This document shows positions 1-64,000 of a stretch of 64,000 bases of DNA, piece after piece. The notes under the pieces are model-generated. The model was not told the origin of the DNA, did no database searches, and saw only the letters and a program-made list of their open reading frames with translations. Numbering within the stretch: position 1 is the first letter of the stretch; every line of letters starts with the position of its first letter. The stretch is from contig NC_043001.1 of the NCBI RefSeq assembly GCF_006345805.1, positions 68,014,001-68,078,000 on the forward strand, in the 5' to 3' direction. Both the position numbers and the translations under genes were made by a program. The stretch is from Octopus sinensis (Eukaryota).

Positions 1-87
1 TTTTTTTTTTTTAAACCTTCAAAAGAAAAGCTCTACCTTGTAATTTGTTCTATCTGTGTGCAGCCCTGTGTGGCTAATAAAGAAACA

Positions 88-145
<58 letters not shown>
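1..145 (+). mobile_element. 3' end of Tx1-type LINE (3' UTR, AATAAA, then (TATC)n)
   Basis: 21-86 is near-identical to 55247-55312, the 3' UTR of the Tx1-type copy. AATAAA at 76-81 is followed by (TATC)n. Confidence 0.85.
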
Positions 146-1439
146 ACAAGAGAAACTTAAACACAGACACGATCCAACTATCGGCCCATCAATCTATCTT
201 ATTTCCTTTATTTTCTCTACCCCTCTCTCCCTTTCTATTGTCCCCACCCCTGTACTTCATATGTATGCTGCAACATAAAAATTTACACTTAAACCAGATA
301 AATTTCGTTATTCCTTCATTTCTTATCTCTCCGTGCTTGTCACCTCATCTTACTCCTCCTTATTTTTGTTCACCACATGTAATTACAAACAACTAATATC
401 CTCAATAGATACAATTCGCAACGCCACCCCTACCTACCTACCTACCTACCTACCTACCTACCTACCTACATACATACATACATACCTACCTACCTACCTA
501 CATACATACATACCTACATACATACATACATACATACATACATACATGCATGCATACATACATACATACATACATGCATGCATACATACATACATACATA
601 TAAATGTACATACATACATACATACATGCATGCCTGCATACATATATATATACATACGGGGTGCTGGGATATGTAACGCACTGCCTATATACCAATCTTG
701 AGTTCCCCCTATTGTTTTTGTGAGGGAGGTTGTATGTGTGGCACATCGATCAGTGTGTGTATTGCGCTGCCCCGTCCTTGGGTAGATTTGAACTTAGAAT
801 TTTAAGTGTCGAAAGATATACCGAATACACTTTATCGACCGGACTATGCGATGACTCTAACAGCTCGTCGCCGCAAGTAGAGCTAAAATAATGTAATCTA
901 TAGCACATGAGCAATATATCTATATCTACAGGTGTGTGTGTGTGTGTGTGGTGTGTGTGTGTGTGTGTTTGTTCGAGTGTTCATATTTGTTTTTGTATTT
1001 GATCACATATTTATAATGGTGAAGATGGGTCACCTAGATGAATGATTTGCAGACATTATGAAGAAATTTCCGTTGACGATAGTTGGATAATATTTCTGAC
1101 TTTCAGTTAAATGATATTGCTAGCTGCTACTTATTAAATGCATCCGAAATATATGTTTCTTCTTCAATAGTCGTCAACAAAAAGCAATTCTGTTTTACTT
1201 TGACTCTAGCAGTACATAAACTTAGCCCATTTTCTTTTAAGTCTATAAATATCCGCAAGTCTTTTTGTGTATGTCTAAGTCATGTGCCTGACTGGGTTAT
1301 CCCCCATAATGCACTCGAAGTATACCAACAAATACTATTCTAGCAACAGATCGGCACTGATCGAGTAAAGTGTGATCAATCATGCTTCACTTGTGGTCAT
1401 CTTACACATTTATTTCTAGCAAGTGGTAAAAAAGAAAAA

Positions 1440-1768
1440 AGATGCCCTTTGATATTGAATGACCATGGAATTGCAATTAGGAAGTTCCCCTCTGTGGCAC
1501 AAGTCCAGGCAAGGTTGTTTATGGAAGACCAGCAGTCGCCCATGCATACCAGCCTCCTCTCTCTACGTCACCGACGTTATCAAAAGGAAAGGCAAAGGCC
1601 AATACAGCTTGGCACCAACGACGTCGCAACTCATTTCTACAGGCGAGTGAACTGGAGCAACGTGAAATAACGTGTCATGCTGAAGAACACAACGCACAGC
1701 CCGGTCCGGGAATCGAACTCACTACCTCGTTAATGTGTCCGACGCTATAAGCACTGAACCATGCACCT
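1440..1768 (-). mobile_element. tRNA-derived SINE (same family as 62992-63335)
   Basis: Alignable by eye over ~330 bp with 62992-63335. The minus strand starts with A-box/B-box-like tRNA head sequence. Confidence 0.8.
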
Positions 1769-2129
1769 ATATCTATGTATAACTGCATTATGTAATATGT
1801 CACCGTCCTTTCAATGTGGTAGGTTATCATTTGAGGAAGATTTGACTGATATTTCTAACAGGGCGCAACTCTAACACATAAAATATAACTTTTCTTTCCA
1901 GCTTGCTTTTGTATAACTTAATGAAAGTAATGGCTGCGCAGTGAGGGAGAACCCGAAAGCGATTTATTTTAGGGGGGGAGTCAGAGTTTGTTTCTTACCG
2001 TAGTATAAGGCTAATTGAATGACTAGAGGGAAGTTTTTGCTGTTTTATGGTGTTTAGGTGATGTCACTTGGTCTATAATCAAAGAATGAAATAACCTCGA
2101 CTAGCGATCAACGGCTGGAGGAACTGCGA

Positions 2130-2340
2130 TCTTTTATCAAATGCTGAAATGACCAAGGGCTATTTAAAGGTTGTAATAACGGCGATCTATGATCAAAGGT
2201 TGTAATAAGCCTGATCTAGGATCAAATGTTGAAATAACCGTGATCTATGAATAAAGGTTGTAATAATTGTGATCTATGATCAAAAGTTCTAATAAACGTG
2301 ATCTATGATCAAAGGTTATAACAACCGTGAAGTATGGTCA
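2130..2340. repeat. ~29-bp minisatellite (consensus GTGATCTATGATCAAAGGTTGTAATAACC), about 7 diverged units
   Basis: Repeated units are directly visible. Confidence 0.85.
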
Positions 2341-2344
2341 ACTG

Positions 2345-2465
2345 ATACTTATTTTATCGACTCTGAAAGAATGAAAGGCAAAGTCGACTTCAGTGGAATT
2401 TGAATTCAGAACATAAAGACGGACGAAATACCGCTAAGCGTTTTGTCCGGTGCGCAAACGATTCA
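2345..2465 (-). mobile_element. tRNA-derived SINE fragment with GCCTTTCAT...GTCGATAAAATAAGTA central domain
   Basis: Matches the copies at 11235, 22590, 28515, 28745 and 33826. Confidence 0.75.
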
Positions 2466-2470
2466 GACTT

Positions 2471-2810
<340 letters not shown>

Positions 2811-3089
2811 TTATAATTACAATTATAATAGGTTATAATTTTGATACAATGCTATCGATTTGGAGGGGAACTGTTAGTCAACACCATCACTATGTTGACC
2901 AGACTCAGACTATCAAATGTTATACATTATACACCACTGGTCCCAATGCACTTTCAGTTCTTTCTAGATTGCGACAACTTGCTTAACGTTTAATTAATTT
3001 GTCTTTCCATCTTCCTGTCTTAAGGAATCGCTTCGTATGCCTCTTGTCTTACCTCTATGAGCTGTTTATAAAGTTAATAGCCACCAGAC

Positions 3090-4065
3090 TATGGAGACCA
3101 GGCGATGACAAGTAGCTGAGGGAGCAGGCTTACGTCGACTCCGAAAAGGCCTTCGATAACATCGAGATGAATCCAGTGCCGAAATCTCTGGAAATGCAAG
3201 GTGTCGTTGCGCAATACAACTAACTGCTGAAGAGATTCGCTCTCTGGATTCATCAGTGATACAGCTGTGTTATCGCCATCAGTAAGAGTCCCAATCAGGA
3301 AGGGCGTCAAGCAAGGAGATACCATCTCTCCAGAGCTCTTCATCGCATGTCTAGAAATGGTCATAGAGACAATCACTGGACAGGTGGCGTGAACATCAAC
3401 GAATAGGAGATGACATCGTACTCATCGCTGAAACCACAGATCAGCTAAAGATCATACTGACACAGCTAGACAATCATAGCTCAGAATTTAGTCTTAAAAT
3501 GAACCTCATGAAAAACAAAATAACTTGGAGTCTGAAAACATAGCACAAAGCCGAACAGAATCAGGAAGCGAAGAAATCGAGGAGGCAAAAAAAGGTGCAT
3601 CTATTTAGAGCGCACAGTGAATATGTGCCGAAGCATGGATGCTGAAATCTCGAAGAGAATAAGAGCAGCATGGAAGGTGTTTGCCTCAAAAAAGGATGTG
3701 CTCAAAGCAAAGCTGGACAAAACAATACGTGCCAGATTCTTCAATAACACCGTCCTACCTGTGCTTTTATACGCAAGTAAGACATGGGCTACCACGAAGA
3801 GGGAATAACATTGATTGGCTACGACGCCAAGGGGCTATGGAAATATCTATCCTACAAATTTCATTGAGTGAGTATATGTGAGTTGAGATAATTCGAGAAT
3901 GGAACGGAGTGAACGATGTAATTGCAGAAGACCGAATGTACAAGTTTCGCCGGGCCGGACATATCGCAATATTTACAGACAACAGGTGTATCCGTGCAGT
4001 TGCCGAGTGGTATTCAAGAGAACGGAAGAGCCATTCGGGGAACCTCCACATCGACGGGGAGATGG
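3090..4065 (+). mobile_element. Degraded RTE-clade LINE fragment (RT C-terminal half)
   Basis: Frame-broken RT motifs: KGVKQGDTISPELF, DDIVLIAE, EISKRIRAAWKVF, LPVLLYASKTW, RRAGHIA...EWYSRERK. Confidence 0.8.
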
Positions 4066-4097
4066 CACACACACGTCCGCGTACACACTCACGCACG

Positions 4098-4173
<76 letters not shown>

Positions 4174-4773
4174 TAGACATACGTCGTAAAAATACGAACA
4201 TGACAAATTTAACTACTCCAAGGACTGAAAAAAATGTTAAATGAATATGCCTTCTAAACTGCGGTATTAGTACTGAGCAAGTATCTTTTAAAAATTCACA
4301 GAAAATTATTAGCAGCAGGCGAAGGTCACCTACCAGCATTTAGATTTCTGCTTATTGGCTTCATCACATGCCAAGCAAACCTCAGCTGCAAGCTGATATA
4401 GTTAATCGGTCATTGATGTCGCATTTAGCCATGAAAGTGGACAAAATTTAATTATATATATATATATATAATTTCATTAAAGCTGTAAAAAATCACAAAA
4501 CTGCTACTCAGAGTTCACGTTCCTGTTCGTAAAAGTATATAACTTTAACTGTGGTATTCGAGTACTATTTTTTCCACCTTGTTTTGCATTTATGTGTTCA
4601 CCTATGTGTGTGTGTGTGTGTGTGTGTGTGCGTGCGTGCGTGAGTGTGTACGTGCACGTGTGTGTGTACGTGCACGTGTGTGTGTACGTGCACGTGTGTG
4701 TGTACGTGCACGTGTGTGTGTACGTGCACGTGTGTGTGCCATCTCCCCGTCGATGTGGAGGTTCCCCGAATGG
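4031..4773. repeat. Inverted duplication (arms 4031-4170 and ~4605-4773) of the LINE end plus (CA)n
   Basis: CCATTCGGGGAACCTCCACATCGACGGGGAGATGGCACAC at 4031 is the exact reverse complement of the sequence ending at 4773. Confidence 0.9.
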
Positions 4774-5379
4774 TTGTTATGTTTGTCAGGGTTGTTATGT
4801 TTGTCATTCATTCAGACAGAAAGATCTGCTCAATTAGGGTCAACTTAGATCAATAACGACAACAACAAAAAGATGAACAGCTCCAACAATAACAAGAACA
4901 AGATCCAAAGTAGCAGCAACAGCAGCAGCAGCAGCAGTATCAAAGACACCAACAATAACAGTTTTGTCTTTCTCCGAGAGAAATTCTCCATCCTTCCTTC
5001 ACCATTGAATACAAGAGTGGCAACTGCGCCATTGAAATGACGTAACTTTATAGTAAAGCAACCGTATTCCTTTTCCAGACTGATGACGTCATTTGAACAA
5101 CGTTCATTCATATAGTCTTTCAATATTTCATTCATACATTTCTTCTTTCATTCATTGAACTTTGTCTGAAACGAGTCAATTTCGTCTTTGTTCAATCGGC
5201 GAATCACAACACAGTTTCCATATACCACAGCTTCACTCTCTCCCCCATCCCCTCTCTTTTATCTCTATATCCCTCCTCCCCTGCCTCTCCCGTTTCCCTG
5301 CCTCTATTTTTCTCTCTGCTCCTCTCCTCTCCCGTCTCTGTTTTATCCCTTCTCTGTCTCTCACTTCATCTCTAACACA

Positions 5380-5478
<99 letters not shown>

Positions 5479-6072
5479 GTCTGCCTGTTTGCTTGTGTGT
5501 CTGTGTGTCTGTCTGCCTGTCTATCCGTCTGTCTGTCTGTTTGTATCTGCTGCCTGCCTGTCTTTCTATGGCTCTGTTTGTCTGTCTTCCTCTCTCTGAC
5601 ACCCCCTCTTGCTATTCCTCTTCTTTCTTTCTTCTCTAACTTACTGCATTATAAAGATGTTTTAATGTTTATGTGTCTGTGTTTTTGTATCATTTTGTAT
5701 GTTTGTGTGTGTATGTGTATGTGTATGTGTGTATGCCTCTGTGTGTACCTGTGCTTGTGCGTGTCTGCACGTGTGTATATGTGTGTATGTATGTGTATGT
5801 GTGTATGTGTACTTAACTGTGGGTTTATGTGTATATGTGCTGCAGGAAATAAAGACCTTCATCGCTTAGCATACAATACCAATGATGTCATTTTTCACAC
5901 AGACACAAACCCACAACAATTCATATATTAACCAGTGAATTATGACACACACTCTCCCACACACATACACATATACACATAGATATACACACAGACATAC
6001 ATATATACATTCATACATACCTATACACACCTATACATGCATACATACATACATACATACATACATACATAA

Positions 6073-6187
<115 letters not shown>

Positions 6188-6529
6188 CATACATACACAT
6201 AGATGCATAAACATACGCACATAAACGCACATGCATTGTTCTGTACATAGTTTGTTGAAGAGCCTGCCATTAGTACACTCATAGAATAACAGAATAGCCA
6301 AATCCTTGAATTAATTCCAGTTTGTAGAGTTTCCTGTTCAGAATCTGCCCCACAATCCCGATCATTGCCAAGACGGTAGAGATAATCCTAGTTATTGCCA
6401 CTGACATTGTGATAAATTATAGAGATAGCTTATCGAAGATTAGTTCTGTTTAAACTTTTACATAGCGAGGTCATCGATATGTAACAAAGACAACAAAAAC
6501 CATTTGGAGGGGGGGGCTTTAAAATATTC

Positions 6530-7290
6530 AGAAAAGAAAATGGAAATGGTTCAAAAGAGACAGGTATGAGGGAAAAGGAGAAACAACAGGCATTGTGAAA
6601 ATCATACAAACTAATATAAAAAAGAAAGGGCTACGGAATGGAGCTTCGGAATATTATAACGAAGCGATAGCAAAAACAGTCTCTACATGGTCAATACCTG
6701 TTGAATAGGGTAAAAGTGTTTGAGAAATCTATGATTATAAAACGACTCTAAAGGGCTTTTGATTGTGGCAGAGGATCAAAGCCTTTTCACCAAGATCTAC
6801 TAAAAACATTTAATGATGCAGAATTGCAGAATACGTGAAGATGAGGAGGAAATTGTTAGAATATTATTTCTGGTTGTCTTGTTTTAACCAAGAATGAATA
6901 TATTGATAAACATGAAATGTTTTTCTTACTCTTGAAATTATACCAGATCAAATACCAACTGAAAAGAGGTGGTGTAAGCATACACCAGAAAAAGTGGAGA
7001 AAATGACAAAGTAACTGTATTTACCAACATACAAAGACAAGGAGAACAAGGCTAAATAGCCAGATATTGTTGTCAAGGATAGGCAAATAAGGGGGTGCCT
7101 TCTGATGAGAAACCGTATTTCTAAAAAGAAATAATTTAAATATAAAGACGTGAATCTGCAAACCAAAACAGTTCTTAAACCAATACGTTCATTGGAAATG
7201 ATTACAAATATGCAGACAAATGCATAACCCAAACATTAGAACATAGGAGAAAAATAACACAAGATACTGTAAATACATCATTTAGAGAAA
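6530..7290 (+). mobile_element. Old R4/Dong-type RLE LINE remnant
   Basis: Broken translation KRWCKHTPEKVE...K*PDIVVKDRQIRGCLLM resembles the RLE domain at 31486-31839. Confidence 0.6.
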
Positions 7291-7485
7291 TTTCAATATT
7301 ACGAAATATAAAAACAAAAGAGAACACTGCATAGAGTTGCAGTCGGTTGAGCAGTAAACAAACAATAAAAACAAGATTCCGAAATGACAAAGTTAACCAC
7401 GACGTGAAGTGAACATAAAGAGCCGAAAGAAATGCTGTTAAGCATTTCGTCCGACGCCCAAACAATCACACAATCTCGCTGCCCT

Positions 7486-7550
<65 letters not shown>

Positions 7551-7629
7551 CAACAACAACAACAATAACAACAACAACAAAAACAACAAAAACAACAATA
7601 ATAATGATTTCAAAATTTGGTACATGGCC

Positions 7630-8108
7630 AGATGGGCTACAGCAAATATTCTGCTCAATACCACATATTTGTTTGTCAGTTGTTTGACCTTAACCAGTTG
7701 AGCATGTCCCTTAGTGGCTGACGATATGTGCATCTCTGATCACGAGCAGAAGTAGTGGGGGAGCATCATAGCCATGTGTTGAGAGGAATTTTAGGGGGTT
7801 TGAATAATTAACGTTTGGAAACATGGGTGTTCTGTTCAACATACTTAAACAAACCTTATTCAGGGACATTTTGAGCGGGATGGGCTACTCGACCTGAAGA
7901 AAATTCTAACTGGGTCCCACCTGCAAGGTCATCCGCTGTTTATCTTGATATGACATCACCATGTCGCGCACATATGATTGCGATGCATGTACCTGGTGTA
8001 CCCTTACCAAACAGGTAGTCATGATGGGTATACTGGGCTTCGTTTATTTTACTCTAGTGTCACTTTGATGGCACACACTGCTTTCTCAATCAGGAATAAT
8101 AATAATAA
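7630..8108 (+). mobile_element. Non-coding repeat flanked by (AAT)n (second copy at 30740-31280, opposite strand)
   Basis: ~460 bp aligns to the reverse complement of 30740-31195. It is followed by AATAATAAT. Confidence 0.8.
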
Positions 8109-9955
8109 TCCTTTCTTCTATAGGCATAAGGCTTGAAATTTGGGGGAGGGGACTCAACACTGTTGGGACACTGGATGAGTATGTACAGAACAGTTTCGCT
8201 GCTCTGCACGCAGCTCGGCAGGCTCGGCTGACGGCACTTTTATGCCCATTGAGTTTATCTCGAACCAGCAATGTCTTCTAGAAATAAGCTGTATGTGGGT
8301 TATGGAAAAAGCATAACAAACAGTATTAGAACGTAAGGAAACCCCTGAAAATCATAGCAGGGTTCGAAAATCTTCACAGCATATAGCTTTGCTAGACGCA
8401 GCTATATCTTATGTAGAATATATTTATTGTAAGACTACATCCCACATAACACATACTCTAAACCAGGGAAAACTTCTCTTATTGTTGAATCCTTCATGAA
8501 ATCGTTGGTGACTTATTAACCTCATCATGCTAATTTCTAGAATAAACTTACAGCATAATCAATAAAAATTTGTCTTTGATCATGAAACAATAATTCCATC
8601 ATTGTTTTTAATAAAAAAATATTTAAAGAATTAGTGATGTCCACTGGCGGACTCAAGGGAGTTAACACAAGGGAGTTAACACAAGGGAGATAATCATTTC
8701 TTCAGACTGGAGGAATTAGAAGTTTGAATTGAAAATAAGGAATAAAGAAAACGATGCATAGAATATATTTATTTAATATTTTTGTTGTTGCTGCTTGCTT
8801 ATTACGAAGTTCTTAGAATTTCTAGTGAGTTGTAATCATGTATAGCATTATTTTAGTGAAAATATTTAACGAAATCAATAAAAGAAAAAATATCACTCAT
8901 TGATATAGTTGAAATATTTAATGTGAAATATGTGTTTGGAGAATACTAGCTATTGTATCGATATTTGGCTTGAAACTGGTGAGTTTTATACCCTTAAATT
9001 ATAGCGCTCTCTCTCTTTTCGTTCGCGAATAATTCAGCTTCCTTAACGCTCAAAATTGTTTCAGGTGTTTATTGACTCCATGGACAGCCACATAGGCCTA
9101 TAGGAGTCAACTTCTCGTTGCCAACTTCCTTTCTATACAATCACCTACTAACGATATAACGTTACTCATACACCACATTGTGTGCGGAATCACGACGTAA
9201 TAAGACCACCAACACAACACATTCTCTCCGGAGACAATTCCCAACAGCTAAACAAAACGATTTACATTGTTCTAACGCTACACAAAAGAGAAGACACTAA
9301 AATGTCCTACGTAAGAAACGTATAACAATAGCATTGATGTCTACATAGTCGTCATCCTCTATCATCCCTACCCTCCTCCCCTCCCCCCCTCCTCCCCCCC
9401 CTCCTCCCCCCCCTCCTCCTCCTCCTCCTGTTGCTGCTGCTGCTGTTCCTTATCAGCGTCATCATCATCTTTCAATTCGACCGCTCTTCTTAATTTTCTA
9501 TTTTCAATTCCTCTTCTTTTCCACTTCCTCGTCTCCCACGTCATAACCAGTAACCCTTATCCAGACTCTTTATCATCGATGTACACCCCCACAAGCCCGA
9601 CAACCCTACCCGACACCCTCACACGTCCCCCGCTCTAATACGCCCGACACCCTTACAACCCAATAACTGACTGCGAAGCAACTTAATCAATAAGAAAATC
9701 AAGAACAATAAAATCACAAAAGAAACAAGTATATCAAATAATCAACAAATAAAATGAAATAAAACAATGTAAAATAAAAAGACAAACATTAGTAAAACAT
9801 AAAAGAACGAAGCCAAGTTTCATAAACACTATTCTTTACTTCTCTGCCCCCCCTCCCTCGCGTCACCTTGGGCAACTATCTTCTATAGTCTCGGGCCGAT
9901 CAGTGTCTTGTTAGCGAATTTGGTAAACGGAAGGTATGTAGGAGCGATCCGTATT

Positions 9956-10041
<86 letters not shown>

Positions 10042-10079
10042 CACACACATATATGTATACATATATGTATATATGTACC

Positions 10080-10362
10080 GTATGGTTGTAATTTAGATTC
10101 TTGGCGGCACGTTGTGTTCTTGAGCAAGACACTTTATTTCAGGTTTCTCCAGTCAACTCAGCTGGCAAAAATGAGTAGTACCTGCATTTCAAAGGGCCAG
10201 CCTCGACACATTCCGTGTCACACTGAATCTCCCTTGAGAACTACGTTAGAGGTACACGTGTCTGTGAACTGCTCAGCCACTTGCGTGTTAATTTCACGAG
10301 CAGGCTGTTCCGTTGACAGGATCAACGGGAATCCTCTTCGTCGTAATCAACAGAGTGCCACT
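10080..10362 (+). mobile_element. tRNA-derived SINE (partial second copy at 34733-34883)
   Basis: Shares the TTGTGTTCTTGAGCAAGACACTTTATTTCA...CTCAGCTGGCAAAAATGAGT core with 34800-34880 and with the 62992 family. Confidence 0.7.
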
Positions 10363-10482
10363 TAACAGTATAAATGTGTGTGTGTGTATATATATATATA
10401 GACGCATATACATACATACATACATACATACATACATACATACATACATACATACATACATACATGCATCTCTCTCTCTCTT

Positions 10483-10529
<47 letters not shown>

Positions 10530-10530
10530 T

Positions 10531-10586
<56 letters not shown>

Positions 10587-10750
10587 AGCGATTTTTATAT
10601 CGTACTTGAAGCGTATATGGTGTTGAAACGCTTCAATATATGTATGCTTACATGTTTTAAGTATGATGGACAAATCGCTAATTTAAACTAATCCTGGTTG
10701 CGACACTTAGTGACGAATCTGTATGTCTGCTAACATCAATAGAGAAAACG

Positions 10751-12431
10751 GATCTTTTCCTTTTGAAAGCCAGATTTTCCTAGTTAACTAAACAATTTGA
10801 AACTTCGTATACTGGTAGAATGTGTCAAAAGAAAACATAATTGTAAACCAAAATGAAAACGAAATTGTAATTTCTAAGTTTAACCTTGTTTAAAAATTCG
10901 AATTTTAACCAATGGTATTCTTTCTTTCGGCCTCATATTATTTACTGCTTCTCAAAATATTGTTAATGTGACGTAAACAGCTATTTTGTGACGTAGCTAA
11001 CGTATCAAAATGTAAACATCACCGTCCCATATAACAAAGTCCTAAACAGACAGAATAATAATAAAAATATGGCGGGCTTTCGAAATAGCTGTCGAGAATA
11101 AAATGAAATTTCGATGGTAAATTTTTGGAGGGGTTTCGGTAATTTTCGTCACTCTAAAATACATGTAATTCGCATTAAATCTTATTTTTCTGAAAAATCC
11201 ACGTTTTAAAACATTTTAACTGCCCACCCCCTTCCTTAGTAATATTTCTTTCCCCAGTAAGTACAAGGCCTGAAGCTGATTGGAAGAACTAGTCGATTGT
11301 ATTCAACTGGTACTTATTCTATAAGCGCCGCCCGAAAGAAGGAAAGCTCAGCAATATTCGAACACGGAACGTAAAGATTCGTAAGAAATGACGCTAGGCA
11401 TTTTATCCGATGCACTACCGATTCTGCCAGCTTTACATTATATTTTTCGTCGAAGTTTAACTATGTCACCTTGATGATATATTTTTACGCGTGGACAAAT
11501 AATAGAGAGATAATGTGGATCAGATGATATTACATGCTGACAAGGGCTTGGTAAAGGACTGTTACAATGTTTAGGGATACGGTCCTATACGTTCGGGTTT
11601 CAACCCTCACCGGAATTCAAAACAAGCCGTCTGTTCTTCCACGGTCGAGAAAATACATCGATCAAGTATTGGAGATCGATATAAATGATTATACCCTCCA
11701 CTCACCCCAAAATATATGCTTTGTGTCTATAATCAATATTACAAATATATTGTTATTGCTATTTAACTCAGGTCATCCTGATAAACCCGGTTGAGGAACA
11801 AAGGGTTCCAACTATGACCAACCCGTATTTTTGCGCCCCTCCCCCTTTTTTCAGATATAGCATCTATGATTATATTAGCCAATGTACCCTTCCTTTAACC
11901 CAGTAGTATATGGTTTTAAGGGGATTTGGGTGTTATTCCTAGCACATCGACGAGCGAAAACGCAGAGGGGCCCTGATTATGTGCGAGTATGCGTATGGAT
12001 GGGTACGTGTGTGTATGTGGGTGCATACAAGCCAAATAACCAGTTCAAGGCATGTGTCAAACTGAAGAATCAAAGCGTGTGCACAAGTTTATAGTAAATA
12101 TATACATTGTATAGAGAAAACACCCGAAGCCTATACAAAAAACACTGAATATGTGTTTATTATTCATCCAAAGTAAACAGTACGTGTGTGCTGTTTACGT
12201 CACAGTAACAATATGTTTAGACGGAGCAAATAATTTTAACTGAATACAAAGAATACGATTGGTTAAAATTCGCAGATTTAAACTACGTATAAACTTATAA
12301 AATACATTTTTGTCAAAAAAACTAGTTGAAATTATTGTTTTCTTTTGACACATTCTACCAGTATACGAAGTTTCAAATTATTTAGTTAACTAGAAAAATC
12401 TGAAAAATCTGGCTTTCAAAAAGAAAAGATC
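10751..12431. mobile_element. Long inverted repeat pair (10751-~10990 / ~12170-12431): putative non-autonomous DNA transposon or two opposed copies
   Basis: GATCTTTTCCTTTTGAAAGCCAGATTTT...GAAACTTCGTATACTGGTAGAATGTGTCAAAAGAAAAC is mirrored at 12338-12431. Confidence 0.6.
11235..11430 (-). mobile_element. tRNA-derived SINE (2345/28745/33826 family)
   Basis: Similar to the other copies. Confidence 0.65.
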
Positions 12432-13419
12432 CGAAAAAACACCAATGGAATAAGAACCACACTAAATAAAAAAAAGACCCCCCTCTCTGCCAAAAAAATC
12501 CCATTAGGTATTGTGGCCGATTCGTTAGACTAAACCCTTCAAAACCCTTCAAGGCGGTGCCCCAGTATGGACGCAATTCGATGACTGAGACAAGTAAAAG
12601 ATACAAAGATAAAAAAATTCCCCACCAACATTCACCTAAAATATAGAACGTTATTATCTAAAGCAGAAATACAGCTGTCGTTGATACCTACAAATACGTC
12701 AGTGCCATTGGTTCTTTTAATGAACAATGTGGCGCCGTTGCCTTACACTGGTAGTGGTGAAGATGGTGGTGATGGTGTTGGTGATGGTAGTATTAGTAGT
12801 AGTAGAAGTAGTAGTAGTCGTAGTAGTGGTGGTGGTGGTGGTGGTGAGGATGGTGGCGATGTTGGTAGTAGTGGTGGTGGTGGTGGTGTTGACGATTGTG
12901 GTGACGGTGGTGGTGATGATGACGGTGATGGCGGTGGTAACGATCGTGATGGTGGTGGCGACGACGGTAGTGAAGATGATGGTAATGGTGGTGGTGATGA
13001 TAGGGTGACAATTGTTGTGGTATTGATGGTGTTGTTGGTGGTGGTTTTGATGGTAGGGATGATGGTGCTGAGATGGTGAGTGGTGGTGAGGTTGTTATCT
13101 TCTTTCATATGCGATAGGTAATTCCTCAACAATCAACGTTTCCAATAAAATCAATGAACAATTGACGTCATCACCGTTGCATTTAGAAATGGGCACCATT
13201 ACTTGCCTTTCTATATCGCTTACTCCATCCACCTCTGCACACTTATTTTTCTCTTCATTTTCATCTCTCCTCTTTCCTTTCTTTCTCCACTATTCATTCA
13301 TCTCGCACTTCATTCCTCCCCCATGTTCTTGACTTGTGTAATCACAACGGATTGGGGAAAGTGTATCGGCGTCTTATCACGGGAAATGCTTTTCAACGTT
13401 ATACAGACACACGCACTCA

Positions 13420-13467
<48 letters not shown>

Positions 13468-13622
13468 CACATATTTTGTGTTTACTTGTTTCAGTCATTA
13501 GGAAAAGTCGAAAGCTGCCTATATCTTATTCTCTTCAAAAGGCTTTTTTAACACGATATTTACAGCTTTATATGTTTCGAAATCCACTTGCAGAAATAAT
13601 TTACGTTCTCTCCACACAGATA

Positions 13623-13661
<39 letters not shown>

Positions 13662-14189
13662 ATGTGTATGTGTGTGTGTGTGCGTGTGTGTGTGTGTGTG
13701 TGTGTGCGTGCGCGCGCGCGCGTGCATCTGTGATACTTTATTTTAATTATTGGCATCAAATTTTGGCACATACCCTCGAGGGTATGTGTGTGTCAATGTT
13801 TTTAGTAGCACTATGATACACACACACACACACATGTACACACACAGACAAACACACATACATGTACACACACAGACAAACACAGATGCATGCCCATAAA
13901 ACGATAAACATCATAGAAGAACAGAATAGAATAAGCAGAGCAATAGCAAACATGAAGACAGAAAGTGTCACTGAGGAGGTCACAGGTGTGTTACGAAAGA
14001 TTTCCGGACAATGGACATGAGTTATAATAAAAACAGTAATATACATATATATCGTGCGGGTGTTTATTTGACAAAAAAATGACCGTTCCTAAATACAACA
14101 GTATATATATATATATGTATGTATATACGTATATACATGTATATATATATATATACACATAGATACATACATGCATATATATATATATG

Positions 14190-14255
<66 letters not shown>

Positions 14256-14304
14256 CACACAGATAGATAGGCAGATAGATGTATGTGTGTATATTGTTGC
14301 TTAT

Positions 14305-14860
14305 AAAATAAGCAACAAGAATAACTTCGGTAATTTGGTACGATCGTTTCACGCTAATCATTTTATTAAATGTTGGAAGTATTACAACTGTTTTAAAATG
14401 CTGAGCACTCATCGGCCATTAATAGAGGTTTTCCATTAATACATAATTTTCATATCAATTGATAACATTATAGAGAAGGTAGATATATAGACAAAGATGT
14501 GGATTTAAATTTTAAGAACATTTAAGGTAGTGGAGTTTATCAACTGACTGAAGAATATTCAGTTGTTTTGAACTGCTAGAAGGTTTTGAGAAGAATGAAC
14601 AATTGAAAGGAGACAAGAAAGATTTTCTATTTATAGAAATTGGGGTGAAATAGATGTCAAAGTTCTATATAAAGAAATTGAGGTAGAGAGAAAGGGTTGT
14701 CAACCCTTGATATGAAAATTATGTATTAATGGAAAACCTCTATTAATGGCTGATGAGTGCTCAGCATTTTAAAACTGTTGTAATACTTCCAACATTTAAT
14801 AAAATGATTAGCGTGAAACGATCGTACCAAATTACCGAAGTTATTCTTATTGCTTATTTT
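14305..14860. mobile_element. PLE-type inverted repeat (154-bp arms 14305-14458 / 14707-14860), each arm carrying a hammerhead motif
   Basis: The arms are near-perfect reverse complements and contain CTGATGA...GAAACGATCGTA. Confidence 0.75.
14744..14834 (+). ncRNA. Type I hammerhead ribozyme motif
   Basis: uaaugg-CUGAUGA-gugcu...agcgu-GAAA-cgaucg-UA-cca. Palindromic stem III (CGAUCG), GUA cleavage triplet, short stem I. Confidence 0.7.
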
Positions 14861-15046
14861 GATTATAACCACCCCATGGATTTATATGGATAACACCATA
14901 CAAAATTCTGGTGCATCTAACTTAAGTACCATATTCGTTTGAATCTAAATTTTGCTGAACTTATATATATATATATATATAATTTATTTAAAGGTCACAA
15001 TACATGTATTAAAGGGCTACATATTTTCTATCATGGATCAGTACAT

Positions 15047-15134
<88 letters not shown>

Positions 15135-15148
15135 ATGTGTGTGTGTGT

Positions 15149-15242
<94 letters not shown>

Positions 15243-15705
15243 ATATGAGCTGCTCAAGACATTGCTACATCCGTTTTAACTGCGTGGTAATTTTTTCATC
15301 ATATGTAATAGTTACGTGATAGTACTTATTTTAACACTATAGCATAACCGCAACATTTCATCAGGTAGTAGCTAGCTTAGTGAAATCGGATCATACTACA
15401 AAGAGAAATTCACTTTTAAAGAAAAATATATTAAAAGCGAGATTTCCTTTAGAGAAGTAATATTATACATAAAATGTGATATAACCAAATGGTTAAGACG
15501 TTCGCTTCACATCAATGATGACCTGAGTTCGATCTCGCGGCATGGTATCAGGAGCCAATGTTATTTTCTATATTTTAGAGTCGACCCAAACTTTGTGAAT
15601 GGAATTGACTCGATGGAAACTATAATAAAACCCGTCAGTATACTGTCTAATGTATAGTCTTGTCACATACTGTCAGGCTGATTCTGCCAGAGAATTCTTC
15701 TAACA

Positions 15706-15870
15706 CACGGGTGTCAAACTCAGTCGCACAGGGGACCAAAACTTATAGCACACTTTAGGTGGCAGGCCGAACAGGATAAACATTTATTGAACAGACTAAA
15801 ACTTTTTGAACATGAACATGTATTGAAGCAGATGGTATATAATTTTATTCTAAAAATAAATTAAATTACT
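15706..15870 (+). mobile_element. hAT (Charlie/Buster-like) left-end fragment
   Basis: Starts CACGGGTGTCAAACTC, resembling hAT TIRs. No partner TIR found. Confidence 0.4.
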
Positions 15871-16168
15871 TAAAATATTTTCTTGTTCTGTACTTTACCA
15901 GATGTAATAACTTGTCCTGAACTTTTCCAAGTGAAATAACTTGTCCTGTACTTTTCCAGATTCATAATCTTAAGAATATTATTTCTCTTGCTCGCATTTC
16001 TCCATGTAATAGATATATATATATGTATAGGACCGTCATTGAGTTTCCGTCTACCAAATCCACCCACAAGACATACAGTGGCATTAACTCGAAACCATGT
16101 GGTTGAGAAGCAAACTTCTTACCACGCAGCCACATATGTATATATGTGTGCACATATATGTACATGTG

Positions 16169-16205
<37 letters not shown>

Positions 16206-17526
16206 CTGCATATATAGAAGAGATATGGTTAGATACAAAGAGAGAGTGAGAAAACCAAAGACGGAAAGTGAGAGAGAGAGAGGGGGAGAGAGTGAGAGAC
16301 AGTGAGAGAGTGAGAAAAAGAGGCAGGGATAGTTTCTTTGTTCTCCTTTGCGACGGAAAACGATGACACTTTCCTTGAACATGAAAGTCTCATTTCTTGG
16401 TGTTCTGTGTCAGACTCGAAGTTGCTGGGTCTTGATGACTCGATGAATGCGTTGCTTAGAAGACCTTCTTATATCGTTTATCTCTTCCAATTTCTTCCTC
16501 AAATTCCATTAAAAATCTGTTCAAAATAAATGGAGCTTTGATAAGGAGGAGAACTGAATAAACGGCAATAAAGCTTTAAATCTTAAAGTATATAATTACG
16601 ATATATTGTTAGACTTAGCTTCCAACGTTTATACGTTCAGGTATCTTCAAGTTAAAACGGGGAAATATTTCTAAATGTAAGAACTACGATATTTTTGCGA
16701 ATTAAGTATTTTATGTAATTCTGTAAACATCTAATCTTTTCGCTCTTTTGTTAGAATTTACTTTAATAATCTGCAATTATCAATCATTCATTCAAATTGA
16801 TAAAGGTTTGGAAAAATGGATGGAGCAAATATTGGGATCTTTGATCTTAGAACAAAAAGCAAATTTTTAGCACTGGAGTTCTTATATTTTAAGGAATATG
16901 CCATGAAAATGTATATTCCAGATACTTATACAGTCGATACCAGAATTATAGGCAATATGCTTTTCAAAGGAATGTGAGCTCAGACCTCTGTTTTAAAGAA
17001 CTAGATACTGTAAAGCGGTTAGTCTGATGATATACGGTCATATTTCTGTGAGAAAACAGCGATTGAACCAGTCCTTATGAGAGAGGGGTAAAGAAGAACG
17101 GACAAAAAGCGACTGAATGGCGGGAAAGAAAAAAAAACCCAGACCAAAAGCTCTCAAAAATAAAAAAAAAGCAAACATCCACGAGATTTAAATAAAAAAA
17201 AAAAGCAAACATCCACGAGATTTAAAGCTACAGACGGCAGATAGAAATTGGGACATTTGGTGGAGATTAGCGATGGTTCATATATTATAACTCAATTGCT
17301 GTGTCCCTAGACTAAACATATAACTGTAGTGCACTTTTGAAGCCTAAACCATACCATTTGTTAACATTTGTATGCAGGCGGGGGTTTATTCCACACCTTC
17401 TAACTACTGACGAAACTGGAGTTAGCAAGTACATCTTTAATGCAATATAATTGGAGAAGGTGACAGTATCGACTAATTTTCATGCTCTATCACTCCTGTT
17501 TGTCTCTATAAGTGTATGTTCGTTTG

Positions 17527-17561
<35 letters not shown>

Positions 17562-17596
17562 TGTATGTATGTATGTATGTATGTATGTATGTATGT

Positions 17597-20500
17597 CAGG
17601 TTACTTTCGAGTGCTACTGGTAACATTTAACCCAGTACAACCTGTTGCATGGTCGGGTCGTCGGCGACTAAACCGGCAACCCCACCAAGCTTGCTTGGTG
17701 AGGGGGTGTTTATTGGACACCCTGCGGGATGAAAAACAAAACCCGTCAAAGGGCGGAGGACCTCTTGAGAGTCAACGGCCATCCAATAAATGTTAGCACG
17801 GGTACATAGAAATTGCGGGGTGGTGTCCGGCGTGCTGAAAGACCACTGGGAGTGAGGCGCCCCTCAGCTTTTGTTAAAGCACGTCTTTAGGAGAAGGTCA
17901 CTCTGATATAAAACCAGATATGCAGGGAATGGCATTGAACATTTTGGGGATCTTTGGTTTGTGCTAGAGATCACGGCGCTCCCACATCCCTGAGCCTGCG
18001 ACTCATATTGGCACCAGACATCTTGCTCCGGCTTGTCTCTGGATAATGTCAATAGAGTGGAGAGGGTCTATGAGGTGTTGTGCAAGCCTTATTGGACCTA
18101 AAACTCTGCACAGGCATTGCCGACCTTTTGTTTTTTTTCTTCTATATATGTCTATCTTATTTTTAGTATATATATATATATTTTATTCGGAAGTCCTGCG
18201 GCAATGGGAAGGTGGTGAAGCATGCAGACCTGACGGGTTGGAAGCATGTAGTCAGTGACCTGCACGTAGGCGGCCCATGCTAGATATAAAGTCGTCTCCT
18301 TGTCGCCCAAGACAGCGGTAGGATTCGGTTGCTGCATGGATGTCTGAGCAGCTCCATTTGGAGAGGGCACTGCTCACCTGGAGACAGGGGAGGTTCTAGA
18401 AAAAGTGAACCAAAAATTGCCTGTCTTTCCATATCTGGTCAGTTTAGCGCGACTGACGGATGTCCACTCTGCGCTCGAAAAACAAAGAGTCTTTTATCTA
18501 TAAAATCTGGACGGAACTTAAACATTTCATGTTGGAATGTGCGTACTCTGTTGGACAACAAGAGTGATTGCAGGCCTGAAAGACGCACTGCACTTGTTGC
18601 TCGTGAGCTGAACCGTTATAAAATTGATATAGCTGCACTCTCAGAGACTCGTATAGAAGGTGATGGTCAGCTTGAGGAAGTAGGAGGCGGATACACCTTC
18701 TTTTGGAAAGGAAGGCAGAAGGAGGAGCGCAGAGAGGCTGGTGTTGGTTTTGCAGTCCGATCTGATATCCTGAAGAAGCTGGAAGAGCTCCCTGTTCCTA
18801 TAAATGAATGTATAATGACCCTACGGTTGCACTTGAAAGGTAAGCGGTTTGCTACTCTAATAAGTGCCTATGCACCTACTTTGACTAGCTGTGATGAAGA
18901 TAAAATAATCTTTTATACCCAGCTGAGAGCCATACGTAGAAAAATCCCCAATTCTGATAAAGCCATTCTACTGGGGGATTTTAATGCCAGAGTAGGAACA
19001 GACTGGCAAACATGGAACTCTCTAGGACGTTTTGGAGTAGGGAAAATGAATAGCAATGGTCTCATGCTACTGGAGCTTTGCGAAGAACATGGACTTTACA
19101 TTGCAAGTACTCATTTTGTGCACAAAGGTGATCACACAACAACATGGATGCATCCAAGGTCCAAAGTTTGGCACTTGCTAGATTACGTCATCATCCGCAA
19201 GCGCGACATTTATGACATTTGTAATGTCAAATCCTTGCATGGATCAGAATGCTGGACAAACCACAGTCTGGTGCGAGCAAAGTTCCGAATGGTGATTAGG
19301 GCGAAAGAGAGAAGAGAACCAGTCAGCATTCCTCGCTGTCTAAATGTCCACAAGGTATATGACGTTGTGGTTAGGAAAGAGCTTCAGACTCGCTTGTCCA
19401 GCATTGAAACTGCTGCAGGATGGGAAGATTTTCGAGACCAGGTTGTTCAATGTGCAGCCGAAACACTGGTTTGATGAGAATGATGCTGAAATTCAACGAC
19501 TATTAGTGGTGAAGCGCCATGCCCACAGTGTGTTGCTGCACAGAGAACTGTCTACTGTGCAACGAAGTCTAGCACTTGCCCACTATAACAGTGTAAAATC
19601 ACTACTGCAGCGATCTCTCAGGAAGATGCAGAACACTTGGTGGGAGGATCTTGCTCGTGATGTTCAGGCTGCTGCTGATTCAAATGACAGCAAGAAGCTT
19701 TACCATCTTATGAAGCGAGCTTATGGACCTAAGAGCTCCACATCAGCTCCTTTGCTTTTCAAGGAGTCTTCCACTATGTTTACTAAATCAACAGAAATCA
19801 CAGGTCGCTGGATCGAACACTTCTCTGAACTCCTAAACCATGAGTCAGTTGTGGATGAAACAGTGATTGACACTATGAAACAAAGACCTATCATTGACTC
19901 CTTAGACTCCTCGCCATCAATACATGAAGTAATTACATCAATAAGTAAATTGAATCTTGGTAGGGCACCTGGAAAGGATGGAATTTGTGCTGAGGTCTTG
20001 TGATTTGGTGGTAATTGCATCACACAGTCCCTTCATGAACTTATTAGTGCAGTCTGGAGGGATGGTGCAATCCCTAAGGACTGGAAGGATGCAATTATTC
20101 TTCCTCTGTATAAAGGAAAAGGAGCCAGAACAATGTGTGGTAACTACAGAGGTATTGCTCTACTATCAGCTGCTGGCAAAGTTCTGGCAAATATTCTTCT
20201 TACCCGTCTGAATGGGTGTCTCGTAAATGATGTCCTATCTGAATCTCAATGTGGCTTCCGATCTGGTAGAGGGACAATGGATATGATTTTCACAGCAAGA
20301 CAGGTGCAGGAGAAGTGCTATGAGCAGAATATGGATCTTGTCCAGGTATTCATTGATTTAACTAAGGCCTTTGATACTGTAAATAGGGCATTTCTATGGA
20401 AAATACTTGGCAAACTTGGATGTCCGGATCACTTTGTATCAATAATTACATCATTTCATGATGGGATGGAGGCTTGGGTCAATGTTGGTGGTGCCATGGC

Positions 20501-21730
20501 GGGACCCATCACTGTAGAGAATGGTGTTAAGCAGGGTGACATCCCCAACTCTCTTTTCTTTGTACTTTGCTGCTACTTTTACTCATGCTTTTGCTAAGGT
20601 TAGCTCTCTGGAAATATATGTCAGATATCGATCTTCTGGCCGCCTCTTTAATCTTCGCCGATTTGCTGCCAATTCAAAGGTTTCCCAGTCTATTATTCGT
20701 GACCTACTTTATGCAGATGACTGTGACTTAGTCACTCATACAGTGGATGACATGCAAATACTCATGAATTGCATTTCTGCTTCTTGCAGGGCATTTGGAC
20801 TCAGCATTAGCCTGGACAAGACTGTTGTAATGTTCCAGCCTGCACCAGGAAATCCATATATAGAACCAGCTATCTTGGTTGAAGGAACGATTCTGAAGGT
20901 AGTAGACAAGTTTGTCTACCTGGGCAGCACACTCAGCCGTTCTTGCTCCCTGGATGAGGAAATATCTTTCAGGTTGCAGAGAGCAACTAATTCCTTTCGG
21001 TCTCTTCAGTCTCGTGTCTGGTCCCAACATGGCATCGCAAGGAGAACAAAAGTTGCTGTGTACCGTGCTTGTGTACTGACATCGCTTCTCTACTCATGTG
21101 AGACATGGACTCTGTACAAACGTCAGGTCAGGGTCCTTGAACGTTTTCATCAGAGATGTCTCAGACACATTCTCAATGTTGGCTGGACCTCAAAAATTCC
21201 AGACACACAGATCCTGAGGACAGCTGATATCTTGAGTATTGAGGCGATGGTACACAAGCACCAGTTGCGTTGGACTGGACACCTTATTAGAATGGAGGAT
21301 AGAAGGATTCCTAAACAGATGCTCTATGGAGAACTTGTGAATGGAAGGAGACTCCGGCAGAAACCAAGGCTGCGATTTAAGGACTGTGTCAAGTCCTCGT
21401 TAAAGGCCTTTGATATGCAGGACACTGACTGGGAGAACAATGTCTGTCATCGCCACAGATGGAGGAAGCAGGTTAAGGAGGGGATCGACACTTTTGAGAG
21501 AGCACGTATCCAGCATGAAGAACTTAAGCGAGCTGCGCGAAAGTGCACGGCTCGTATAGTGAATGAGGAAAGCTTGGTCTGCAATGTTTGCAGTCGTGTA
21601 TGCTTGTCAAGAGCATGGCTCATTAGGCACCAACGGAGCCGCAAATGCAAAATATAAGTTAGTCCTAGAGCGCACAATGTTCCTGAAGGTCGGCAATGGT
21701 CTTCCTCGGTCACGAGTGGACGGCCATCAT
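17597..21730 (+). mobile_element. Near full-length RTE-clade LINE inserted in (TATG)n
   Basis: Structured 5' UTR, APE+RT coding region and (CAT)n tail, with (TATG)n on both sides. Confidence 0.95.
18329..21657 (+). pseudogene. RTE ORF (APE endonuclease, RT, C-terminal CCHH-like finger) with frameshift/deletion at ~19470, stop at 20001-20003 and frameshift at ~20540
   Basis: WNVRTLLD, DIAALSETR, ISAYAPT, LLGDFNARVG, WHLLDYVI; NYRGIALLS, ESQCGFR, FIDLTKAFDTV, GVKQGD, LLYADDC, FVYLGS; CNVCSRVCLSRAWLIRH. Confidence 0.95.
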
Positions 21731-21751
21731 CATGTATGTATGTATATGTAT

Positions 21752-22203
21752 ATCTTTTATCTTTTACTTGTTTCAGTTATTTGACAGTGGCCATGCTGGG
21801 GCATCGCCTTGAGGAGTTTCAGTCGAATGAATCAACCCCACAACATTTTAAAAGCCTGATATGTATTCTCTCAGTCTTTTATGCCGGACCGCTAAGTTGC
21901 AGGGACCAAAACACACCAGCACCGGTTGTCAAGACGGTGGTGGGGAACAATCACGGACACAAAGACACACACACATAGATATATGCATATATACTTACAC
22001 ACACACACACACACACACATACACACATACACACACACATACGAGGTGCTACATTCAATTTCCACCTACCAGATCCACTCACAAAGCTTTGGCCAGCTCG
22101 AGGTTATAGTAGAAGGCACTTGCCCAAAGTGCCACGCAGTGGGATTGAACACGGAACTGTATTTGGGAAGCAAGTTTCTTACCACACAGCCACGACTGCG
22201 CCC
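21752..22203 (-). mobile_element. tRNA-derived SINE with internal (CA)n (47693 family)
   Basis: Reverse complement aligns with 47693-48130. Confidence 0.85.
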
Positions 22204-22241
22204 ATATATATATATATATAATATACACGCACACACGCGCG

Positions 22242-22312
<71 letters not shown>

Positions 22313-23575
22313 AACACACACACACACAAGAAAACATGTGAAATACCAGAACTGATGTCATGAAAGATTAATTTCGTTTATTTCAACATTCTTCTTTTTC
22401 TTTCAGGATGACAATCGGTAGCATAGTTTGATAAGTAGTATATTTTGATAATTACAGTTAAACACTCGTCTAAAGGGAAAGGGCGCATTAGGTGATGCAG
22501 CCCTGGATATTTCTTCAAAGGCGGAACGGTTAAGAGTGAGTAGCCTAGCCTTTGGTTATAAATTAGTTCAATCAGAGCTGACACAAAGTCAGTATTTTTG
22601 AAGGGAAGGCGTTTGTCAATATTATCGACCCATAATCCTTGCCTAACGCTCTAACCTCGATGGATTGAAGGTAATGTTACCTTCAGCGGGATCTGAACTC
22701 AGAACGTAAAGAGCTTGAGAAAATGCCGCAAGGTATTTCGTCCTGTGCTCTAAAGAGTCTGCATATCCACGGCCCCTGTAATAAATATGGAAACAGAAAA
22801 AATGTTAATTCAATTTGCTGATATAAAAAAAGGGAGTTAATAGCGTCAATGTCGCATCTACCCAAAATGGTTTACCTAGAGCTAACTTAAATTACATAAA
22901 GATCTTTGAGTATTCATATATCTATTATCACGGAGAATTCCATAGCATGTCTGTAAAAGAATGGACCTGTCAGATCGGTAGTCTATTTTTATTCTGTCAA
23001 ATATCATTAAGAGACACCAGAGAAGGCTGTTCACAATGCTAATATGTCAATTAGTAGACACAAGAGAGAAAAAAATGTCAAAGAGCTGTAAAAATGATAC
23101 AGTGTATTCATACAACAGTCTTTTGACGTTGATTTCTGTTTTATATTTCAGATGACATGGTATTTACGTTAATTTATTTCTTAGCCATTCTTACATAACT
23201 TTGTATTGACGCTAGAAGGAAGCAGTGGTCGTGGTCGGTGTCATTCTTAAAGAAGGTTGAACGAAAAGTTGAGAACACTAGACTGAGAGATATGATTAGA
23301 TTAAAGAAGGCAGAATGAAATGAAAATGAAAGAAAGAGAAATAAAAAGAAAGAAAGGGTGGGGTGCTGTCGAAGAGGGGAAATAAGGAAAACACGAAAAG
23401 AAAGAAGAAAGAAGTCGAAAGATGAGAAGGAGAGAAGGCAGGAAAACAATATAAAAGAAAAAAGTGTGAAATAGAAATGCATACATACATACATGCATGC
23501 ATACATACATACATACGTGCATACATGCATATGTATATATAAATATATATATATGTATATATATATACATATACA

Positions 23576-23611
<36 letters not shown>

Positions 23612-24201
23612 TATACATATATATATACATACATACATATACATATACATATGCATACATACATACATACATATACATATATATATATATGTTTTTTGCA
23701 TTATAACTCACCACGTGGGGATAATCGAAATTCTCCTCCTCCCCTTTCTTACTATATATAATTTATAAAAACACCTGTTTGTAACTTTATACCGTAAAGG
23801 AAAATTATAGTCCTCAAGTAAACTCGATTAAGGGTGAGAATGATACCTACATTGCTAGAAGTAGGAGCTAAAATACTTCAATGGTGTTACAAAACACATA
23901 GCGTATACTCTGATAGGGCCTGTAATCGCCCACACACAAAACCGAGCACTCCTTAGACTAACTGGCTAATTTGGGCTATTTCCGTAGCCATCTTCAGCAA
24001 GACCAGCTTCTTCGGTTGATTCTGGGTTACCTCGCCTATCAGAGTATATATATATTCACCATAAAAATCTATGGACGATTTAGTAGATCGCTAATGTGTA
24101 TACAAAAAAAAAAATAAATAAAAACACCTGCCTGCAACGTTATACCGGTTTGCTGCCGTTTACTCAACATGCAGGAATTGAACACTTATATTGTATGTTT
24201 T

Positions 24202-24297
24202 AAACTACCTCTGAAGAGATTTGACTTTCAAATAATTTAAAATTTAATCAATTAATTTTCTGAAGGTTTAGAATTGAAACAGCTGTAAGTGATGTTT
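24202..24297 (+). ncRNA. Type I hammerhead motif with extended stem II and decayed stem I
   Basis: CUGAAGA (24211-24217), long AU-rich stem II, GAAA-cagcug-UA (24276-24287). Confidence 0.55.
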
Positions 24298-24349
24298 GTC
24301 AATTTTTTAATAAATAAAAAATACTGATTACCTCTCTTTTTCTCATCTT

Positions 24350-24412
<63 letters not shown>

Positions 24413-24585
24413 ATGGATTATATAGTTGCCTTGCAGTTGAGTATTAACTGCAATGTTCAATATTCTTTGTATAGATAACTAACCAGTATTTTCATAAGAT
24501 TTTGCTATCCCTGAATGAGGTTTGTAACTTTCATTTGTGTTTCTGTTTTAAATATATATATATAGTCTAGTCCTGCTAGAATGGA

Positions 24586-25205
24586 CAGGATACAAACAGG
24601 GGGCAGAGATTAGTCAGAATATTGATGACGTACCTTTCTGCTTGACTAGTCCCCTAACAAAATACAGACAGGGGGCAGATCTAATGCAGCTATAAGTCGT
24701 GATTGGGCAGAATCTTGATGACGTCCCGTTCTGCTTGACTAAGCCACCTAACGAAACGACTGGTCAAAACAGGATACAGACAAGAGGCAGTTATAATATA
24801 GCGAGAGGTCACGATTGGTCAGAATGCTGATGACGTCCCGTTCTGCTTGACTAAGCCACCTAACGAAAAGGGGCAGATCTAATACAGCTATAAGTCGTGA
24901 TTGGTCAGAATCATGATGACGTACCGTCCTGCTTGACTAAGCCACCTAACGAAACGACTGGTCAAAACAGGATACAGACAAGAGGCAGTTATAATACAGC
25001 GATAGGTCACGATTGGTCAGAATGTTGATGACGTACCGTTCTGCTTGACTAAAGCCACCTAACGAAACGATTGGTCAAAACGTTGATGACGTCACACTAC
25101 ACTGGACTGACCACCTAACAGGTATTATAAAACCCGAACAATTCACAAGACTCACTAGAATCACCCAGCGAACATCCACCATGGGTCATCACAATTGCTC
25201 AAGGT
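24586..25205 (+). promoter_or_regulatory. Tandem array of six GATTGG(CCAAT)+TGATGACGT(CRE/ATF) modules followed by TATAAAA and CCACCATGG
   Basis: TGATGACGT near 24624, 24716, 24828, 24915, 25026 and 25084, each preceded by GATT(G/A)G. TATAAAA at ~25126. Kozak-like ATG at 25181. Confidence 0.6.
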
Positions 25206-25552
25206 AAAAATGAATTCCTCGCTCTTTCGGGAACATCAATCTTCTGTATTGACTGCTTTCCACCACTTTGATCTGTTTTTTGTATTGAATACGTATCGCC
25301 ACCGTGGGCCACTGCATCGAACACTTTGAACATATAGCATGAATGAACTTACTTCAAACTATATTTGAACTTTAAGATGTCTGACTCCGTTGTGTATTGT
25401 AAATGAATTTCTTGTGTTTGACGGCATGAGCTGTCTTTTTTTATATATAACTTTTTTTGATAAGATTCATTTCAGGAACTGAAACATGTTATACTGTATA
25501 TATAAAAATTAAAAATTGTATAATATAGCAGCATTTTCGAACTTCATTTTTT

Positions 25553-25626
<74 letters not shown>

Positions 25627-25627
25627 C

Positions 25628-25661
<34 letters not shown>

Positions 25662-25666
25662 CAATC

Positions 25667-26142
25667 ATAAAGGGAAAGGTAGTCTTACAGCTGTTTCTGC
25701 GATATTAAGCATTTCCCTTCGTCAGAGACGAAATGAGAGAGTTATCTAGAGGGAAATAGTATAGTTCAATATAAGGAGTTACTTTGGAAAAATATGGATA
25801 TAGGGAGTATAAATGGAAATAAGAGAATAAAATAAAAGTAAAAATGTATGTTGGATGTTACAGCGCAGTTCCATTATACATGTAGGATGTTATGGTTGCA
25901 ATTCCATTATCCACAGAAAGTGCACTTTCCTTGAATAATGGAACTGCAACTGTAGCATCCTACACATATTTTTACTTTTATTTTTATTCTGTTATTTCCT
26001 TTTAAACTTCCTATATCAATCATTTTCGAAAATAACTCATGATATTGAACTATACTATTTCCCTTAACTCTTTCATATTGTCTCTGATGAAAGGATATCC
26101 CTAATATCCCAGAAACAGCTGAAAGATTAGATTTCTCTTTAT
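25667..26142. mobile_element. ~475-bp imperfect palindrome with a hammerhead motif at each end (PLE-like)
   Basis: Centre GAAAGTGCACTTTC (25916-25929). The arms are diverged reverse complements. Confidence 0.75.
25682..25729 (-). ncRNA. Minimal type I hammerhead motif
   Basis: Minus strand: gucu-CUGACGA-agggaaau...auaucgca-GAAA-cagcug-UA-agac. Stem I gucu/agac; stem II weakened. Confidence 0.65.
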
Positions 26143-26438
26143 AAATGTCCTATAAATTCCACACAGCCTTGGCTTTGTTGTCTCATTTTATTTAACATAT
26201 ACATGCTCACACAAGACCCGCATTAGAATGCTCACGCAAATTATTATCGAACCGGAAGTGTAACTACAGTCCTCCCGTAGCACTTACATAGCATTACCTG
26301 CCATCTTGGGCTTTCTGGATAGCAACACCTCTCATATATATATATATGTGTGTGTGTGTGTATCTATATCTATATTTATATCTATCTATCTATATATATT
26401 TATATTTATATATATATGTATATATATATATATATGTG

Positions 26439-26515
<77 letters not shown>

Positions 26516-26529
26516 CTATATATGTATAC

Positions 26530-26562
<33 letters not shown>

Positions 26563-26864
26563 TGTATGTATGTATGTATGTATGTATGTATGCATGTATG
26601 TATGTGTGTGTGTTTGTATGTGTGTGTATGTCTATAGTAATAGGTAAGCACGATCCAAGGGTGTTAGTAAGCTTCGAGAATGTATGTAGATAGCACAGAT
26701 GATAAAAACTAGACAATATGCTAAAAAAAAGAAGCTTATTAACATCGTAAGTTACCCACAATTCGTCCCATATTGAAATTAAAGGGAACTTCGATAACCA
26801 TTCATGGTTTAGCAACAAAATCGCTAAAGATACGATTAAACTTGGAGAATGTGAGAAATGGAAG

Positions 26865-27166
26865 AAGTGAAACATGGACTACAATCGTTTCATAGCTAAA
26901 ACAATGTTACATAACTTCTAAAATGTGTAGAACCAACTTAGCTGATCTTCAGGTCTTATTATCTGTAATTTGCTTACATTGTCGCGTAAAACCAAAACAA
27001 AAATCAAACAAAAAGCAAGTAAAATTAAGCAAGAAATAATAAAAACAACGCGACTATGAAAACATATAGATAGGATCTGGAGATTAGCTAAGCTGGTTCT
27101 ACGCATGTTACAAGTTATGTAACATACATAGTTTCAGCTGCGAAACGATCGTAGTCCGTGTTTTAC
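26865..27166. mobile_element. Inverted repeat (~95-bp arms) with hammerhead motifs on both arms (PLE-like)
   Basis: GGACTACAATCGTTTCATAGCT...CTGATCTTCAGGTC (26876-26955) mirrors GATCTGGAGATTAGCT...AGCTGCGAAACGATCGTAGTCC (27073-27157). Confidence 0.7.
26876..26955 (-). ncRNA. Type I hammerhead motif
   Basis: Minus strand: gac-CUGAAGA-ucagcu...agcuau-GAAA-cgauug-UA-guc. Confidence 0.6.
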
Positions 27167-28514
27167 CTGTTCCATTGTTTACATTCTCAGGATGTTTTTT
27201 CTTCATTTGTATTGCTTTTACGTCCTGTTCTTGTTACTTGTTTTACCCCTCTGCAAAAGAATTTTATTTAATTCCTTTTGCAGGAAGGATTGCTTCGGCC
27301 GGCTCGTGTTCTGACCTTACCTTCGAAACATGAATTGAGTCGAACCAGGGGCAGCTGATGAAGGGGAATTTTCCTTGTATTGTTTGTCCTGTACTCTGTT
27401 TTTTCGTTGTTAAAAAAAGTCCGTTTCCTTGTTTGATTTTATGTTTTCGTTTCTCGATGTGTTCTACGTTTATTTGTGGTGTCCTGTACATATACATATA
27501 GATGTAAGTATGTACATATATGTATGTATATATGCATATGTTTTATTTATTTACTATATTGTTATTATATGACCGAACGCACGCGTTGTTTTCTTTTCTC
27601 CAAGTAAGTTTTTATTTATATATATATATATCGTTTTCCAAAGACCGATAGAATAAATACTAGGCTTACAAAGAATAAGTCCTCGAGTCGATTTTTTCGA
27701 CTAAAGGTGGTGCTGCAGCATGGCTGCAGTCAAATATATATGAATATATATCCGGTCATAAGGGTCTGAAGAAACACCGCAAAACTATGCGCTTATGGGC
27801 ATGAGAGCCAGAGTAACCTCAAAGACTGGCCAGAGCCATCTTTACACACACACACACACACACACTCACCACACACACACACACACACACACACACACCA
27901 CACACACACACACACATATATGTATGTGTTTTTCTTTTAGTTCAATATAGTTGTATACGAAGATTTCACTCAACACCTTTCGTTAGAGTTTCATATATAT
28001 TTTACTTCCTCAAAGAAGTGACTGACAGTTATTAGAAGTTTTGCCTTAGTTGACTCTTCTAGACTGTATGAAATTAATAAACCGAAATAATTTTAAATCA
28101 TTAAATAATACTTAATAAATTTTACAAAAATAACAATAAATCGAATTCAATAAACAACAGGGTGAAATTAATTTTGAACACTTTTAAGAAGAATAGCAAG
28201 TCGTAAAATTTGTAAAATGCGAAAGTTCTTTTATTTTAGTTGGTTGCTATGTGTGTGAATATTTCCTTTACGTCTTAAAATGATAATTGCCATAATAATT
28301 TCACGACGGAGTGTCGGGCGGAAGTGACAAAAATGAAATGACAGGAAAAAGGTGGTGCCGCCAATGTGAATGAAAGGTAGAAAGAGGAGAGAGAGGGAGA
28401 GAGTGAAGAGTGATGAGAGAAAGAGAGAAAGGGGAAGGGTTGTGCGTTTTGAGCATTGTTCAAAATGAATAATCGCAAAAACGAGTTTATTGAAATTTAT
28501 TAAAATAGCAAAAT

Positions 28515-28959
28515 GTTGGTTTCACATTTTGGCACAAGGCCAGCAACTGCAAGCGAAGGGGTAAGCCGATAACATCGGCCTCAGTGTTCAACAGATAATT
28601 ATTTTATCGACCTTCAACAGATAATTATTTTTCGAACTGAGCGAAATTTGAACTCAGAACGTAAATACGGACGGAATGTAGCTAAGCATTTGGCGCGGTT
28701 TGATAACAGTTCTGCCAGCTTGCCGCCTTTAAAGCAGTTTTATTGCTTTCAAATTTTGGAACAAGGTCAGTAATTTTGGGGGAGGGGATAAATCGATTAC
28801 ATCGACCCCAGTGCTCAGCTGGTACTTATTTTATCGACCCCAAAACGGATGAAAGGTGAGGTCGAATTCAGCTAAATTTGAACTCAGAACGTAAAGAGCG
28901 ACGAAATACAGTTGAGAATTTGGTGCGGCTTCCTAACGACTCTGCCAGCTTGCCCCCTT
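28515..28959 (-). mobile_element. Two tandem tRNA-derived SINE copies (28515-28729, 28745-28959)
   Basis: The two copies align with each other and with 33826-34030. Confidence 0.8.
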
Positions 28960-28984
28960 TAATTTAGTAAAATATTAGCAATTG

Positions 28985-30636
28985 TAAAACGTATTTTGTA
29001 TTTGTCAGCTTCCTTAAAGACTGAAAACAGTTTTTTTTGTTTTGTTTGTGTTTTGTCACTATTTGTATTAGTTTTCCTTGCTTCTGAAGTAGGTATTTCT
29101 ACAGTCCTATGGTGGTTATTTTGTAATAGTTTTCTCGCTGTATAAAGCCTCTACCACCTTCGATACGTTGTATATATAACCTTTCTATGTCGGATTTTGG
29201 GTGAAGCATCCTAAATCCTGCCATTTTTCTTGTTTTCCTGCCTATTTTGATGAGTTCATTTAGAGCCCAGTTAAGAATATTGTAGCTGTAACTTATAACT
29301 GGGACGGCTAGACTGTTGATACCTATTATCTTGTTTTTCGCCTTGAGCTCTGTTTTCAGTATTAATCTAACTCGTCTATAGTATTCTTTTCTTATATTCT
29401 CTTCGATTTGTGTGTGTTGTATCGTATCTAGCTCATTGATTCCTAAGTATTTGTATGTTTGGCTTTGGTCTAATTATTTTATTTCATTTGCTTTATCTAG
29501 TGTGATGTTGCTACTCTTAACTAGTTTTCCTCTTTTCAAGGTTGCTTTGAAGCCAAATTTGATGTTTATGCGGTAAATCCATGTACTGTAGTAACGTTTC
29601 CAGCTGTTTATCATTTGTAGCGTAGTTTTACATCATCTATATATAAGAGGTGGCTGATTGTTTTGCCGTAACAGTTTTATCCAGTTCTGTTTAGCATGTC
29701 AGATAAAGGTGTCAGTGCCAAGCAGAAAAGGTGGAGTAGAGAGAGCGTGTCTCCCTGGAATATTCCTCTTCTAATGGGGACAGCTTTGGTTCATATGAGT
29801 CCCTCTTTTGTCTGGAGCTGTAGCACTGTCTGTCATTTATTCATGGAATGTTTAATATAGTTTATGATTATTGTTGTTACCTTGTTCGTGGCTAGTGTTT
29901 CTAGGATCCATGTGTGGGGAATACTATCAAAAGCCTTTCGGTAACTGATTCAAGCCATACATAGAACCTTCTATTTGTGGCTGTCTTCAGGCATGGCTGT
30001 ATTGATCAGTTGCTAATCTTCATAGGCATATGAGCCCTTGCATCATCCCTTCTGCTCTTCCGGAAACAGGTTGTTATCTTCCAAATGTTTGCTCATTCTC
30101 TGCGATATTATTGCAGTAAAGGCATTATAAATTGCAGGGAGACAAGTTACCGGTCTGTAACTTTGTGGGTTTGCCGTTTCAGTGGATTTGGGAATTAGGA
30201 TAGTTTTCCCTTCCGTGAACCATTTAGGCATTGTCTCTGGCTCTGCTAGTATTTCATTAAATTTCTCAGACAATTTTTTATGTGTTCCTGTTAGGTATTT
30301 TAACCAGAAGTTGGGGATCTTGTCGTGCCCAGGTGTCTTTCTGTTGCTTAGATTTTGCAGTGCCTGGGTAACCTCTTCAGCTGTTATAGGGGTTCAGAGC
30401 TGTCCAGGCGTTGTGTCCTTTGTTATGATAGATCTTTGCTGAAGTTGTTCCTTCGCCGACCATATTTCTTTCCAGAATTCTTCCATTTCTTCTGCTATTG
30501 GTCTTACATTAAGCTCTTTTTTATTCTTGCCATGTTCTTCATAGAATCTTTTGGGGTTGGAGTTGGACTGTTTCTGCGGCTATTAGTTCTGTGACGGCCT
30601 GGTTCATGCTATTTATTATTGATATTGTTTTATTAA

Positions 30637-30640
<4 letters not shown>
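28985..30640 (-). mobile_element. R4/Dong-type non-LTR retrotransposon RT region (degraded)
   Basis: MPKWFTEGKTILIPKSTETANPQSYRPVTCLPAIY...LFPEEQKG, followed by broken RT motifs. Bordered by (AAT)n at its 5' side. Confidence 0.85.
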
Positions 30641-30676
<36 letters not shown>

Positions 30677-30687
30677 TATTATTATTA

Positions 30688-30739
<52 letters not shown>

Positions 30740-31280
30740 GAGTGAGAGGGCAGTACAGGCCATCAATGTGACACTGGGGTAAAATATATTCGAAGCCCAG
30801 TGTACCAATCATGATTACCCGTCTGATAAGGGTACATGCATCACAACCATATGTGCGTGACATGGTGATCTCATATCAAGATAAAAAGTGCATGATCTTG
30901 CAGATGGGTCCCAGTTAGAATTTTCTTCAGGTCGAGTAGCCCATCTCGCTCAAAAGATCCCCGAATAAGGGTTATTTAAGGATGTTGAATGAAACACCCA
31001 TTTCCAGAGGTAAATAATTCAAACCCGAAAGATTTCCTCTCAACACATGGCTATGATGTTCCCTTACTACTTCTGCTCGTGATCAGAGATGCACATATCG
31101 TCAGCCATTAAGGGACATGCTCAACTGGTTAAGGTAAAACAACTGACAAGCAAATGTGTAGTATTGAGCAAAATATTCGCTGTAGCCCATCTTTTATACC
31201 AAGACAAAACAATGTACATGATAACACTTCCAATCATTTAAGCCATGAGAGCCACTGCCTGGTACTGCATCAGGGCATTT
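30740..31280 (-). mobile_element. Non-coding element inserted in (AAT)n
   Basis: (ATT)n tracts on both sides (30640-30739 and from 31280). Homologous to 7630-8108. Confidence 0.8.
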
Positions 31281-31301
31281 ATTATTATTATTATTATTAT
31301 T

Positions 31302-31388
<87 letters not shown>

Positions 31389-31391
<3 letters not shown>

Positions 31392-31945
31392 TAGTTTTAT
31401 TTTTATAGCGTGCTTTCACTTCACTACCAAGCGCAGCTCTGTGTGCCTTGGATATGTGCTGTGATTTGTTGTGATGCTCTGATGGTTATTGTATGGAAAG
31501 TGTTCTGCGTAGGATGTGTGCAGTGCCTAGTAGTGTAATTTTCTGTATGTTATATGTGTTTGTAAGTCCTGGTGTTTTTGTTATGTATTTGTCTGAATAT
31601 TTTTTTATCATGCCTAATGTACCTACTATGATAGGAATTGTTTCTGTTTTTAGGTTCCACATTCTGGTTACCTCTATTTCCAGGTCTTTGTGTTTTGAGA
31701 GTTTCTCCATTTCTTTTAGAGACACGTTGTCATCTGCCGGTATTGATACATCAATTAGAAAGCATTTTTCTTCTTCATGATCTCTGACAACTATATCTGG
31801 TCTGTTGGCCTTAATTTCTCTATCTGTGTGTATCGACATATCCCAGAGTATGGTTGCTTTCTCGTTTTCTGTGACCTTTTCTGGTGTGTGCCTATACTAT
31901 CTTTTTTCTGTTGTTATTGCATAATGTTGGCATAGCTTCCAATAT
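31389..31945 (-). mobile_element. 5'-truncated R4/Dong-type LINE: RLE endonuclease domain plus 3' UTR, in (AAT)n
   Basis: ORF 31486-31839: NRPDIVV...CFLIDVSIP...EKLSKHKDL...PIIVGTLG...IQKITLLGTAHILRR (PD-D RLE). (ATT)n on both flanks. Confidence 0.9.
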
Positions 31946-31957
31946 TATTATTATTAA

Positions 31958-32074
<117 letters not shown>

Positions 32075-32505
32075 TGTTATCAATATTATTTGTGTTCCAT
32101 AATGTTTCTTTTTTTAGTTTATATATTGACATCTTTTCGTATTTTATACTCTTAACCTTATTTGCAATAATGTCTTCGTAGCGACACATCGATATATAGG
32201 TTACTTCGTTTCTCTATGTATTTGTAGGCAACTTGGCAAGTATTGACATAAATTTTATCGTCACGTGACAAATATTGACTTAAATTTTATTGTCAAGTCA
32301 TTGTACTTTTCCAAAGCTTTCTTTATTCCTTTGAACAGATATAACGCGCATTATGGCGCTCTACAGTCTTTTCAAATGTTTATATTCTTTTGAGTATATA
32401 GATTGGAAAATATCTTGTTAGTAGTATACGTTCTTCATTGTTTGGCCATCGTAATCGGGAAACTAGTTGTTAGTTATTATAATGCTATTGCAGCTCTTAA
32501 CACAC

Positions 32506-32587
<82 letters not shown>

Positions 32588-33825
32588 ACACACATACGCA
32601 CACACACACATACACACACACTCAATCCCTTAAGCACACACACATACACACGCACACACCTGTACATACATACATATATGTATATATATTTATATGCGTA
32701 TGCGTATATGTGCAGTTATATGTATCATATACGTACATATGTGTGTACATGTGTTTAAGCATATAGTATAATTAAGAATTCTGTGACTGATATCAGTAGT
32801 AACTTCTTTTATTAATACGCAAATATGTTTTTGAAAGAAACTTACGCGATTATAATGAGGTATTAGCAAGAAGTAACTTAAAAGAGATGTTAGTATTTAT
32901 AGAATATTTCCATCTCCGAAGAGAATTAGTAAGAGAAAATTAACCTCGTTCAATACTTTCCAAACTGGATATCTTCATGAATATATCCAGAAACTATCCC
33001 TCATTTAGTAATACTTAACAAACACATAAAAACTATAAGCTTTTTAACACTCATAAAGTTTAGGAGAGTTACTCATGCCTTTCATGCTATAATCTTATTA
33101 GAAAGAATGCAAATTTACGTTTATTCCAAGCACCCACTTGAAACTACTGAAATGAAACCATTAGTTCCCTCACATGAGTCTGCGTTTGGAAAGCGGGGTT
33201 TACAGAATGTTTCTCTGCCAATTATTACGCCAGTTAATTACGCCAGGCTTCATGGTCAGCGGCAAGAACAAACCACTGGTGACGATCAATGTGACAGCCG
33301 CTAAGAGATTTCTTACAAATCGTCTTTTATATTCTTTTATTATGGGAACCATAGGAATGTTCGCTGTCCAGTATGATCTTGAGAATTTGATGATCCTCCA
33401 TCCTCACGACGTGTCCGGTGTCGTCAGCAGAGTTACTTCGATATATATTATTTTTCTAAACACAGTACATCCATAAGAGGTATTTATCTTCAGATGACTA
33501 GGGTGGTAAGTTTGCTTTTCGCCAAATGTTTACATTAAGTGTGATACATAGATGGGTATTTTAATCTAATACTGCTTCTGTTGCATGCAATGAATTTTTA
33601 TTCATAAGGGTGGCTATTCGCAACACCATTGATTAGTCATCTACTGAATTCTTACACTGGTGTCAACAGATTCCATTTCGGCATGCAGTTGGCTGTGAAT
33701 AGATACAACTGACAACGCGCCATGAAGCAGAAATGCGCATTTAGTATTCTGACCTTGGCCGCTGAGAAAATTTTACTCTGCCTTTGATATATATTTTCTT
33801 ATTAATCTCAGCATGTCCGAACTAG

Positions 33826-34030
33826 ACGGTGGGCTGGCAGAATTGCTAGCACACCTGTCAAAATGCTTAGCGGCATTTCGTCTGTCTTTATATTCTGAGT
33901 TAAAATGTCGCCAAGGTCGACTTTGCCTTTCAAACTTTCGAGGTCGATAAAATAAGTATCAGTTGAGCACTGGGATTCATGTTATCGACACACATCTTCC
34001 CCTAATCTTGATGGCCTTTGAAACCATTAT
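33826..34030 (+). mobile_element. tRNA-derived SINE
   Basis: GGGCTGGCAGAATTGCTAGC head and GTCGACTTTGCCTTTCA...GTCGATAAAATAAGTA core. Confidence 0.75.
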
Positions 34031-34112
34031 TATCTAAGGGCGGATACCGCAATAAATTAATTATGATATACAGATGAATGTTTTAATTTTATACTGCTTC
34101 TATTGCATATAA

Positions 34113-34169
<57 letters not shown>

Positions 34170-34210
34170 CATAAATCTCTGAACGAGGTATTAACAGTAG
34201 CTGTTCGACA

Positions 34211-34676
34211 ACGTGAAGTATATTTGCCACTTAAATGTGGCTAACCACTAAGGGTGGATGCTACTGTAGCTTGTAGCTCCAGGACAACATCTTCTCCACC
34301 TGGCTATTGACACACTTTCTGTACCCTATCAGTATTTGCAAAGGGAAGCCATCCTTCCTATCGTCGACCTGACGTGATACGCACGTAAAAGATATATAGG
34401 GTATATGGAAAAAGGATATGTGTTTGCATTGGGACCCCATCGCATCGAAGACCGGTGATTGTCGTGCGCTGACGACGGGTAAATACCCAGAAACTCGGGT
34501 CCGTGCATATCACGTTAGGTCGACGATGGAAAGGATGGCTTTCATTTGCAAATACTGATAGGGCACTGAAAGTGTGTCAATAGCCAGGTGGAGAAGATGT
34601 TCTCCTGGGGCTACAAGCTACAGTAGCATCCACCCTTAGTGGTTAGCCACATTTAAGATGCAAATATACTTCACGT
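34211..34676. mobile_element. PLE-like inverted repeat (175-bp arms 34211-34385 / 34502-34676) with central hammerhead
   Basis: The arms are reverse complements with scattered substitutions. (TA)n/(TG)n lie nearby on both sides. Confidence 0.85.
34464..34506 (+). ncRNA. Minimal type I hammerhead ribozyme motif
   Basis: gugcg-CUGACGA-c-gggu-aaau-accc-a-GAAA-cucgg-GUC-cgugc. Predicted cleavage after 34501. Confidence 0.75.
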
Positions 34677-34686
34677 ATATATATAT

Positions 34687-34718
<32 letters not shown>

Positions 34719-35903
34719 CTGTGCGTGTGAGTATGTGGTTTACTGGTTAGGGTATTCGGCTCATGATCGCAAGGTCGTAAGTTTAATAAACGACAGTGCG
34801 TTGTGATCTTGAGCAAGATACTTTATTTCAGTTCCTCCTGTCAACTGAGCTGGCAAAATGAGTGGCATCTGTATTTCAAAGGTCTAACATTTATTTCACA
34901 TGGGTAGAAATATAGAGAAAGAAGTTGAAAATGCACTGGGATTTGTTTAGATATTTCTATTTTTAATTTTTTAAAAACTTAACCAGTTTCACAGATTGAA
35001 GAAAAAAATCTAAACGAATCCACATCCCCCCGAACTTCTGGCGAGAACTTTTGCAATTACATTTGGCTGTGTATTTGTATTCGTTGGCGCCAGCATTGTG
35101 TCTTGTGACATCTATTAATCGTTTCCTTTGTATGTCTGTTGATCGGTTGTAAATTTTCTGCCTCTTTATTAGTAATTTCTTTTTTGTGGTCTGGTGTTTA
35201 CTTTCCTTTTATTTGTTAATGGGAAGGTGGGGAGGACCTTATTTTATATTGATATTTTATATTCGTTGTTTTATTTTCGTTGGCTGCTTTAATTACTGAA
35301 TTTCTCTGTTGATATAATTAACATTGTGTGTATAACTTTTTGGTCAAGTTCGTTTCTGTATTGTTTACAAATATTGATGTCATGGTTGGATTTGTTTTTG
35401 GTGTGAACTTTGTGTTGACCAAAGGTGAAGAATTTAAAAAACTTGTTGGTTTATGCGGTTTTTCCTGAATTCAATTGCAAAACGTATTAAAGATGTGTTT
35501 ATGTATGGAGGAGTTAGGAGTATCTGCTATAAGTTGAATTATATGGTTGAGTGGCTTTTACTCACATGTTTCGAATTTTGTCTTGATGTTTTAAAGGGTG
35601 GAGATTTTTAGAAGCTTATTGAATTGCCTACTAAATTAGTTAAAGAACTGGGTTTATTTTACTTGAAAGAATGTATTTTGAATTATAAATATTTAGGCGT
35701 GTTCGTTTGTATGTATATGTGTTGTGGTCAAGACTTTCTTTTATCATGAGGATCAATACATTTTTCAGTATGTTTGTATGTATATGTGTGATTTTGTATA
35801 TGTGTGTCTATGTGAATATATGCTTCAGCAAGACATAATCTTTTCATGTGTGTGGTATGATGTAGGTTTGTTAGTTGTGGTTCGATTCTTGTGGGCATAT
35901 ATA

Positions 35904-35948
<45 letters not shown>

Positions 35949-35996
35949 GAAATCCCATCGAATGCAATTTTTCAAAATAAGACATTTAAAAATATA

Positions 35997-36042
35997 GACC
36001 TGTATCACAGTGATTTCATACTTACGTATTCATCAGCAGGCC
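35997..36042 (-). ncRNA. Minimal type I hammerhead ribozyme, all three stems intact
   Basis: Minus strand: ggccug-CUGAUGA-auac-GUAA-guau-GAAA-uca-cug-uga-UA-cagguc. 6-bp stem I, GNRA-capped stem II, AUA triplet. Confidence 0.85.
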
Positions 36043-36774
36043 TGAATGTATCATAAATAAACCACCCTGCCCCGCTTAAGCCGATCAGCTAACTGATCAA
36101 CATCAACGAAGCACATGGGTGAGTTCACATATATTACATCCTGTAAATGGCATACTTTTACGAATTGCATTTCGGGAGAGGAAAAAGTTTTTTCGGAATA
36201 AAAATTTAGCAATTAAGGACAACTACTTAATAAGGAAAACTTAACAAGAAATTGTCAGGTAGATAGCGTGAAAACCTCATAAGAGAATAAATTTCGAAAA
36301 TAATTATTTCTTATTGAACATATTAATTTATATATAGAGGGCATTATACATACATGCCAGAGAGCATTAAACATACATGCCACACGCTAAGAGGGACAAT
36401 TAGTCATTTCTACCAAAAATATTACTAATCCCACCGAATGCAATTTTTATCACTGCCGTAATGGCTGACATATACCTATGATAAGAAGAGGTCATCTTAT
36501 AAAAGAAGTGACTTTAGAAATCATGTGAAGAATTAAGTCGCATCATAGTCCCTTGATTTAAGAAATGGCGATACGATCTCTACTTCGGTAAATTCTAGCA
36601 CCAAGGCATGTGACATTGTGCCATTTCTGTATTCTATTTCGATTCTCATGCGATCAGGAATTTTCTATTCTAAGAAAGAATCGTTGTTGGTTACGAATCA
36701 ATAGAAATATCACAAGACAATCCAATTGATTTCTGTGAAGACTTACAAGTGAATCCATCAACTATGTTCCTTAA

Positions 36775-36842
<68 letters not shown>

Positions 36843-37150
36843 CGTGTGTGTGTATTTAGGCGTGCAGCGGCTTACAGTCTTCCCGTGGTGATGTCTCCAC
36901 CATTTTCAATCAAGAGGTAGACCTAATTGTGTGGCCATCCTCCTCGAGGAGGATGGCCAAATATTTCAAACTACATACATACTTTAACTTGTCGTAATTC
37001 CATCTTTCTGTCTCTGTGTCTGGATCTTTGTCTCTCCACCCACACACTCACACACACACATATATTTAATATATGTATATACATATATCATAGATATACA
37101 TACATACACATATACGCATACACACATATATATCCCTACCTACATTTTTC

Positions 37151-37220
<70 letters not shown>

Positions 37221-37231
37221 CTATCTTTCTT

Positions 37232-37273
<42 letters not shown>

Positions 37274-37770
37274 GATCTATACGTTTGTCTGTCTACATGT
37301 CTGTCTGACGCTCCTCCCTCTGTCTCTCCTTCTCCCTCCATTTTATGTTTAGAACTTGGTTTTTCTTCCACCACCATTCTTGAATAAATTTGTTAAATTT
37401 TTCACTTTCACATAAAATTCTTTCGTTCCAATCGACGAAGGACAATTAGTATGGTTTATGGCTTCCTAAAAACAACAGCTGAAGTTCACCAAACCACACT
37501 TTGCATGATTAAAACAGGATGAACACATTAAACAATGTAGTCAGAGATAAAATGAAGGGGTTAGAGCCATGGCTAGATCATCTTTGATCATGGGTCTTCT
37601 AAACCTGGCCTAACCTGGAGTTAAATAACATCAGCATCTACATTTTTCAACTCACTATTACTTGACCAACTCTAGGTTCACACATACGCGCACACACACA
37701 CACACACGCGCGCACTCACACACACACACGCACTCACACACACACACACACACACACCACACACACACAC

Positions 37771-37810
<40 letters not shown>

Positions 37811-39209
37811 GCGCATACAACTCGCATGTTTAAAACAGCGTGCCAACCAACTGGTGCAGCGTCTTCGTAACTACAGTACTGTGCATAGGTGACTTGACCG
37901 TCATGTCTAATGACAGACACACCATGATATATCATTTAGTCATCGGTCTGTGTGTTCTCCTGAGGACTATATTTGGTACACTAGGCGATTTGTTCAACAA
38001 TAAACAATTTGGAAGGGGATTATTTCTGTGAGTAGATGTGTGTGTGTGTGTGCATGTATGTACGTATATGTATGTGTGTATGTAAATATGTATATTCGCT
38101 ATTTATAGTGTTGATTCAAAACAGCATTCTGTATATGTTACTTAACGCAGATATACTGTGGGAAGCTAGAAAACTGCTATATACGTCTCGAGAAAGAATC
38201 TCGTATATGAGTAAAAGATGAAAATCATCTACCAGCGGCAGCGGAATTGCTAAATCCAGATTTTTGCTTCTCTGAGCGCGTCATCAATAACAAGTATCCA
38301 CTAGCAACCGCACGCTTACACAAATGTAGCCTCAACTGATACACATACACACACGCACGCACGCACGCACACACACACATACACACATACACACACACAC
38401 ACACACACGCACACACACACACACACATACATACACACAGACACGCCCCCCCCCCAAGTGTTATTAACAGATCCCTGGAGCCGGAAATAGCCGGTAGGCT
38501 GGGTTAAAAGCTCATTATTAGCAACGGAAGAAATATTAGTTCAAGATAGCATTCTCTGCATCTTACTTAATATGGATATAGTATGAAAAGTCAGACAGCT
38601 GCAGTATTTCTAACGAGAAAGCATCTTTATAGGTACAGAAATAGGTGTAGCATAGAAAAATATCAGTAGTTGCAACTTTGGATTTAGTAATTCCACCTCT
38701 GCTGATGCAGAATTACTAAATCCAAATTTCTGCTTGTTTGAGCGCCAGCAGTAACGGTATATGAATACCGTTACTGATGAAGCTTCCAAAAAGTCCACTT
38801 CTGTTAGATGACTGGTCATATGAAACTCAGAGTAACAGTTTTGTGAAGCTTTCTGCTTCAACAAATCGTCATATTGTGCTCTGTTTTTCGTATTCGAGAT
38901 ATACTTTCTTCATCTATCTACTAAAATCATTCTCATTTGCTCTCTGGGGATGAGTGGTGATATAATTTATATTTGTATTATTTTGTGTACAATATCTAAA
39001 ACCAATTAACTGCAAAAACAATGTACTTACTGATGACAGAATCTAATAAACAGCTGTAAGGATTACCCATATTTTCCTCTCTCGTATCTGTGAGGCTAGA
39101 GTATGAACTCTCCGGATATCTACCTATCTAAGAAGAAATACCACAAACGGCTACTTGGATTTCCCTCTCTTTATATACTGTTTGCTGTTTTTCTGCTTAA
39201 TTATATTTA

Positions 39210-40413
39210 CACTCAGAACCACGCTAATAGCTTATAATAGGAGTGAAATTTAGGATTTCTCGGTTTGTACACTATGGCAACACCATTGTTATGTTTTCAT
39301 TATTGTGTAACATCCTTTCTTTTTTATTTCAGATTCCTCAGTTTTTGGGTGAACCACGCTAATAGCGTCTCTCCTCTCTAAGAACAATGGGACGCAGAAA
39401 AGGTCTTAATAATGAAGAAAAGACTGTCATCACCAAGGGAAAGTATTAAAGGCACCTCTCTTCAAGTCATTGTGGAAAAGTTAGGTCGTCATGTAGCTAC
39501 GGTTAGATGGATTCTGAAGGACCCTTCACCAAGGGAGAAAGGATCTGATTCTGAGTCCTCCAAGATCGTGACAGCTAGGGATTTAAGGAATATTGACTAC
39601 AAGTTATGTGGGAGACCTGGACAAACAAGTAAAGCCATTTTCACCCCCTCTGAACTTCCTCATGTACCGAAAACCACCAGAAATCGTATCCTTGGGACAA
39701 TGGCTCCCGAGCGAGAACCCCTGAAACTGCCTCTTCAATGGGCCCAAAAGTACATGGTGTTAGACATGAGCTGTGTTCTGTTTACTGAAGAAACCAGGGC
39801 GACCCTTGACGGACTTGATGGTTGGGCAAATGTTTTGGTCTGTTTTGGAGATGAGCGTCACCAACGTTTATGACATCAAGAATAGGGTAGAGGAGTCATG
39901 TTGTGAGCTGGTATCATTGGGGATAGACTTGTTTATGCAGATGGACGCCAATTTACGTCGAAAGATGTCTTATGGGCGATCATCAAAGCTGCTGAAGAGG
40001 CAGTCCAACTTGCTACTATTGGGAAAATAACAGATTTCATGACTAATAGGCTTTTTGAAGTTATTCGTCGAAATAACGCTCATGGAACTAAATAATTCCT
40101 TATGTCAGTAAATGTTATAATATTATTATGGTTTCCTGCTAAATATATACTCAATGTCTGCTTAATATGTAACATTACCCTCCATTTTCTGAAAAAAAAC
40201 GTCTAGATGGGCTATTTTCATTCAAAAGCTATTAGCGTGGTTCACTCCAAAACTGAAGAATCTGAAATAAAAAAGAAAGAACGTTACACAGCATAATGAA
40301 AACATAACAATGGTGTTGCCATAGTGTGCAAACTAGCTGGGAAAAGTTTTATCAAAATCGAAAACCGAGAGATTCTAAATTTCACTCGTAAGCTATTAGC
40401 GTGGTTCTGGGTG
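39210..40413 (+). mobile_element. Tc1-like transposon with IR/DR-type long TIRs and internally deleted transposase
   Basis: TA at 39208-39209 and 40414-40415. GAACCACGCTAATAGC is repeated at both ends of each TIR. Remnant MGRRKGL...LGRHVATV...WAQKYMVLDMSCVLFTEETRATLDGLDGW. Confidence 0.9.
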
Positions 40414-40800
40414 TACAACTATTCTACAAATGCTTAGATGCCATTAACAAACTCATGTTATTCTTTTATTTCCTTGCATTTTCATTAGCTCGTCACGTAC
40501 ATTGCCTCTAACCAACAATTGTTTGCTCAGATTCTTTCTCCGCTTATTCGGCATTGGAGTTTAGGTACGCGATCCAGACCGAGTGTTAATTGTCTGTATC
40601 TATGATAGGCCTTCTTGATGTATTCTTACCTATTATACACGCGCGCGCAAACACACACACAAGCGCATACAAGTAAGAATTTGATAAGTGGCTTGCATGT
40701 AATCCCAAATCCTTGATTTTCTTAAGGAGCATTACAGTATATATATATATATATATATACACACACATGCATACATAATACATACTTATACTTACGTATA

Positions 40801-40824
40801 TCTATATATATATAATTCTTTGTA

Positions 40825-40855
<31 letters not shown>

Positions 40856-41083
40856 TTCCTATGCATTTTCAGACGGCTCCACTAAATCAAATCAAATTTT
40901 ACAAGGTTAATGGTATTGTACCCCGCGAGTGTCAACATGTAATTTTTATTTTCAATTGGATTGAAACAATACATTTTCTCGAAAATAATCTTTCTATAGT
41001 CAACTATAGTAATGGACATTTTAGACGACATCACATTTTGTATTTGAGTGCGTATTTATCTGTGAGTGAGTGTGTGTGTGTAT

Positions 41084-41128
<45 letters not shown>

Positions 41129-41883
41129 GTGTGTGTGTGTGTGAGTTTGCGCGTTCGTTGCGTACGTGATAGTAAAGGACATTTTATACGATGACGACAC
41201 ATCTCTATCATTCTCTCTTCAATCTGTCAACCATTCCGTCCAGAGTGTACCGTTGTAACGATGTCTGGTGCCAAAAAATTATTACACCTACTTTCATTGT
41301 TTACAATCTTCTGTACCTATGTATTTGTGTACAACAACACATAAACAAAATGTTAGAAAGGTTGATGGGTCAAGCAAAAACGCTGTACCGGCGTATTAGT
41401 GTATCAGTAAATAACCATGTTGTAATGATTTGTGGTACCAAAAAAATTATTACTAAAATTATTATTATATTAGAAAGAGGAGAGGGCTCAATAAATTATT
41501 TCACAGTGAAATATAGGCGGGTCCTTTCTCGTAAATAGCTGTTATGTGGTAGCAGGGCGTGCTAGAAATAGTAGTCAAATCTTTTTTTCTGGGAAAAGGA
41601 GCAATTTACGCGTGTTTTCGATGTCACATTTGTTGAAAGTATGCGAAATAACATGGCAAAGAAAAACAAAAATCCCCGAAACAAAATTTCGTTGGTGGGA
41701 AATTCCGAGGTCCTCCTCCTACATTTCCTTTTTCGGGGAAAAAAAATGGCAAGCGGCTGGTTTGGAGGTTAGATATGGCGAATGCATTTGAAAAAAAACT
41801 CGTGGAAAAAGTTATTTCAGACTGAGGTACGAACAGGACCTTTACGAAATATTTACCCCCTAGTGAAACTGGGTGCTTCTATT

Positions 41884-41885
<2 letters not shown>
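40801..41885 (+). mobile_element. Non-autonomous Helitron-like element
   Basis: 5' TCTATATATATATAA followed by (GTCT)n and ACGGCT. 3' hairpin CCTAGT-GAA-ACTGGG a few nt before a degenerate CTAG end, in an AT context. Confidence 0.55.
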
Positions 41886-41949
<64 letters not shown>

Positions 41950-41951
41950 TA

Positions 41952-43368
41952 CAGGTGTTGGACAAAATAATGGAAACACCTAGTATCATAGCATCATAAT
42001 TCTGAAATAACTATAAAACCGTCAGAAGCTTGTTTATTTTTTGATTTATTATTAGTATTGCTTAATATGGTTTCCTAAAATTGCTGTTTTGTTTCAAATA
42101 GCATCACAAAAAGGTAATTAAAATTCATTAAAATGACAGATCTATCGGACTTTCAAAGTGGTCAAATTGTTGATGCTCGTATGGCAGGCTCTAGCGTAAC
42201 GAAAACAGCCGAAATGTTTGGTATATCAAGAAGTACTATCTCGAAAGTAATGACAGCCTTTGAGAAAGGGGGAAGAACCTTGTCGAAATAAAACTCTGGA
42301 AGGGAACCAAAACTTTCAGATAGGAACTGTCGGACTCTTACGCGAATTGTTAGAAAAGATCTGAAAAGTACAGCTCCCTAAATTACTGCAGAGTTTAATG
42401 ACCACATCGAGAACGCAGTTTCCACAAAAACTGTTCGCCGGGAGCTGCATAAAGCTGTATCTCATTGGAGGGCTGTAATAAGAAAACCACCACTTTCAAA
42501 AACAAACGTTGCAAAGCGTTTACAGTGGAGTAAAAACGTACAGATTTAGAGAAGTGGAAGAATGTCATTTTCTCGGATGAGTCATCTATTACCTTATTTT
42601 CGACCACTGGCCGAGTACAGCCAAAAGGAGCTGGTCCAACTTATGCAAATCTGGTGATGACCTACCTAGAATTACAAATCTGTGAACAATCCAAATCAAA
42701 ATACGGCCTGTCTTTCCACAAATACCTGATGGATGATTGGAAATGCTACTTGGATGCCTGCCTCATCCTATGGTCTCACACATTCGACCAGCTGAATGAA
42801 TTCAAAAATTTAATCAACAGACTGCCTTCTTCAAACTGTTAATCATGGAGGAGGATCTGTGATGATTTTTTTGGGGGGGGGGGCAAAATTTGGGAATCCA
42901 CCGGCTCAATGGTTTCCCTTCATGGCAGAATTAATAGTCAAGACTATTTAAGCATTTTATTTGATCAAATTCATCCTATGTTTGCGGAACTGTTTCTGGA
43001 GGGAAACGAAATCTTTCAGGATGATAATGCACCAATTCACATAGCTAAAGTTGTTATTGACCGGCACGCGGAACACTCTAGTGATGTTAAATATCTTATC
43101 TGACCACCACAGTCCCTAGATCTGAATATTATTGAATATTTATGGTGCATTTTAGAAAAACAAGTAAGTAGTCGGTGTAATCTACCATCATCACTACAAG
43201 AACTGGAGACTGTTTTAGCTGAAGTGTGGACAAAAATTCCTTTGGAAACATTTCAAACTTTGTACGAGTCCATACCTCGTAGAATTCAAGCTGTAGCTAC
43301 TGTCAAAGGCGGTCCTACCCCATTATTAAAATTAATTTTTTTCCATTATTTTGTACAACAAACCTTGA
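41952..43368 (+). mobile_element. Tc1/mariner transposon (decayed transposase) inserted in (TA)n
   Basis: Left TIR CAGGTGTTGGACAAAATAATGGAAA; right TTCCATTATTTTGTACAAC. Motifs WKNVIFSDES, HGGGSVM, FQDDNAPIH, PPQSLDLNIIEYLW, LYESIPRRIQAV..VKGGPT. Confidence 0.92.
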
Positions 43369-43419
<51 letters not shown>

Positions 43420-43819
43420 AGATAGGGGTTGAAAATTCAACCCACCATGGGATAACATGGCTTATAGGTTAAATGAGGTATGACTGCCCTTGCTGCCGAA
43501 ACAGCTGTCAGATAGGATTTAATTACATATTATATTTGAAATTTTATACTTATATCTCTTTGTCTATTTACATTTACTGTATATTTTGTATAATGCCTTT
43601 ACTGATATGTAATGGTGTAATAAAGTATTGATTGGGTATCATCTGATAGTTGATGTTTTATTGATTTAAGTATGTTTCTCCATTTTCTAATTTTGTAGTT
43701 ATATATATATATATATTATATATATATATATATATATATTAAATTAGAGATAAAACCACTATTAGGCAAATCATACAATGAAAAACTTAAGCCATATATA
43801 TATATATATATATATATAT

Positions 43820-45060
43820 CATCGAGGGCCTTAAGTTTATCTTCGAAAACAACTTTTTAAATTTTAATAAGAAAACCTACAGACATGTATCAGGGACTGC
43901 AATAGATACTAAAGCTGGTCCAACTTATGCAAATCTGGTGATAACCTACCTAGAATTACAAATCTGTGAACAATCCAAATCAAAATACGGCCTGTCTTTC
44001 CACAAATACCTGATGGATGATTGGAAACGCTACTTGGATGCCTACCTCATCTTATGGTCTCACACATTCGACCAGCTGAATGAATTCAAAAATTTAATCA
44101 ACAGTGTCAACAACCATAAACAATTTACAATGGAATATAGTCAAGACCAACTTTCCTTTCAAGACATTCATATTATAAAAAGGCACCAACATTGAAACTG
44201 ATATCCACTACAAACCAACTGATTCCAAACAATACCTCTTGTACACTTCCAATCACCCAAAACATCTAAAGACAAACATCCCCTTCAATCTAGCAAGAAG
44301 AATCTGTACAATCGTCTCAAATTATAGAACACGAAATAAAAGACTCCAAGAACTAAAGGCAATTCTTCTCGAAGGACAGTACCCAGCTTCATTAGTTGAC
44401 AATGTAATAGAACGAGCCAAGATAATCGATATCCAAGACTTACGAAAACCGAAACATACACAAGGAACATTAAATAGTCTTCCATATATCTCAACACACA
44501 ATCCAAGAAATACAGAAGCTTACGCGATTACATACAAGAACATCCCACTACTGAGTCAAGACCCACGTCTAAAAAAGCACCCGAAATCCATAAAATAATA
44601 AAAAAGCAAGAGGCAACCCAAATCCCTAAAAAACTTACCAATGCAAAATTACCAAACACCCACCGTCAAAAAATATGTAGCCGGTCTAACTGCAGGACTT
44701 GCATCCGCCTCATTGAAGGAACAATATACAAATTCCAGTCAGGACACACTTTTGTTGTAAAAAATAACTTTACATGCGCATCAAAAACTTTATTTTATGC
44801 CATTAGGTATGAAGGGTACCGCAAAGACTACATAGGGCAGACTAGTCTTCCCTCAGAGATAGGATGACAGTCCACTGCCAACAATTGAGGGACCCCCACC
44901 ACAAGACAGATACCACTTAGATCTCTGTGCACAAAACAAGTCCTCCAAATTCCTAGTTTTCCCACTGTACCAATGCCCAGACAGCACCACTGAGCAAACA
45001 CGAATAAATAAGTAAAATATACTTATTCAAAAATACAGACCACAACTCAGCATACTCTAA
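43820..45060 (+). pseudogene. Penelope-like element (Neptune-like) RT plus GIY-YIG endonuclease, 5'-truncated and frameshifted
   Basis: FENNFLNFNKKTYRHVSGTAIDTKAGPTYANL, WKRYLDAYLILW, LSFQDI, YKPTDSKQYL.YTSNHPKHLKTNIPFNLARRICTIVS; FTCASKTLFYAI...YIGQTS. Confidence 0.9.
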
Positions 45061-45507
45061 CATAACCCCCACAACAACACTCACAGAAATACAGATGTAC
45101 AAACACACGCACAAATACAATGCAAACCTTCCACACAAACACTCACATGCATACACACACACACAAACGCAATATTGTCACGATCGAGCACAAACTTACA
45201 CCCATTCCAAGAAAACACACTTACATATATACACCTGCAATACTATTCTAGTAATCACAACCAACACCCACATACACACACACATACAAACATACGTAAA
45301 CACGTATATGGGTACACCTACACACACCGCCCTGACAATTACAAGGCACACTCATACAAACACACCCACACATACACAGATACAAACACAAACACGCAAA
45401 TACAATACAACCCACCCACACACACACGCATATATACACACATAGTACACACACACAAACACAACATGCCCGTTCCCAGTATAAAATCACACTCACGCTC
45501 AAAGAAA

Positions 45508-45540
<33 letters not shown>

Positions 45541-46322
45541 CACTATACAATCCCAACAATTACAACAAACACTCACAGACACACACACACATACATACAA
45601 ATACAAGCACGCACACATATAATAAAACACACCACCCTGACAAATACAAGACACACAGACAGACATTTACAAACGAATCCACACATGCAAACGAACCCAC
45701 ACTATACACACACACTGTACAAACAATACAAATAAAACACAATAATATACCCAAATATATGCACCACATAGAAAAATAAAATGCACTTACACGCGCATTC
45801 GCACGTATACACGCACTTCGCCACAACAAATATAGCACACACGCACACCCGAAAACTACATAAACCACACACACAAATGCATACTCAGTACAAAGACACA
45901 CAGTACATACACGCACACACATACACACCACCCGGATAAACGTAACACACACGGACACACACAGAACCCCTGACAAATACAACACACTTACACACACATA
46001 CACACCCACACACATATGCACCCTCACACACACACATACGGATGCACACACACACACACACACACACACCACCGGACAATTATAATACTACAAACATACA
46101 CAGACAGAAACACACCAACAAACCTCACACACGATTTCTAAAAGTAGGAAACATCCATTAACGCACATTACAAGACTGGAGATGAAGGAAGAAAAGGTTG
46201 GTCATTCCCCCAAAATTCTGTATAAATACTTAAATATGATTCTTTCTGTATATATGCTTCTATACAATCATGATTTTTGATGAACTTAAAACAATTATAA
46301 ATTCAATTTACTACCTATTTTG

Positions 46323-46507
46323 AACATGTTCATGTTATTTAAAAGTTTGATTCGGTTCCGTGCTTCCTCAAGTTTCACAGGTTCTTAACGGGAACTAGAC
46401 TACTTTAGGCTTCTGGAATGCCGAATGAAGGAGTCGAGCTCCCGTTAGAAGCCTCAGAAACTTGAAGTAACACGGAACCGAACCAAACTGTTTTAAGTAA
46501 TATATGT
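46323..46507. other. ~185-nt imperfect hairpin in the putative PLE 3' pseudo-LTR
   Basis: TTTGATTCGGTTCCGTG...CAAGTTTC...TAACGGGA pairs with TCCCGTTA...GAAACTTG...CACGGAACCGAACCAAA. Confidence 0.75.
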
Positions 46508-46552
46508 AACTCTTACGAAATGTGTTGAGTACTCTTTTCTTTCGTTTGTCCA

Positions 46553-46620
<68 letters not shown>

Positions 46621-46624
<4 letters not shown>

Positions 46625-46736
46625 ACCGTGACCGACCAGACTATCAGATGTTGCTAAACATCGCTGGTCACAATGCGCTTCGCATTGTTTTAGCCTTTAA
46701 ATGACGCCACCCCGCTGGCTAAGCGAGCAGGCCAAT
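46621..46736 (-). mobile_element. Short LINE 3'-end fragment in (TA)n (related to 2890-3085)
   Basis: CAGACTATCAGATGTT...CTGGTCACAATGC is shared with 2907-2950. Confidence 0.55.
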
Positions 46737-47602
46737 ATATATGTATGTATGCATGTATATATATACACACATACATACATACATACATACATACATACAT
46801 ACATACATACATGCATGTATGTATAAGTGTGTGCGCGTGCGCGTTCGCGTGTGGTGGAAGTCAGCTGATGACCGGTTTAAAGTCAGGACATATGTGTATA
46901 TCTCTTCTCCACTGACGACTTGTGTGACTTATGACCATCTACACTTACGACCACAATGAATAAATAAATAATCGATGTTCGGACGTTAGGCAGCTACGCG
47001 CACGATAACTATGGCAGCTTCTGGCAACGCCTCGGACCCATGTATCCATTGCCTACCACTGTCTCTCACTCAGTCGCTTTCAAGCATCAGATGCATGAAT
47101 GAAAATAGTGCTGAAAAATACAAATCCGACATACGACCTGTCAGTCGGAACGAAACTCGGTCGTAAATCGAGAAGGTGCATATGTATGTATGTAGTTTTG
47201 TATACCACGTAGATATACTCATCAAACCTATTTATGCTTATCTACACCGGAGGCATCCAGCATAGATGGAGGTCGAGGTGGAATTTAAGTTCTCATTTAT
47301 CCGAGTCCTATTCCAGCATGATTCACTGTTCTTCACCACGCACGTGAGCACGCGCACACACAGACTGTGTATGTATGTATATCAGAGAATATGGAACCGG
47401 AAAAATTACCACAAGTCATTTGGTTTTGTGGGCGATAGTAGTTGTGGTGCTGGTGGTAGAAACTGAATTCCAAAGCATTTCGGATACATGATGGTTGTGG
47501 TGGTCGCGGCGGCGATTGTGATGATGGCAACAAACAAAGGTACCAGTACCACCACTATCACACCTACAATATATATATATATATACATAATGTAATGCAA
47601 TG

Positions 47603-47636
<34 letters not shown>

Positions 47637-47692
47637 TGTATGTATGTATGTATGTATGTATATAGGTATATACACATACACACACGCACATA

Positions 47693-47851
47693 AGCGCAGG
47701 AGTGGCTGTGTGGTAAGAAGCCTGCTTCTCAACCACATGGTTCCGGCTTCAGTCCCACTGCATGGCATCTTGAGCAAGTGTCTTCTACTATAGTCTCGGG
47801 CTGACCAAAGCCTTGTGAATGGATTTGGTAGACAGAAACTCAAAGCCCATC

Positions 47852-47908
<57 letters not shown>

Positions 47909-48130
47909 CATGTGTGTGAGTTTGAGTGTCTGTGTTTGTCCGCCACCCCAACATCACTTGACAACCGATGCTGGTGTGTTTACGTCCCTATAACTTAGCG
48001 GTTCGGCAAAAAGACCGATAGAATAAGTACTAGGCTTACAAAGAATAGGTTCTGGAGGCGATTTGCTCGGCTAAAGGCGTTGCTCCAGCATGGCCACAGT
48101 CAAATGGCTGAAACAAATAAAAATAAAAGA
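47693..48130 (+). mobile_element. Full-length tRNA-derived SINE with internal (TG)n
   Basis: Head GCGCAGGAGTGGCTGTGTGGTAAGAAG...GCTTCAGTCCCAC. Other copies at 21752, 50010, 16030, 27640 and 12500. Confidence 0.88.
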
Positions 48131-48176
48131 ATATATATGTGTGTGTGTGTGTGTGTGTGTATGTATATATGTGTAT

Positions 48177-48218
<42 letters not shown>

Positions 48219-48403
48219 TGTAAAAATATTATAATATATTATAAAATATTATAATAATCCAGGTTCTCGGAGCACTAGGCCACTTGGTGTTGAATAGATA
48301 TACTATTAAATTAGTATCTAATTCTCTCACCCTTATTAATTAATTATATATATATATGTATATATATGTGTATATATGTATATATATATATGTGTGTGTG
48401 AGC

Positions 48404-48440
<37 letters not shown>

Positions 48441-49189
48441 CATACACACACATACACATACACACACGCATATATGCAATCTTGAATCGAATCCAGATCG
48501 TAGAATTCCTTAACTTTGGACAGTAACACCTGGCAGTCATATTATTAACATAAATCTGTTAGTGACAATATACTTTATTAATAGAGCAAGCGTCATTGTT
48601 ATTTATTATTATACACTTCACAAGCTGGCCACTGCACGGCGCCACCTACCAAGCACTTCTCTAAATATCTACCTCTACCTTTCATCATCATCATCTTCTC
48701 TTCTTCTTCTTCTTCTTCTTCTTCTCCTTCTCCTCCTCCTCCTCCTCCTCCTCCCTCTCCACATCCCCCCTCCACCTCCTACACATACCTTTATATCTTT
48801 ATATCCTCCCTTTACCTTTCCCTTCTTCATCTTCTTCTTCTTCTTCTTTCTTCTTCTCTTCTTCTTCTTTTTCTTCTTCTTCTTCTCCCCTCCTTCACAT
48901 ACCCTCCCCTCCCCCTCCTTCGCCACATATCTTTCCTATAGCTTCTTCTTCTTCTTCTTCTTCTTCTTCTTCTTCTTCTTCTTCTTCTTCTTCACCATCG
49001 CCAGCATCATAAATCTCTCCTACTTCACCTTCACCCGCTCCTTATCCATTATTCCTCCCACTCCCTCTACATTTCTATTTTTGCCAATAAAAGACAATTA
49101 AAAACAAAAAGAAAAAAGAAAAAAGAGAAAAAAATAAAAATCAGCAAGTCGATAAAGACTGGATAGAAGTGCGCGGTACGGTAGAGCTG

Positions 49190-49235
49190 CGTAGGAAGAT
49201 GACGTCATTATGACGTGACGATGATGTCATCCTGC
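49190..49235. promoter_or_regulatory. Cluster of CRE/ATF sites (TGACGTCA, TGACGTGA, TGATGTCA)
   Basis: Sites at 49200, 49211 and 49222 (11-bp period) in CpG-retaining unique sequence. Confidence 0.45.
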
Positions 49236-50009
49236 CTTCGGTGAATTTCCGAACATAAACGGTCCGAGTTGGGAAAATAGGGTGTTGTATCCGAACAGTT
49301 TGGAGGTCACTGACAAGAAATCGTGATGGTGGTGGTGGTGGTGCCGGTAGTATTGGTGAGAGGGAGTGATTATAGCGGCGAGAGTGGTAGTGGTGTTGGT
49401 GGAGTTAATAGTAGTGGAGCGTCCAATAATGGTGTGTTGGTGCTAGTGGTAGTTGTAGTGGTGGTAGTGTTAACGCTGCTAGACGTGGTGGTGATGTTTG
49501 CATTGACAGTAGTAGTAGTGGTGTTGGTAGTGGTGATGGTGGTAAGGTGTGAGAAGGTGGTACTGTTAGTGGTAATGGTGGTGGCGTTGGTACATTTGGT
49601 GATAGTGGTAGTGACTCGTGGATGTGTTGGTGATAGTGGTATTGGGGTGGTGGTTGTCGTGGTGATAGTGTTATTAGCGATAGTTGTGGTAGGAACAGTG
49701 CTAGCGGAGATGGTGGTATCGATGGTTGTGGTGGTGGTTGTAGTGGTAGTGGTGGTGTTGGCAGTAGTGATGCTGATTATTGTGGGTGCAATTGTTGTAG
49801 TAGTGATGATTCTGATGGTGGTGCGGTGATCGTGGTGGCTGAAGTGGTGGTGTTGGTTGTAGGGAATGTGATGGCAGTGGTGTTTGTAGCGGTATAGCAG
49901 TTGTGGTGACGGTTATGGAGGCAGTGTTAGTAGCGGAGGTTGTATGATGGTCGTGCAAGTGATTGTAGTGACGGAGATAGTGTGATCTCGGTGGTAGTAG
50001 TGTTTGTGA

Positions 50010-50446
50010 ACTTTTATCTACTACTTGTTGGATTGTGGCTATGCTGGGGAACCGCCTTGAAGAATTTTTGGTCGAATGAATCGACCCCGGTGCTTTCTTT
50101 CTGAAGCATGGTACTTATTCTATCGATCTCTTTGCCGAACGGCCATGTTACGGGGATGTAAACGCGTCAACACCGGTTGTCATGTGGTGGTGGTGGTGGT
50201 GGTGGAACAAACACAGACGCAAAGACACACATACGCACGCACGCATGCATTCACACACGCACGCATACAGACACACACACAGACACACACACGACAGATT
50301 TCTTTCAGTTTCCATCTCCCAAATTCATTCACAAGGATTTGGTCGGCCCGAGGCTATAGTAGAAGACACTTGCTCAACGTGCCACATAATGGGAATGAAC
50401 CTGGAACCATGTAGTTGGGAAGCAAGCATACCACACAGCTCCGCCT
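50010..50446 (-). mobile_element. tRNA-derived SINE (47693 family)
   Basis: Reverse complement aligns with 47693-48130. Confidence 0.85.
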
Positions 50447-52809
50447 ACGTCTATGGTGATCATTTCTTATAATAATATTGGCAATGGCAGCGGAGGTGGT
50501 AGTAAAGACGATTAAGTTGTGTGGGCGATAGTAGTTGTGGTGGTGCTAGTGGTAGAAACATTTCGGACACATGGTGGTTGTGGTGGTCGCGACGGCGATT
50601 GTGATGATGGCAACGAACAAAGGTACCAGTACCACCACTATCACACCTACCAACACTATCTCACCTACCACCACCACCACCACCACCACCACCACCACCA
50701 CCACTACCATCGCTACCACAACCTTAATCTCCACAACCACAAGCACCACTATTACCACAGCCTCCACAACCGCAATCACCATAACTAGTATCACTACCAT
50801 CGTGACCATCGTGACCATACCTATGAGAACCTCAACCACTAACACACAACCATCATCATCACGACCACCATGACCATCATGACGACCACCAGCACCACCA
50901 CCAGCATCATCACCGGTACTAGTACCATCACCAACACCACCACCATCAGCAACAATAGGCAACGCAAGAATCAGATATCAATTTTAAGAATAGATATAGA
51001 TGAGTAGAGGAAGAAAGATAGAAATATGACACGATTAGGGTGGAGAGTGGGGAGAGTAAAGCAAATAGATGGAAGAGACAAAAGAATCATATTTAGTTAT
51101 ATTTAAAACAAAAGAATGTAAGGCAGGTATACTCACACACACACGCACACACACACATACACAAACAAACACATACACAGGTTTGGAGTCCTAATTAGGA
51201 ACCAAAAGCCACTCTCAAATTTCATTTGCAAAGCTTGTACAGAGAGAAAAATACGGCTAAGTGTAAGGAATTCTCACAAAGGAAAGAGTAAGCCTTCTCA
51301 AGATTGCCAGTCAACACCATAAAACGTTTCTTACGTACTAACCAATTCCAAGTTCAAGCTCAAAGTAAAGATAGCAAGTTGTGGAACTCTCATTCATTGT
51401 TTGCTACGGGAGAGTCCACCATAAGTATGCTTCAGAACGAAGTATTGTACATACATACATGCATACATACATACATACATACATACATACATACATACAT
51501 ACATACATACATACATACATACATACATACATACATACATACATACATACGAGATATTAGGCTTCTCAAAACTAGAAAGGAGAAAGCTGATTCGAAGACT
51601 ACAGAGCCAATCCATCTCTGGGACTGTAGAAATCTATAAAACTTTCCAGAACTCTATCGTTTAAGTATATATGAGCATGTCTAGACATGCAAATATATGC
51701 ATGAGAATACATACATCAAACAAAACATACAAGTCTGCACATATACATACATGCATACTTACATACGTACATGCATACATACAGACATATACACATACAT
51801 ACATACATACATACATACATACATACATACATACATACATACATACATACATACATACATACATACATACATACATACATACATACATACCCCGTTGAAG
51901 CTAAAATTCCTACACGCGCGTGTTGGTGTGTGTAAAAGTCACAAGTAACACAAATGCGGGTTAAATTATCCAGGAAAGCTTGAATAAGGAAGATTGACCA
52001 AAACACGTGCGAGAAACGATTATTCTCCGGGTAAAGAATACAATATCGCTCTCGTTTAAGAATCGTAGAGGAATAATTTCATTTCGTTCATGATGAACAA
52101 AATTGTTTGTCCGGTCAATGGGAGATGTTTGAATCTATCTTTGTGAGTGAGTAGATTTCTATTTTTGAGATATGTTTTTTATAAGGTGTATGATAGCTTA
52201 TTTGTATCTACAAATATAAGTATTCTCACTCGATAATACAGTTGAATATTTGATATGCTTGTGCTGATAGACCGCTATTCTGTTTACCACTTCACGCGAT
52301 TTGTACTGTAATTCCCGATGATATACATACATGACTACATCCCACAGTATTCCTGTCATAACATACCGGGCGCAGAGATTTATGTCAGAAGAACAGGCTG
52401 ATAGATATGAAAATGGGCTCCATCCAACGTAACTCTAGCATAAATTCAGCTCTCAACATCTCCGCTGTCTTAGATAAAAATATAAGAGAAAGACACCTAC
52501 ATAACATATGAGTATAAGCAACACTCACACACACATACACACACCCACAAGCATACACACACCCACAAGCATACACAAACATGGAAATTGTGACTGTCAC
52601 CATGGTAACCAAGTATCCGTAGTCAAATTCATACTTAGACAAAATTCTAAATTTTCATCTGCTAAAGAAACTTCAAATAAGTAAATGAAAGAAACAGACA
52701 ATAGTTAGTGGATATAAAAAAAAAATTAGGAAACTCAGTTAAAGAACAATACAAAATAGAACAAATTCTTATACACACAGACACACATATACATACACCC
52801 ACAGATGCA

Positions 52810-53600
52810 AGAAACGCTTAAACATTTTAACATATGAACCAAATGCACCTTGGTTTCAGAATATGTAAATACGTCATTAAAATTTTATGCAACAAAACGC
52901 AGCATGTACTTGACCTAAACACAAAACCATCGTAGAATATAGTGCAAAAACACCAGAATGGAAATTTTCCTCATTAAGTTGGAACCAGAATTTAAACCAC
53001 AAAACATACTTTAAGTACTAACGTGATTTAGAAATTTCAGTGTGAACATCAAAGTCGTAAACTTTACGACGCACGCTATTACATAGAACATATGGGTACG
53101 CCACTTTCTTGTCGGTTGACCATACGTTTACAAGGAACCATTGCAACTCATAATCACAGCGCACGAATGCGAAATAGAATTAATAGAAAAACATTAGTTG
53201 ACAGCACTACTATACGATATAGAATTTTCACCCTACAACTTATCCCCACCAAATACGAGATTAAATACGGAAATTGTTTCTATGAGGAAGCTATACTTAT
53301 AGCAAAATACAAAACAAACAGGATGCAGTGCAATTTTAGTAAATAGACCATAAAATCTACTGGGAATTAACTGTTGCGTAGTTTTTAAATTACCGCTGAC
53401 GACTTACTGCAAAACACCCAAACAACGCCAAATATTACAAATATTTTATTCGCGTGATGAAACCCAGAAGTTTCTGAACGGTTAATGGACATAAAACGTT
53501 ATGGTTTCAAAAGAAAAGTGGACGAATATTAAGGGAATATCAAAATATTATTAATGAAAAGGTGAGGCATAAACATATCCGTCTCTTGAATATAGCATGA
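52810..53600 (+). mobile_element. Old PLE 3' remnant (possible GIY-YIG C-terminus plus decayed hammerhead)
   Basis: ORF 53092-53346 ends ...FYEEAILIAKYK, followed by ccg-CTGACGA...GAAA...cgg at 53392-53481. Confidence 0.4.
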
Positions 53601-53653
53601 CAGGAAGAAAAAACTATCTGTCTGTCTCTTCGCCTGCCAGTCTGTCTGTCTGC

Positions 53654-53740
<87 letters not shown>

Positions 53741-55312
53741 AGTGGAGAAGAACTGGAACGAGATAACGAGTAGGGTGGTCACTCTCGCCCGGCAATGGGC
53801 CGAGAGGAATCTGTCCCTAAAAGGTCGGGCGGAGGTGGCGAACACGTACATCGCGTCCGTCATCTACTACCGCCTGACCGTCGTGCCTTGTCCCGACCCT
53901 ACCATCACCAAACTAGAACGCATTCTCTTTCGCTTCTTGTGGAAAGGATGCGTCCCGATGGTCAGGCAATCCATTTGCTGTCAACACCCGTTAAAAGGAG
54001 GACTGGGCATGCCGTGGTTGATGATGCGCAGACACGCGCTGAGACTGCGACATCTCAGGTTCTTCGTAGACGACGGTGAACAGGTGTGGTCGCCGTTTGT
54101 GAGGCACGCTTTCCCGTAGCTCGTCTCCATGACCGAACTGCAGTCGTGGATCAAAAAGAGGCCGAGGAAGGGCGAATGGCACCGCGAGTGTCGCGTTGCT
54201 CTCAAGCAACTCTGCCGTCCTGGGTCGACCTTGAGTGACTTCATCACAACCAAAGCATTCTATAGGGGATTAGTGGAGGGGAGGTACGACGACGAGCTCG
54301 GAGCGAACCTGGACGTCGACGAGGAGTACCTGACCCGCCTGTTCGGGACGACTTTCGGGCCAGGGCCCATGGACAACTTCCAGAGATCCCTGGCCTGGCA
54401 GTGCTACCGAGAAGCGCTACCCGTTCGGGATAAGCTCTACAGACACAGCTCGAGAAACACGGGGCGGACCTGCCCGAGATGCGGTCAGAGCGACGAAACC
54501 GTTCTGCACGCACTCGTGCAGTGTCCAACAATTTCCGACCTGTCACGTGTGGGACGAGTCGGTTCATCATCTGAGTCTATCGTCAATATTGTCACGCCTC
54601 CTTCCTTCAAACGGGAAGGAAGAGCTATTTTCATCATCCTTGTGGCTATGGCAAAAGAAGGTATCTGGTGGACGCGTCTGAAAGGATTGGAGACAAACAC
54701 TTTCCTCTCTGGTCAATCTCTCATCAACTTCTTCAAAAGGAAAGTGAGAGTAGAGAGGCAAGTTTTGTCTAGCGAATGTTTTAAAAAAAGATGGGTGAAT
54801 GTAGCAAGGATGGCACGTATGAATGACGAAGCCACCTTGAGCATAATCCTATGAACCCAGAAATTGAAAACAGAGGGTTACCCACTTGCAAAAAAATGTG
54901 GTAACATATAACAATATTGACCAAGGTTACCGTGGTCTTTCTCGTAGGCTTTTCTTCCCACGGATAAACCTTACTTGCTTTCCCCTTTACACCATATATC
55001 ATAACACTGTGATACACGATCCCTATTGATCGTTTTTTTTCCTCTTCCCTTTTTTTCCCCTTTTTTCTTCTTTTTTCATTTCTCTTTTCTTTTGTTCCTT
55101 TTCCTTTTCTTCTTTTTTATTTTCTATTTTTATTTTTTATTTTTTATTTTTTTTTGTTCTTTTCTTCCCTTTTACGATCCCTCTTGATCGAAAACCTACG
55201 CCACCCCCTTTTTTTGTTTCTTTTGTTTTTTGTTTTTTCATCCCCCAAAAGAAAAGCTCTACCTTGTAACTTGTCCCATCTGTGTGCAGCCCTGTGTGGC
55301 CAATAAAGAAAC
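53741..55312 (+). mobile_element. 5'-truncated Tx1-type LINE (ORF2 C-terminus with zf-RVT, U-rich 3' UTR) inserted in (TATC)n
   Basis: WAERNLSLKGRAEVAN, FRFLWKG, GGLGMP, REALPVRDKL, CPRCGQSDETVLHALVQC. One stop at 54117. AATAAA at 55302. (TATC)n on both flanks. Confidence 0.92.
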
Positions 55313-55334
55313 TTATCTATCTATCTATCTATCA

Positions 55335-58121
55335 ATCACCCATACACAACACCATCGGGTCACATCAAAATACTATATATCTCCAGAAATCAGCACCACA
55401 TACTAAAAGGCATTTTCCCCAGTGCGGTTGGTAAATGCTAAAAATACCTCACGAAGAAACTTTATTGGGATCTCCTCGAGGACAAAGCAAAGGAGAAGAA
55501 AGCAAAAACTTTAGAGCAGTAAGTAACCCTCTGTTCCTTTCGCTTGTATTCTAATTCACTAGGATTATGATCAAGATTGGTTATGTAAATGCGCGTGGCT
55601 TGGGGTCCCCTTGGAAACAAGGGTACCTTTTAAATGGCATAAAGTCACACAAGTTAGAAATCATAGCCATAAGTGAGACCAGACCCCACAATCCGCGGGC
55701 CGTAAAGACCATATTTGGCGGACAGTTCAACATTTATTTTCCCCCCTGTCTGCCAAGAATGGGCGGTAGTGGCACCGCGGTACTTTTTCGCAAGAGTCTG
55801 GATCTCAATGTAAAGACAATATTCGTAGACCCGGAGAGTAGACTGGTCGTCCTGGATGTCGACCGCAGCAATGGGTGCGCTTTTCGACTCGTATCAGTCT
55901 ACGCACCGCATTTAACAGGTCGGGTGGATTTCTTTCAACGCCTAGAAGTACTCTTGGGAACGTCTCGTCCTTTACTCTTAGTGGAATGCAACCTTGGAAA
56001 CGCATGTAGACTACGTGGGCAGAGATAGGAATAGACGGGGATGCAAATGCCTCAGAGACCTGCTCAGACGCTTTCAACTGTCTGACAGGTACCGCCTAGA
56101 CCACCCGAATGCGCCAACGTGGACATGGAACAACCGCATCGGGTCGTCAAGATCGTGTCTAGATAGGATACTGTGTAGGACAGTAGATAGAGATAGCGTA
56201 GGATGTCCACAATTCCACATAGCTACATGGATTACAAACTTGTGACATGTACGCTAGACTTAGGTAAGACACATAGGCAGGGTCCCGGATACTGGAAACT
56301 AAACGCTTCTTTCCCTCGAGACAGGTTTTCAGAGACCGGATTAGCACATTAGTAAAGAGGGCTTTGAAGGGAGCCATCATCGACAACAAATGGTGGTTTG
56401 CCCTCAAGAGAGCAGTAAAAGCAGAAGCGATTAGGTACAGCAAAGCACTAGCCATAGATAGAAACAGAGTAGAGAGTGAGCTAGTTAAGAAGCTAGAAGA
56501 GGCAATTAGAAGCGGCATCGCATCCCACGTTTTGGCGGCGAGGTTGGCCCTCGACCAACACTTCAACGCCAAACACGAAGGGTGTGTTGTCAGAGCTAGG
56601 ATGCGTGCTCTAAGGAACGGAGGTGTTGGAGCCGCGAGAGAGTGGCAGAGGCGCAACAGGGTAACAAAGCCACCATTCGGTCTCTGGTAGATGAACAGGG
56701 GCGCGAATTGCTCGAGCCAATTAAAATGTGAGGCCTTTCAACAGCATTTTGCCCGACTGTTCGGGACGAGTGGCGGGCAAAAACGTAGGGTGGACTTCGG
56801 TGCCTACCTACACAGTCTACCACGACTCTCGACAAGAGAGGCAGGGCACTGCGAAGGTGCCATCACGACGGCGGAAGTGCAGGACGCGATGCTCGAGGGA
56901 CAAATCGCCGGGTTTGGATGGTCTACCCTACGAGCTTTACAGTTGTATGGCAGAGTTGTTTGGAGACGTCTTGGCAGTGGTGTACTGCAACTGGCAGCAA
57001 AACGGGAGCATTCCTGGTTTTGTGAGCCGAGGAGCCGTAACACTGCTGAAGAAAGATCTAAACAAGGGGAATGTAATAGATAACTTTAGGCCCATCACTC
57101 TGCTTAATGCAGACTTGAAAAGTTTGGCCAAGGTGTTAGCCAAGAGGTTGGCGCTTGTCATCGAGAAACTGGTCGACAAGGCGCTAACGTGCGCCGTGCC
57201 GGGCCGGAGCATCCATGACAACCTCCACCTGATGCGCTACATCATAGACAGGGTAGTTAAGGAACCTGGCATAGGTGGGGCGCTGATCAATTTAGATCAA
57301 TCGAAAGCTTTCAATGGGGTAGACCATCGATACTTGGAGGCTTTCCTAAGAGCGTCTGGTTTCAGTCTCGTCTTTGTACACAGGCATCCGTTCGGTAATT
57401 CGCGTAAATGGACATCTATCAAGACCTTTCGACATCGCACGTTCGGTCTGTCAGAGATGCCCCCTCTCGTCGCTTCTCTACGTATTGACTCTCGAGCCAT
57501 TATTGCGGAAGCTGGCAACTCTGAGGGGCATCCCGCGAGAATTGGGATGCGAGACGAGCGTGTCTGCAAACGCGGACGACGTCACCGTCATAGTGTCTAG
57601 CCACGATCACGTCGAGCAGGTCGGCGAGACACTGAAAGACTATGAAGCAGTGACAGGAGCGAAAATCAACCGGGAAGAATCAGTGGGCTTGCGACTCAGC
57701 ACCTGGAGAAGCAAGCCCATGCCGTCCACCAGCGCCGCCGTCGTGAGACGCTGGACCGACGGTCTGATCGAGTTGCTTGGGGTCTGGTTTGGTCCAGACC
57801 TCCAAATGGAGAAGAACTGGAACGAGATAACGAGTAGGGTGGTCACTCTCGCCCGGCAATGGACCGAGAGGAAACTGTCCCTAAAAGGTCGGGCGGAGGT
57901 GGCGAACTCGTACATTACGTCCGTAATCTACTACCGTCGTGCCTTGCCCCGACCCTACCATCACCAAAACTAGAACGCATTCTCTTTCGCTTCTTGTGGA
58001 AAGGATACGTTCCGATGGTCAGGCGATCCATTTGCTGTCAACACCCGTTAAACACTGGGCATGCCGTGGTTGATGATACGCAGACACGCGCTGAGACTGC
58101 GACATCTCAGGCTCTACGTAG
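55335..58121 (+). mobile_element. Second Tx1-type LINE copy: ORF2 APE and RT (frameshifted), 3'-truncated
   Basis: IKIGYVNARGL, AISETR, LVSVYAP, TWTWNN...CLDRIL, KSPGLDGLPYELY, NFRPITLLNADLK, LDQSKAFN, CPLSSLLYVL, ANADDVTV. 57806-58121 repeats 53742-54070. Confidence 0.92.
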
Positions 58122-58984
58122 ATCAACTATGTTTGGGCGTATTCGAACCCGTAAGAAAGCCATTCACTTTGTTTTGTCATGGAGAAAATTTCTCGCTGTC
58201 GACAAATAGTGTAAATACACCTAAAAGTCGGGTCGTAGCTCCACCTACCAGATTGAAATGCAAATATTTCAGAGAGGTTGTCCCTCTTCAGTGACAGAAA
58301 CCGGACAGGGTGCCCCACGAGCTGATAAAAGAAATTGTCTCTCTCATGATATTCCCGTTATCGTTCAAAGTCTGTTAGCGTCAATGGGTGGCTCACCATA
58401 AACAAATTACGGTGTAGCAGCACTAAGCAGTGATGTATATAAATACAAGGTTATTACCTGTTCAAGTATGTTTGGGGCATATTCAGACCCATAAGAAAGC
58501 CATTCACTGTGAAAATTTCTCGCTGTACACAATCTTTAGGTGTATTTTTAAGTGTATTTACATCATTTACACAACGAGAATTTGCCCCGTTTTATAAACT
58601 GAGTGAAATGGTGAGAGAATATAGCGATGAAGACGTTTAAAGAGTGACCCGAGGAGGTACATTCTGCATCCGTGATATAAGGTAATTGACTGCAGAACAT
58701 CTCACCAATGAATTACAGATTTGAGAATGCGTCGAAACTATTATGGTGATTTTGAACGAAGGATATCGTTAACCATATTTTCTGTCTTTGATCTATTTAT
58801 ATAAGCTCTACAGACACGCTGGAGTTCATGAAGTATATCTAGTCGCACGTGCATTTCTACTGTATGATGAAATCAGGCAGCCATTAACTGTGAACGAGCT
58901 TTGCATAGCATTGTACAAGGTTTTTACTCAAATTTCACCCAATTCACAACTAAAGAAATTCTATCCACCAATGCGGTGCTGAGC

Positions 58985-60700
58985 ACTCATTTTCTCTCTT
59001 GAGTCTTGCATGCGTTATCCTGCCCTCTTCACACGCTTTTACTCCACTGCGCACTTTTGTTCGCCAGCCAGTTCGATCCGAAGAAAAGGTTTCTATGTCC
59101 TCTGGTTTCAATTCCAACTGACTTAATAGTAGTCCTTATGCCATCCTTAAACATCTTTTTAGGTTTACACCAATAGCGTTTCCCCTCTGCAAGTTCACCA
59201 TCAAACAGCTGTTTGGTACGTTCATCCGCCATTCGAACAATATGGTCACACCATCTCATTTATCTTTCAGAATCATTGATTTAATTGAAGTTATGCCTGC
59301 AGACGTAAGAACATCTGTGTTTGGAGTAAAAGAACTCCATTTAATATTTAAAATGCGATGAAGGAAGTTTTGGTGGGATTGTTCTAACAATTTGAAATGT
59401 CTTTCATAACATGTCCAAGTTTCAGAAAAATGCAACAGATTTGTAAAGATTCGATTTTGTGTTTGTTATTTATATGTCGTTAGCGCCAAACGCATGACTT
59501 CAAACCACAAATGCTTGTGCTGCCCTTTGAATTCGCAAATGTATTTCTGTGAGCAGATTTTCGTCATTTTGTACAGAGCTTCCAGGGTAGATGAAAGAAT
59601 CAACAACCTCAAGTAACTTACTATGAACAAAAATTTTAGGGTTGTTGCAACAGCATCACGTGCAGGTTGATACAATACAACTGTTTTTTTTCAATTTGAT
59701 GGTCAAGCCCAAATCATCACAAACTGAGTCAAATGCAGACACAAGAGATTGCAGACTTGTTTCGGAATGACTGACAAGATCGCAATCGTCAGCGAATAAG
59801 GGTTCCCTAATGAGTGAGGTAAAAACCTTCGTTTTGAATTTCAGTCTGCTCAGATTAAAAATATTCCCTGTTGTTCGATATTTTATGTAAATACACTTCT
59901 CAGAGGTTTGAAAAGCATGTGACAAAATAACAACAAAGTATATTGCAAATAGGGTGGATGTATCAAGGTCTCCTTGCTTTATTCCATTTTCCACGGCAAA
60001 TGATTCAGAGAGCCTACCACCAAAGTTAACTCTAGCTTTCATATCTTGATGCAAATCTCTGATCATGTTTACAAATTTTTCTGGGCAACCTATTTTCCTT
60101 AGAATTAGCGACAGAGCATTTGATTAACAGTATCGAATGCTTTGCTCAAATCAACAAGGCATTCGATTAAAATTATCGAATGCTTAGCTCAAATCAACAA
60201 AGCAATGGTATAGGGCAAGATTTTGTTCAATGCACTTTTCCTGAAATTGTCTGATAGTAAAAATACAATCAACTGTGCTCCTGGAAAAGTGAAAAGCACA
60301 TTGAGACTCAGACACCATATTTGGAACTATGAAGGGATTCAAATGTTCTAACTGAATGCGGGCAAGTACCTTTCCAACCAAAGACAAAAGCCAAAATTAC
60401 CACACAGATCCCTTGGCCCCAATTTATACAAGGAGACTAAAATGGCATCAATCCAGTCTTGAGGCACTTTCTCAGTTCTCCAACAATGACAAATTAATAT
60501 GTTCAAGAGTTCAAACATTTTGTCACCCCCATATTTCAAGACCTCTGCACAGATTCCATAAGATCCTGGAGATTTATTGTTATTCAGCTTATTCAGAGCT
60601 AGATAAATGCGCACCAAAACGAAGACTTTTGAAATATAACCCCAAATGTAATTGGCAGAACCACATGCATGTTCAATCTCATGCGGACGTCTCGTGTATA
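58985..60700 (-). mobile_element. Degraded RTE-clade LINE RT region
   Basis: KSPGSYGICAEVLKYGG, ESQCAFHFSRSTVDCIFTIRQFQEKCIEQN, ENGIKQGD, LFADDCDL, RWCDHIVRMADER. Confidence 0.9.
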
Positions 60701-60728
60701 GTTCTGTGAATTATATTTTACTATGACG

Positions 60729-60799
60729 ATCACACTGATGATTTTCGGACATTTACGTAAGTATTACGTAAGTGGTAACAATGAAACCGGGTTTGTGAT
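60729..60799 (+). ncRNA. Type I hammerhead motif
   Basis: aucaca-CUGAUGA-[long stem II with cauuuacguaa/uuacguaagug]-GAAA-ccgg-GUU-ugugau. Perfect 6-bp stem I; base of stem II damaged. Confidence 0.7.
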
Positions 60800-60980
60800 T
60801 AATCTTTATATTTTGTATCTTTTCATTTGTCTTGCTCGCTTACGTTCTGACATTTGCTGAATTTTCTTGAGAACAATCTTTTCTTAGTGGTCAGACCATA
60901 CGGGGTCTACCTCTAGCATAATGGATGTCCACTTAGTGGTCATCCCACTTATATGTGTGTAATACATACATACATACATG

Positions 60981-61038
<58 letters not shown>

Positions 61039-61124
61039 ATATTATATATATATATATTATATATATATATATATACATATATATGTACATATATATATAT
61101 ATATATATATATACATACACACAC

Positions 61125-61169
<45 letters not shown>

Positions 61170-62055
61170 AGGAAGTCAATTTGTAGACAGAAGTTACAAA
61201 CCCCGTTTGAGCGAATAAAGCTCTAGAAGAAAAAAAGCTTGAGTGAAAAAACTTGAACCGCTTTAGGATAGCTTTTTGTAACGCACGACCGCTCAGTGGC
61301 GTGGTTGAAATCTCATTGGTTAGTAATAAAGGCTTATCGGCTGTATCTGGCCCATAGCGGCCATACGTACGCATGCGCGACCGCACGCACAACGTTTTTC
61401 GATAGAGGGAGAAATGTAAATAGTGTAAATAGACGGAGTTCAAAAAATTTTAAATAGGTAAAGTTATGTTGTAGGGAGAACGTACAAATACCGTATAGAC
61501 AACGATAGTTATGCATGACGAAACTGAAATACTCTGAAGTCAATTTTTAGGCAGATGTAGCAAAACTGAATTTAAACACACTGGGTGAAAAAAATAAAAA
61601 TTGAGAACATACAAAACCGTAACAACAGAGATTTTTACGCATGACTAATTGAAATACACAGAAGCCAATTTGTAGACAGAAGTTAGTAAGTGTATGAGTG
61701 AGTTAGAGAGATAGAGATAGAGAAAGAGAGAGAGAGTGAGAGAAACAAGCATAGACTAAAAAATAGGAACTATTACAGAGGGTGAGAGAGAATGTGTTAG
61801 CAAGAGAAACAGAGAATGAAAGAGAGAGAGAGAGAAAGAAGGGAAAAGGGAGAGAATCGATTGAACACTGTAGTTTTTAGAGAAAAACCTGTGTAAAACA
61901 TCGTTTTCCCGGTTTCTCGCTTTATGCGGGAACTCTGGGCAAAATGTTATAGTGCATGATCATCTTTCACAATAAGTAATGTGTGTGTGTAAAGTATGGT
62001 GAAAATCATCAGTTGAAAACTATAGAAATGCATAATACTACACACACACATCCTT

Positions 62056-62129
<74 letters not shown>

Positions 62130-62925
62130 AGTTGCGGCCAAAATGTTCAGAACGGCATTGTTTTCGTCAGAAAAGTAGGCATAATTTTTTTATCAAAGTT
62201 GTTTTATATTCCATAATTTTCACAGATAATAAATACGATATTATTTGTTATTGTCTGAGATTTTGGTGTAATTTGAGAGGATAATACAAAAGCTATGGAT
62301 GATTTAGTGATTTACTGCAAAACCCATGGCATTATTGACATGAATTTATTGAGTTTCATATCTATGTCTTACATAGAGAGGCTTTTAGGCCAATCCTGCT
62401 GGAGTATGTGCTTTCCAAATGACTTCCAGTCAGCCTTTTAGAAATTTAAGCTGGATAGGGTTTGAGCGCCATCTGTGCGGAGTTTATCTTTAGTTAATTC
62501 CGGACCATACATTGTTAGTTCTTTTATGTATGGTCTGAGAATATTGCCGGTCATCCATCCAACCGTGCACACAGTTGCATGCATATTGATTGACTTGTCT
62601 TCAGCGGGCTCGAACAAGTGTATACGTGATTACGAAACGAATTCATTAAGCACACGTTCATGGTGACATCTATTGAGATAAGTATGGATGGGTCAGTATA
62701 TATACAAGTATACATGCATATATAAATACAAACACCTTACTTTGTGTGTGTGAGTGTATGTGTATATACACGTATATGTATGCCTGTATTTATCTATGTA
62801 GGTGTCAATCTGTGTGTGTGTGTATTTACACGCACAAAATACTCAAAGATGCTGGTATTTATATATATAGTAATTGCTCTCTCTCTCTCCTCTCTCTCTC
62901 TCTCTGTGTCTCTCTCTGTCTGTCG

Positions 62926-62991
<66 letters not shown>

Positions 62992-62992
<1 letters not shown>

Positions 62993-63335
62993 AAGGGTAA
63001 AGACCCCCTTCGGTCATGAGTGACCATGGGATTGCACCTAGAAAGTTACCCTCCTAGACACAAGTCCGGGCAAGGTTGTTTATGGAAGACCAGCAGTCGC
63101 CCATGCATACCAGCCTCCCCTCTCCACGCTACCAGTGTTATCCAAGGGAAAGACAAAGGTCGATACAGCTTGGCACCAGTGACGTCGCAACTCATTTCTA
63201 CAGCTGAGTGAACTGGAGCAACGTGAAATAAAGTGCCTTGCTCAAGAACACAACGCGCAGCCCGGTCCGGGATTCGAGCTCACAACCTCACGATCGTAAG
63301 CTCGACGCTCTAACCACTGAGCCATGCGCCTTCAC
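62992..63335 (-). mobile_element. tRNA-derived SINE (family of 1440-1768)
   Basis: Minus strand GAAGGCGCATGGCTCAGTGGTTAGAGCG...GCTCGAATCCCGG tRNA-like head. Confidence 0.88.
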
Positions 63336-63336
63336 T

Positions 63337-63382
<46 letters not shown>

Positions 63383-63384
63383 TG

Positions 63385-63415
<31 letters not shown>

Positions 63416-63861
63416 GTGCTTTGGTTTTACTGGGATCTCCCTTTTAAGTAGAAAGAATAGCCAAAACATTTTGACTGCTATTTCTAAATTCGGTGTGTGG
63501 TGAGGCAAATCGTTGCTGAACCCTTAATTAATTAGTATTACTTAAACCTTCCTTGAATGGGTCTTTTACATGCCGAACTCTACTTGGTGAAATTAATGAT
63601 TATTTCTAAATTAATTAATTGATTTCACCCTTTATTATTGATAATTGTATTTCTTCCCAGTAAAAAACTGTAGCATCTTATTTTGGCAACACGCTGGCGG
63701 AAGGGGAAGGTGACTCACTTCCATTCACCCTTTGAATTTGGCTGTACTGGCAAGAATTACGCTCGCTCTGATACCATGAGTTGAGGTGATGTCTTCTAGT
63801 GCCTTCAAATTTAATACACAATTATTAATAATTGAGACGCAATAATTTATAATTGAAGAGT

Positions 63862-63952
63862 CCTACGCTGAGGAGGAAAATAGTAAGGTAAGACATAATT
63901 ATTTAATTTTTATACTCTGCTATGACTTAATTCCGAAACGTGCGTCCGTAGG
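63862..63952 (+). ncRNA. Type I hammerhead ribozyme motif, intact core
   Basis: ccuacg-CUGAGGA-ggaa...uucc-GAAA-cgugc-GUC-cguagg. 6-bp stem I, 4-bp stem II base, GUC triplet. Confidence 0.85.
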
Positions 63953-64000
63953 TAAGTTAATATAGAATGATTTTCGTCATTTCTTTCTCTTTTGCCTGCA

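Follow-up and report, generated by a model that had tools for sequence, protein, structure and literature searches.

Head-to-head cDNA copies of a hammerhead-bearing repeat in Octopus sinensis mostly pair a long with a short 3' end, and 5' ends across the family show no pile-up at the predicted cleavage site

Introduction

Non-LTR retrozymes have been defined as a class of repeats and linked to the pseudo-LTRs of Penelope-type elements (PLEs) (PMC7229834; bioRxiv 10.64898/2026.07.22.740005). In animals, as set out in the portions of this literature drawn on here, they are ORF-less tandem units of 150-450 bp that carry a type I hammerhead with a short helix III and a palindromic loop, have a GC content near 45%, and are present in thousands of copies ranging from monomers to multimers, with cleavage and circular RNA being part of the known class (Cervera and de la Pena 2020, PMC7229834). 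The PLEs themselves carry a hammerhead in their repeats, are heavily truncated at the 5' end, are inserted at microsatellite targets as partial (pseudo-LTR) tandems and characteristically have an adjoining inverted 5'-truncated copy, and a tail of 30-40 bp is often found at one end only (passages of PMC8557442 and PMC11167929). For another PLE, which has been reconstituted in vitro, the corresponding sections of PMC11167929 report that insertion proceeds without hammerhead cleavage and is unaffected by hammerhead mutations, that the protein is a predicted dimer which cleaves and extends both target strands, and that its tail is bounded by two internal start sites for the reverse transcriptase (RT). 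The role of the hammerhead in Penelope-type elements is treated as an open question in the parts of both papers used here (PMC8557442; PMC11167929). A precedent for a ribozyme-made 5' end of a retroelement RNA is provided by R2, where, according to the relevant part of PMC6765202, an HDV-like ribozyme cuts the element RNA from its rRNA co-transcript; R2 differs from the case described below in both ribozyme and element class.

The window analysed here is a 64,000-nt stretch of the O. sinensis genome (contig NC_043001.1, positions 68,014,001 to 68,078,000), a microsatellite-rich genome of 2.72 Gb. It contains an inverted repeat beside a hammerhead motif, and the original prediction held that one arm of this repeat was cDNA copied to the very 5' end of a ribozyme-cleaved RNA. 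The repeat belongs to a family that shares with animal non-LTR retrozymes the ORF-less tandem unit of matching size, the type I hammerhead with its short helix III and palindromic loop, a GC content near 45% and the copy number, and that shares with PLE insertions the partial tandems with an inverted adjoining copy, the two 3' ends internal to the RNA unit, the microsatellite target, the hammerhead in the repeat and the heavy 5' truncation. From its sequence, the window element is best classed as a retrozyme of the non-LTR type with PLE-type insertion anatomy.

Results

The insertion (34168-34676) is embedded in a TA/TG microsatellite and together with these flanks occupies window positions 34,121-34,737. 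In the numbering used here, unit position +1 is the base after the predicted hammerhead cut. To the left lies a (TA)n run (34121-34167) that is the likely insertion target, followed by a left copy on the minus strand (34168-34385) that covers +1 to +218 and is 95% identical to the consensus of subfamily A; its 5' end lies exactly at the predicted cut and its 3' end at the long end of the family, the latter boundary being ambiguous against the TA run over 34168-34173. A 20-nt filler of non-family sequence (34386-34405), which has no 8-mer in common with either strand of the unit, forms the head-to-head junction. The right copy (34406-34676, plus strand) then runs from unit position 260 to 357 and on from +1 to +173/175, starting some 98 nt 5' of the cut, reading through the hammerhead and finishing at the short 3' end; a (TA)n/(TG)n microsatellite (34677-34737) flanks the insertion on the right. 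The window insertion is thus of a long+short type, with 3' ends at +218 and +173.

The inverted repeat greatly exceeds what chance would produce: when reverse-complemented, 34211-34385 matches 34502-34676 at 163 of 175 positions (93.1%) in a gap-free alignment. As had been claimed, this homology begins at 34502, the base directly after the GTC at 34499-34501, and beyond it the left arm carries TAAAA where the family carries GACCC. The coordinates given for the left arm describe the complementary stretch correctly but not the copy, which extends about 44 nt further, to approximately 34168; position 34211 simply reflects the end of the shorter right copy. An assembly artefact is an unlikely source of the palindrome, given the 12 mismatches between the arms over 175 bases. 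A junction-like joint (L010 1512/1606, on opposite strands) was also found in contigs of three of four runs, one of which may be the source sample, and presumably corresponds to the window locus.

The motif itself (34455-34513, plus strand, core at 34469-34501) has the parts of a type I hammerhead, all on the plus strand: a 6-bp helix I (34463-68 with 34502-07), the core CUGACGA (34469-75), a helix II (34477-80 with 34485-88) with a C.A mismatch at its base, the GAAA (34490-93), and a helix III closed by C34494-G34499 with the loop UCGG, which places the predicted cut at 34501/34502. It had been called a minimal hammerhead, a form described in the part of PMC4209133 used here as having no helix III or loop 3, a helix II of 7-8 bp and a helix I of 4-5 bp. 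That identity was rejected: a helix I of 6 bp, a helix II of 4-5 bp and a helix III of 1-2 bp with a tetraloop fit the canonical metazoan type I hammerhead of the same account. An Rfam search of the hammerhead, at gathering and E-value thresholds, returned no hammerhead match. Across 30 aligned family motifs, 92% of helix cells are paired as against 15-63% in slid controls and 4 of 17 helix pairs show two-sided changes, figures that lend support and not a probability, the rows being related by descent. The core is invariant in the family except for U4C in subfamily B1. For the window copy, which has a non-palindromic loop III in addition to the C.A mismatch, fold prediction gives a non-hammerhead shape at -19.0 kcal/mol and the hammerhead shape at -8.5, and as a monomer its ribozyme is predicted by such modelling to be a weak cutter.

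Several variations on the motif were observed. The C.A mismatch under helix II recurs in subfamilies A and B1, and B1 often carries CCGAUGA (16 of 71 distinct motifs). In B2, the youngest tandem subfamily, the core is fully canonical and helix II has G-C at its base. Loop III is palindromic in its commonest forms (UCGA and CCGG, with UGCA seen once). In four read-through loci (L262, L276, L217 and L376), extra or garbled bases are found at or beside the predicted cut/ligation site, and one C is missing there in many young B2 units, which may be a long-read homopolymer error.

The family was defined from 30 loci, used after a DNA search that gave 2,704 candidates and the scoring of the best 40, and consists of a circularly permuted unit of 357 nt in subfamily A and 352 nt in B2; B1 and C are further subfamilies. 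A tandem array of B2 (L291) holds 7.1 copies with a period of 353 nt, and the longest ATG ORF in the array is 90 aa. The circular fold of the unit is predicted to be strongly self-paired (z of -7.4 and -5.8). In contrast to the known retrozymes of PMC7229834, as far as they are described in the part used here, most of the copies observed are dispersed insertions of one to two units with PLE-type ends, the GC content of subfamily A is 46% (B2, 42%) against a retrozyme criterion of below 45%, and cleavage and circular RNA are predictions. At least 2,326 genomic sites read straight across the cut, as counted by exact matches to a degenerate pattern that spans it, and the control gave 0. The family is also present in contigs from four runs presumed to be RNA, where one contig among the matches listed bridges the cut, contigs being unable to show ends, strand or circles. 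It was observed separately that 5' ends recur near unit position 260 (window position 34406 and loci L005, L022 and L070), where a 7-bp hairpin has its 3' foot and RT may stop.

Whether 5' ends collect at the cut was examined in copies that have the downstream core and lack upstream family bases, with ends called against subfamily references and compared with a null of simulated uniform truncation, in which real copies and real flanks were passed through the identical filter and caller. The first sample (101 matches, 99 recovered from 100 listed) gave 85 ends within -22 to +23, with 0 at +1 where approximately 3 were expected. Young B2 copies had escaped this sample by one core base, and a targeted search of subfamily B (25 matches) established that genuine ends at or near +1 exist. 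A GATGACTTC-core sample, mostly of young B2, was therefore added from 100 listed of 142 matches, by fetching 30 loci and 38 regions, the latter being rows judged non-intact by eye, with some 30 read-through rows left out. Combined, the samples place 0 of 139 ends within -22 to +23 at +1 (4.2 expected), 8 at -1 to +2 (9.9 expected) and 16 at -2 to +3 (18.1 expected). In the GATGACTTC-core sample alone, +1 to +3 held 9 ends against 4.0 expected. Among these 9 are a biased row, which came from the unlisted matches by way of the targeted search, a garble at an internal position and a probable miscall; this excess in young B2 shrank once TA/TG microhomology and the three doubtful rows were taken into account, was not seen with the near-site filter described below, and was set aside. 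A further candidate excess, at -12 to -22, vanished against the simulated null (36 against 37.0).

The far-upstream filter had left out three known +1 copies, and a near-site filter was also used. All of its 71 + 12 matches were listed and 59 + 11 distinct ones recovered, the remaining rows being duplicates or read-through judged by eye, and 26 same-strand rows were set aside. With this filter, 4 of 44 true ends in -2 to +8 lie at +1 against 4.3 expected: 4 of 23 in head-to-head arms (2.4 expected, p=0.22) and 0 of 21 in solo copies (1.9 expected). The copies sampled by the two filters overlap, and the two tests do not count as independent. By eye, a pattern search for true ends (25 matches, a small sample) yielded about 20, of which the window alone lay at +1. 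In a wider search with 633 matches, of which 100 were listed and inspected by eye alone, other subfamilies dominated. Among the best 24 of 1,244 rows of DNA contigs compared with L010, no pile of loose ends was seen at the cut, a weak observation given that L010 is mismatched beside the site.

There is accordingly no pile-up of 5' ends at the cut site across the family. The proposal that cleavage had set the 5' end of the retrotransposed RNA was not supported: boundaries are spread evenly around the GUC (0 of 139 and 4 of 44 at +1), the outcome that the original prediction had itself named as telling against it, and the many sites that cross the cut include the right copy of this very insertion. 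An exact +1 end is found at five loci, the window, L031, L180, L198 and L204, all of them head-to-head, and L198 has both arms ending there; a genome-wide background roughly estimated at about 9 ends per base position accounts for these five. The exact stop of the left arm at +1 is within chance expectation. A modest +1 excess may exist in head-to-head arms, with a 95% interval of about 0.5- to 3.7-fold.

The 3' ends pile up inside the unit at approximately +173 and +218, some 45 nt apart, and loose contig ends at +173 were present in three of the four runs listed. Amongst 291 loci (L001-L291), deliberately enriched for junctions and selected on their 5'-end patterns and not their 3' ends, 104 head-to-head junctions were examined. 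Setting aside the 25 with one unclassed end, 75 of 79 pair a long with a short 3' end, and 2 are long+long and 2 short+short; 39.5 long+short pairs would be expected (p=3e-18). In solo copies, the two ends occur with similar frequency (61 long, 73 short, 13 other). By type, the 104 junctions comprise 56 overlaps, 44 fillers and 4 blunt joins, with fillers of at least 10 nt at 19. Paired arms have rare variants in common, at 0.71 per pair in 76 pairs against 0.07 for unpaired arms; the two window arms share two non-consensus bases, and the C87G common to both is found in 2 of 289 other loci. The near-constant pairing and the shared variants together indicate two cDNAs of one integration event and one source, joined head-to-head, a conclusion that is well supported, whilst gene conversion between the arms could be an alternative source of the shared variants. 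The original prediction of a head-to-head join of two cDNAs was therefore sound in substance, except that at this locus they are not butt-joined but separated by the 20-nt filler. At some junctions both arms end near the same unit position (11/11, 312/312, 1/1, 1/4 and 298/298); such near-symmetric loci (L126, L164, L198, L204, L210 and L089) may reflect fold-back priming.

PLE-type RT elements are abundant in the genome (12,723 candidates, with an RVT_1 match). The family described here differs from PLEs in having no ORF, and a search for an autonomous partner, started from a broken Penelope-type RT remnant in the window (43791-44598), found no matching repeat beside the ORF in the 44 PLE loci of two groups (30 + 14) that were examined. 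Near-intact relatives of the remnant with frames of 670-780 aa exist elsewhere (L316). The window also holds a second inverted pair at about 25667-26142, 78% alike, which is a different Penelope-type repeat with hammerhead-like cores at 25725 (minus strand) and 26084 (plus strand); a two-copy tandem repeat of 198 nt with 94% matches (24672-25067); and, by eye from the translations, LINE-like endonuclease/RT frames with breaks at 18290-21657, 54120-57973, 31486-31896 and 59656-60123.

Discussion

The locus is probably a two-armed insertion of an ORF-less 357-nt hammerhead repeat, made by a borrowed PLE enzyme priming on both strands, in which the stop at the cut is a chance truncation. A Penelope-type RT/endonuclease, supplied in trans, would nick both strands of the (TA)n target; uncleaved RNA in multimeric or circular form would be the template, with one cDNA begun at +218 and the second at +173; each cDNA would stop at an arbitrary point; and the two would be joined by end-joining, through microhomology or filler synthesis. 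The stop of the left arm at the predicted cut would then be a likely accident of 5' truncation. Hammerhead cleavage, an activity predicted for the motif, may yield monomeric or circular RNA and yet not set the ends of insertions. The two internal 3' ends some 45 nt apart recall the two RT start sites that bound the PLE tail, for which a length of 30-40 bp is quoted. A similar outcome arises in LINE-1 twin priming, where both target strands prime cDNA and the inverted 5' part is joined by microhomology. There, the two parts are different stretches of one RNA, whereas both arms of the window insertion span +1 to +173; starting from two fixed positions, this needs a multimeric, circular or second RNA.

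The stop at the cut could instead record cleavage at this particular locus. A multimer with a hammerhead-made 5' end would have served as template, the +218 cDNA running off that end and the +173 cDNA of the next unit crossing an uncut site, in a process that would be real but rare. Such a history is unlikely, though several observations agree with it: the exact +1 stop followed by filler, the four further +1 loci, all head-to-head and one with both arms ending there, a geometry that suits a two-unit RNA, and a fold conserved with compensatory changes. However, +1 ends are at or below expectation in both samples, stutter-like fillers also occur at junctions remote from the site, and the window copy with its C.A mismatch and non-palindromic loop favours a non-hammerhead fold; for another PLE, the portion of PMC11167929 drawn on here likewise reports that RNA-seq yielded no reads terminating at the cut. 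A fuller version, in which a Penelope RT dimer works on one hammerhead-cut multimer with its subunits always at +173 and +218, and sporadic run-off leaves the window, L031, L180, L198 and L204 as fossils of cleavage in vivo, is similarly doubtful. It is far less probable again that the palindrome was made after insertion, at the DNA level by fold-back or inverted duplication, or by a second independent copy alongside. Arms that are 93% alike with two non-consensus bases in common would suit a DNA-level origin, yet the left arm has about 44 nt (+174 to +218) that are absent from the right copy and so is not its copy, and an independent second copy would give random 3' pairing instead of 75 long+short pairs in 79. 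Both of these histories are largely refuted by the long+short rule.

The family supplies a genome-scale answer for one case to the question of what the hammerhead does: inserted cDNAs cross the cut thousands of times and show no preference for ending there. In this it departs from R2, as described in the part of PMC6765202 used here, since 5' ends are not gathered at the cut, and the even spread of 5' ends agrees with in vitro work in which uncleaved RNA serves as the substrate. The long+short pairing rule, which was not found in the published literature searched (main texts), is a more interesting result than the stop at the cut site. It places a sharp constraint on the enzyme's mode of integration, one that is testable in the existing in vitro system.
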